Source of the DNA: Chrysomallon squamiferum
Taxonomy: Eukaryota; Animalia; Mollusca
NCBI GenBank assembly: GCA_012295275.1
Contig: CM022665.1
Location: 47,864,001-47,928,000 of the forward strand
Length of the DNA stretch: 64,000 bases
Direction: 5' to 3'
The notes below the pieces were generated by a model, which was given only the letters and a program-made list of their open reading frames with translations, was not told the DNA's origin and made no database searches. Positions 1-64,000 of the stretch are shown piece by piece. The position numbers were made by a program, and so were the translations under genes. The stretch's first letter is position 1. Each line of letters opens with the position of its first letter.

Positions 1-107
1 CGGATCTGGAAAGGGTGTGGTTGTGGTTTCGAAATGCATGAGGGGCGCGGCTGTGGGAAGTGTTGTGGACTGATGGCGGGGCGGTGATGAAGGGTGTGGT
101 TTGTCAT
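1..107 (-). CDS. Possible first coding segment of a gene running off the left edge (MTNHTLHHRPAISPQHFPQPRPSCISKPQPHPFQI...)
   Basis: GC-rich island with ATG at 105-107, open to the window edge and followed by an abrupt AT-rich flank. No homology recognised. Confidence 0.25.
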   Translation of the reverse strand, partial: MTNHTLHHRPAISPQHFPQPRPSCISKPQPHPFQI

Positions 108-226
108 AGTCACGAAAAATTTAAACACGCGCGATTGAAATATCGAAACATTTAAATATTTGTGTCCGTGAAAGTAAAGTCAATAATAATAAAAAATATA
201 TATAAAATAAAAAAAATAAAAAAGTA

Positions 227-289
<63 letters not shown>

Positions 290-788
290 AAGAAGAAAAA
301 GTTCAGAATAATGAAATAAAATAATAAATAAATAAAATAACATAAATAACATATTATCGTTTAGTCGGCTAGTACAGAATAAGAAACTTTTAACTGATAA
401 AGATTTTTTTTTTTTAACATTTTTTTTTCTTCTTCCGTGAAATAAAACTAATTTTATCTTAGACTGGCTTGTAACATTTTCTGTAATGTTGAATCCTATT
501 TTACATTATGAAAAATACGCCATAAATTACATTCAATCTACAACGTATTCAGGTAATAAATTCGGTTATTAATTTTTATGTAAATTAATGTCATTTTTCT
601 TTAGCATCGATCCACAGACTGTTCTATAAATAACTTATATTTTATCAATACAACAGAACGACATCATCGGCAAAGTTGTTCACGTAACCTACGCATTTTG
701 GAACAGTTTAATTCTTAAATATTGAACAAAATGTTATTCATACAGGTTATTCGGTGCACGCGCCATTAGCATTATACTAATTTATTTC

Positions 789-914
789 TGACGTCACGCG
801 GTTCCAGCTCAGGTCAGGGCGTGCAAATGAGTTGCGGGAATTCCCGTAAAAGATTGCAGCGTAATACAAGACTGGTAATCATTGTTTTCGTGACAAACCA
901 GTCACAATGCAAAT
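789..914. promoter_or_regulatory. Candidate enhancer/promoter motif cluster: CRE, kB, octamer
   Basis: TGACGTCA at 789-796, GGGAATTCCC at 836-845 and ATGCAAAT at 907-914, all in a CpG-rich non-repetitive patch. Motif evidence only. Confidence 0.4.
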
Positions 915-1764
915 AGAACTTACTGCGTACCCTTGAAACCTGTTTTGCGTCTGCTTTAAACCGGGACGTCAACTCCGAGGTCGTTAGTAAAAAGAAACTA
1001 ATACACAGTCTGTTTACAACATCAGTAAAAATATCAACAGCTGAAAAATAATTCTGGTGCTGATTTCTATTTTTAACCAAATCACAAATAAATAAATAAA
1101 TAAATAATCACATTAATAATTATAAATAATAATAATATCAAAGTATGCAACTTATGCATACACATAATTATTTACGTGCACAGGAATGTGCGTTCGTAAA
1201 TATATGTCGAAATTTCCATAAACGCTGATGATGTAAATTTGTTGTAAGTAAATATTCACATGCATGCATGTAATCACGCACAATTTGCATTGCACTGCTA
1301 TGAATAGATATTGCACAATATTTAATGATGTGCATGCATACACACACACATGCTCATATATTTGTGAACAGTGTAACATGCACACAAACACACACACACA
1401 TCACGTACTTTAGTGTGGATTACAATTTCAGATATACACGCATTTATGTACTTTCAGAGTTCTTCCGCGAAAGTTAGTAATCTGAACTATTATTAAAAAA
1501 AAATAAAAATAAAAAATCAACCACATAGCCCAATTGTATTATTATTATTATTATTATTGTTGTTGTTGTTGTTGTTGTTATTATTGTTATTTTACACTTT
1601 AAACTATATGCTTAGCAATATTCTCATGGGAAACATTTGAATAGTTTTATTTTGAAAGCAGGAATTTCTGAAATAATTTTTTTTTTTATAAAAATGATGT
1701 CAGCAGATTACAAAGCAGTTATTATTATTATTATTATTACTATTGATATTATTATTATTATTGT

Positions 1765-1806
<42 letters not shown>

Positions 1807-2985
1807 TTACGTTTGGAAAAGGCCCAAAAATTTAAACAATTTTATTCATAAAATAGACTTCCTGTTACGTGTCAACTGAATTTAATGTGAATATTTGAAA
1901 TGTGAATAATCAGGGAGTGGTACTAAATTAGAAACTTTCCCACTTTAAATTATTCACAAAGATTTGCTAATTCCTGTATAATTTAATAATAAAAATAAAA
2001 TTTAGTTATAAACCACCCCACAAAAAAAAAAATAAAAAATAAAAAATTATCCGTGTCAGATTTAAAAAATTTGAAATCATTAGTTATAGTAAACTGTACA
2101 AGTATATTTGAAAAAACATATACCAGAGAATAAAACAAAGAAGAGAAATTTTAAAATATCCTTTCAGACCATCCTTTATTTAATTCGCTGCAACAGCTAC
2201 ATCCGGGTTATTTAGTACAGGCGCCATTCGGTACATTTTCAAAAGGGGATTCTTGTGTTTAATAACCTAGACTGGTTTTTGAAATAATGTGTTAGCAAGT
2301 GTGAATACTTTCTTTTTCTTCTTTAAACAAAATCGGTCTAAACAACTGCTTGCTATGTTTGTTTTTTTTCCTTTAGCAACGTCACTTTTATATTAATAAA
2401 TGTGTTCTACTGCCCAAGTAGAAACTATTCCTGTTTTTTTGGAGAGGAGGTGGTTGTGGTTGTGGTGAGGATGCATGCTTTTATTTTAAAAATAAAATTA
2501 ACGTTATTAAGATAATGTTTGTAGTGGTAGCAATATTAGTATTAAAATAGTGACAGTAATGATAATAGCAGCATCTGCAGTAACAACAACAGTAAACAGC
2601 AACAACAACAATGATAGTAATTATTATTACTACTATTATTATTATTGTTAGTAGTAATAGTAGTGGTAGTAACAGTAGTAGTTGTTGTTGTTATTGTAGT
2701 AGAAATAACAGTAGTAGTAATGAAAGTCCATAGTAATTCAAGATAATAAAAACAAATATATAAAAATGAATAACAATATAATTGAAGTGAAGGGTTACAG
2801 AAGATTTTAAAACTTTTCCTGGATATTTTTATTTCTTCCTTGTCGCGGGAACTCGTCACAGGTCGATTCACATGAGTTGTCAGCCACCGAGAATCCATGG
2901 TGATTTCAGAAATATCATTATTTATTTATTTATTTATTTTTAACTTATTTTGATATCATTCTTTCATTTTTTAAAGATTACAAAT

Positions 2986-3025
<40 letters not shown>

Positions 3026-3501
3026 TCTTCGTTTTTGTTTTATATTATTCTAATTTTATTTCCTTCTGCCAAATGTTATCGCTTCCTACGTAAAATGGAA
3101 AGAAATGACGTCATTGATGACGCCGGGAAGGAATATATGTCATGTATTTCCTTAATGGCGTTTAGTTTTGACTTTCCCACAACAAAAATGACAAACAACA
3201 GCTAATTTCATGTTGTTATTTTTAAATTTATTTTAATTTTTTTTTTTAGACACTATACACATTCTGATCCAGTATTAAGTTTTATCTTTAATATCAAAAA
3301 GAAGTTAAGAAAAGTAGTAGTAGCAGTAGTAATAGTAAAAATAATAGTGGTAGTTGTAATAATAGTAGTAGTAAAAGTAGCAGTAATGATAGTAGTGGAA
3401 GTAATAATGGTAGGAGTAGTAGTAGTAGCAGTAGCAGAGTAGTGGTGTTGGTGGTACTAGTAGTAGTAGTAGTAGCAGAAGTAACAAAGACAGTAGATTG
3501 G

Positions 3502-3653
3502 TAAGCGAATTAAATGTAATAATTTAATAAATTTATCATTTTAATGTCATTTTTTTCTCTCTCACAGATATATATATATATCTATATATATATATATATA
3601 TATACGGACATTAAAATGATAAATTTATTAAATTATTACATTTAATTCGCTTA
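3502..3653. repeat. Perfect 47-bp inverted repeat (3502-3548 / 3607-3653) around a (TA)n tract
   Basis: TAAGCGAATTAAATGTAATAATTTAATAAATTTATCATTTTAATGTC and its exact reverse complement. Confidence 0.95.
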
Positions 3654-4218
3654 TATATATATATCGTTGCACTTTTTGAGTCAGCAAAGGTGTACAGCAC
3701 TATGCTAAATAAGTGAGTCACGTAAAACTTGTATGTCATGTTTAATATACATACTTAAACACATGACGACTGCCAGAAGTATTAGCTTATACAAAGAATG
3801 CAGCGGTGTAGATCTACCTTGTTACCAGGTCGTCCTGTCCGGTAATTTTCCCTTCGTGTATATGTTTACTTACCTTATCTACCTAACAAGGCGTAGCGAG
3901 GACATTTACCTACTTAAACACAATAGCTACTAGTCTGGTAAGCTGGGAAATACCCGCACGTGAACATGATACTTGAAAACATGTTAACAATGAGGATGAT
4001 GAAACAGAATACAGCACGCAGTAGGTCTACTGCTGCTATCTGATAAAAAAAAAAAAAAAAAATAATAATATCTATATCGAGAAAACTCATTTTAACATCT
4101 GACGCAAGCTGTTTTGTTTTATATCTTTTGTTTTTCTTCATTCTGTGATTATTAACTGATCAAAGTCAAATCGGACAATCAGATATATTATTTAAGAATA
4201 ATACCTGTAGTATATCAA

Positions 4219-4257
<39 letters not shown>

Positions 4258-4548
4258 TGTTATTATTCGTATTCATATTCATATTATTTTAAATTACTGT
4301 TTGATTAGAATTCGGATAAAGTAAAGTGTAATTTGAATGTATGTATGAATGAATTAATGAATAAAGAAAGAAATAAATAAAGAAAGAAAGGACAAGAGAA
4401 GTAATTTCGTAACAGAAATAATCTGACTGCTTTGAATGAGGATTATCTCCTCTTCCGTTGAAGAAATTCTAGAATAAACCTCCCCCCCAACAGATGTCTT
4501 AACATTTATTTTCTGATGTCGGTTATTCCAGTGTTTAAAGCGTCCCAT

Positions 4549-6906
4549 TGTTCTACTTCTGTAGTACATATTACATGCACGTTCTGTAGTACATATTACA
4601 TGCACGTTCTACTTCTGCAGTACATATTACATGCACGTTCTGTAGTACATATTACATGCACGTTCTGTAGTACATATTACATGCACGTTCTACTTCTGCA
4701 GTACATATTACATGCACGTTCTGTAGTACATATTACATGCACGTTCTGTAGTACATATTACATGCACGTTCTGCAGTACATATTACATGCACGTTCTGTA
4801 GTACATATTACATGCACGTTCTACTTCTGCAGTACATATTACATGCACGTTCTGTAGTACATATTACATGCACGTTCTACTTCTGCAGTACATATTACAT
4901 GCACGTTCTGTAGTACATATTACATGCACGTTCTACTTCTGCAGTACATATTACATGCACGTTCTGTAGTACATATTACATGCACGTTCTGTAGTATATA
5001 TTACATGCACGTTCTACTTCTGCAGTACATATTACATGCACGTTCTGTAGTACATATTACATGCACGTTCTGTAGTACATATTACATGCACGTTCTGCAG
5101 TACATATTACATGCACGTTCTGTAGTACATATTACATGCACGTTCTGTAGTACATATTACATGCACGTTCTACTTCTGCAGTACATATTACATGCACGTT
5201 CTGTAGTACATATTACATGCACGTTCTGTAGTACATATTACATGCACGTTCTACTTCTGCAGTACATATTACATGCACGTTCTGTAGTACATATTACATG
5301 CACGTTCTGTAGTACATATTACATGCACGTTCTACTTCTGCAGTACATATTACATGCACGTTCTGTAGTACATATTACATGCACGTTCTGTAGTACATAT
5401 TACATGCACGTTCTACTTCTGCAGTACATATTACATGCACGTTCTGTAGTACATATTACATGCACGTTCTGTAGTACATATTACATGCACGTTCTGTAGT
5501 ACATATTACATGCACGTTCTACTTCTGCAGTACATATTACATGCACGTTCTGTAGTACATATTACATGCACGTTCTGTAGTACATATTACATGCACGTTC
5601 TACTTCTGCAGTACATATTACATGCACGTTCTGTAGTACATATTACATGCACGTTCTACTTCTGCAGTACATATTACATGCACGTTCTGTAGTACATATT
5701 ACATGCACGTTCTGTAGTACATATTACATGCACGTTCTACTTCTGCAGTACATATTACATGCACGTTCTGTAGTACATATTACATGCACGTTCTGTAGTA
5801 CATATTACATGCACGTTCTACTTCTGCAGTACATATTACATGCACGTTCTGTAGTACATATTACATGCACGTTCTACTTCTGCAGTACATATTACATGCA
5901 CGTTCTGTAGTACATATTACATGCACGTTCTGTAGTACATATTACATGCACGTTCTACTTCTGCAGTACATATTACATGCACGTTCTGTAGTACATATTA
6001 CATGCACGTTCTGTAGTACATATTACATGCACGTTCTACTTCTGCAGTACATATTACATGCACGTTCTGTAGTACATATTACATGCACGTTCTGTAGTAC
6101 ATATTACATGCACGTTCTACTTCTGCAGTACATATTACATGCACGTTCTGTAGTACATATTACATGCACGTTCTGTAGTACATATTACATGCACGTTCTA
6201 CTTCTGCAGTACATATTACATGCACGTTCTGTAGTACATATTACATGCACGTTCTGTAGTACATATTACATGCACGTTCTACTTCTGCAGTACATATTAC
6301 ATGCACGTTCTGTAGTACATATTACATGCACGTTCTGTAGTACATATTACATGCACGTTCTGTAGTACATATTACATGCACGTTCTACTTCTGCAGTACA
6401 TATTACATGCACGTTCTGTAGTACATATTACATGCACGTTCTGTAGTACATATTACATGCACGTTCTACTTCTGCAGTACATATTACATGCACGTTCTGT
6501 AGTACATATTACATGCACGTTCTACTTCTGCAGTACATATTACATGCACGTTCTGTAGTACATATTACATGCACGTTCTGTAGTACATATTACATGCACG
6601 TTCTACTTCTGCAGTACATATTACATGCACGTTCTGTAGTACATATTACATGCACGTTCTGTAGTACATATTACATGCACGTTCTACTTCTGCAGTACAT
6701 ATTACATGCACGTTCTGTAGTACATATTACATGCACGTTCTACTTCTGCAGTACATATTACATGCACGTTCTGTAGTACATATTACATGCACGTTCTGTA
6801 GTACATATTACATGCACGTTCTGTAGTACATATTACATGCACGTTCTACTTCTGCAGTACATATTACATGCACGTTCTGTAGTACATATTACATGCACGT
6901 TCTGCA
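4549..6906. repeat. Minisatellite of 25-bp (GTTCTGTAGTACATATTACATGCAC) and 31-bp (GTTCTACTTCTGCAGTACATATTACATGCAC) units
   Basis: Near-perfect tandem copies over ~2.35 kb, mostly in 31+25+25 = 81-bp triplets. Confidence 0.98.
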
Positions 6907-7274
6907 GGATGTTTCAGTGACTAATTTTACAGCAGATGACGAACTGTAACAAAAATGGCGTCACATTACGAAAGCAGATGTATTTTAAATTACTATGATA
7001 CACTTAAAACCGAAATAACTTCTCTTGTACTTACAATGAACAGGGAAATAAAATTAGACTTGTCACGCAGGCCCAACATGATTGACAACGACAAAAAAAA
7101 AAAAAAAAAAAAAAAGTCGGTCAGATATAGGAAACAGATCTCCATGAACTTTGACCCCCGCTTAGCCAGGGGAAACCCCGGATGATAGTTGCGCAGTCTC
7201 TTATACAGTGACTGAATATGGTGAGTGTAACTCGAAATAAATAATTATTTCCTTCTTCATAAACAATGAACAAG

Positions 7275-7313
<39 letters not shown>

Positions 7314-7421
7314 AACGTATCTACATAGGGAAGAACAAAGTTTCAAATAAATCATATTTTTATTGTTAACATTATTTTTCTTTACCACTCATTGTTTAAA
7401 ATATTTGGTCAAGAATTTTGA

Positions 7422-9179
7422 ACTCCAGTGACGAAAACCCCCCCCCCAAAAAAACCCCCCAAACAAAACAAACAATACAATAAATATATAATATTCTGGA
7501 AAAACCAGGCATAATATTCATTCCTGGGTAATGTTTCTTAAGGGGTATTTGAATAAACACGCATATATTTGCCGACATTATGATGGAAATTTTAAAATTT
7601 ATTTTCCTCGTAAAAAATTTAAAACGAAAATAGAAAAAACCAAAAAAAAAAAAAAAAAAACCAAATAGAAAAGAAAAGAAAAGAAAAGAAAAAAGTCTGC
7701 TAGGAATAACTTTCGCTTTTCTTGGGGAACTTTTAACATTTTATTTTTGGAATATTACTCGCTTTTATCAGTTTAAATTTGTTCTCTTTGTTTATGACGA
7801 ATCACCGTTTTCCTGTCAAATTAGTAATACATACACACATACATACATACATACATACACACATACATACACACATACACACACATATATATATATATAC
7901 ACACATACATACACATATATATACACACATACATACACATATATATACACACATACATACACATATATATACACACATACATACACATATATATACACAC
8001 ATACATACACATATATATATACACACATACATACATACACATACATACACATATATATATACACACATACATACACATACATACATACACATATATATAT
8101 ACACACATACATACACATACATACATACACATATATATATACACACATACATACACACATACATACACACATACATACACACATACATACACACATACAT
8201 ACACATATATATATATACACACATACATACACACATACATACACACATACATACACATATACATACACACATACATACACACATACATACACACATACAT
8301 ACACACATACATACATACACATACATACATACACATATATATATACACACATACATACACATATATATACACACACATACATACACATATATATATACAC
8401 ACATACATACACATATATATATACACATATATACACATATATATATACACACATACATACACAGGGTCATTCAAAAGTCCCGCTACACTTTTAAGTTTTA
8501 ATTCCAGTAGTGGAAGCAATAGAACTAGCAGCAGTAATAGTAATAATACAAGCAGTAGTAGTAGTAGTAGTAGCAGCAGTAATAGTAATAATACAAGCAG
8601 TAGTAGTAGTAGTAGCAGCAGTAATAGTAATAATACAAGCAGCAGTAGTAGTAGTAGTAGCAGCAGCATCAGCAGTAGCTGCAGTAGTAATAATAGTGCT
8701 GTTAGTAGTAACAATAACAGTGGTTATTCTAATAGCAACATTAGCAACAGTAGCAACAGCAGCAGCACCAGTAGTAGCAGTAGTAGTAGCAGCAGTTGCT
8801 GCAGTAGGAGTAGTGGCAGTAGTAGTAGTAGCAGTTCTAAAAGCAGCAGTAGCAGCAGCAGTAGCAGCAGGAGTAGTAATAGTAGTAGTAGTAATAAAGG
8901 TAGAAATAGTAGCATTACTAGTAGTAATAGCAGTAACAGTAATACTAGTAATAGTAGTATTAGTAATAGTATTAGTAATAGTAGTATAAATAGTTGTAGT
9001 AATGGTAGTAGTAGTAATAGTATTAGCAGTAGTAGTAGTTGTGGTAGAAGTAATAGTAATAATTGTAGTGTAGCAATAGTTGTAGTAATAGGAGTAGCAG
9101 CAGTAATAGTAATAGTACAAGTAGTAGTAGTAGTAGTAGTAGTAGTAGCAGTAGTAGTAGTAGTAGTAGTAGCAATAGT

Positions 9180-9211
<32 letters not shown>

Positions 9212-11281
9212 CTGTGGTAGAAGTAATAGTAATAATTGTAGTGGTAGCAATAGTTGTAGTAATAGGAGTAGCAGCAGTAATAGTAATAGTACAAGTAGTA
9301 GTAGTAGTAGCAGTAGTAGCAGTAGTAGTAGCAGCAGCAGCAGTGACAAAAACAATATAATTCTGGAAAAACCAGGCATAGACTTTGCTCCCGGAGAATT
9401 GTTCTGAAAGGGATATTTGAATAAACACGGAAATATTTATAGAAATGAAAATTTTTATTTCCCTAGTAAAAGATTTAAAACGAAAATAGAAAAAAGAAAA
9501 GAAAAAGTCTGCTATAAATAACTTTGGCTTTTCTTGCGGAACTTTTAACATCTTATTTTTGGAATATTACTCACTTTTATCAGTTTAAATTTGTTCTCTT
9601 TGTTTATCCCGAGTTACCGTTTTCCCGTCAAATTAGTAGAGGACACACACACACACACACACATTTTAGAGGAAACTGTGATTTGCAATAACACATACAC
9701 AGAACACACATACACACATAATATATATATATATATATATATATATAGGCCTATGTTAAGCAATATAAAAAACAAAAGTTTTGAATGTACCTTTATCTGT
9801 TACATGTTTAGCGATATTAAAAAGTTATACAAGTAGTACTAATGGTAGTGATGGTACTGGTACTAATAGAAATAATAGTACTAGTATTCGTAATAATATT
9901 AATAGTTATAATAGTAATAGTAGTAATATTAATAGCGATAGCAGTAACTAGTATCATCTTCATCATCATTATTGTTGTCGTTGTTGTTATTATTGTTATT
10001 ATTATCATTATAGTTGTTGTTATTATTATCAGTAGTAGTAGTAATAGCTGTAGTAGTACTTGTAGTAGTAGTATCAGAAGTAGTACTAGTGGTAGTTATG
10101 GTACCGGTACTAGTAGTAACTGTAATTATAGAATGATTTCAGAAGTAACAGTAGTAGTAGAAGTAATAGTATTAGCAGTAGTAGTAGTTGTGGTAGAAGT
10201 AATAATAGTAATTGTAGTGGTAGCAAAAGTGATAGTAATAGAACTAGCAGCAGTGATAGTAATAGAACTAGCAGCAGTAATAGTAATAATACAAGTAGTA
10301 GTAGCAGCAGTACCAGCAGTAGCTGTAGTAGTAATAGTAGCAGTTCTAAAAGCAACAGTAGCAATAGAATTAGTAGCAGTAGTAGTAGTAGTAGTAGCAG
10401 GAGTAGTAGTAGTAGCAGTAATATTGGTTGTAGAAGTAATATTAGTAATATTAGTAGTTGTAGTGATAGCAATAATAGAAGTAGTGAGCAGTGGCAGTAG
10501 TAGTAGTAGTTGTAGTAATATAAATAGTAGTTGTAGAGTTGTAGTAATATAAATAGTAGTAATAGTAGTGAATAAAGGCAGTAGTAATAGTTGTAGTAAT
10601 ATAAGTAGTAGGTGTAGTAGTTGTAGTAATAGTTGTAGTAATATAAGTAGTAGGTGTAGTAGTTATAGTAATAGAAGTGGTAGTAGTAGTCGTTATAGTA
10701 AAACTTGTGGTAACAGTAGTAGCACTATGCTTTGCTATTTACTTCACGAAATACATGTAACTTGGAGGCTGTCACATGGCACAGTTTATATAGTAACAAA
10801 CGTCTGTGTTCATGCAAACAGTTTTAGGTTTACGTGTTCATAAGATATATCAGTAGCAACCTTTTTGTCCGGGGTTTACCCTGCTAGTTTTGCTAAGGGC
10901 AGGTCAAAGTTCACGAGATCGGTTTGTTATATCTGACCGACTCCAGTGACGAACACAATAGAGCCTACTTCTGGAAAAACCAGGAACGCGTTTTACCTCC
11001 CAGCTATTTTTCTGAAGGGTTATTTGAATAATAACGGAAATATCTGCTGACATTATCAGTTAAATTTTAAAATTTATAAAAGATATAAAACGGGGAAAAA
11101 AAAAAAAAAAAACGGAAAAAGAAAGTCTCTTAAGAGTAATTTTCGATTTTCCTGCGGGGCTTAAAAATCTCAGTTTTGGAATGTTACTCACTTTTATTTG
11201 AATTTGAAAATCACGTTTTTTTTTTTTCTCTCTATTTATACCAGATGATCGTTTTCCTGTCACATTAGTATTAGTAGGATC

Positions 11282-11312
<31 letters not shown>

Positions 11313-12745
11313 GCACGCGCGCGCGCGCACACACACAATTTATATATAGATATGTGTTAAACAAAATAGAAACTAAACATTTTGAATGTACACTTATCTA
11401 TAACATGTTTTGCGATATCAAAAAATAATACAAAATAAAAAGTAATAAAGGTTGTAGTAGTAGTAGTAGTAGCGGTAGTAGTAGTAGTAGTAGTAGCGGT
11501 AGTAGTAGTAGTAGTAGTTGCAGCAATAGCACTAGTAATAATAGCTGTAGTAATAGAAATAATAGTAATAGTAGTAATACTAACAGCAATAGCAGTCACT
11601 AGTGTCATCATTATCATCATCATCATCATTGTTATTATTGCTGTCGTTGTTATTGTTATTGTTATTGTTATATTATTATCATAATTATCATTGTTGTTGT
11701 TATTGTTATTGCTGTTATTATTGTTTTATTATTGTTGTTGTTATTATTGTTATTGTTATTATTGTTTTATTATTATTGTTGTTGTTATTATTGTTTATAT
11801 TATTATTATTAGTAGTAGTAGCAGCAGTAGTGGTAGTAGTAATAGCTGTTGTAGTAGAAGTTGTTTTTGCAGAAGTAGTATCAGAAGTAGTACTAGTGGT
11901 AGTGATGGTACTGGTACTACTAATTACTGTAATTATAGAATAATTGCTGTAGTAACAGTAGTAGTAGTAGCAGCAGTAATAGTAATACTATTAATAGGTT
12001 TAGCAGTAGTAGTAGTTGTGGTAGAAGTAATAGTAGTAATGGTAGTGGTAACAATAGTGGCAGTAATAATACAAGTAGTAGCAGTAGTAGTAGTAGTAGT
12101 AGCAGCAGTAGTAGTAGTAGCAGCAGCAGCAGTAAAAATAATAGTAGAAGTTGTAATAGCAACATTAGTAGCAGTAGCAACAGCACCAGTAGTAGCAGCA
12201 GCAGTAGTAGTAGCAGTATTAGTAGTATTAGTGGTAGTAACAGTAGTAGAAATAGTAGTAGTACTAATAGTATAAATAGTAGTACTTTTAGTAGCAACAA
12301 TAGCAGTAGTGGTAGTAGTAGTGATAGTAGTAGAAGTATAGTAATAGTAGTATGGCAGAAGTAATATTGGTAGTAGAAGTAGTATTAGTAGTAATATTAG
12401 TAATTGTAGTTGTAGTGGTAGCAATAACAGCAGTATTGAGTAGTGACAGTAGTAGTAGTTGTAGTAATATAAATAATAGGTGTAGTAGTTGTAGTAATTT
12501 AAGTAGTAGGTGTAGTAGTTGTAGTAATATAAGTAGTAGGTGTAGTAGTTGCAGTAATACAGTAGTAATAGTAGTTGTAAAAGTAGAGGTAGTAATAGTC
12601 GTTATAGTAATTGTAGTGGTAATAGTAGTGGTACTACGGTTTGCCATTTCTTTTACGAAATACATGAAACTTTGATGCTGTAAAATGGTACAGCTTATAT
12701 AACAACAAACATCTGTGTCAGTTCACACAAACAGTTTTAGATTTA
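7422..12745. repeat. Three diverged tandem copies of a ~1.5-1.9 kb composite module (unique head, CA-rich microsatellite, (AGT/AGC/AAT)n block)
   Basis: Shared head CAGTGAC..TTCTGGAAAAACCAGG..TATTTGAATA..TTTTGGAAT.TTACTC.CTTTTAT..CGTTTTCC.GTCA.ATTAGTA begins at ~7422, ~9341 and ~10940. A shared tail, ACGAAATACATG..ACAGTTTTAG, is at ~10745 and ~12655. Confidence 0.85.
7828..8462. repeat. Compound (CATA)n/(CA)n/(TA)n microsatellite
   Basis: Direct inspection. Confidence 0.95.
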
Positions 12746-14026
12746 ATAAATTTACTATTTTAAATAAACGTGACTTCAGGTTGTGGTTGTCGATACCTAT
12801 TTTCAGATATCGGTGATTTCAGCTTTTAAAATGTCCTATTGTCTCACTTCGTTTATATAATAATACACGTTTCTTCTGGAGGAGAATGTCATTTATTAAT
12901 ATTTATAATTGATGACGAAATTAAGTAAAAAAATGACGTCATATTTTAAAGCAGGTCTTTTTCAAACTTAGTTATGATATAATTAAAACTTAAGTAACTT
13001 GTCTTGTACTAAAAATGAACAGGGAAATAATTTTAACCTTGTCACGCAGGGCAAACATGATCGGCAACCTAAGAAGGAACAAAATTAAACTAAAAAAAAA
13101 GAAAAAAAAGTCGGTCACAAAATGGATGGGCTTTCCAGAGACGTTTTCCTACATTTGCATGTTAGGGGAATTCCCGTTCAAAAAACCCTCAAAGCCTAGC
13201 AGCTGTTACCTAGGCTCACATATGGCGGCAGATAAAATGAAATACATAAATAAATGATTATTACCTTGTTCATGAATAATGTGTAGACGAATAAGGAAAT
13301 GGGTTTTTTTTTTCGTCATCATTTTATTATTTTTCTTGTTTCTGTTTTATTCTCATTCATTATAAACGTTTATACGTCATAATAAAAAAAAATAAAAAAA
13401 TAAAAAATAAAAAAATAAAAAAGTTGACAAGAGAAAAGAAACGGAAAAAGAAAAAGAAAAAAGAAAAAAGAAATAAATAAATGAACCAATATTTAACAAT
13501 ATTTCAACACAGGAAGAATAAAGTTTTAAAAAATAATAGAGTTCTGTGGAGAATTTGTACGAGTTCATACGAGCAGTTTTAGATTTCATAAATCTGAAAT
13601 AAACTTCACCTCGTCAGCTATTCACATTTCTTGTCCTCGATACTTTTTACAACACCTCTTAGAAAAGACTCTAACAGCAATGATTTTTAATTTAAGTGAT
13701 ATCACAACGCAAACAGCAGCAGCAGCAGCAGCAACAACAACAACAACAGCATAGTAACACAACTAATAAAGACCCAAACCTAGATATGCAAGCGCAGTTT
13801 CACGCATAATAAGACCACTGCACTGCAGAAACTGTAGGACTTACTTATTCTAATATAGACACACAAAAAGACAGACAGACGAGCAAATAAAAATGCGTAC
13901 AAACGCGTAAACAGGCACGTGTATACACAAACATACACAGAAACAAATATTAGAACTAAAAATACAGTGAGAAACAGACGTCTGTTTTATTTGTTACGCA
14001 GAGAAAACGTTAATGGAGTCGAGTGC

Positions 14027-14350
14027 AGGCCTTTTGCTGTAGTTCCTGGAGACTCAGTCATTCTAAAGTATTTGCTCAAGCAGTCAAAATTAATAATAAC
14101 AACATTATTATTATTAATATTAATATTGTTATTATCATTATTATTATTATTGTAGTAGTAATAGTAGTAATAATCATAGTAATAGTTGTAGTAGTAGTGT
14201 AATAGTAGTAATAATAATAATAGCAGTAGTAGTAATAGTAGTAGGCCTTTTGCTGTGTTTCCTGGACACTCAGTCATACTACAGTATTTGCTCAAGCAGT
14301 CAAAAATTAATAATAACAACATTATAATTATTAATATTAATATTGTTATT
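14027..14350. repeat. ~100-bp diverged direct duplication (14027-14130 / 14243-14350) separated by trinucleotide repeats
   Basis: AGGCCTTTTGCTGT..TTCCTGGA.ACTCAGTCAT.CTA.AGTATTTGCTCAAGCAGTCAAAA occurs twice. Confidence 0.9.
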
Positions 14351-14383
14351 GTCATTATTATTATTATCATTATCATTATTATT

Positions 14384-14416
<33 letters not shown>

Positions 14417-14557
14417 GTCATCATCATCATCATCATCATTATTATTATTATTATTATTGTTATTATTGTTAGATGATAAAATAAAATATTGTTATTTCCG
14501 TCCATGCATCTTCTGTCTGTTCTGAATAACATTTCCAGTTATTCTGTGTTTGACAAA

Positions 14558-14579
14558 TATCTATCTATCTATCTATCTG

Positions 14580-14624
<45 letters not shown>

Positions 14625-14637
14625 GTCTGTCTGTCTA

Positions 14638-14678
<41 letters not shown>

Positions 14679-14693
14679 ATGTCTGTCTATATG

Positions 14694-14729
<36 letters not shown>

Positions 14730-14734
14730 TATAT
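14558..14734. repeat. Compound (TATC)n(TGTC)n(TACA)n(TA)n microsatellite
   Basis: Direct inspection. Confidence 0.95.
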
Positions 14735-15745
14735 TTGGTTTTAAGTTTGCTAATTTGTCTTTTAATTCTGTCTTTGACTCAAACGACACTTGTGACAGCA
14801 AAAAGAGTTTAAATCAAACACGATACTAGAACATTCTTTACATTTTGTTACGGTACGCATGCACTAAACACAATACATACATTTTCATATACATTACTTA
14901 ACTATTTTTTTTTTTTTTTTTTTTTTTTTATTATTCTTTTGTTCGGTTACCTGTTTATGTAATTTTTTATTTTGTTTTTATTTTATTTATTTATTTTTTT
15001 TTTTTTATGGACCTGTATCATCCAGTCTCGCGTTATTTCCCGTGTAATACGAGATCTGATGAGTGAACGAATTCAGTCTCTGCTAAACCTGTTATCTGAG
15101 TGATCCTTAATTACGTCTCTGGCGCTTTTTAACCGTAAAAACAAACCCCGTAGTGCGCGTGTCTACAATTAACTGTTTCCTTTCTTCTGTCTTTTTGAGA
15201 CGCTGAATCGTTCACACAAGTGCAAAACTCATGTCAGACTGAGTAACCGAAGGCCAGCGTTCTTAAGGTAAAAACGTTCCCGACAGACTGAGTAACAGGG
15301 TAATTAAGATTAAAACACTAATGTTTTTTGTTATTTTGTTTCCTTCTATTTTTCTTATTTCTGATTGTCAGTATGGGAAATACTGAGTTTTATAATCACT
15401 ATATTTTTCTGTGCTTTGTTTCTGTATATTAGCATTTCGTTAAAAATCGTTAGCTTCTTCTGAAGCGCAGGAATATGAGATCAAATCTTACATACAGAGA
15501 GAGAACAATATATATTATTATTTAGAACATATTTTAACGTTTTAATTAAAAAAAAAAAAAAAAAAAAAAAATAAAAAATGAAATGAAATGAAATAATAAT
15601 AATAATAATAAAAAAAAATTTCTGATGGTAGTGATAATAATTTTTCCAAACTGTGTTGTTATTTATAAAACGCTTGTACATAATTCGTACTTTTTTATTT
15701 GTTTTTTTAAAACTGAGTACTGCATTTTAACTTTATTATTATTAA

Positions 15746-15791
<46 letters not shown>

Positions 15792-15792
15792 G

Positions 15793-15833
<41 letters not shown>

Positions 15834-17394
15834 TATTTTATTTTTTATTTTATTTTATTTATTTTTTCATTTACTTATTTATTTATTATTAATGGTTATA
15901 TATATATATATATAAAACAATTTATTATTATTTAATTATTTATTTACTTATTAATTAATTAATTTTTTTGTAACACCTTTGAGGATCTCTCCTAACAAAA
16001 CTCGTGAAGATTCGTGCAGATTCGTGAAGATTCGTGCAGATTCGTGCAGATCTGAATCTTTAAAACAGTTTGGAAACCTTCCACGTATTTTGATCTTCAG
16101 ATAAACACAGCATGTCGCAACAGCCGAGCTGCAACCACAACGACGTGCGTAACACAACGCAACACAGCGTAATGTCATCAGATTACAACAGGTAAAAAAA
16201 AAAAGAAAAAAATGCAGGTAAACTGCAGGTGACTGATTATCAGAGATGAGCTGATTTGACAGGTGATCAGTCTTTATTTCGGCAGCCGTCACGTTGATAA
16301 ATTGAACGACTGAGAGATCAGGGACAAATCTTGATAATTCAGTTTGCGTTAGAATGAATGAGTGAATAAATATAGCTGACGTTTTAATTAAGTAGTGTGT
16401 GTGCGTGTGTGTTTGTCTGTCTGTCTGTGCGTGTGTGTGAACAAATCTAAGCAGACAGGTTTGTAAAAATTAAATCAATGACATGGTGACATAAAAATAA
16501 AAAAAAATAAAAAATAATTGTAAAAGTACGTTTTAGTTTCAGCCATTACAGAATCTAAATAAATAAATAAATAAATAAATAAACCGAGATAAAAACAGAC
16601 AAAGAAACAAAACAATAACAACAAAAACAAGAAAACAACAAAACACACACACAAACACGAGTTAATTAAGGACTGATTAGCTGGGTATAGCTAACATTTT
16701 AATTAAACAGTGTGTGTTTAAAGGTTCTTCTGTCTCTGTATAAATGTATATGTATGTATGTGCGTGCGTGCTTGTGTGTGTGTCTCTGTGTGTGTGTACG
16801 TATGTATGCATGTATACGTATATCTTTTTGTATATATGAATGAATGAATGTTAGTATATATGTAGGACTGTGTTTATATTTGTAATTATATAAGTAAACA
16901 TCTGAATAACACATCAGTTACTGTCTGTGTGTCTCTGCGTGTTTCTGTCAGTCTGACAATAGTTTCACTGTTGTGAAAACAAATCCTGTAAGAGTACAAA
17001 ACGTAACTTTACTTCTGAGTAAAACAGTTTAAATCACAAAGACAAACAAAAGAGTAAGTAACCTCGCTCTTCCAAACTTGATACTCTCAAATAACAACAT
17101 ATTCAGTTTTTTTAAACTTCATTTTTTTTATTTTTAGCTGCATTTTTTTTTTTTTTTTCTTAATTTTTTTTATCTCAAATGACCTGTGTTCAGTCGCAGG
17201 TTTGATATAAGAAATTTTGACTGTCGTTGCGTATTTTATTAGATATGTGTAATTGTTTCGTTTTCTTTAGTTTGTTGTTGTTGTTGTTTTTGTTATAAGA
17301 TACGTTATTACAAGGAGAAAAAAAACCCCACACAGACACCTGCCTATCTATCTCTCTATGCACATGAATATATATATATGCACGTGAATACAAA

Positions 17395-17438
<44 letters not shown>

Positions 17439-17684
17439 TAAAAACGTACGTATCTCCATTGAATAACAAAACAGTTCATCTACATATATCTTCTTTATTT
17501 AGAAAACCAGGGAGACTACAGCAGTAACTTATGACGTCACAATTACAGCGTCATGTTTCTATGACTCACTCATTGTGATTTAACTTGTTTTGTGACGTAT
17601 TACAAATAAACAAGTGTGTTTATATTAAAAAATCTTCTACGTTTAGACTCGATTATTAAACGTAAGTCAGTTAAACCTAGTTTT

Positions 17685-17716
<32 letters not shown>

Positions 17717-17729
17717 CTGAAAAGACAAA

Positions 17730-17792
<63 letters not shown>
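17685..17792. repeat. (AG)~14 and (CT)~30 microsatellites in inverted arrangement
   Basis: AG run at 17685-17713, 18-nt spacer, CT run at 17732-17792. Confidence 0.93.
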
Positions 17793-17797
<5 letters not shown>

Positions 17798-18658
17798 AGT
17801 TATGTTTTAGTCTTTCTGTCAAAAATCCTAAACTACGCAGTTTATATTTATTGTTATTACAAGTCGTCAAGTGAGAACATGGCTTTAGTTTGAGTCACTG
17901 TGTTAAATGTAAATTTGGTTTGATAAATCAAATCATTTGCTATGTCTGAGGTAACAGAGGTTCGCAAAAACTTCGAAAAAAAAAAAATTAAAAAAAAAAA
18001 AAACATTAAGTGGAGACGATACTGAAAACCTAACACCACACCCAAAATTAAACTTTATTTTTTATATATATATATATATATATTGTAGTTGTAAGTGAGT
18101 TATTTATTTAAAGAAGTATTTTATCGTAGTCTTGTTTGAGATAATTTAACTAAACGTCTTCTGTAAGTTAAAATAGAACGACTGAGAGTTTAACACAAAT
18201 CACTGATTGTTCAGTCGACAGTTTTCTGTGGAACGCTGACAATGAAATCCTCTTTCACCACTCAAATTGTCACTCTTACAGAAATGTTTGTTTATACAAC
18301 CTTCCCATTAACAGTAAAACTGTTCTTGAAAAGAAAGACGTTGTGAACGACTGGTTGTTCTGAGTAAGGTAGTTTGAAAGAGAGGAAATCTTTCATTGTA
18401 CATGTATAATGGATAAAAACGTCCACAAATAAAAAATCAAAGTTATAATTATTTCTTTTTATCATATGTATATATAATGTTTTCTGTGACTGATGAAGTG
18501 AAACCAAGGTCACGTTATTCGTAATTCCTAGTCATGATTAATCCACTCTCTCAATTAGAATCGTGTAACAAGCTGCTAATAATATATATATATATTTTAC
18601 ATACAACATACACATTTTTTTTATACATATTTTACATAGATAGATATCACATACACAC

Positions 18659-18701
<43 letters not shown>

Positions 18702-19251
18702 TTTTTCAAACGATACTGTCTGAGAATACTGATTCATTTTCTATCACAGATCTGTTGAAATGGAAGTTATCATGACGCAAAATCTGCTACACTGTTTTCA
18801 GTCTACAGCAACGGTCTGTATACTTTAACACAAAACAGTGCACTACATACCTCGATGTTTTATAACGAGTCGTAACACACGAGTTTCACTGAGTACACAG
18901 CATTAGCATATTGTACAACAAGTGAAGTCAGTAAACTTAGACTATTAAGATGACGTAAAGTTAGCAGGGTAAGTAGACTGGTGTAACGTTTAATGTTAAA
19001 CGACTGGTTCACGCAGTTTGTTGCCAGTAGACTGGTAACCGCATACCATTACGTTGTTAACAAAACAGTATCATTTATTAACACAGTCACTGTAATCGTA
19101 ATAATGACGTCAGTGATAAGAACAACTATGGCAACCCTAGTTATTAAAATGAGGTCAGAACTGATGTGTGTACGGTCGACAGAGCCATGTGGTGATCACG
19201 TGAGCGGACGTTACGTTGTGTTTAATTTTCTTAGTTCGAAATCAAAAAAAA

Positions 19252-19283
<32 letters not shown>

Positions 19284-19541
19284 AAAAGAGAATTGCATAA
19301 ACATTCATCATTTATTGCAGTCGTTCAGTGCGATGTTAGCTATTACAGTAACGGATTAATTATATTAGATAACAAAAGACCGCTGAGAAATAAGAATTAA
19401 TAATATGCTATCGTATAAAATTACTTATTGTTATACCTAACATCAATGAGATTTAATTATATAAGATGGATATTAGTCAGACAAGCCGTAGAAATTTGTA
19501 TTATTTTTCCGTGATATAATTAATAAAAATATAAAAATAGG

Positions 19542-19701
19542 AAATGCAGTAATTTAATAGTAATGTGTGGAAACTGGGTTTGAGGTTTCTGTCATATAGT
19601 TAATAAAACTGTTGTAAATGCAGTAATTTAATAGTAATGTGTGGAAACTGGGTTTGAGGTTTCTGTCATATAGTTAATAAAACTGTTGTAAATGCAGTAA
19701 T
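19542..19701. repeat. Perfect 74-bp tandem duplication (2.2 copies)
   Basis: AAATGCAGTAATTTAATAGTAATGTGTGGAAACTGGG...GTTGT at 19542 and 19616. Confidence 0.95.
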
Positions 19702-20639
19702 GTAATCAGTTTTAATAAAAGTAAAGATAGAAAAGATTAATCAGTGAAAGTGTTGCCTTGTTCGTCAGTCTCGCGTTTTTTATTTAAATTAATTAACATA
19801 TTTATTAATTTCTTCTTCTTCTTCGTTTTCTTCTTCTAATTATTGTTGTTGTTGTTGTTGTTTTAATATTTCTATCTACGACGTATCTTCGTGAAAGAAG
19901 TGAAAATGGCGGAACTGTTAACACGTCTCAGACTTATAATTTCATAGCCATACTTTGTTATTAGAAAAGACTGAGACCCATGAACAACTTTAATAATCGT
20001 TTGGAAGTGTATAAAATGTGTTGAGACTTTTTGTTTGTACAATCACAGTACAGTTCATCCAACAGTCGATGATAGTAAATAAATTATTGAAGTTCGGTTG
20101 TATTTGATATGAACATTTAATGTTTAACAGACTGTGACAGAAAATAAATCTATGTTTTCTGTTAAACAAACGTTTAATATTCAGTGGCCTATCATGGAAA
20201 ATAAATCACAGTTTTCTAGCGGTGCTGTTAAACAAATATTTAACATTCAGTAGCCTCACACAGAAAATAAATCAGGATATTCTAACAGTATCGCTAAACA
20301 CAAAAGCGGTGTCGGATATTTTCATCTGGGTGTAAAGTTTCACGGTGACACAATAAACTGCAGTGATTGAATGTGTGACGTCACTATGACCTGCTCGTCA
20401 TTCCGTGCACTATTTTAATAGATTGTAAATTCCGATTATTATTATTACTATTATTATTATTATTTTTTTTTTACCAGGTATGTCGATGTGTCTGTGAGAT
20501 ATATACGTAACTAGAATGAAGGATTGACGTGTTCTTTGTTAAAACGTGCTTGTTCAAAACTTCGCCTTATGTGTTACCCAATACGACTGTTTGCTGATAA
20601 CATAAAATTTACAGAAGATATTATAATAAAATTAACTGA

Positions 20640-20694
<55 letters not shown>

Positions 20695-21322
20695 GTACTA
20701 CTAGTACTACTACTACTAATTAAAATAATAATATAAAAAATAAATAATAATAATAATAATAATAAAAACTAACACTATATTCCATGAGTAGATTTTGTTT
20801 TTCCTATTACCAAGAAGAGATATTTTCAATGAAGTGATTCTGTAACATAAAAACACACGCTATGACCTTTGAGACAAAATGATGTCGAGCTGGTTAGAAC
20901 GGGATATATACCTTAATGGAGGAGTGATACTGTGACAGCTCCTGACCAAAGTCAATAAGCTATAGTCCGCTCCCTTTGTTTGTGTAGGTTCAGGTGTAGG
21001 TGCAGGTGTAGGTGTGGAGTGAAGTTGTTTACTAAGACAGAATAACAGTTTTTTATTCTATATTCTTATCTTGACATTGTCAGTAGTTTTATCTCATTTA
21101 CCTTGGCATTGTTCACCTACAACAAAACAAACAGTTTGATACGTTCATTTATTTACAGAAAACTTTACACGTTGTTCTGAAGTCAGCAATTGCACTGTTT
21201 GACTTTTCACAAAAACGAATTCACATTACACGTGACAGTTTTCAGTTTGGTTCGATCAATGTCTGTCTGAACCAAGTAAAACAAACAAACAAACAAAACA
21301 AACAAACAAACATAAACAAACA

Positions 21323-21357
<35 letters not shown>

Positions 21358-21915
21358 AAAAACAAATAAATAAAAACAGTCTTGTAATTAACATATTTTC
21401 ATGTGTTGTATGTATGTTTGTCTGTGTGTATGTATGTATGTATGTATGTATCTACATGTATGATATTCTTTTCAAAGAGAATTTAAAGAAATTTCTAGAA
21501 ATTTTAAACACTGACTGCAACCACAGTTTAGATTCCAGACACTTGTGCGGCTTGAACCATAATCATACAGAAAGTAATTTGTCAAATCGAGGCTGCAATT
21601 TAGCGACGGAATAGAATTTATTATTATTATTTTTTTTTTTATGTTTTATTACCTTCATCTGATGCTGTTTCTTCCCAGAACTGACACAGATAGAATTAAC
21701 ATATTAACCATACAGAATCCTAATTATACAGAATCATTTTATTTTTTTATTTTTTTTTATTTTTTAAACGAGGCTGCAGTGGTAGAAGTGAACTGGATTT
21801 ATTTGTTTTCATGTTTATCACCTTCCTCTGCTACTGTTTCTTCCCAGAACTGACACAAACAGAGAGAGAAAGAGAGCGTATTAACATACAGAGAAGATTT
21901 TTGTTTTTTGTTTTG

Positions 21916-22917
21916 TTAATCGACGTCAGATAAGATGAGGTTGTCCAGAAGAGGCGAAGAATGACGTCTGAGGCGAACGAAGGTGACGTTGTCGTCGAAC
22001 GTGACCCGTTTAACGGGAGACGACGAGTCGAGCCGCCGCCGCCGTTGTTGTTGATGATGATGATGATGACGTCGTATCGCGTCGTCCGACGCTGCTTGGT
22101 TTCCGCTCAGCGTGACGTCACCGCGAGGCTCTCTGGTGGAGTGCGGACGTTGTTGTCTGTAGCCGTCCGTATTGAGCGAGCGAGTCAGTCTGCTGCTCGC
22201 CCTCGCTCTCCCACTCCTCGGCGAGCACCTGGGCGAGCTCCTGGGCGAGCTGTGGTTGTGTTTGCAGACGTCTGTGAACAGTGGAAGAACCGCCCGGGTC
22301 CTGTCGAGCTTCGCGAAGCCGGCCGATCGCGGAGGAGATCGACGAGGCGTGGTTCTGCCGGCAGGTGGCGCCACCACCGAGCTGCTGCCGTCGCCGTCGT
22401 CGTCGTCGTCGTCGTGGCTGCTGCTGCTGCTAGGTACCACGTCGCTGGCGAGCACGACGTTCCTGTACGAGGCTGCGGTGAAGTTGCTGAGGATGGACTT
22501 GGCGCTCGCCTCTGGCTGCAGAATCCCGCTGGAAGGTTTCCTCCTCGTCCTCGTGGTTGTCGTTGTCGTGGTTGTGGTAGTGGAGAAGAGTCTGAAATCT
22601 CTCGTCTCCGTGTTGGAAACCTTCCCGCTCGTTTCTTCTGACCTCGCGCACTGTTTGGATTTCCTTCCAGTGCTGCCGCTGATGATGGTGGCAGCAGCTT
22701 CACTTCTGTCTCTCTGAAACGCTGCCGTCGTCGTCGTCGCATCCGTTGCTGAAACGACGTCTGCCAGGGTGCAGGACGTGCCGCGGTGGTCGGCGCCGCC
22801 GTCACTGCTGTCTGGAGTTTTGTGATTAACTCGAGTCGCGACGGAGTAACTCCTCTGGTGGAAACTTCTTCCTCGTCCACGAGCTGGGTGAATGCGACAA
22901 CAGGTCGCTTCAGACAT
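21916..22917 (-). CDS. Uncharacterised 333-aa Ser/Arg/Thr-rich, probably disordered protein with a C-terminal PP1-binding RVxF-like motif (VKRVTFDDNVTFV)
   Basis: 1-kb stop-free frame whose high GC content falls sharply at both the ATG and the TAA into AT-rich flanks. It has poly-T/D/H/Q runs, and KRVTF lies at 21997-22011. It could also be a large terminal exon. Confidence 0.7.
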   Translation of the reverse strand: MSEATCCRIHPARGRGRSFHQRSYSVATRVNHKTPDSSDGGADHRGTSCTLADVVSATDATTTTAAFQRDRSEAAATIISGSTGRKSKQCARSEETSGKVSNTETRDFRLFSTTTTTTTTTTRTRRKPSSGILQPEASAKSILSNFTAASYRNVVLASDVVPSSSSSHDDDDDDGDGSSSVVAPPAGRTTPRRSPPRSAGFAKLDRTRAVLPLFTDVCKHNHSSPRSSPRCSPRSGRARASSRLTRSLNTDGYRQQRPHSTREPRGDVTLSGNQAASDDAIRRHHHHHQQQRRRRLDSSSPVKRVTFDDNVTFVRLRRHSSPLLDNLILSDVD

Positions 22918-23501
22918 CTTTTCTTTACAGTAACAGAAAAATATAAAAATATAAAAATATATAAAATTTAATAACGAAATAAGGAAATAAAAATCACCTC
23001 ACTGGCATTTAACAGCGCAAACACAATAAAAAAAAAACTCTCTTTAAAGCGAACATAAACAAGACGAATGAATAAACACGTCGATATATCGATCTGCTTA
23101 TCGATGAATTAATCCACGACAGGGCAGGCCGGCCTGGCTGCGTGCGTGCGTGCGTTTACTTCGGTAAGTCACGGATTTCAGAGTGAGGCAGTGTTATCAG
23201 AGTGAGGCAGTAGTGTTGCGGCAAACACATCGTTGTCGTAGCGAGGAAAAAGTCGCAGTGTATTTAATGAACAGTGTTTTCTCGAAGTGACGCGGTGTGC
23301 TAACCAGTGCAGTGGTTTTTGTGTGTTGATCGGGTTTTTGACGTTTAGGCCACGCCTCTCACGGCTGTCAATCAACCGGTTCTGTTACAGATATACCGCG
23401 TCGTGGAAGCTTTGTGTGAAATTTATATGTGTTTTTTTTTTATTTTGTGTGTGTTCAAACTGTGTACCAGTCTAAAACGATATCGATACGTTTAGGTGTG
23501 G

Positions 23502-23533
<32 letters not shown>

Positions 23534-24068
23534 AACGAAAAAAAGAAAAAATCTAAAAAAAAAAAAAAAAAGAAAAATTAGAAAAAAAAAAAAAGAAAAA
23601 AAAAAAAAAGAAATAAAGAAAAACGACAATAAAAAATAGTTTCGTCATGACTGCATAAAAAAAGACATTTGTTTTTATTTTTAAAAAACTTCCTTCTTTT
23701 TAGATTTGATTTCTATTTTTATAATAAAACTTCCTTCTTTATTATTATTATGACTGTTATTATTATTATTATTATTATTAATATTATCTGAACTTTATTA
23801 TGTTGATATTTAATAGTTACAGAAGCAGTAGAAACATCTATAGTATTAGAAGCGAGATTGACAACAGCACCAGCAGTAATAGTAGTAGTAGTAGTAGTAA
23901 AGGTTGTAGTAGTGATAGCTGTGCTGTTGGTACTGGTATTGGTGATATTTGTTGCAGTGAAGATAACAGAAGTGGTAGAAGTAATAGCAGCAACAACTAC
24001 AACATGGATCTAATTTATAGCAAAATACCAACGTAAATAATAATAATAATAATAATAATATAAATAAA

Positions 24069-24102
<34 letters not shown>

Positions 24103-24121
24103 CAGCAACAACTAGAACAAT

Positions 24122-24153
<32 letters not shown>

Positions 24154-25085
24154 TAATACAGCAACCCCAAATAAGTAGTAGTAATAACAAAATTTCAAGG
24201 CAGAGTTTAAAAACAACAACAACACAACAACACTAACACGATCAGGTGTTGTGTTTTTTGTTTCTTTTTCCCCTCGTGCGTGCCGTAGACAATAAAATGT
24301 GTTGACCACGTCGAAGGTAAACACCGCAGTTAGACGGGCTTAATCAGCAGACAGAAGTAAACACTGACTGTGGTGGCAGTCGTAGTAGTCGTAGTAGTCG
24401 GAGTAACAATGGCGGTGGTTTGTAAAACGAGATCGCTGATAATGTGAGAACGTGGGGCGAGAGTCAATCGACAGATTTAGCAGCGAGTTAGCGAGAACAA
24501 AGCAAAGCGATCAACGACAACAACGACAACAACAGCAGCCTAACAAATACCACGCGTTAAAGAGTCGACCTGATACCACAGCAGCACAACACTGACAACT
24601 CGGGTCAAACAATCCCAGTGTTCCAGAGTCCGCCGCCATTATTGTCTCGCTCTGGTATCGTCTTTCAAGTTCACGGAAATTATCCGAAAGAAGTAGTTTT
24701 TGTTACGTGTTGTTGTTATTTTATTTTTTTCTCTTCTTCTTCTTTCTCGTTGTCGTGTTCGTCTTCTTCTCCTTTTTATTGTTGTAGTCGTAGCTGTTGT
24801 TGTTGTTGTACCGCTCGTTGCTGTTGTCTTAGACACAAGGAGAATTGTGTAACGCGTCTGATAAGCATGACTGAACCGTTACTGACAAAAACGATTTTTT
24901 TAAAATTTCTTAGTCATTTATTTTTCATTGTACTTCTTCTTTTTTTCAAGTTTGATTGATTAGATTTTATTGTTGTTGTTGTTGACGATGGTGTAATGTT
25001 GTTCGCTGAGGTAATGGTATACATCGTCGTGAAATGAGTAAATTAAGGACATGTAGATACTGGTGAAAACTGGTGGTAGATACTC

Positions 25086-25863
25086 GTACAATACCAGTGT
25101 TATGTTATACAATACTAGTGTTATGTTATACAGTACCAGTGTTATGTCACACTCATACAATTCTAGTGTTATGTTATACAATACTAGTGCTATGTTATAC
25201 AATACTAGTGTTGTGTTATACAATACTAGTGCTATGTTATACAATACTAGTGTTGTGTTATACAGTTCTAGTGTTATGTTATACAATACTAGTGCTATGT
25301 TATACAATACTAGTGTTATGTTATACAGTACTAGTGTTATGTTATACAATACTAGTGTTATGTTATACAGTACCAGTGTTATGTCACACTCATACAATTC
25401 TAGTGTTATGTTATACAATACTAGTGCTATGTTATACAATACTAGTGTTGTGTTATACAATACTAGTGCTATGTTATACAATACTAGTGTTGTGTTATAC
25501 AGTTCTAGTGTTATGTTATACAATACTAGTGCTATGTTATACAATACTAGTGTTATGTTATACAGTACTAGTGTTATGTTATACAATACTAGTGTTATGT
25601 TATACAATACTAATGTTATGTTATACAATTCTGGTGTTGTGTTATACAGTTCTAGTGTTATGTTATACAATACTAGTGTTATGTTATACAATACCAGTGT
25701 TATGTCACACTCATACAATTCTAGTGTTGTTATACAATACTAGTGCTATGTTATACAATACTAGTGTTGTGTTATACAATACTAATGTTATGTTATACAA
25801 TTCTAGTGTTATGTTATACAATACTAGTGTTATGTTATACAATACTAGTGTTATGTTACACTA
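25086..25863. repeat. 21-bp minisatellite (TACAATACTAGTGTTATGTTA) with occasional 27-bp variant units
   Basis: Tandem units run into the gap. The variant GTTATGTCACACTCA occurs at 25141, 25378 and 25699. Confidence 0.97.
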
Positions 25864-26063
25864 NNNNNNNNNNNNNNNNNNNNNNNNNNNNNNNNNNNNN
25901 NNNNNNNNNNNNNNNNNNNNNNNNNNNNNNNNNNNNNNNNNNNNNNNNNNNNNNNNNNNNNNNNNNNNNNNNNNNNNNNNNNNNNNNNNNNNNNNNNNNN
26001 NNNNNNNNNNNNNNNNNNNNNNNNNNNNNNNNNNNNNNNNNNNNNNNNNNNNNNNNNNNNNNN
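25864..26063. other. Assembly gap (200 N)
   Basis: Run of N between the 21-bp minisatellite and the 374-bp satellite. True length and adjacency are unknown. Confidence 0.99.
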
Positions 26064-29000
26064 TTTTCAAACGCATTTTCAAAGGTGCAGCACCTTTGGA
26101 AAATGTTGAAACCATTTTGCCACACTCGCCCCCGACGGCGCGCACCTTTGCACACGTTGAAATATTTTTCCCGACAGGACGGAATAGTGCCACACGGATT
26201 TTCAACTTTTGAAAATCGAATTTTTTCAAGTTTCGTTGAAAATGCTAGGGGTACCTTTTTCAAAGTGCAATAACTTTTTCTGTGCACGTGGGAAAAATCG
26301 GGCGCACATACCCAAAAGTGGGGCAAGGGTTGCCCTACACGGGTGAAAAGTGCCGCACGCCGCACCCAAGGGGAACAACTCGTTTCCGACACGTGCACAA
26401 AAAACGCACATATTTTTTTGAAAATTTGCTCGTTTTTTTTTTTTTCAACGCATTTTCTAAAGGTGCAGCACCTTTGGAAAATGTTGGAAACCATTTTGCC
26501 ACACTCGCCCCGACGGCGCGCACCTTTTGCACACGTTGAAATATTTTTCCCGACAGGACGGAATAGTGCCACACGGATTTTCAACTTTTGAAAATCGAAT
26601 TTTTTCAAGTTTCGTTGAAAATGCTAGGGGTACCTTATTCAAAGTGCAATAACTTTTTCTGTGCACGTGGGAAAAATCGGGCGCACAAAAAGTGGGTAAG
26701 GGTTGCCCCCTACACACGGGTGAAAAGTGCCGCACGCCGCACCCAAGGGGAACAACTCGTTTCCGACACGCACAAAAACGCATGTTTTTTTTTGAAAATT
26801 TGCTCGTTTTTTTTCAAACGCATTTTCTAAAGGTGCAGCACCTTTGAAAATGTTGGAAACCATTTTGCCACACTCGCCCCGACGGCGCGCACCTTTTGCA
26901 CACGTTGAAATATTTTTCCCGACAGGACGGAATAGTGCCACACGGATTTTCAACTTTTGAAAATCGAATTTTTTCAAGTTTCGTTGAAAATGCTAGGGGT
27001 ACCTTATTCAAAGTGCAATAACTTTTTCTGTGCACGTGGGAAAAATCGGGCGCACATACCCAAAAGTGGGGCAAGGGTTGCCCTACACGGGTGAAAAGTG
27101 CCGCACGCCGCACCCAAGGGGAACAACTCGTTTCCGACACGTGCACAAAAAACGCACATGTTTTTGAAAATTTGCTCGTTTTTTTCAAACGCATTTTCTA
27201 AAGGTGCAGCACCTTTGGAAAATGTTGGAAACCATTTTGCCACACTTCGCCCCCCGACGGCGCGCACCTTTTTTGCACACGTTGAAATATTTTTCCCGAC
27301 AGGACGGAATAGTGCCACACGGATTTTCAACTTTTGAAAATCGAATTTTTTCAAGTTTCGTTGAAAATGCTAGGGGTACCTTATTCAAAGTGCAATAACT
27401 TTTTCTGTGCACGTGGGAAAAATCGGGCGCACATACCCAAAAAGTGGGCAAGGGTTGCCCTACACGGGTGAAAAGTGCCGCACGCCGCACCCAAGGGGAA
27501 CAACTCGTTTCCGACACGTGCACAAAAAACGCACATATTTTTGAAAATTTGCTCGTTTTTTTTCAAACGCATTTTCTAAAGGTGCAGCACCTTTGGAAAA
27601 TGTTGGAAACCATTTTGCCACACTCGCCCCGACGGCGCGCACCTTTTGCACACGTTGAAATATTTTTCCCGACAGGACGGAATAGTGCCACACGGATTTT
27701 CAACTTTTGAAAATCGAATTTTTTCAAGTTTCGTTGAAAATGCTAGGGGTACCTTTTTCAAAGTGCAATAACTTTTTCTGCACGTGGAAAAATCGGGCGC
27801 ACATACCCAAAAGTGGGGGGGTTGGGTTGCCACACGGGTGAAAAGTGCCGCACGCCGCACCCAAGGGGAACAACTCGTTTCCGACACGTGCACAAAAAAC
27901 ACATGTTTTTTTGAAAATTTGCTCGTTTTTTTTTCAAACGCATTTTCTAAAGGTGCAGCACCTTTGGAAAATGTTGGAAACCATTTTGCCACACTCGCCC
28001 CGACGGCGCGCACCTTTTGCACACGTTGAAATATTTTTCCCGACAGGACGGAATAGTGCCACACGGATTTTCAACTTTTTTGAAAATCGAATTTTTCAAG
28101 TTTCGTTGAAAATGCTAGGGGTACCTTTATTCAAAGTGCAATAACTTTTTCTGTGCACGTGGGAAAAATCGGGCGCACATACCCAAAAGTGGGGCAAGGG
28201 TTGCCCTACACGGGTGAAAAGTGCCGCACGCCGCACCCAAGGGGAACAACTCGTTTCCGACACGTGCACAAAAAACGCACATGTTTTTGAAAATTTGCTC
28301 GTTTTTTTTTCAAACGCATTTTCTAAAGGTGCAGCACCTTTGGAAAATGTTGGAAACCATTTTGCCACACTCGCCCCGACGGCGCGCACCTTTTGCACAC
28401 GTTGAAATATTTTTCCCGACAGGACGGAATAGTGCCACACGGATTTTCAACTTTTGAAAATCGAATTTTTTCAAGTTTCGTTGAAAATGCTAGGGGTACC
28501 TTATTCAAAGTGCAATAACTTTTTTTGTGCACGTGGAAAAAAAATCGGGCGCACATACCCAAAAAAAGTGGGGCAAGGGTTGCCCTACACGGGTGAAAAG
28601 TGCCGCACGCCGCACCCAAGGGGAACAACTCGTTTCCGACACGCACACAAAAAACGCACATATTTTTGAAAATTTGCTCGTTTTTTTTCAAACGCATTTT
28701 CTAAAGGTGCAGCACCTTTGAAAAAATGTTGAAACCATTTTGCCACACTCGCCCCGACGGCGCGCACCTTTTTGCACGTTGAAATATTTTTCCCGACAGG
28801 ACGGAATAGTGCCACACGGATTTTCAACTTTTGAAAATCGAATTTTTTCAAGTTTCGTTGAAAATGCTAGGGGTACCTTATTCAAAGTGCAATAACTTTT
28901 TCTGTGCACGTGGGAAAAATCGGCGCACATACCCAAAAAAAAGGGGTGCCCCACACGGGTGAAAAGAGCCGCACGCCGCACCCAAGGGGAACAACTCGTT

Positions 29001-32000
29001 TCCGACACGTGCACAAAAAACGCACATGTTTTTGAAAATTTGCTCGTTTTTTTTTCAAACGCATTTTCTAAAGGTGCAGCACCTTTGGAAAATGTTGGAA
29101 ACCATTTTGCCACACTCGCCCCGACGGCGCGCACCTTTTGCACACGTTGAAATATTTTTCCCGACAGGACGGAATAGTGCCACACGGATTTTCAACTTTT
29201 GAAAATCGAATTTTTTCAAGTTTCGTTGAAAATGCTAGGGGTACCTTATTCAAAGTGCAATAACTTTTTCTGTGCACGTGGGAAAAATCGGGCGCACATA
29301 CCCAAAAGTGGGGCAAGGGTTGCCCTACACGGGTGAAAAGTGCCGCACGCCGCACCCAAGGGGAACAACTCGTTTCCGACACGTGCACAAAAAACGCACA
29401 TATGTTTTTGAAAATTTGCTCGTTTTTTTTTTTCAACGCATTTTCTAAAGGTGCAGCACCTTTGGAAAATGTTGAAACCATTTTTTGCACACTCGCCCCG
29501 ACGGCGCGCACCTTTTGCACACGTTGAAATATTTTTCCCGACAGGACGGAATAGTGCCACACGGATTTTCAACTTTTGAAAATCGAATTTTTCAAGTTTT
29601 TTTGTTGAAAAAAATGCTAGGGGTACCTTATTCAAAGTGCAATAACTTTTTCTGTGCACGTGGGAAAAATCGCGCACATACCCAAAAAAAAAAGGGGGCA
29701 AGGGTTGCCCCACACGGGTGAAAAGTGCCGCACGCCGCACCCAAGGGGAACAACTCGTTTCCGACACGTGCACAAAAAACGCACATGTTTTTGAAAATTT
29801 GCTCGTTTTTTTTTTCAAACGCATTTTCTAAAGGTGCAGCACCTTTGGAAAATGTTGGAAACCATTTTGCCACACTCGCCCCGACGGCGCGCACCTTTTG
29901 CACACGTTGAAATATTTTTCCCGACAGGACGGAATAGTGCCACACGGATTTTCAACTTTTGAAAATCGAATTTTTTTTCTTTTTTCAAGTTGAAAATGCT
30001 AGGGGTACCTTTTTCAAAGTGCAATAACTTTTTCTGTGCACGTGGGAAAAATCGGGCGCACATACCCAAAAGTGGGGCAAGGGTTGCCCTACACGGGTGA
30101 AAAGTGCCGCACGCCGCACCCAAGGGGAACAACTCGTTTCCGACACGTGCACAAAAAACGCACATGTTTTTGAAAATTTGCTCGTTTTTTTTTCAAACGC
30201 ATTTTCTAAAGGTGCAGCACCTTTGGAAAATGTTGGAAACCATTTTGCCACACTCGCGCCCCCGACGGCGCGCACCTTTTGCACACGTTGACGGCGCGCA
30301 CCTTTTGCACACGTTGAAATATTTTTCCCGACAGGACGGAATAGTGCCACACGGATTTTCAACTTTTGAAAATCGAATTTTTTCAAGTTTCGTTGAAAAT
30401 GCTAGGGGTACCTTTTTCAAAGTGCAATAACTTTTTCTGTGCACGTGGGAAAAATCGGGCGCACATACCCAAAAGTGGGGCAAGGGTTGCCCTACACGGG
30501 TGAAAAGTGCCGCACGCCGCACCCAAGGGGAACAACTCGTTTCCGACACGTGCACAAAAAACGCACATGTTTTTGAAAATTTGCTCGTTTTTTTTTCAAA
30601 CGCATTTTCTAAAGGTGCAGCACCTTTGGAAAATGTTGGAAACCATTTTGCCACACTCGCCCCGACGGCGCGCACCTTTTGCACACGTTGAAATATTTTT
30701 CCCGACAGGACGGAATAGTGCCACACGGATTTTCAACTTTTGAAAATCGAATTTTTTCAAGATTCGTTGAAAATGCTAGGGGTACCTTTTCAAAGTGCAA
30801 TAACTTTTTCTGTGCACGTGGGAAAAATCGGGCGCACATACCCAAAAGTGGGGCAAGGGTTGCCCTACACGGGTGAAAAGTGCCGCACGCCGCACCCAAG
30901 GGGAACAACTCGTTTCCGACACGTGCACAAAAAACGCACATGTTTTTGAAAATTTGCTCGTTTTTTTTTCAAACGCATTTTCTAAAGGTGCAGCACCTTT
31001 GGAAAATGTTGGAAACCATTTTGCCACACTCGCCCCGACGGCGCGCACCTTTTGCACACGTTGAAATATTTTTCCCGACAGGACGGAATAGTGCCACACG
31101 GATTTTCAACTTTTGAAAATCGAATTTTTTCAAGTTTCGTTGAAAATGCTAGGGGTACCTTTTTCAAAGTGCAATAACTTTTTCTGTGCACGTGGGAAAA
31201 ATCGGGCGCACATACCCAAAAGTGGGGCGGGGTTGCCCCAAAACGGGTGAAAAGTGCCGCACGCCGCAAAAGTGCCGCACGCCGCACCCAGGGGAAACAA
31301 CTCGTTTCCGACACGTGCACAAAAAACGCACATGTTTTTGAAAATTTGCTCGTTTTTTTTTCAAACGCATTTTCTAAAGGTGCAGCACCTTTGGAAAATG
31401 TTGGAAACCATTTTGCCACACTCGCCCCGACGGCGCGCACCTTTTGCACACGTTGAAATATTTTTCCCGACAGGACGGAATAGTGCCACACGGATTTTCA
31501 ACTTTTGAAAATCGAATTTTTTCAAGTTTCGTTGAAAATGCTAGGGGTACCTTTTTCAAAGTGCAATAACTTTTTCTGTGCACGTGGGAAAAATCGGGCG
31601 CACATACCCAAAAGTGGGGCAAGGGTTGCCCTACACGGGTGAAAAGTGCCGCACGCCGCACCCAAGGGGAACAACTCGTTTCCGACACGTGCACAAAAAA
31701 CGCACATGTTTTTGAAAATTTGCTCGTTTTTTTTTCAACGCATTTTCTAAAGGTGCAGCACCTTTGGAAAATGTTGGAAACCATTTTGCCACACTCGCCC
31801 CGACGGCGCGCACCTTTTGCACACGTTGAAATATTTTTCCCGACAGGACGGAATAGTGCCACACGGATTTTCAACTTTTGAAAATCGAATTTTTTCAAGT
31901 TTCGTTGAAAATGCTAGGGGTACCTTATTCAAAGTGCAATAACTTTTTCTGTGCACGTGGGAAAAATCGGGCGCACATACCCAAAAGTGGGGCAAGGGTT

Positions 32001-35000
32001 GCCCTACACGGGTGAAAAGTGCCGCACGCCGCACCCAAGGGGAACAACTCGTTTCCGACACGTGCACAAAAAACGCACATATTTTTGAAAATTTGCTCGT
32101 TTTTTTTTCAAACGCATTTTCTAAAGGTGCAGCACCTTTGGAAAATGTTGGAAACCATTTTGCCACACTCGCCCCGACGGCGCGCACCTTTTGCACACGT
32201 TGAAATATTTTTCCCGACAGGACGGAATAGTGCCACACGGATTTTCAACTTTTGAAAATCGAATTTTTTCAAGTTTCGTTGAAAATGCTAGGGGTACCTT
32301 TTTCAAAGTGCAATAACTTTTTCTGTGCACGTGGGAAAAATAGGGCGCACATACCCAAAAGTGGGGGGGGGGTTGCCCCACACGGGTGAACACGGGTGAA
32401 AAGTGCCGCACGCCGCACCCAAGGGGAACAACTCGTTTCCGACACGTGCACAAAAAACGCACATGTTTTTGAAAATTTTTTTCGTTTTTTTTGCTTTTTT
32501 TTTCAAACGCATTTTCTAAAGGTGCAGCACCTTTGGAAAATGTTGGAAACCATTTTGCCACACTTTTTTGGCGCGCACCTTTTGCACACGTTGAAATATT
32601 TTTCCCGACAGGACGGAATAGTGCCACACGGATTTTCAACTTTTGAAAATCGAATTTTTTCAAGTTTCGTTGAAAATGCTAGGGGTACCTTATTCAAAGT
32701 GCAATAACTTTTTCTGTGCACGTGGGAAAAATCGGGCGCACATACCCAAAAGTGGGGCAAGGGTTGCCCTACACGGGTGAAAAGTGCCGCACGCCGCACC
32801 CAAGGGGAACAACTCGTTTCCGACACGTGCACAAAAAACGCACATGTTTTTGAAAATTTGCTCGTTTTTTTTTTAAACGCATTTTCTAAAGGTGCAGCAC
32901 CTTTGGAAAATGTTGGAAACCATTTTGCCACACTCGCCCCGACGGCGCGCACCTTTTGCACACGTTGAAATATTTTTCCCGACAGGACGGAATAGTGCCA
33001 CACGGATTTTCAACTTTTGAAAATCGAATTTTTTCAAGTTTCGTTGAAAATGCTAGGGGTACCTTTTTCAAAGTGCAATAACTTTTTCTGTGCACGTGGG
33101 AAAAATCGGGCGCACATACCCAAAAAGTGGGGGGGTGCCCTACACGGGTGAAAAAAAGTGCCGCACGCCGCACCCAAGGGGAACAACTCGTTTCCGACAC
33201 GTGCACAAAAAACGCACATGTTTTTGAAAATTTGCTCGTTTTTTTTTCAAACGCATTTTCTAAAGGTGCAGCACCTTTGGAAAATGTTGGAAACCATTTT
33301 GCCACACTCGCCCCGACGGCGCGCACCTTTTGCACACGTTGAAATATTTTTCCCGACAGGACGGAATAGTGCCACACGGATTTTCAACTTTTGAAAATCG
33401 AATTTTTTCAAGTTTCGTTGAAAATGCTAGGGGTACCTTTTTCAAAGTGCAATAACTTTTTCTGTGCACGTGGGAAAAATCGGGCGCACATACCCAAAAG
33501 TAGGGCAAGGGTTGCCCTACACGGGTGAAAAGTGCCGCACGCCGCACCCAAGGGGAACAACTCGTTTCCGACACGTGCACAAAAAACGCACATGTTTTTT
33601 TGAAATTTGCTCGTTTTTTTTTTTTCAACGCATTTTCTAAAGGTGCAGCACCTTTGAAAATGTTGGAAACCATTTTGCCACACTTCGCCCCCCGACGGCG
33701 CGCACCTTTTTGCACACGTTGAAATATTTTTCCCGACAGGACGGAATAGAATAGGACGGACACGGATTTTCAACTTTTGAAAATCGAATTTTTTCAAGTT
33801 TCGTTGAAAATGCTAGGGGTACCTTTTTCAAAGTGCAATAACTTTTTTTTGTGCACACGCACGGAAAAAATCGGGCGCACATACCCAAAAGTGGGGCAAG
33901 GGTTGCCCTACACGGGTGAAAAGTGCCGCACGCCGCACCCAAGGGGAACAACTCGTTTCCGACACGTGCACAAAAAACGCACATGTTTTTGAAAATTTGC
34001 TCGTTTTTTTTTCAAACGCATTTTCTAAAGGTGCAGCACCTTTGGAAAATGTTGGAAACCATTTTGCCACACTCGCCCCGACGGCGCGCACCTTTTGCAC
34101 ACGTTGAAATATTTTTCCTGACAAGACGGAATAGTGCCACACGGATTTTCAACTTTTGAAAATCGAATTTTTTCAAGTTTCGTTGAAAATGCTTTACCTT
34201 TTTTCAAAGTGCAATAACTTTTTTTGTGCACGTTTTTTTGCCCTTTACACGGGTGAAAAGCCGCACGCCGCACCCAAGGGGAACAACTCGTTTCCGACAC
34301 GTGCACAAAAAACGCACATGTTTTTGAGAAATTTGCTCGTTTTTTTTTCAAACGCATTTTCTAAAGGTGCAGCACCTTTTGAAAATGTTGGAAACCATTT
34401 TGCCACACTCCGGACGGCGCGCACCTTTTGCACACGTTGAAATATTTTTCCCGACAGGACGGGACAAGATTGCCCCACGGATTTTCAACGGGTGAAAAGA
34501 ATTTTTTTTTGAAAATCGCCGCACGCCGCACCTTTTTCAAAGGGGAACAACTCGTTTCCGACCGCACCCAAAACAACAAAAACGCACAAAAACGCAAATT
34601 TTTTTTTTTTTGCTCGTTTTTTTTTCAAACGCATTTTCTAAAGGTGCAGCACCTTTGGAAAATGTTGGAAACCATTTTGCCACACTCGCCCCGACGGCGC
34701 GCACCTTTTGCACACGTTGAAATATTTTTCCCGACAGGACGGAATAGTGCCACACGGATTTTCAACTTTTGAAAATCGAATTTTTTCAAGTTTCGTTGAA
34801 AATGCTAGGGGTACCTTTTTCAAAGTGCAATAACTTTTTCTGTGCACGTGGGAAAAATCGGGCGCACATACCCAAAAGTGGGGCAAGGGTTGCCCTACAC
34901 GGGTGAAAAGTGCCGCACGCCGCACCCAAGGGGAACAACTCGTTTCCGACACGTGCACAAAAAACGCACATGTTTTTGAAAATTTGCTCGTTTTTTTTTC

Positions 35001-38000
35001 AAACGCATTTTCTAAAGGTGCAGCACCTTTGGAAAATGTTGGAAACCATTTTGCCACACTCGCCCCGACGGCGCGCACCTTTTGCACACGTTGAAATATT
35101 TTTCCCGACAGGACGGAATAGTGCCACACGGATTTTCAACTTTTGAAAATCGAATTTTTTCAAGTTTCGTTGAAAATGCTAGGGGTACCTTTTTCAAAGT
35201 GCAATAACTTTTTCTGTGCACGTGGGAAAAATCTGGGGCACATACCCAAAAAAAAAAGGGGGTGCCCCACACGGGTGAAAAAAAGTGCCGCACGCCGCAC
35301 CCAAGGGGAACAACTCGTTTCCGACACGTGCACAAAAAAACGCACATGTTTTTTTGAAAATTTGCTCGTTTTTTTTTTTTTTTTTCTAAAGGTGCAGCAC
35401 CTTTGGAAAATGTTGGAAACCATTTTGCCACACTTTTTGCCACACTCGCCCCGACGGCGCGCACCTTTTGCACACGTTGAAATATTTTTCCCGACAGGAC
35501 GGAATAGTGCCACACGGATTTTCAACTTTTGAAAATCGAATTTTTTCAAGTTTCGTTGAAAATGCTAGGGGTACCTTTTTCAAAGTGCAATAACTTTTTC
35601 TGTGCACGTGGGAAAAATCGGGCGCAATACCCAAAAGTGGGGCAAGGGTGCCCTACACGGGTGAAAAGTGCCGCACGCCGCACCCAAGGGGGGAACAACT
35701 CGTTTCCGACACGCACAAAAAAACATGTTTTTTTGAAAATTTGCTCGTTTTTTTTTTTTTCAAACGCATTTTCTAAAGGTGCAGCACCTTTGGAAAATGT
35801 TGGAAACCATTTTGCCACACTCGCCCCGACGGCGCGCACCTTTTGCACACGTTGAAATATTTTTCCCGACAGGACGGAATAGTGCCACACGGATTTTCAA
35901 CTTTTGAAAATCGAATTTTTTCATTTTTCGTTGAAAATGCTAGGGGTACCTTTTTCAAAGTGCAATAACTTTTTCTGTGCACGTGGGAAAAATCGGGCGC
36001 ACATACCCAAAAGTGGGGCAAGGGTTGCCCTACACGGGTGAAAAGTGCCGCACGCCGCACCCAAGGGGAACAACTCGTTTCCGACACGTGCACAAAAAAC
36101 GCACATGTTTTTGAAAATTTGCTCGTTTTTTTTTCACGCATTTTCTAAAGGTGCAGCACCTTTGGAAAATGTTGGAAACCATTTTGCCACACTTTGCCCC
36201 GACGGCGCGCACGCACCACCTTGCACACGTTGAAATATTTTTCCCGACAGGACGGAATAGTGCCACACGGATTTTCAACTTTTGAAAATCGAATTTTTTC
36301 AAGTTTCGTTGAAAATGCTAGGGGTACCTTTTTCAAAGTGCAATAACTTTTTCTGTGCACGTGGGAAAAATCGGGCGCACATACCCAAAAGTCGGGCGCA
36401 ACCCAAAGGGGGGTTGGTTGCCCACGGGTGGTGGTGCCGCACGCCGCACCCGCACCCAAGGGGAACAACTCGTTTCCGACACGTGCACAAAAAACGCACA
36501 TGTTTTTGAAAATTTGCTCGTTTTTTTTTCAAACGCATTTTCTAAAGGTGCAGCACCTTTGGAAAATGTTGGAAACCATTTTGCCACACTCGCCCCGACG
36601 GCGCGCACCTTTTGCACACGTTGAAATATTTTTCCCGACAGGACGGAATAGTGCCACACGGATTTTCAACTTTTGAAAATCGAATTTTTTCAAGTTTCGT
36701 TGAAAATGCTAGGGGTACCTTATTCAAAGTGCAATAACTTTTTCTGTGCACGAAAAATCGGGGGCAACTTTTCATACCCAAAAAAACGTGGGGCAAAATT
36801 TGCTCGGTTGCCCTAAAACGGGTGAAAAGTGCCGCACGCCGCAAAAAAAAGGGAACAACAACGTTTCCGACACGGCACAAAAAAAACATGTTTTTGAAAA
36901 TTTGCTCGTTTTTTTTCAAACGCATTTTTCAAAAAAACGCACATGCAGCATTTTCTAAAGGTGCAGCACCTTTGGAAAATGTTGGAAACCATTTTGCCAC
37001 ACTCGCCCCGACGGCGCGCACCTTTTGCACACGTTGAAATATTTTTCCCGACAGGACGGAATAGTGCCACACGGATTTTCAACTTTTGAAAATCGAATTT
37101 TTTCAAGTTTCGTTGAAAATGCTAGGGGTACCTTTTTCAAAGTGCAATAACTTTTTCTGTGCACGTGGGAAAAATCGGGCGCACATACCCAAAAGTGGGG
37201 CAAGGGTTGCCCTACACGGGTGAAAAGTGCCGCACGCCGCACCCAAGGGGAACAACTCGTTTCCGACACGTGCACAAAAAACGCACATGTTTTTGAAAAT
37301 TTGCTCGTTTTTTTTTCAAACGCATTTTCTAAAGGTGCAGCACCTTTGGAAAATGTTGGAAACCATTTTGCCACACTCGCCCCGACGGCGCGCACCTTTT
37401 GCACACGTTGAAATATTTTTCCCGACAGGACGGAATAGTGCCACACGGATTTTCAACTTTTGAAAATCGAATTTTTCAAGTTTCGTTGAAAATGCTAGGG
37501 GTACCTTTTTCAAAGTGCAATAACTTTTTCTGTGCACGTGGGAAAAATCGGGCGCACATACCCAAAAGTGGGGCAAGGGTTGCCCTACACGGGTGAAAAG
37601 TGCCGCACGCCGCACCCAAGGGGAACAACTCGTTTCCGACACGTGCACAAAAAACGCACATGTTTTTGAAAATTTGCTCGTTTTTTTTTTCAAACGCATT
37701 TTCTAAAGGTGCAGCACCTTTGGAAAATGTTGGAAACCATTTTGCCACACTCGCCCCGACGGCGCGCACCTTTTGCACACGTTGAAATATTTTTCCCGAC
37801 AGGACGGAATAGTGCCACACGGATTTTCAACTTTTGAAAATCGAATTTTTTCAAGTTTCGTTGAAAATGCTAGGGGTACCTTTTTCAAAGTGCAATAACT
37901 TTTTCTGTGCACGTGGGAAAAATCGGGCGCACATACCCAAAAAAAGGGGGTGGTTGCCCCCCTCACGGGTGAAAAGTGCCGCACGCCGCACCCAAGGGGA

Positions 38001-41000
38001 ACAACTCGTTTCCGACACGTGCACAAAAACGCACATGTTTTTTTTTTTTTTGCTCGTTTTTTTTTTTTTTTTTTTCTAAAGGTGCAGCACCTTTGGAAAA
38101 TGTTGGAAACCATTTTGCCACACTCGCCCCGACGGCGCGCACCTTTTGCACACGTTGAAATATTTTTCCCGACAGGACGGAATAGTGCCACACGGATTTT
38201 CAACTTTTGAAAATCGAATTTTTTCAAGTTTCGTTGAAAATGCTAGGGGTACCTTTTTCAAAGTGCAATAACTTTTTCTGAGCACGTGGGAAAAATCGGG
38301 CGCACATACCCAAAAGTGGGGCAAGGGTTGCCCGACACGGGTGAAAAGTGCCGCACGCCGCACCCAAGGGGAACAACTCGTTTCCGACACGTGCACAAAA
38401 AACGCACATGTTTTTGAAAATTTGCTCGTTTTTTTTTTTGAAAACGCATTTTTTCAAACGCATTTGTGCAGCACCTTTGGAAAATGTTGGAAACCATTTT
38501 GCCACACTCGCCCCGACGGCGCGCACCTTTTGCACACGTTGAAATATTTTTCCCGACAGGACGGAATAGTGCCACACGGATTTTCAACTTTTGAAAATCG
38601 AATTTTTTCAAGTTTCGTTGAAAATGCTAGGGGTACCTTTTTCAAAGTGCAATAACTTTTTCTGAGCACGTGGAAAAATCGGGCGCACATACCCAAAAGT
38701 GGGGCAAGGGTTGCCCCACACGGGTGAAAAGTGCCGCACGCCCCACCCAAGGGGAACAACTCGTTTCCGACACGTGCACAAAAACGCACATGTTTTTTTG
38801 AAAATTTGCTCGTTTTTTTTTTTTTCATTTTCAAAAGGTGCAGCACCTTTGGAAAATGTTGGAAACGTTTTGCCACACTTTTGCCGACGGCGCGCACCTT
38901 TTGCACACACGTCGAAATAAATTTTTCCCGACCAAACGGAATAGTGCCACACGGATTTTCAACGGATTTTCAACTTTTGAAAATCGAATTTTTTCAAGTT
39001 TCGTTGAAAATGCTAGGGGTACCTTTTTCAAAGTGCAATAACTTTTTCTGAGCACGTGGGAAAAATCGGGCGCACATACCCAAAAGTGGGGCAAGGGTTG
39101 CCCGACACGGGTGAAAAGTGCCGCACGCCCCACCCAAGGGGAACAACTCGTTTCCGACACGTGCACAAAAAACGCACATGTTTTTGAAAATTTGCTCGTT
39201 TTTTTTTTTTTTTTTTCAAAAGGTGCAGCACCTTTGGAAAATGTTGGAAACCATTTTGCCACACTTTGCCCCGACGGCGCGCACCTTTTGCACACGTTGA
39301 AATATTTTTCCCGACCAAACGGAATAGGAAACGGAACACGGATTTTCAACTTTTTGAAAATCGAATTTTTTTTTCAAGTTTCGTTGAAAATGCTAGGGGT
39401 ACTTTTTCAAAGTGCAATAACTTTTTCGAGCACGTGGAAAAATCGGGCGCACATACCCAAAAGTGGGGGGGGCAGGGTTGCCCGACACGGGTGGGTCAAA
39501 AGTGCCGCACGCCCCACCCAAGGGGAACAACTCGTTTCCGACACGTGCACAAAAAAACGCACATGTTTTTTTTTGAATTTGCTCGTTTTTTTTTTGCGCA
39601 CGCATTTTCAAAAAAGCACCTTTGGTAAATGTTGGAAACGTTTTTGCCACACTTCGCCCCGACGGCGCGCACGTTTTGCACACGTCGAAATATTTTTCCC
39701 GACCAAACGGAATAGTGCCACACGGATTTTCAACTTTTGAAAATCGAATTTTTTCAAGTTTCGTTGAAAATGCTAGGGGTACCTTTTTCAAAGTGCAATA
39801 ACTTTTTCCGAGCACGTGGGAAAAATCGGGCGCACATACCCAAAAGTGGGGCAAGGGTTGCCCGACACGGGTCAAAAGTGCCGCACGCCACGCCCCACCC
39901 AAGGGGAACAACTCGTTTCCGACACGTGCACAAAAAACGCACATGTTTTTTTGAAAATTTGCTCGATTTTTTTTTTCAAACGCATTTTCAAAAGGTGCAG
40001 CACCTTTGGTAAATGTTGGAAACGTTTTTGCCACACTCGCCCCGACGGCGCGCACGTTTTGCACACGTCGAAATATTTTTCCCGACCAAACGGAATAGTG
40101 CCACACGGATTTTCAACTTTTGAAAATCGAATTTTTTCAAGTTTCGTTGAAAATGCTAGGGGTACCTTTTTTCAAGTGCAATAACTTTTTCCGAGCACGG
40201 GAAAAATCGGGCGCACATACCCAAAAGTGGGGCAAGGGTTGCCCGACACGGGTCAAAAGTGCCGCACGCCCCACCCAAGGGGAACAACTCGTTTCCGACA
40301 CGTGCACAAAAAACGCACATGTTTTTGAAAATTTGCTCGATTTTTTTTTTAAACGCATTTTCAAAAGGTGCAGCACCTTTGGTAAATGTTGGAAACGTTT
40401 TTGCCACACTCGCCCCGACGGCGCGCACGTTTTGCACACGTCGAAATATTTTTCCCGACCAAACGGAACAGTGCCACACGGATTTTCAACACGGATTTTC
40501 AACTTTGAAAATCGAATTTTTTCAGTTTCGTTGAAAAAAATGCTAGGGGTACCTTTTTCAAAGTGCAATAACTTTTTCCGAGCACGTGGGAAAAATCGGG
40601 CGCACATACCCAAAAAAGTAAGGGGGTTGCCCGACACGGGTCAAAAGTGCCGCACGCCCCACCCAAGGGGAACAACTCGTTTCCGACACGTGCACAAAAA
40701 AACGCACATGTTTTTGAAAATTTGCTCGATTTTTTTTTCAAACGCATTTTCAAAAGGGGCAGCACCTTTGGTAAATGTTGGAAACGTTTTTGCCACACTC
40801 GCCCCGACGGCGCGCACGTTTTGCACACGTCGAAATATTTTTCCCGACCAAACGGAACAGTGCCACACGGATTTTCAACTTTTGAAAATCGAATTTTTCA
40901 AGTTTCGTTGAAAATGCTAGGGGTACCTTTTTCAAAGTGCAATAACTTTTTTTCGAGCACGTGGGAAAAATCGGGCGCACATACCCAAAAGTGGGGCAAG

Positions 41001-44000
41001 GGTTGCCCGACACGGGTCAAAAGTGCCGCACGCCCCACCCAAGGGGAACAACTCGTTTCCGACACGTGCACAAAAAACGCACATGTTTTTGAAAATTTGC
41101 TCGTTTTTTTTTCAAACGCATTTTCAAAAGGTGCAGCACCTTTGGTAAATGTTGGAAACGTTTTTGCCACACACCGCCCCGACGGCGCGCGCACGTTTTG
41201 CACACGTCGAAATATTTTTCCCGACCAAACGGAATAGTGCCACACGGATTTTCAACTTTTGAAAATCGAATTTTTTCAAGTTTCGTTGAAAATGCTAGGG
41301 GTACCTTTTTCAAAGTGCAATAACTTTTTCCGAGCACGTGGGAAAAATCGGGCGCACATACCCAAAAGTGGGGCAAGGGTTGCCCGACACGGGTCAAAAG
41401 TGCCGCACGCCCCACCCAAGGGGAACAACTCGTTTCCGACACGTGCACAAAAAACGCACATGTTTTTGAAAATTTGCTCGATTTTTTTTCAAACGCATTT
41501 TCAAAAGGTGCAGCACCTTTGGTAAATGTTGGAAACGTTTTTGCCACACTCGCCCCGACGGCGCGCACGTTTTGCACACGTCGAAATATTTTTCCCGACC
41601 AAACGGAACAGTGCCACACGGATTTTCAACTTTTGAAAATCGAATTTTTTCAAGTTTCGTTGAAAATGCTAGGGGTACCTTTTTCAAAGTGCAATAACTT
41701 TTTCCGAGCACGTGGGAAAAATCGGGCGCACATACCCAAAAGTGGGGCAAGGGTTGCCCGACACGGGTCAAAAGTGCCGCACGCCCCACCCAAGGGGAAC
41801 AACTCGTTTCCGACACGTGCACAAAAAAAACACATGTTTTTTAGAAATTTGCTCGATTTTTTTTTTCAAACGCATTTTCAAAAGGTGCAACACCTTTGGT
41901 AAATGTTGGAAACGTTTTTGCCACACTCGCCCCGACGGCGCGCACGTTTTGCACACGTCGAAATATTTTTCCCGACCAAACGGAACAGTGCCACACGGAT
42001 TTTCAACTTTTGAAAATCGAATTTTTTCAAGTTTCGTTGAAAATGCTAGGGGTACCTTTTTCAAAGTGCAATAACTTTTTCCGAGCACGTGGGAAAAATC
42101 GGGCGCACATACCCAAAAAGTGGGGGGGTTGGGTTGCCCGACACGGGTCAAAAGTGCCGCACGCCCCACCCAAGGGGAACAACTCGTTTCCGACACGTGC
42201 ACAAAAAACGCACATGTTTTTGAAAATTTGCTCGATTTTTTTTCAAACGCATTTTCAAAAGGTGCAGCACCTTTGGTAAATGTTGGAAACGTTTTTGCCA
42301 CACTCGCCCCGACGGCGCGCACGTTTTGCACACGTCGAAATATTTTTCCCGACCAAACGGAACAGTGCCACACGGATTTTCAACTTTTGAAAATCGAATT
42401 TTTTCAAGTTTCGTTGAAAATGCTAGGGGTACCTTTTTTTTTTTGCAATAACTTTTTCCGAGCACGTGGGAAAAATCGGGCGCACATACCCAAAAGTGGG
42501 GCAAGGGTTGCCCGACACGGGTCAAAAGTGCCGCACGCCCCACCCAAGGGGAACAACTCGTTTCCGACACGTGCACAAAAAACGCACATGTTTTTGAAAA
42601 TTTGCTCGATTTTTTTTTCAAACGCATTTTCAAAAGGTGCAGCACCTTTGGTAAATGTTGGAAACGTTTTTGCCACACTCGCCCCGACGGCGCGCGCGTT
42701 TTTGCACGTCGAAATATTTTTCCCGACCAAACGGAACAGTGCCACACGGATTTTCAACTTTGAAAATCGAATTTTTTCAAGTTTCGTTGAAAATGCTAGG
42801 GGTACCTTTTTCAAAGTGCAATAACTTTTTCCGAGCACGTGGAAAAATCGGGCGCACATACCCAAAAGTGGGGCAAGGGTTGCCCGACACGGGTCAAAAA
42901 AATCCGCACGCCCCACCCAAGGGGAACAACTCGTTTCCGACACGTGCACAAAAAACGCACATGTTTTTGAAAATTTGCTCGATTTTTTTTTCGCAAACGC
43001 ATTTTCAAAAGGTGCAGCACCTTTGGTAAATGTTGGAAACGTTTTTGCCACACTCGCCCCGACGGCGCGCACGTTTTGCACACGTCGAAATATTTTTCCC
43101 GACCAAACGGAACAGTGCCACACGGATTTTCAACTTTTGAAAATCGAATTTTTCAAGTTTCGTTGAAAAATGCTAGGGGTACCTTTTTCAAAATAACTTT
43201 TTTTCCGAGCACGTGGGAAAAAATCGGGCGCACATACCCAAAAGTAAGGGGCAAGGGCCCGACACGGGTCAAAAGTGCCGCACGCCCCACCCAAGGGGAA
43301 CAACTCGTTTCCGACACGTGCACAAAAAACGCACATGTTTTTTTGAAATTTGCTCGATTTTTTTGAAAAACGCATTTTTTTTCAAAGGTGCAGCAGCACC
43401 TTTGGTAAATGTTGGAAACGTTTTTGCCACACTCGCCCCCCCGACGGCGCGCACGTTTTGCACACGTCGAAATATTTTTCCCGACCAAACGGAACAGTGC
43501 CACACGGATTTTCAACTTTTGAAAATCGAATTTTTTCAAGTTTCGTTGAAAATGCTAGGGGTACCTTTTTTCAAAGTGCAATAACTTTTTTTCGAGCACG
43601 GGAAAAAATCGGGCGCACATACCCAAAAGTAAGGGCAAGGGTTGCCCGACACGGGTCAAAAGTGCCGCACGCCCCACCCAAGGGGAACAACTCGTTTCCG
43701 ACACGTGCACAAAAAACGCACATGTTTTTGAAAATTTGCTCGTTTTTTTTTCAAACGCATTTTCAAAAGGTGCAGCACCTTTGGTAAATGTTGGAAACGT
43801 TTTTGCCACACTCGCCCCGACGGCGCGCACGTTTTGCACACGTCGAAATATTTTTCCCGACCAAACGGAACAGTGCCACACGGATTTTCAACTTTTGAAA
43901 ATCGAATTTTTTCAAGTTTCGTTGAAAATGCTAGGGGTACCTTTTTCAAAGTGCAATAACTTTTTCCGAGCACGTGGGAAAAATCGGGCGCACATACCCA

Positions 44001-47000
44001 AAAGTGGGGGGGGGGGGGTTGCCCGACACGGGTCAAAAGTGCCGCACGCCCCACCCAAAGGGGAACAACTCGTTTCCGACACGTGCACAAAAAAAAACAC
44101 ATGTTTTGAAAATTTGCTCGATTTTTTTTTCAAACGCATTTTCAAAAGGTGCAGCACCTTTGGTAAATGTTGGAAACGTTTTTGCCAAACTTTTTTTGAC
44201 GGCGCGCACGTTTTGCACACGTCGAAATATTTTTCCCGACCAAACGGAACAGTGCCACACGGATTTTCAACTTTTGAAAATCGAATTTTTTCAAGTTTCG
44301 TTGAAAATGCTAGGGGTACCTTTTTCAAAGTGCAATAACTTTTTCCGAGCACGTGGAAAAATCGGGCGCACATACCCAAAAAGTAAGGGGGTTGCCCGAC
44401 ACGGGTCAAAAAAAGTGCCGCACGCCCCACCTAAGGGGAACAACTCGTTTCCGACACGCACACAAAAACGCACATGCACATTTTTTGAAAATTTGCTCGA
44501 TTTTTTTCAAACGCATTTTCAAAAGGTGCAGCACCTTTGGTAAATGTTGGAAACGTTTTTGCCATTAACTCGCCCCGACGGCGCGCACGTTTTGCACACG
44601 TCGAAATATTTTTCCCGACCAAACGGAACAGTGCCACACGGATTTTCAACTTTTGAAAATCGAATTTTTTTCAAGTTTCGTTGAAAAAATGCTAGGGGTA
44701 CCTTTTTTCAAAGTGCAATAACTTTTTCCGAGCACGTGGAAAAATCGGGCGCACATACCCAAAAGTGGGGCAAGGGTTGCCCGACACGGGTCAAAAGTGC
44801 CGCACGCCCCACCCAAGGGGAACAACTCGTTTCCGACACGTGCACAAAAAACGCACATGTTTTTGAAAATTTGCTCGATTTTTTTTCAAACGCATTTTCA
44901 AAAGGTGCAGCACCTTTGGTAAATGTTGGAAACGTTTTTTTGCCACACTTTTTTTTTTTTCAAAACGCGCACGTTTTGCACACGTCGAAATATTTTTTCC
45001 CGACAAAACCGGAGAAGTGCCACACGGATTTTCAACTTTTGAAAATCGAATTTTTTCAAGTTTCGTTGAAAATGCTAGGGGTACCTTTTTCAAAGTGCAA
45101 TAACTTTTTCCGAGCACGTGGGAAAAATCGGGCGCACATACCCAAAAGTGGGGCAAGGGGGTGCCCGACACGGGTCAAAAGTGCCGCACGCCCCACCCAA
45201 GGGGAACAACTCGTTTCCGACACGTGCACAAAAAACGCACACATGTTTTTGAAAATTTGCTCGATTTTTTTTTTCACGCATTTTCAAAAGGTGCAGCACC
45301 TTTGGTAAATGTTGGAAACGTTTTTGCCACACTTGCCCCGACGGCGCGCACGTTTTGCACGTCGAAATATTTTTCCCGACCAAACGGAACAGTGCCACAC
45401 GGATTTTCAACTTTTGAAAATCGAATTTTTTCAAGTTTCGTTGAAAATGCTAGGGGTACCTTTTTCAAAGTGCAATAACTTTTTCCGAGCACGTGGGAAA
45501 ATCGGGCGCACATACCCCCAAAAGTAAGGGGCAAGGCCCGACACGGGTCAAAAAAGTGCCGCACGCCCCACCCAAGGGGAACAACTCGTTTCCGACACGT
45601 GCACAAAAACGCACATGTTTTTGAAAATTTGCTCGATTTTTTTTTTTTTTTCAAAAGGTGCAGCACCTTTGGTAAATGTTGGAAACGTTTTTGCCACACT
45701 TCGCCCCGACGGCGCGCACGTTTTGCACACGTCGAAATATTTTTCCCGACCAAACGGAACAGTGTCGAAATATTTTTCACCAAACGGATTTTCAACTTTT
45801 CAAATTTGAAAATTTTTTTTTCAAGTTTCGTTGAAAAAAATGCTAGGGGTACCTTTTTCAAAGTGCAATAACTTTTTCCGAGCACGTGGGAAAAATCGGG
45901 CGCACATACCCAAAAGTAAAAAGGGTTGGGTTGCCGACACGGGTCAAAAGTGCCGCACGCCCCACCCAAGGGGAACAACTCGTTTCCGACACGTGCACAA
46001 AAAACGCACATGTTTTTGAAAATTTGCTCGATTTTTTTTCAAACGCATTTTCAAAAGGTGCAGCACCTTTGGTAAATGTTGGAAACGTTTTTGCCACACT
46101 CGCCCCGACGGCGCGCACGTTTTGCGTTTTGTCGAAATATTTTTTTCCCGACCAAACGGAACAGTGCCACACGGATTTTCAACTTTTGAAAATCGAATTT
46201 TTTTTTTTTCGTTGAAAAATGCTAGGGGTACCTTTTTCAAAGTGCAATAACTTTTTCCGAGCACGTGGGAAAAATCGGGCGCACATACCCAAAAAAAAAA
46301 GGGGGTTGCCCGACACGGGTCAAAAGTGCCGCACGCCCCACCCAAGGGGAACAACTCGTTTCCGACACGTGCACAAAAAAACGCACATGTTTTTGAAAAT
46401 TTGCTCGATTTTTTTTTTTTTTCGCATTTCAAAAGGTGCAGCACCTTTGGTAAATGTTGGAAACGTTTTTGCCACACTTTTTTGACGGCGCGCACGTTTT
46501 GCACACGTCGAAATATTTTTCCCGACCAAACGGAACGAGTGGAACAGTGCACACGGATTTTCAACTTTTGAAAATCGAATTTTTTCAAGTTTCGTTGAAA
46601 ATGCTAGGGGTACCTTTTTCAAAGTGCAATAACTTTTTCCGAGCACGTGGGAAAAATCATCGCACATACCCAAAAGTAAGCAAGGGTTGCCCGACACGGG
46701 TCAAAAGTGCCGCACGCCCCACCCCAAGGGGAACAACAACTCGTTTCCGACACGTGCACAAAAACGCACATGTTTTTTTGAAATTTGCTCGATTTTTTTT
46801 TTTTTCAACGCATTTTCAAAAGGTGCAGCACCTTTGGTAAATGTTGGAAACGTTTTTGCCACACTTTGCCCCGACGGCGCGCACGTTTTTTGCACACGTC
46901 GAAATATTTTTCCCGACCAAACGGAACAGTGCCACACGGATTTTTCAACTTTTTGAAAATCGAATTTTTTCAAGTTTCGTTGAAAATGCTAGGGGTAAAA

Positions 47001-50000
47001 TCGAATTTTTCAAAGTGCAATAACTTTTTTTCGAGCAATAACGTTTTCCGAGCAATCGGGCGCACATACCCCAAAAAGGGCAAGGGTTGCCCGACACGGG
47101 TCAAAAGTGCCGCACGCCCCACCCAAGGGGAACAACTCGTTTCCGACACGTGCACAAAAAAACGCACATGTTTTTGAAAATTTGCTCGATTTTTTTTTTT
47201 TTTTTTTCAAAAGGTGCAGCACCTTTGGTAAATGTTGGAAACGTTTTTGCCAACTTTTTTTTGACGGCGCGCACGTTTTGCACACGTCGTCGAAATATTT
47301 TTTTCGACCAAACGGAAAACGGAGTGCCACACGGATTTTCAACTTTTGAAAATCGAATTTTTTCAAGTTTCGTTGAAAATGCTAGGGGTACCTTTTTCAA
47401 AGTGCAATAACTTTTTCCGAGCACGTGGGAAAAATCGGGCGCACATACCCAAAAGTGGGGCAAGGGTTGCCCGACACGGGTCAAAAGTGCCGCACGCCCC
47501 ACCCCCCAAGGGGAACAACTCGTTTCCGACACGTGCACAAAAAAAAACACATGTTTTTGAAAATTTGCTCGATTTTTTTTTTTTTCAACGCATTTTCAAA
47601 AGGTGCAGCACCTTTGGTAAATGTTGGAAACGTTTTTGCCACACTCGCCCCGACGGCGCGCACGTTTTGCACACGTCGAAATATTTTTCCCGACCAAACG
47701 GAACAGTGCCACACGGATTTTCAACTTTTGAAAATCGAATTTTTTCAAGTTTCGTTGAAAATGCTAGGGGTACCTTTTTCAAAGTGCAATAACTTTTTCC
47801 GAGCACGTGGGAAAAATCGGGCGCACATACCCAAAAGTGGGGCAAGGGTTGCCCGACACGGGTCAAAAGTGCCGCACGCCCCACCCAAGGGGAACAACTC
47901 GTTTCCGACACGTGCACAAAAAACGCACATGTTTTTGAAAATTTGCTCGATTTTTTTCAAACGCATTTTCAAAAGGTGCAGCACCTTTGGTAAATGTTGG
48001 AAACGTTTTTGCCACACTCGCCCCGACGGCGCGCACGTTTTGCACACGTCGAAATATTTTTCCCGACCAAACGGAACAGTGCCACACGGATTTTCAACTG
48101 AACAGTTTTTCAACTTTGAAAATCGAATTTTTTTCAAGTTTCGTTGAAAATAATAGGGGTACCTTTTTCAAAGTGCAATAACTTTTTCCGAGCACGTGGA
48201 AAAAATCGGGCGCACATACCCAAAAAAGTGGGGCAAGGGTTGCCCCACACGGGTCAAAAGTGCCGCACGCCCCACCCAAGGGGAACAACTCGTTTCCGAC
48301 ACGTGCACAAAAAAACACATGTTTTTTTGAAAATTTGCTCGATTTTTTTTTTTCAAACGCATTTTCAAAAGGTGCAGCACCTTTGGTAAATGTTGGAAAC
48401 GTTTTTGCCACACTCGCCCCGACGGCGCGCACGTTTTGCACACGTCGAAATATTTTTCCCGACCAAACGGAACAGTGCCACACGGATTTTCAACTTTTGA
48501 AAATCGAATTTTTTCAAGTTTCGTTGAAAATGCTAGGGGTACCTTTTTCAAAGTGCAATAACTTTTTCCGAGCACGTGGGAAAAATCGGGCGCACATACC
48601 CAAAAGTAAGGGGGTTGCCCGACACGGGTCAAAAGTGCCGCACGCCCCACCCAAGGGGAACAACTCGTTTCCGACACGTGCACAAAAAACGCACATGTTT
48701 TTGAAAATTTGCTCGATTTTTTTTCAAACGCATTTTCAAAAGGTGCAGCACCTTTGGTAAATGTTGGAAACGTTTTTGCCACACTCGCCCCGACGGCGCG
48801 CACGTTTTGCACACGTCGAAATATTTTTCCCGACCAAACGGAACAGTGCCACACGGATTTTCAACTTTTGAAAATCGAATTTTTTCAAGTTTCGTTGAAA
48901 ATGCTAGGGGTACCTTTTTCAAAGTGCAATAACTTTTTCCGAGCACGTGGGAAAAATCGGGCGCACATACCCAAAAGTGGGGCAAGGGTTGCCCGACACG
49001 GGTCAAAAGTGCCGCACGCCCCACCCAAGGGGAACAACTCGTTTCCGACACGTGCACAAAAAACGCACATGTTTTTGAAAATTTGCTCGATTTTTTTTTT
49101 CAACGCATTTTCAAAAGGTGCAGCACCTTTGGTAAATGTTGGAAACGTTTTTGCCACACACAAAAGGTGCAGCACCTTTTTGGTAAATATTTTTCCCGAA
49201 AACGGAACAGTTTTTTTCAACTTTGAAAATCGAATTTTTTCAAGTTTCGTTGAAAATGCTGCCCGACGGCGCGCAATAACTTTTTCCGAGCACGTGGAAA
49301 AATTTTCACATACCCGTAAGGCAAGGGTTGCCCGACACGGGTCAAAAGTGCCGCGCCCCACCCAAGGGGAACAACTTTTCCGACACGTGCACAAAAACGC
49401 AAAAAATTTGCTCGGAAAACGCATTTTCAAAAGGTGCAGCACCTTTGGTAAATGTTGGAAACGTTTTCAACTTTTGCAATAAATCGAAATTTTTTCCCGA
49501 CCAAACGGAAAATGCAACGGATTTTCAACTTTGAAAATCGAATTTTTTCAAGTTTCGTTGAAAAAATGCTAGGGGTACCTTTTTCAAAGTGCAATAACTT
49601 TTTCCGAGCACGTGGAAAAAAATCGGGCGCACATACCCAAAAAAAAGGCAAGGGGTTGCCCGACACGGGTCAAAAGTGCCGCACGCCCCACCCAAGGGGA
49701 ACAACTCGTTTCCGACACGTGCACAAAAAACGCACATGTTTTTGAAAATTTGCTCGATTTTTTTCAAACGCATTTTCAAAAGGTGCAGCACCTTTGGTAA
49801 ATGTTGGAAACGTTTTTGCCACACTCGCCCCGACGGCGCGCACGTTTTGCACACGTCGAAATATTTTTCCCGACCAAACGGAACAGTGCCACACGGATTT
49901 TCAACTTTTGAAAATCGAATTTTTTCAAGTTTCGTTGAAAATGCTAGGGGTACCTTTTTCAAAGTGCAATAACTTTTTCCGAGCACGTGGGAAAAATCGG

Positions 50001-53000
50001 GCGCACATACCCAAAAGTGGGGCAAGGGTTGCCCGACACGGGTCAAAAGTGCCGCACGCCCCACCCAAGGGGAACAACTCGTTTCCGACACGTGCACAAA
50101 AAAACACATGTTTTTTTGAAAATTTGCTCGATTTTTTTTTTTCAAACGCATTTTCAAAAGGTGCAGCACCTTTGGTAAATGTTGGAAACGTTTTTGCCAC
50201 ACTCGCCCCGACGGCGCGCACGTTTTGCACACGTCGAAATATTTTTCCCGACCAAACGGAACAGTGCCACACGGGATTTCAACTTTTGAAAATCGAATTT
50301 TTTCAAGTTTCGTTGAAAATGCTAGGGGTACCTTTTTCAAAGTGCAATAACTTTTTCCGAGCACGTGGGAAAAATCGGGCGCACATACCCAAAAGTGGGG
50401 CAAGGGGTGCCCGACACGGGTCAAAAGTGCCGCACGCCCCACCCAAGGGGAACAACTCGTTTCCGACACGTGCACAAAAAAAACACATGTTTTTGAAAAT
50501 TTGCTCGATTTTTTTTTACAACGCATTTTCAAAAGGTGCAGCACCTTTGGTAAATGTTGGAAACGTTTTTGCCACACTCGCCCCGACGGCGCGCACGTTT
50601 TGCACACGTCGAAATATTTTTTTTCGACCAAACGGAACAGTGCCACACGGATTTTCAACTTTGAAAATCGAATTTTTTCAAGTTTCGTTGAAAATGCTAG
50701 GGGTACCTTTTTCAAAGTGCAATAACTTTTTCCGAGCACGTGGGAAAAATCGGGCGCACATACCCAAAAGTGGGGCAAGGGTTGCCCGACACGGGTCAAA
50801 AGTGCCGCACGCCCCACCCAAGGGGAACAACTCGTTTCCGACACGTGCACAAAAAAACGCACATGTTTTTGAAAATTTGCTCGATTTTTTTTTTTTCAAA
50901 CGCATTTTCAAAAGGTGCAGCACCTTTGGTAAATGTTGGAAACGTTTTTGCCACACTCGCCCCGACGGCGCGCACGTTTTGCACACGTCGAAATATTTTT
51001 CCCGACCAAACGGAACAGTGCCACACGGATTTTCAACTTTTGAAAATCGAATTTTTCAAGTTTCGTTGAAAATGCTAGGGGTACCTTTTTCAAAGTGCAA
51101 TAACTTTTTCCGAGCACGTGGGAAAAATCGGGCGCACATACCCAAAAGTGGGGCAAGGGTTGCCCGACACGGGTCAAAAGTGCCGCACGCCCCACCCAAG
51201 GGGAACAACTCGTTTCCGACACGTGCACAAAAACGCACATGTTTTTTAAAATTTGCTCGATTTTTTTTTTCAACGCATTTTCAAAAGGTGCAGCACCTTT
51301 GGTAAATGTTGGAAACGTTTTTGCCACACTCGCCCCGACGGCGCGCACGTTTTGCACACACGTCGAAATATTTTTCCCGACCAAACGGAACAGTGCCACA
51401 CGGATTTTCAACTTTTGAAAATCGAATTTTTTCAAGTTTCGTTGAAAAAATGCTAGGGGTACCTTTTTCAAAGTGCAATAACTTTTTCCGAGCACGTGGG
51501 AAAAATCGGGCGCACATACCCAAAAGTGGGGCAAGGGTTGCCCGACACGGGTCAAAAGTGCCGCACGCCCCACCCAAGGGGAACAACTCGTTTCCGACAC
51601 GTGCACAAAAAAACGCACATGTTTTTGAAAATTTGCTCGATTTTTTTTTTTTCAACGCATTTTCAAAAGGTGCAGCACCTTTGGTAAATGTTGGAAACGT
51701 TTTTGCCACACTCGCCCCGACGGCGCGCACGTTTTGCACACGTCGAAATATTTTTCCCGACCAAACGGAACAGTACAGCACACACGGATTTTCAACTTTG
51801 AAAATCGAATTTTTTCAAGTTTCGTTGAAAATGCTAGGGGTACCTTTTTCAAAGTGCAATAACTTTTTCCGAGCACGTGGGAAAAATCGGGCGCACATAC
51901 CCAAAAGTGGGGCAAGGGTTGCCCGACACGGGTCAAAAGTGCCGCACGCCCCACCCAAGGGGAACAACTCGTTTCCGACACGTGCACAAAAAACGCACAT
52001 GTTTTTGAAATTTGCTCGATTTTTTTTCAAACGCATTTTCAAAAGGTGCAGCACCTTTGGTAAATGTTGGAAACGTTTTTGCCATTACACTCGCCCCCCG
52101 GCGCGCACGTTTTGCACACGTCGAAATATTTTTCCCGACCAAACGGAACAGTGCCACACGGATTTTCAACTTTTGAAAATCGAATTTTTCAAGTTTCGTT
52201 GAAAATGCTAGGGGTACCTTTTTTTTCAAAGTGCAATAACTTTTTCCGAGCACGTGGAAAAATCGGGCGCACATACCCAAAAAGTGGAAGGGTTGCCCCG
52301 ACACGGGTCAAAAGTGCCGCACGCCCCACCCAAGGGGAACAACTCGTTTCCGACACGTGCACAAAAAACGCACATGTTTTTGAAAATTTGCTCGATTTTT
52401 TTCAAACGCATTTTCAAAAGGTGCAGCACCTTTGGTAAATGTTGGAAACGTTTTTGCCACACTCGCCCCGACGGCGCGCACGTTTTGCACACGTCGAAAT
52501 ATTTTTCCCGACCAAACGGAACAGTGCCACACGGATTTTCAACTTTTGAAAATCGAATTTTTTCAAGTTTCGTTGAAAATGCTAGGGGTACCTTTTTCAA
52601 AGTGCAATAACTTTTTTCGAGCACGTGGAAAAATCGGGCGCACATACCCAAAAGTGGGGCAAGGGTTGCCCGACACGGGTCAAAAGTGCCGCACGCCCCA
52701 CCCAAGGGGAACAACTCGTTTCCGACACGTGCACAAAAAAACGCACATGTTTTTGAAAATTTGCTCGATTTTTTTTTTTTTCACGCATTTTCAAAAGGTG
52801 CAGCACCTTTGGTAAATGTTGGAAACGTTTTTGCCACACTCGCCCCGACGGCGCGCACGTTTTGCACACGTCGAAATATTTTTCCCGACCAAACGGAACA
52901 GTGCCACACGGATTTTCAACTTTTGAAAATCGAATTTTTTCAAGTTTCGTTGAAAATGCTAGGGGTACCTTTTTCAAAGTGCAATAACTTTTTCCGAGCA

Positions 53001-54438
53001 CGTGGGAAAAATCGGGCGCACATACCCAAAAGTGGGGCAAGGGTTGCCCGACACGGGTCAAAAGTGCCGCACGCCCCACCCAAGGGGAACAACTCGTTTC
53101 CGACACGTGCACAAAAAACGCACATGTTTTTGAAAATTTGCTCGATTTTTTTTTTCAAACGCATTTTCAAAAGGTGCAGCACCTTTGGTAAATGTTGGAA
53201 ACGTTTTTGCCACACTCGCCCCCCGACGGCGCGCACGTTTTGCACACGTCGAAATATTTTTCCCGACCAAACGGAACAGTGCCACACGGATTTTCAACTT
53301 TGAAAATCGAATTTTTTCAAGTTTCGTTGAAAATGCTAGGGGTACCTTTTTCAAAGTGCAATAACTTTTTCCGAGCACGTGGGAAAAATCGGGCGCACAT
53401 ACCCAAAAGTGGGGCAAGGGTTGCCCGACACGGGTCAAAAGTGCCGCACGCCCCACCCAAGGGGAACAACTCGTTTCCGACACGTGCACAAAAAACACAT
53501 GTTTTTTTGAAAATTTGCTCGATTTTTTTTTTTTTCACGCATTTTCAAAAGGTGCAGCACCTTTGGTAAATGTTGGAAACGTTTTTGCCACACTCGCCCG
53601 ACGGCGCGCACGTTTTGCACACGTCGAAATATTTTTCCCGACCAAACGGAACAGTGCCACACGGATTTTCAACTTTTGAAAATCGAATTTTTCAAGTTTC
53701 GTTGAAAATGCTAGGGGTACCTTTTTTTCAAAGTGCAATAACTTTTTCCGAGCACGTGGAAAAATCGGGCGCACATACCCAAAAGTGGGGGGCAAGGGTT
53801 GCCCGACACGGGTCAAAAGTGCCGCACGCCCCACCCAAGGGGAACAACTCGTTTCCGACACGTGCACAAAAACGCACATGTTTTTTTGAAATTTGCTCGA
53901 TTTTTTTTCAACGCATTTTCAAAAGGTGCAGCACCTTTGGTAAATGTTGGAAACGTTTTTGCCACACTCGCCCCGACGGCGCGCACGTTTTGCACACGTC
54001 GAAATATTTTTCCCGACCAAACGGAACAGTGCCACACGGATTTTCAACTTTTGAAAATCGAATTTTTTCAAGTTTCGTTGAAAATGCTAGGGGTACCTTT
54101 TTCAAAGTGCAATAACTTTTTCCGAGCACGTGGAAAAATCGGGCGCACATACCCAAAAGTGGGGCAAGGGTTGCCCGACACGGGTCAAAAGTGCCGCACG
54201 CCCCACCCAAGGGGAACAACTCGTTTCCGACACGTGCACAAAAACGCACATGTTTTTTGAAAATTTGCTCGATTTTTTTCAAACGCATTTTCAAAAGGTG
54301 CAGCACCTTTGGTAAATGTTGGAAACGTTTTTGCCACACTCGCCCCGACGGCGCGCACGTTTTGCACACGTCGAAATATTTTTCCCGACCAAACGGAATA
54401 GTGCCACACGGATTTTCAACTTTTGAAAATCGAATTTT
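26064..54438. repeat. ~374-bp satellite array, about 75 head-to-tail copies, two subfamilies (A ~26064-38280, B ~40460-54438)
   Basis: Recurring monomer (...CATTTTCTAAAGGTGCAGCACCTTTGGAAAATG...GCTAGGGGTACC...GGGCAAGGGTTGCCC...) with ~374-bp period. The left end is at an assembly gap. The right end is sharp at ...AAATCGAATTTT|CTGTAAAATG. Confidence 0.98.
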
Positions 54439-54573
54439 CTGTAAAATGTAATTTTAATTATTAAAAATTCAAACAAGTAAATTTATTATTTATTTTAACA
54501 AAACTGATATCTAATTCCTTTTTATAACTGTCAGTCGTGTTTTCATTATTATTATTACTTTTGTGATTTTCAG

Positions 54574-54770
54574 TATTTTGCTTCTTTTCAAGCTTGTCTG
54601 GTGTTTCTTTTAATGCAGCAGAAAACCTGAGTACAGAGGCTTTGAGTATCCCAGAAGCCCACCTTAAATCAGACCCTATAGAGATACCCAGCAATGAAAC
54701 TGTGTGCGGATACATTTTTGTCATTAAGCCCATCAATGGACACATTTCAACTGAGCTCAAATTACAGTGA
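54574..54770 (+). CDS. Possible terminal coding exon of an unidentified gene convergent with NADSYN1 (...NAAENLSTEALSIPEAHLKSDPIEIPSNETVCGYIFVIKPINGHISTELKLQ*)
   Basis: Non-repetitive open frame ending at TGA 54768-54770. Candidate acceptors are ttttcag| (54573), ttttcaag| (54592) and ttttaatgcag| (54618). No homology recognised. Confidence 0.35.
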
Positions 54771-54802
54771 TGCCTGGGCTTTTTCTGGCTGTCTGTTCCA
54801 TG

Positions 54803-55225
54803 TATAAAAAAAAAAAACACTGGCTCTTGGTAAATATATCTTTATCATAATTATAGTTGTATAAAAAAAAATCATTGGTTCACGGTAAATATAATTTTAT
54901 CATAATTATAGTAGTATAAAAAACATTGGATCTTGGTAAATATAATTTTATCATAATTATAGTAGTATAAAAAAAAAACATTGGTTCACGGTAAATATAA
55001 CTTTATCATAATTATAGTTGTATAAAAAACATTGGTTGTTTGTAATTATAATTTTATCATAATTATAGTAGTATAAAAAAAAAAACATTGGTTCACGGTA
55101 AATATAATTTTATCATAATTATAGTTGTATAAAAAACATTGGTTCTTTGTAATTATAATTTTATCATAATTATAGTAGTATGAAAAAAACCACTGGTTCA
55201 CGGTAAATATAATTTTATTGTAATT
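54803..55225. repeat. ~55-bp AT-rich minisatellite (TATAAAAAAACATTGGTTCACGGTAAATATAATTTTATCATAATTATAGT.G), ~7-8 copies
   Basis: Tandem copies alternating TTCACGG with (T/A)TCTTGG or TTTGT variants. Confidence 0.92.
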
Positions 55226-55579
55226 GTAGTTTTATATTTCCTCCGTTTCTTTACACTATACAGTGTGTGAGTCCACAACAATTAACATGATTTTTTTTTT
55301 TTTCTTCTAATTGTTGTTTGTCTTTCTTGGTGTGTTTGTTTGTAATAAATACCTGGACTCGTTTCATAGTGTATTTAACTGATTTTGTTTTTCCAAGGAT
55401 GAAAGTTGATAATTATTACCCTGATCATTTTTGTAATTTTATTCATTTGTATGTATATATATAAAATCTGGACAGTCACTATAACGAGACTGTAGCGAGG
55501 CTTTGAAGGCTCATGACATTCCGTGTGTCTGTCCATTCCTGCCTCAACTTAAAGGTTTCTGGAATTCTTTAAGTTGTTC

Positions 55580-55625
<46 letters not shown>

Positions 55626-57463
55626 TACTAATACTTACAGTTTCAGGGTGACTATAAAACTGCTATTACTATTACTATAAGGCTGATATTCATCTCAAGG
55701 ACACACACACATCACTCCTACCGACAAACACAAGTTTCTAAATTATCTTTTGTGTTAGACTTCACGTTAGACTTTGTATAAACACTTTTAAACTATCTAA
55801 GTGTATTCAATATCTGTCACATGTAATAAATAATGAAATAATCAGGTTCAATGACAAACTTCTGATACAACTGTAATAAAATGTTGTTTCACTGTATATT
55901 GTTCTATTTGCTGCTAACGTTTATAAAACAAAAACAAAATCTAAGACTTTTTTCTTCATCTTTAAGAATAAGTTCAGAAAGCATAATGCTTTGATTACAG
56001 CCGATGATTCAGTGCAAAGTAAACAAAGACAAGCACTTAGTTTTTAAAAGCAAGCTGACTGAAACATATTGAGTCAAACATATTTGATCTCATTTGGTTA
56101 AACAGCCAACTATGATGTTCATTACTACTGTTAATATATGTGAATATTCATTATTTTCTAATGAATTTTATGTTTTTGAACTATACTAGAGTACTAATAT
56201 CTTTTTCAATGTGTTGTAACTCCTAAGCAGCTTCTATATGAAACTGAAGTGAGCTGCTGCTCATGATTAACTCATTATCTACTGGGCAGATAATGTCAGT
56301 CTTTAGTGCTTCGAGCTTGTTCCTAGACAGTCATAATGTTTAACAAAATTTCCATATGTGTTATAAAGCTAAAAACTTTACTGAATCTCCTATGTTTTAC
56401 GAGAACAAGACAAACCCAAAACACCAACACTGCAGCTGAATTTATTTTTTAAAATATTCTTTTATTGTTTTTGTTTTAGAGGGAGGCAAAATTAATTCCT
56501 CAAAAATATAAAATCATTCAATGTCTGTGGTCTTGTTAAATCAATTAATGTAAAAAAATCCTGTTACATACATGAATTTAAATGTAACTTACAAATACCA
56601 GAACACTGCTAAAACAAGCATTTACAATGACCAAACTAGGTGAGTGTCTGTGTCAGTGTTAAATAACAAATAGAGATCTTCCTGGGGAGATACCATTCTG
56701 CCACGTCACACTTACAATATGTGCACTGAGGTAAACTGAGCTGTCAGATCAGCACACTATCACTGTCAGAGTGTCTAGCAGAAGACAAATTATTGTTCCT
56801 GATACTGAAACTTAATCACCTCCTACTCAAAACCTGACTGTATTAGAAATCTACTGACAGGTGTGACAGGCTAAGAAACACACAATGTTTTTACACTATG
56901 ATACACAAAACATAAATTCTTTTGTACAATCAACATTTTGACATCTAATCTAGGTAATTTATTAAGTAATTATGGACAAATTTGCAATCTTTGCTTCTTA
57001 ACTGGGTATAACATATCACAGTCTCTATGGTAGTCGCCACACAGTTCTGTAAGAAAGAAAAAAACTAATAATAACATAGCCTATATAAACACAGATTATC
57101 AGCATGTCAGTGTAACATAGATTAAATTATTTAAATTAGACATACTATGAACATACAGATGAATATGGTGTTTGTACTAACACATTATCAATATCTCTGT
57201 AAGCACTGTATTTATAGGCTAACAAGTAATCTGTGAAAGAAATTCTAAGTTATTAAAAGACATTTGGAGATATTTATACTGATCACCAGAACCTGCAACA
57301 CAGGTTACCAATGTTTGTCTTAATTTTTTATTACAGCATATGTTGTTGTTGTTTTTTTTCTAATCAGTTTTATATCTAAGCACAAAATGTATTTATGATA
57401 TGAGTGTTTAGAATTAGAGTCATGGTGATATGTAGACTAAATGTTTACCTGTTGGGTTCAGTC

Positions 57464-57613
57464 TCACAGTGACACTTGGGTAAGAACTGAAACTGGTTTT
57501 GTTGATGACAACTCAGTTTTGTTATCTGATGTGGCAGTCCTCTCTGTACTCTTTGTCTCATGTCTGCTCAGTATCTGTGGATTTCTCTTGAGAGCAGCTG
57601 TCAAGATTTTCAT
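57464..57613 (-). CDS. NADSYN1: Probable last coding exon of NADSYN1: MKILTAALKRNPQILSRHETKSTERTATSDNKTELSSTKPVSVLTQVSL*
   Basis: Acceptor tgtttgtaacag|ATG is in phase 0 with the previous exon. Open 49 codons to TGA at 57464-57466. The tail is not conserved, so support comes from splice logic only. Confidence 0.65.
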   Translation of the reverse strand: MKILTAALKRNPQILSRHETKSTERTATSDNKTELSSTKPVSVLTQVSL

Positions 57614-58018
57614 CTGTTACAAACACAATTAATTTACTGCCATAATTAAGTTAATAGAGTAAGTCAGTGTAGGCATAGCATAATAAACTCCGTTATTTGT
57701 CAAAAATATTCTAATTAAATGTCTAGATTTTTTAAATAGTTCATTGAAAATACAACAAATTATCTTTAATGTGTAACTTATTTAGTGTGTAAACTTTCAC
57801 AAAAGAATATATCAGTGCGTGTGCAAACTATCAAAAACTGTGTTATAAAAAACAGTGTCACCAAAGCAATATGAAAATATATCTCCGTGAACAGTGGTAT
57901 TACAAACATATACCTCTGTCAAGGTATTATCAAAACATAACTATCAACAAAGGCATTAGAAAACCATATCTGTAAACAACAGCAACACTTGAAAGTGAAT
58001 CTGTGCATGTGAAAATAC

Positions 58019-58195
58019 CTCTCTGTCAATGCACGCAAACTGCCAGGGCCAGTGTGTGTTGTAGAGGAATTGGCGATGGTCAAAGCGGTTGTCATCAGGA
58101 CTGTAGGACTCTGCATGGTAGGCTGGAGTGAGAACAGTCATTTTGTGTCGGTTGATTGAGTAACTTCGGAAGAAATGTTTAACTTTGTCAGCAAC
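58019..58195 (-). CDS. NADSYN1: NADSYN1 coding exon: [59 protein letters not shown]
   Basis: [22 protein letters not shown] and WPWQF motifs. Acceptor is tgttacag|G and donor is GAG|gtattt. 177 bp. Confidence 0.95.
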
Positions 58196-58468
58196 CTGTA
58201 ACAAACGTGTTTTATTTTATCTACACCCTGCAAACAAGTTTGTGCATCAGTATCCTACGCTGAATTATGATTTGAGTCTATCACTGTCCTATAATACTTC
58301 TAACTTCTACAAACAACTTATATATGACCCTGATGCAGTTCTTCAAACATTTCAAAGTTGTGTAACCAGCTGATGAATACTTGGAATTTAAAACAAATTT
58401 ACTATCAACACAACAGCAAACCACAACTGGAGAAGAAGAAGAATGGAAGAGAGCATGAGACAGTTTAC

Positions 58469-58597
58469 CTGAGCTGGAGTGTAGCAGTGAGCCCAGACGT
58501 GTACAAGTTTACAAAACATGCTGTACGGTCCACACAACTTCTGTTTGCGCAGACGACCAAACACAGACAGTTCTTTGTACGTCATACCCATGTCTTG
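58469..58597 (-). CDS. NADSYN1: NADSYN1 coding exon: [43 protein letters not shown]
   Basis: DMGMTY.ELS..G.LRK...GPYSMFCKL motif. Acceptor is ggtttcag|C and donor is CAG|gtaaac. 129 bp, phase 0. Confidence 0.95.
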
Positions 58598-58869
58598 CTG
58601 AAACCGTCAACCACAAAACAATAACATGACAGTTTGCTTATCAACACAGAGTACTAACTACTGCTTTTTCAATAATTTAATATAATTTACAGTTGTCTTA
58701 AGGAGGTGTAATTTTTTTACATATATATATTTTTATATAAGAATAAACAAGGCTAGAAAAATGTGGAAAACTTAAATTACCTCCACCTTCAGACAAACTT
58801 AGTGTGTACTTATTTATATCAACATTTCAATCAAAGATGTATATTTTAAATTCTAATGTATATATACAC

Positions 58870-59005
<136 letters not shown>

Positions 59006-59182
59006 ATTAAACTTCATAATTTGTGTGATTAGTAATAGACAGTTCATGTCCTTCTTTACAGTAAACTAACTATATATGCACTTTTTACAACAATCTTCCC
59101 AAGTTATCTGATGAGATATTCAGTGTATAATGAAAGTCATTAACAGTTATGTTGTAATGTGTTTAAAATTTCTCTTCCTCAC

Positions 59183-59252
59183 CTCATCAGTCTGAGCAAT
59201 TCTTCCATCTGCTAATGGTTCCAGCTCAGCAGTAGGAGGAGCATCCAAGATC
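59183..59252 (-). CDS. NADSYN1: NADSYN1 coding exon: (G)ILDAPPTAELEPLADGRIAQTDE
   Basis: P.TAELEP...QTDE motif. Acceptor is ttttaacag|G and donor is GAG|gtgagg. 70 bp. Confidence 0.94.
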
Positions 59253-59762
59253 CTGTTAAAAATATTACAATACACAGTGTCACAGATGTTATAAAACTAG
59301 TGTTAAAAATATAGTGTCACAGGTGATATAATATTTAATTTTACAAGCATTAGATTATAAAACTAATGTTAGAAATGTTATGATTAGTGTTTTAATGTTA
59401 AAAGTGTTATAGTACTCACTGATAACAGTAATAACAATATTACAATACTGTTAAAAGTATTTTAATTATAACACTATCTGTTAACTGTTACACTGTCAAA
59501 AGCAGTAATAGCATTATTATTATGACACTATTAAAAATAGTAACAATGTTTTAATTATAACAATTTCTATTAAAATTAATAACACTGTTTTATTTCTGGC
59601 GCTGTTGAAAGTGATAATGTTGAAAGGAGGGATATGTATAAGACTTTCCACAATACCAAAAACATATTACGTAGATAGAATCCACCAACATTAAATTCAT
59701 ATATTTATAACAAATGAAACAATGAACAGTTGTATACACCATAATGAATTATGTCAACTCAC

Positions 59763-59894
59763 CCAAGAAGAGAGGTAAGTCCAAACTTCGTTACTGAGTA
59801 CTTAATAAAAAGTCGCAGATCTGTTTTACTGATTCCACCAATAGGGTTAACATCAGCACTGGAACAGTCATACTTTGTCATGTAGCCTCGTAAA
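59763..59894 (-). CDS. NADSYN1: NADSYN1 coding exon: (S)[43 protein letters not shown](G)
   Basis: [23 protein letters not shown] signature. Acceptor is tttcacag|T and donor is TGG|gtgagt. 132 bp. Confidence 0.95.
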
Positions 59895-60115
59895 CTGTGA
59901 AATACAGGTAAAGTACTTAGTTACATAGCCTTGTAAACTGTGAAATACTTTGTCATATAGCCTCGTAAACTGTGAAATACATATAAAATACTTAGTTACA
60001 TAGCCTTGTAAGCTGTGAAATACTTTGTCATGTAGCCTTGTAAACTGAAATATACTTTGTTACGTAGCCTTTTAAACTGAAATATACTTTGTCACATAGT
60101 CTTGTGCACTGTAAA
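59870..60115. repeat. Degenerate ~32-45-bp repeat, ~7 copies, containing the acceptor and first ~25 nt of exon 59763-59894
   Basis: TACTTTGTCATGTAGCCTCGTAAACTGTGAAA and diverged variants in tandem. Confidence 0.88.
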
Positions 60116-60244
60116 ATATAAAATTATACTTAACAATAAAATCTTATAAAAATTTAATACGATGTATGAATATTAATGATATGAAATGGAAGAAAAGATG
60201 GATATTTAAAGATTTATGCAGTTAAAATTAGAACACTTTCAAAC

Positions 60245-60351
60245 CTTTCGTCTACATTGGCTGATCCAAGAACCAGCAGACCTCCTGATCTGTTCCGAGC
60301 CCACAGACACAACTGAGCAAACATGTAGGCTAACACCATCCTTAGTCGAGC
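60245..60351 (-). CDS. NADSYN1: NADSYN1 coding exon: [35 protein letters not shown](S)
   Basis: AR.RMVLAY.FAQ and [11 protein letters not shown] motifs. Acceptor is tttacaacag|G and donor is AAG|gtttga. 107 bp. Confidence 0.95.
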
Positions 60352-61177
60352 CTGTTGTAAATACAATGTGTAAACATGTAGACTAACACCATCCTTAGAC
60401 GAGCCTGTTGTAAATACAATGTGTAAACATGTAGGCTAACACCATCCTTATCACGAGCCTGTTGTAAATACAATGTGTAAACATGTAGGCTAACACCATC
60501 CTTAGTCGAGCCTGTTGTAAATACAATGTGTAAACATGTAGGCTAACACCATCCTTAGTCGAGCCTGTTGTAAATACAATGTGTAAACTGTTGGCTAAAC
60601 CATCCTTAATGTTGTAAAAATACAATGTGTAAACATGTAGGCTAACACCATCCTTAGTCGAGCCTGTTGTAAATACAATGTGTAAACATGTAGGCTAACA
60701 CCATCCTTAGTCGAGCCTGTTGTAAATACAATGTGTAAACATGTAGACTAACACCATCCTTAGACGAGCCTGTTGTAAATACAATGTGTAAACATGTAGA
60801 CTAACACCATCCTTAGACGAGCCTGTTGTAAATACAATGTGTAAACATGTAGACTAACACCATCCTTAGACGAGCCTGTTGTAAATACAATGTGTAAACA
60901 TGTAGACTAACACCATCCTTAGTCGAGCCTGTTGTAAATACAATGTGTAAACATGTAGACTAACACCATCCTTAGTCGAGCCTGTTGTAAATACAATGTG
61001 TAAACATGTAGACTAACACCATCCTTAGTCGAGCCTGTTGTAAATACAATGTGTAAACGTGTAGGCTAACACCATCCTTAGACGAGCCTGTTGTAAATAC
61101 AATGTGTAAACATGTAGACTAACACCATCCTTAGTCGAGCCTGTTGTAAATACAATGTGTAAACATGTAGACTAACA
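60319..61177. repeat. 53-bp minisatellite, ~16 copies, containing the NADSYN1 acceptor and the first ~33 nt of exon 60245-60351
   Basis: Minus-strand unit is ACACATTGTATTTACAACAG|GCTCGACTAAGGATGGTGTTAGCCTACATGTTT. Confidence 0.96.
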
Positions 61178-61436
61178 TTATTCTCACTGGGTCTGGCTGG
61201 TGATAGCAGCATGGTCTGATTAACATTATTTTGTCTTATTTAAAACAAACACATAATCTGACTTGGTTCCCAGTGGAGCCTGCAGTTAACATACTGATAC
61301 AAAATTTGTCTTTTTATCCCCATCATCTAATCACTGCAGGACATGCCCACTTTCAACAAACTTTTAGAAAGCAGCATCTCAACTACAAGGAATAAACATA
61401 TTTCAGTTTCACAACCAAAAACACATTTACAATTAA

Positions 61437-61903
61437 AGGTTTTTTCTAAAATTACCTGAATGTTCTGAAGAGCAAGGTTTTCTCTAAAATTACCTGAATG
61501 TTCTGAAGAGCAAGGTTTTCTCTAAAATTACCTGAATGTTCTGAAGAGCAAGGTTTTCTCTAAAATTACCTGAATGTTCTGAAGAGCAAGGTTTTCTCTA
61601 CAATTACCCGAATGTTCTGAAGAGCAAGGTTTTCTCTACAATTACCCGAATATTCTGAAGAGCAAGGTTTTCTCTAAAATTACCTGAATATTCTGAAGAG
61701 CTTGGTTTTCTCTAAAATTACCTGAATATTCTGAAGAGCAAGGTTTTCTCTACAATTACCTGAATGTTCTGAAGAGCAAGGTTTTCTCTAAAATTACCTG
61801 AATATTCTGAAGAGCTAGGTTTTCTCTAAAATTACCTGAATGTTGTGAAGAGCAAGGTTTTCTCTACAATTACCTGAATATTCTGAAGAGCTAGGTTTTC
61901 TCT
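61437..61903. repeat. 38-bp minisatellite, 12 copies, containing the last 30 nt of exon 61874-62009 and its donor
   Basis: Minus-strand unit is AGAGAAAACCTTGCTCTTCAGAACATTCAG|GTAATTTT. ATTACC recurs every 38 bp from 61451 to 61869. Confidence 0.96.
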
Positions 61904-62009
61904 CACACTTCCACCATGAACTTTGTATTTAGGCACGACAAGCAGAGCTGTTGTAAATATGCTGAGAACAGCTGTCACTGCGACGTCAATGGAAATTGAT
62001 AAATGATGA
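61874..62009 (-). CDS. NADSYN1: NADSYN1 coding exon: (S)HHLSISIDVAVTAVLSIFTTALLVVPKYKVHGGSVRENLALQNIQ
   Basis: HGGS.RENLALQN.Q motif. Acceptor is tttcaacag|T and donor is CAG|gtaatt. 136 bp. Confidence 0.94.
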
Positions 62010-62681
62010 CTGTTGAAAAGACAATGTTACACAGTAATAAATACATTAACAGAAAATGCTGTATTTAATCAGAGTTGTGTGTTGTAAATACAAACTATTT
62101 AAATATGGTTGACCTTTGATTTCATGGACTAAAAGGAGAACACTGTTCCTGAAAATGGAAAAGTCTGTTGCAAATATGGTTGACCTTTGATTTCATGGAC
62201 TAAAGATTAATTGAATGTAAAATTTACCAAAACATTAAACTTTAGTATCCGTAACAGCTTTGTAATACATTAATGTAATAATATAACAACTATACAGAGA
62301 GATAAAAACTAATGTAAACATTTGTCATACATGTGCAGAAAAATGGACAATACAATGTGTTAGGTTAGGATGGTTGTGAATGCATTTGTAAAATTTACTC
62401 TTATCTTGATGGTGGCTTGAATATTGGTTGCTATGACAGTAAAGTGGGTCTCAGAATAATTTAACACTACCTAGAGGTAAGGTTTCAAGCAGGAATTGGC
62501 AGTAAATTCAAATTTTGTGATTTTCCAGTTTTGGTCAAGACTTCCAGTTTTTCCAGAAAACAGAGTTCCATGAAATCAATGGTCAGCAGTAGCTGTGTGT
62601 TGTGATACAAAACAGTATTTAAACTACAGAGTGTAGATAATGACAAATACATTTAGATGAACTAAACAGTGTGTCTCTTAC

Positions 62682-62850
62682 CTGCCAACCTGTCCAGCAA
62701 GTTCTGCTGCTCTGCTGTTTGTGTCGGAGGAACTGTTCTCCGAGGACATGTAGCACGTGGTGAACAGTCGACCTGCCAACTCTCGTCTGTCAGCCGGCAC
62801 GTAACCCTCCTCTCCTACTATACGCTGTACATCTCCTATAACTCCTTTAT
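62682..62850 (-). CDS. NADSYN1: NADSYN1 coding exon: DKGVIGDVQRIVGEEGYVPADRRELAGRLFTTCYMSSENSSSDTNSRAAELAGQVG(S)
   Basis: TTCYM..NSS..T..RA.ELA motif. Acceptor is gttgttgcag|AT and donor is CAG|gtaaga. 169 bp, phases 1/2 agree with neighbouring exons. Confidence 0.93.
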
Positions 62851-63480
62851 CTGCAACAACAATAATAGTAATACACTAACAACATAGTAACTCTCCTACT
62901 ATACGCTGTACATCTCCTATAACTCCTTTATCTGCAACAACAATAATAGTAATACACTAACAACATAGTAACTCTCCTACTATACGCTGTACATCTCCTA
63001 TAACTCCTTTATCTGCAACAACAATAATAGTAATACACTAACAACATAGTAACTCTCCTACTATACGCTGTACATCTCCTATAACTCCTTTATCTGCAAC
63101 AACAATAATAGTAATACACTAACAGCATAGCAACAGAATATCAATAAAGCACAGTATCTGTAACAAAACAGTAACGTAATGTCTGTAACAACAATAATAA
63201 TAATACAGTAATAACATAGTAACAGAATATCTATAAAGCACAGTATCTGCAACAACAATAATAGTAATACACTAACAGCATAGCAACAGAATATCAATAA
63301 AGCACAGTATCTGTAACAAAACAGTAACATCTGTAACAACAATAATAATAATACAGTAATAACATAGTAACAGAATATCTATAAAGCACAGTATCTGCAA
63401 CAACAATAATAGTAATACACTAACAGCATAGCAACAGAATATCTATAAAGTACAGTAACAATACTGTAACAGTATTTGCA
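62811..63480. repeat. 80-bp repeat (4 copies, 62811-63130) containing the acceptor and first ~40 nt of exon 62682-62850, continuing into a degenerate derivative repeat
   Basis: CTCCTACTATACGCTGTACATCTCCTATAACTCCTTTATCTGCAACAACAATAATAGTAATACACTAAC recurs every 80 bp. ATCTGCAACAACAATAATAGTAATACACTAAC reappears at ~63246 and ~63393. Confidence 0.94.
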
Positions 63481-63720
63481 ACAAAACAGTAACACAGTAT
63501 ATCATATACTATATGTAAGAAAACATGATAATAAATATTTATCATATATGTTGAACAAAAATGTTACATATCAACTATACTGTAATAAAATATATCAAAA
63601 GTATATCTGTTACATATAAACATACTACAATAAAATATTATATCAAAAACATATCTATTACCTATCACACACACTATAATAAACGTTGTATAGCTATTAC
63701 CTATACAAAAAGTAAATTAC

Positions 63721-63872
63721 CTCCATTGTGACAAGCCTCACAGACAAGCTGACACATGGACGCTACGATACAGGCGGAGCTAGAACTGTCGATGCCACCA
63801 CTGAGAGGAAGAAAGTATCCACCCTGTCCACTGCGGCGCAGGTAATCCCACAACCAGCAGGCTGGACCCAGA
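63721..63872 (-). CDS. NADSYN1: NADSYN1 coding exon, start of the synthetase domain: (S)[50 protein letters not shown]
   Basis: Contains the SGGxDS PP-loop of NAD synthetases and closely matches the human [23 protein letters not shown] segment. Acceptor is tgtgtttcag|T and donor is GAG|gtaatt. Upstream exons lie beyond the window. Confidence 0.95.
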
Positions 63873-64000
63873 CTGAAACACACAGAACTCATTACACACC
63901 ACAACCAGCAGGCTGGACCCAGACTGAAACACACAGAACTGACTCACTACACAACCAGCAGGCTGGACCCAGACTGAAACACACAGAACTCATTACACAC
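63849..64000. repeat. 50-51-bp repeat (at least 3 copies, runs off the window) containing the acceptor and first ~24 nt of exon 63721-63872
   Basis: CACAACCAGCAGGCTGGACCCAGACTGAAACACACAGAACT is repeated at ~63849, ~63900 and ~63950. Confidence 0.93.

What the first reader, a model, noticed from the sequence alone, without database searches (positions are those of the whole stretch)
59870..64000. Five consecutive NADSYN1 exons each carry their own minisatellite built from their own splice junction
Seen: five unrelated arrays have units of ~32, 53, 38, 80 and 50-51 bp. Each unit is an exact exon/intron boundary: the splice site, 20-40 nt of exon and some intron. Four arrays amplify acceptors and one amplifies a donor, and all expand into the intron and leave the exon intact. 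This gives about 35 near-identical decoy splice sites in 4 kb of a housekeeping gene. Only the copy attached to the full exon gives the canonical protein. The four downstream exons lack such arrays. Inference: five independent expansions all straddling junctions is unlikely if repeat seeding were random. It suggests a junction-targeted duplication process, such as co-transcriptional or R-loop slippage or repair. It also implies strict exon definition, and possibly an NMD-coupled dial or a route to intron growth. A selection filter is the alternative, since duplications inside exons would be purged.
Basis: partly seen in the sequence, partly recalled or inferred. Interest (0 to 1): 0.85.

Follow-up and report, generated by a model that had tools for sequence, protein, structure and literature searches.

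The report
Splice-junction repeats in a snail NADSYN1
In an NAD-synthetase gene, likely from a snail, five neighbouring exon edges have each been copied head to tail into the next intron, leaving 36 spare splice sites while the RNA contigs examined use the real ones; this repeat type is already known from lancelets ("mirages") and some human genes and is likely harmless clutter, here unusually dense.

Summary
Five consecutive minus-strand NADSYN1 exons each carry an unrelated array whose unit spans a splice site: four acceptors (units 50-51, 81, 53, 32/43 bp) and one donor (38 bp), 36 decoys in all. Nearest named proteins are gastropod. DNA runs from three studies hold the stretch, so it is not an assembly artefact. 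In two RNA runs (one study, contigs only) the traced joints use the true sites at four of the five arrayed junctions; exon A's acceptor was not tested. 35 of 36 decoys would give a premature stop. This is a known kind: amphioxus 'mirage' minisatellites (Adh3, globins, troponin C, PGBD5) and human F7-type VNTRs. The scan noted the same class in annelid, urchin, clam, octopod and shark DNA. Junction targeting is not shown: the excess here (P 0.002-0.02) is post hoc, and 12 NADSYN1 orthologues not chosen for repeats gave 3 of 9 arrays at junctions against 1.3 expected (P 0.12), at other exons. No support for an NMD dial. Worth following: a synonymous exon D site appears to differ between the assembly and four runs, and both states occur among the array units.

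The parts
63721..63872 (-). NADSYN1 exon A (human aa ~335-384)
63848..64000 (-). Exon A acceptor array, 50-51 bp unit (about 26 intron + 24-25 exon nt), 2 decoys visible (63923 in frame, 63973), cut by the window end
63091..63457 (-). Older 148/84/64-bp array built from the intron side of the B acceptor (AG plus 3 exon nt at 63246 and 63394); not counted among the 36 decoys
62810..63134 (-). Exon B acceptor array, 81 bp x4 (40 intron + 41 exon nt), 3 decoys, in frame but with a stop in the unit
62682..62850 (-). NADSYN1 exon B
61874..62009 (-). NADSYN1 exon C
61436..61903 (-). Exon C donor array, 38 bp x12.3 (about 27 exon + 11 intron nt), 11 decoy donors
60319..61177 (-). Exon D acceptor array, 53 bp x16.3 (20 intron + 33 exon nt), 14 decoy acceptors
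60245..60351 (-). NADSYN1 exon D; position 60346 (third base of an Arg codon) appears to differ between the assembly and four runs
59870..60118 (-). Exon E acceptor array, mixed 32- and 43-bp units, 6 decoys, the most distal ones most diverged
59763..59894 (-). NADSYN1 exon E
57464..59252 (-). Exons F, G, H, I (59252-59183, 58597-58469, 58195-58019, 57613-57464), without clear junction arrays

Best explanation
These are five independent 'mirage'-type minisatellites: short segments spanning an exon edge, copied head to tail into the intron, likely by ordinary slippage or repair and likely without function. Shown: each unit is intron end plus exon start (or exon end plus intron start); the arrays add 1765 of 3414 nt around introns A-E; the traced mRNA joints use the exon-attached site. 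Inferred: (1) a first duplication arises between short similar words (about 1-16 nt at the array edges); (2) copies wholly inside an exon are purged, whereas a straddling copy leaves one intact exon with its own splice site; (3) it survives because the spliceosome keeps the site attached to the full exon (first donor; acceptor nearest the exon's donor) and NMD removes slips, since 35 of 36 decoys give a premature stop; (4) unequal exchange or conversion expands and homogenises the units and at times exchanges letters with the working exon, whose conserved copy may keep such arrays recognisable longer than intron-only ones.
For: Anatomy equals the published definition (PMC3087553 passages; PMC3902484 passages). 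RNA contigs: E-F joint in 2 of 2 runs, D-E joint in X9 and an exon D loose end in X8, B joined to C with over 1000 nt further upstream and no cover of the intron part of the B unit in 2 of 2, C true donor followed by the exon D head in X9. 35 of 36 decoys and 179 of 180 donor-acceptor pairs in intron C-D close the frame. No positional conservation: orthologues carry arrays at G acceptor, H acceptor (L002) and H donor (L006/L007), junctions that are clean here; one contig of organism B shows no repeat in the 30 intron letters displayed after the exon C donor. Turnover: a second E-array haplotype with 9 differences in X3; a 71-bp deep-intron duplication missing in X5. Intron-only arrays exist here and are 6 of 9 in orthologues. 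In the C array the two exon-like synonymous states lie only in the six proximal units.
Against: Five of 6-9 repeats in this gene lie at junctions against 1.4-1.9 expected (P 0.002-0.02), and all arrays of 12 or more copies do. Orthologues lean the same way (3 of 9 against 1.28, P 0.12). A plain selection filter is already part of that null, so a real excess would need something more. RNA runs hold unit-length contigs of the C and D arrays (68 and 83 nt, depth 3-14 against 15-20 for the mRNA); background pre-mRNA or DNA summed over 12-16 copies explains this, but some decoy use is not excluded.
Confidence: 0.62

Rival explanations
1. A junction-biased mutational process creates the seeds: breaks or polymerase stalls are likely more frequent at exon edges (the GC step from about 0.28 to 0.50, nucleosome edges, co-transcriptional R-loops or spliceosome pausing), so duplications start there more often than chance.
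For: Local excess P 0.002-0.02; same direction in orthologues; GC 0.39-0.56 in exons against 0.25-0.36 in introns; two earlier scan notes claim a modest excess in worms (e1-9822470, e1-8148234; unchecked leads, not support).
Against: The gene was selected for this feature; the unselected sample is not significant; intron-only duplications are common in the same introns; no shared sequence, unit length or side among arrays; 7 junctions of exons F-I, on the same transcript, lack arrays.
Confidence: 0.25
2. The arrays act as an expression dial: copy number would set the share of transcripts spliced to a decoy and destroyed by NMD.
For: 35 of 36 decoys give premature stops; unit-length RNA contigs exist for the C and D arrays; in human 6-16 and CBS two pseudo-donors are used besides the real one (PMC1557585 introduction).
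Against: Stops are expected in AT-rich intron sequence; positions are not conserved; the mRNA contigs run unbranched through the true sites; amphioxus mirages are reported not to disturb splicing.
Confidence: 0.05
3. A regional effect: the gene lies about 3 kb from a 28-kb block of 375-bp satellite, and repeat turnover is likely high across the area, junctions being hit by chance.
For: Satellite at 26064-54438 and many micro- and minisatellites in the window.
Against: The arrayed exons are the ones farthest from the satellite; the nearer exons F-I are clean.
Confidence: 0.06
4. Assembly artefact.
For: Copy numbers were not checked in long reads; one holder run may be the assembly's source; position 60346 may be a consensus error.
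Against: Five runs of three studies hold 0.78-0.85 of 545 sampled words; contigs of X1 and X3 tile the E array; D-unit contigs have depth 100 against 10 (X1) and 900 against 117-158 (X3); C-array bins reach 927 against 47 (X5); units carry structured variants.
Confidence: 0.02

Closest known systems
Amphioxus 'mirage' minisatellites (Adh3, globins BflGb6 and BflGb9, troponin C, PGBD5). Seen: passages of PMC3087553 and PMC3902484; the original Adh3 paper (Canestro et al. 2002, PMC117041) was not held and is known only through those passages
   Same: Tandem units spanning an intron-exon boundary; both donor and acceptor sides; unit lengths vary within a gene (Adh3 10-72 bp); many units keep AG/GT; splicing stays normal; alleles differ; two neighbouring exons affected in PGBD5; proposed route to intron gain.
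   Different: A likely gastropod, not a cephalochordate; five consecutive exons (I could not read how many Adh3 has); both ends of one intron amplified (12 donors, 15 acceptors); somatic instability not tested here.
Human F7 intron 7 37-bp VNTR, with 6-16, CBS, lamin B2 and PDGF cases (PMC1557585: abstract and introduction read)
   Same: First unit spans the exon-intron boundary; identical pseudo-donors follow; the most upstream donor is used. Direct model for the exon C array.
   Different: One array per gene and donor side only; four of the five arrays here are acceptors, where plain 5'-to-3' scanning would pick a decoy, so exon definition or proximity is needed (inferred).
Internal tandem repeats at exon-intron boundaries in human segmental duplications (PMC2812944, passages) and intron birth by duplication (PMC3265369, abstract)
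   Same: Tandem repeats at boundaries as raw material for new splice patterns.
   Different: No new intron or exon is seen here; exon structure is collinear with other animals.

Membership tests
Mirage minisatellite | Tandem unit spans an exon-intron boundary | tested here: met
   5 of 5 arrays
Mirage minisatellite | Extra copies lie in the intron; one full exon remains | tested here: met
   Open frame, collinear with four named orthologues
Mirage minisatellite | Many units keep AG/GT | tested here: met
   36 of 36 counted copies
Mirage minisatellite | Normal splicing of the mRNA | tested here: met
   True sites in contigs at B, C, D, E arrays; two runs of one study; A not tested; rare forms invisible
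Mirage minisatellite | Allelic length or sequence instability | tested here: inconclusive
   Second E-array haplotype with 9 differences in X3; copy numbers cannot be read from short-read contigs
Mirage minisatellite | Somatic instability (Adh3) | not testable with these tools
   No raw or long reads of several tissues were offered
NADSYN1 (glutamine-dependent NAD+ synthetase) | Homology to the synthetase domain with conserved exon order | tested here: met
   E 7e-19, 2.4e-12, 2.4e-28 to 6OFB for exons A, B, H; 57-94% identity to P0008 over nine exons
Regulated poison (NMD-coupled) splicing | Conserved position and measurable, regulated use of the PTC isoform | tested here: not met
   Positions differ between orthologues; no decoy joint in contigs; regulation itself not testable

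The most novel reading that the evidence does not exclude
In snails and other repeat-rich invertebrates exon edges are true hotspots for the birth or long life of minisatellites, and the arrays are not inert: they exchange letters with the working exon, so each array is a stock of synonymous and missense variants (8 of 14 D units carry Ala-to-Val) that can be written into a housekeeping gene. This intron, with 12 donors facing 15 acceptors and one open pair in 180, would be a natural test of how an identical acceptor is chosen by position alone.
Probability: 0.3. Interest if true: 0.6.

Novelty: new member of a known kind. Interest (0 to 1): 0.3.

Why it matters
The class has been described gene by gene; ten full-text searches showed no genome-wide test of junction enrichment and no mollusc case, though the library lacks most subscription papers. 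A gene with five arrays, four on the acceptor side, is a convenient model for two open points: how the last of many identical acceptors is chosen, and whether junction arrays arise more often or only last longer. Here they make up about half of the intron length around exons A-E. The locus itself most likely has no new function.

Tried and rejected
No whole genome is held, so the genome-wide test could not be run; the scan index has no other window of this genome and no look-alike. Reading X9's T-type exon D head as use of decoy 61087 was rejected: the adjoining contig runs on through unique exon D with one other letter. L025's 44-bp array looked like an acceptor array but is intron-only. Fossil junction copies at F and H: not significant after 12 tests. 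The 25/81-bp array at 4557-6904 and the 51-bp array at 54811-55236 have splice-like words, but no exon was found beside them (weak, no RNA laid there). The exon B homologue search gave only four fish proteins. Orthologue test: of 80 loci, 12 long-intron loci (one per exon-H cluster) were kept by my choice; duplicates, short-intron loci and loci without these introns were dropped, as were arrays more than 300 nt from the outer mapped exons; 2 of the 58 counted junctions (L025 D/E) are not a real intron; one L025 exon was placed by eye. The Adh3 paper could not be read; no supplements were opened.

Full report
Gene. The minus strand of 57464-63872 holds nine exons with AG/GT edges that join into one open frame. 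Exons A, B and H match human NADSYN1 (6OFB; E 7e-19, 2.4e-12, 2.4e-28). The best single-domain hits of exon H among 105 listed proteins are Gigantopelta aegis (93%) and Haliotis (90%), and all nine exons map collinearly on the Gigantopelta protein, so the animal is likely a gastropod. The 5' part of the gene lies beyond the window.

Arrays. TRF and a junction-probe scan confirm five unrelated arrays: A acceptor (50-51 bp, 2 decoys visible), B acceptor (81 bp, 3), C donor (38 bp, 11), D acceptor (53 bp, 14), E acceptor (32/43 bp, 6): 36 decoys, all with AG or GT. Each probe beats all 300 shuffles of its intron; none of the other 12 junctions has a significant spanning copy after correction. The arrays add 1765 nt, against 3414 nt for introns A-E (the 1765 includes 101 nt upstream of A). 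Short similar words lie at the array edges (about 1 nt for B, 4 for E, 11 for C, 16 for D, read by eye); the longer ones may be leftover part-units, not seeds. The same introns also hold intron-only repeats: 148/84/64 bp, 48 bp, 29 bp and a 71-bp duplication.

Consequence of decoy use. 35 of 36 decoys give a premature stop; the exception (63923) would add 17 residues. Of 180 donor-acceptor pairs in intron C-D only the true pair keeps the frame open. Because units repeat, these are about five independent tests, and stops are expected in AT-rich sequence, so this is no evidence of design.

Is it real DNA? Five runs of three studies hold 0.78-0.85 of 545 sampled words (one may be the source sample). 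X1 and X3 contigs tile the E array, X3 with a second haplotype of 9 differences; D-unit contigs are about 6-10 times deeper than single-copy flanks. In X5 the C-array bins reach 927 against 47, and a 71-bp deep-intron duplication is missing. Copy numbers cannot be read from such contigs.

Splicing. Two RNA runs (one study, contigs only). E-F joint: 2 of 2. D-E joint at the true acceptor: X9; X8 shows a loose end that matches exon D. One contig per run covers B and C back to back and continues over 1000 nt upstream from the true B acceptor, with no cover of the intron part of the B unit. The X9 contig leaves exon C at the true donor into the exon D head, and the adjoining contig runs through exon D. 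Against a clean reading: both runs hold contigs of the C array and of the D array, among them ones of exactly one unit plus 30 letters (68 and 83 nt; depth 3-14). Spread over 12-16 copies that is under 1x per copy, compatible with pre-mRNA or DNA, but minor decoy use is not excluded.

Exon-array exchange. At 60346 the assembly has an Arg codon ending in A (minus strand). Contigs anchored in unique exon D stop aligning at 60345 with 3 letters left in X1, X3 and X8; X9 shows one other letter there and its loose end gives T (the letter itself is shown for X9 only). Among the 14 decoys 6 have T and 8 have A. Either an allele moved between array and exon, or the assembly took the letter from the array. 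In the C array the exon's two synonymous states occur only within the six proximal units; the five distal units have neither. 8 of 14 D units carry an Ala-to-Val change. Exchange is inferred, not shown.

More than chance? With arrays collapsed and exon-internal placements removed, 1.4-1.9 of the 6-9 repeats are expected at junctions; P(>=5) is 0.002-0.02, and five in a row among nine exons has P 0.04. Both are post hoc. As a sample not chosen for repeats I fetched 80 NADSYN1 loci from metagenome contigs and kept 12 non-redundant long-intron ones: 3 of 9 arrays of 20 bp or more span a junction against 1.28 expected, P 0.12. They are L002 G acceptor (71 bp x2), L002 H acceptor (29 bp x2) and L007 H donor (44 bp x5.8): the same phenomenon at junctions that are clean in the window. 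One contig of organism B matches exon C (11 differences in 70) and shows no repeat in the 30 intron letters displayed. The arrays are thus recurrent, lineage-specific and not tied to a position.

Known kind. [quoted passage not shown] PMC3902484 (passages) adds troponin C and two neighbouring exons of PGBD5. PMC1557585 (abstract, introduction) covers human donor-side cases and shows that the most upstream donor wins. The lead to 'mirages' came from earlier scan notes and, in the same batch, from the paper search; the notes report the class in annelids, urchins, a clam, an octopod and sharks (unchecked). Ten searches showed no genome-wide enrichment test and no mollusc paper; coverage of the library is limited.

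Verdict. A real, unusually dense example of a described repeat class. The most likely story is ordinary duplication, survival because splicing keeps the exon-attached site, and expansion by unequal exchange (0.62). Biased birth at junctions stays open (0.25); a regulatory dial is unlikely (0.05). Interest 0.3.

Noticed in passing
window 26064-54438: About 28 kb of a 374-378-bp satellite (GC about 0.45) in two blocks after an assembly gap at about 25865-26063, ending 3 kb downstream of the NADSYN1 stop.
   Followed up: no
window 62101-62204: 71-bp duplication with 33-bp identical ends deep in intron B-C; absent in run X5, where the skipped piece mimics GT..AG ends although the run behaves as DNA.
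   Followed up: partly
window 62170-62585: Dispersed repeat in intron B-C (depth about 2000 against 47 in X5) with a 19-nt inverted repeat; possibly a MITE-like element (label recalled).
   Followed up: no
window 59253-59620: Intron E-F is rich in short decayed direct repeats, one matching the intron side of the F acceptor (p 0.007 before correction); possibly a worn-out array.
   Followed up: partly
window 57869-57979: Decayed 29-bp repeat with weak likeness to the exon H donor (p 0.04 before correction).
   Followed up: partly
window 21916-22998 (-): GC-rich 360-codon open frame, low complexity, apparently one exon; not identified.
   Followed up: no
window 4557-6904: 2.3-kb higher-order minisatellite of 25- and 31-bp units; no exon found beside it.
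   Followed up: partly
window 54461-54841 (-): Short frame resembling the end of a LINE reverse transcriptase (resemblance recalled, not tested), next to a 51/55-bp array.
   Followed up: no
L002 732-875 and 1822-1892; L007 2173-2427: Independent junction duplications in NADSYN1 of other animal-type loci (G acceptor, H acceptor, H donor).
   Followed up: yes
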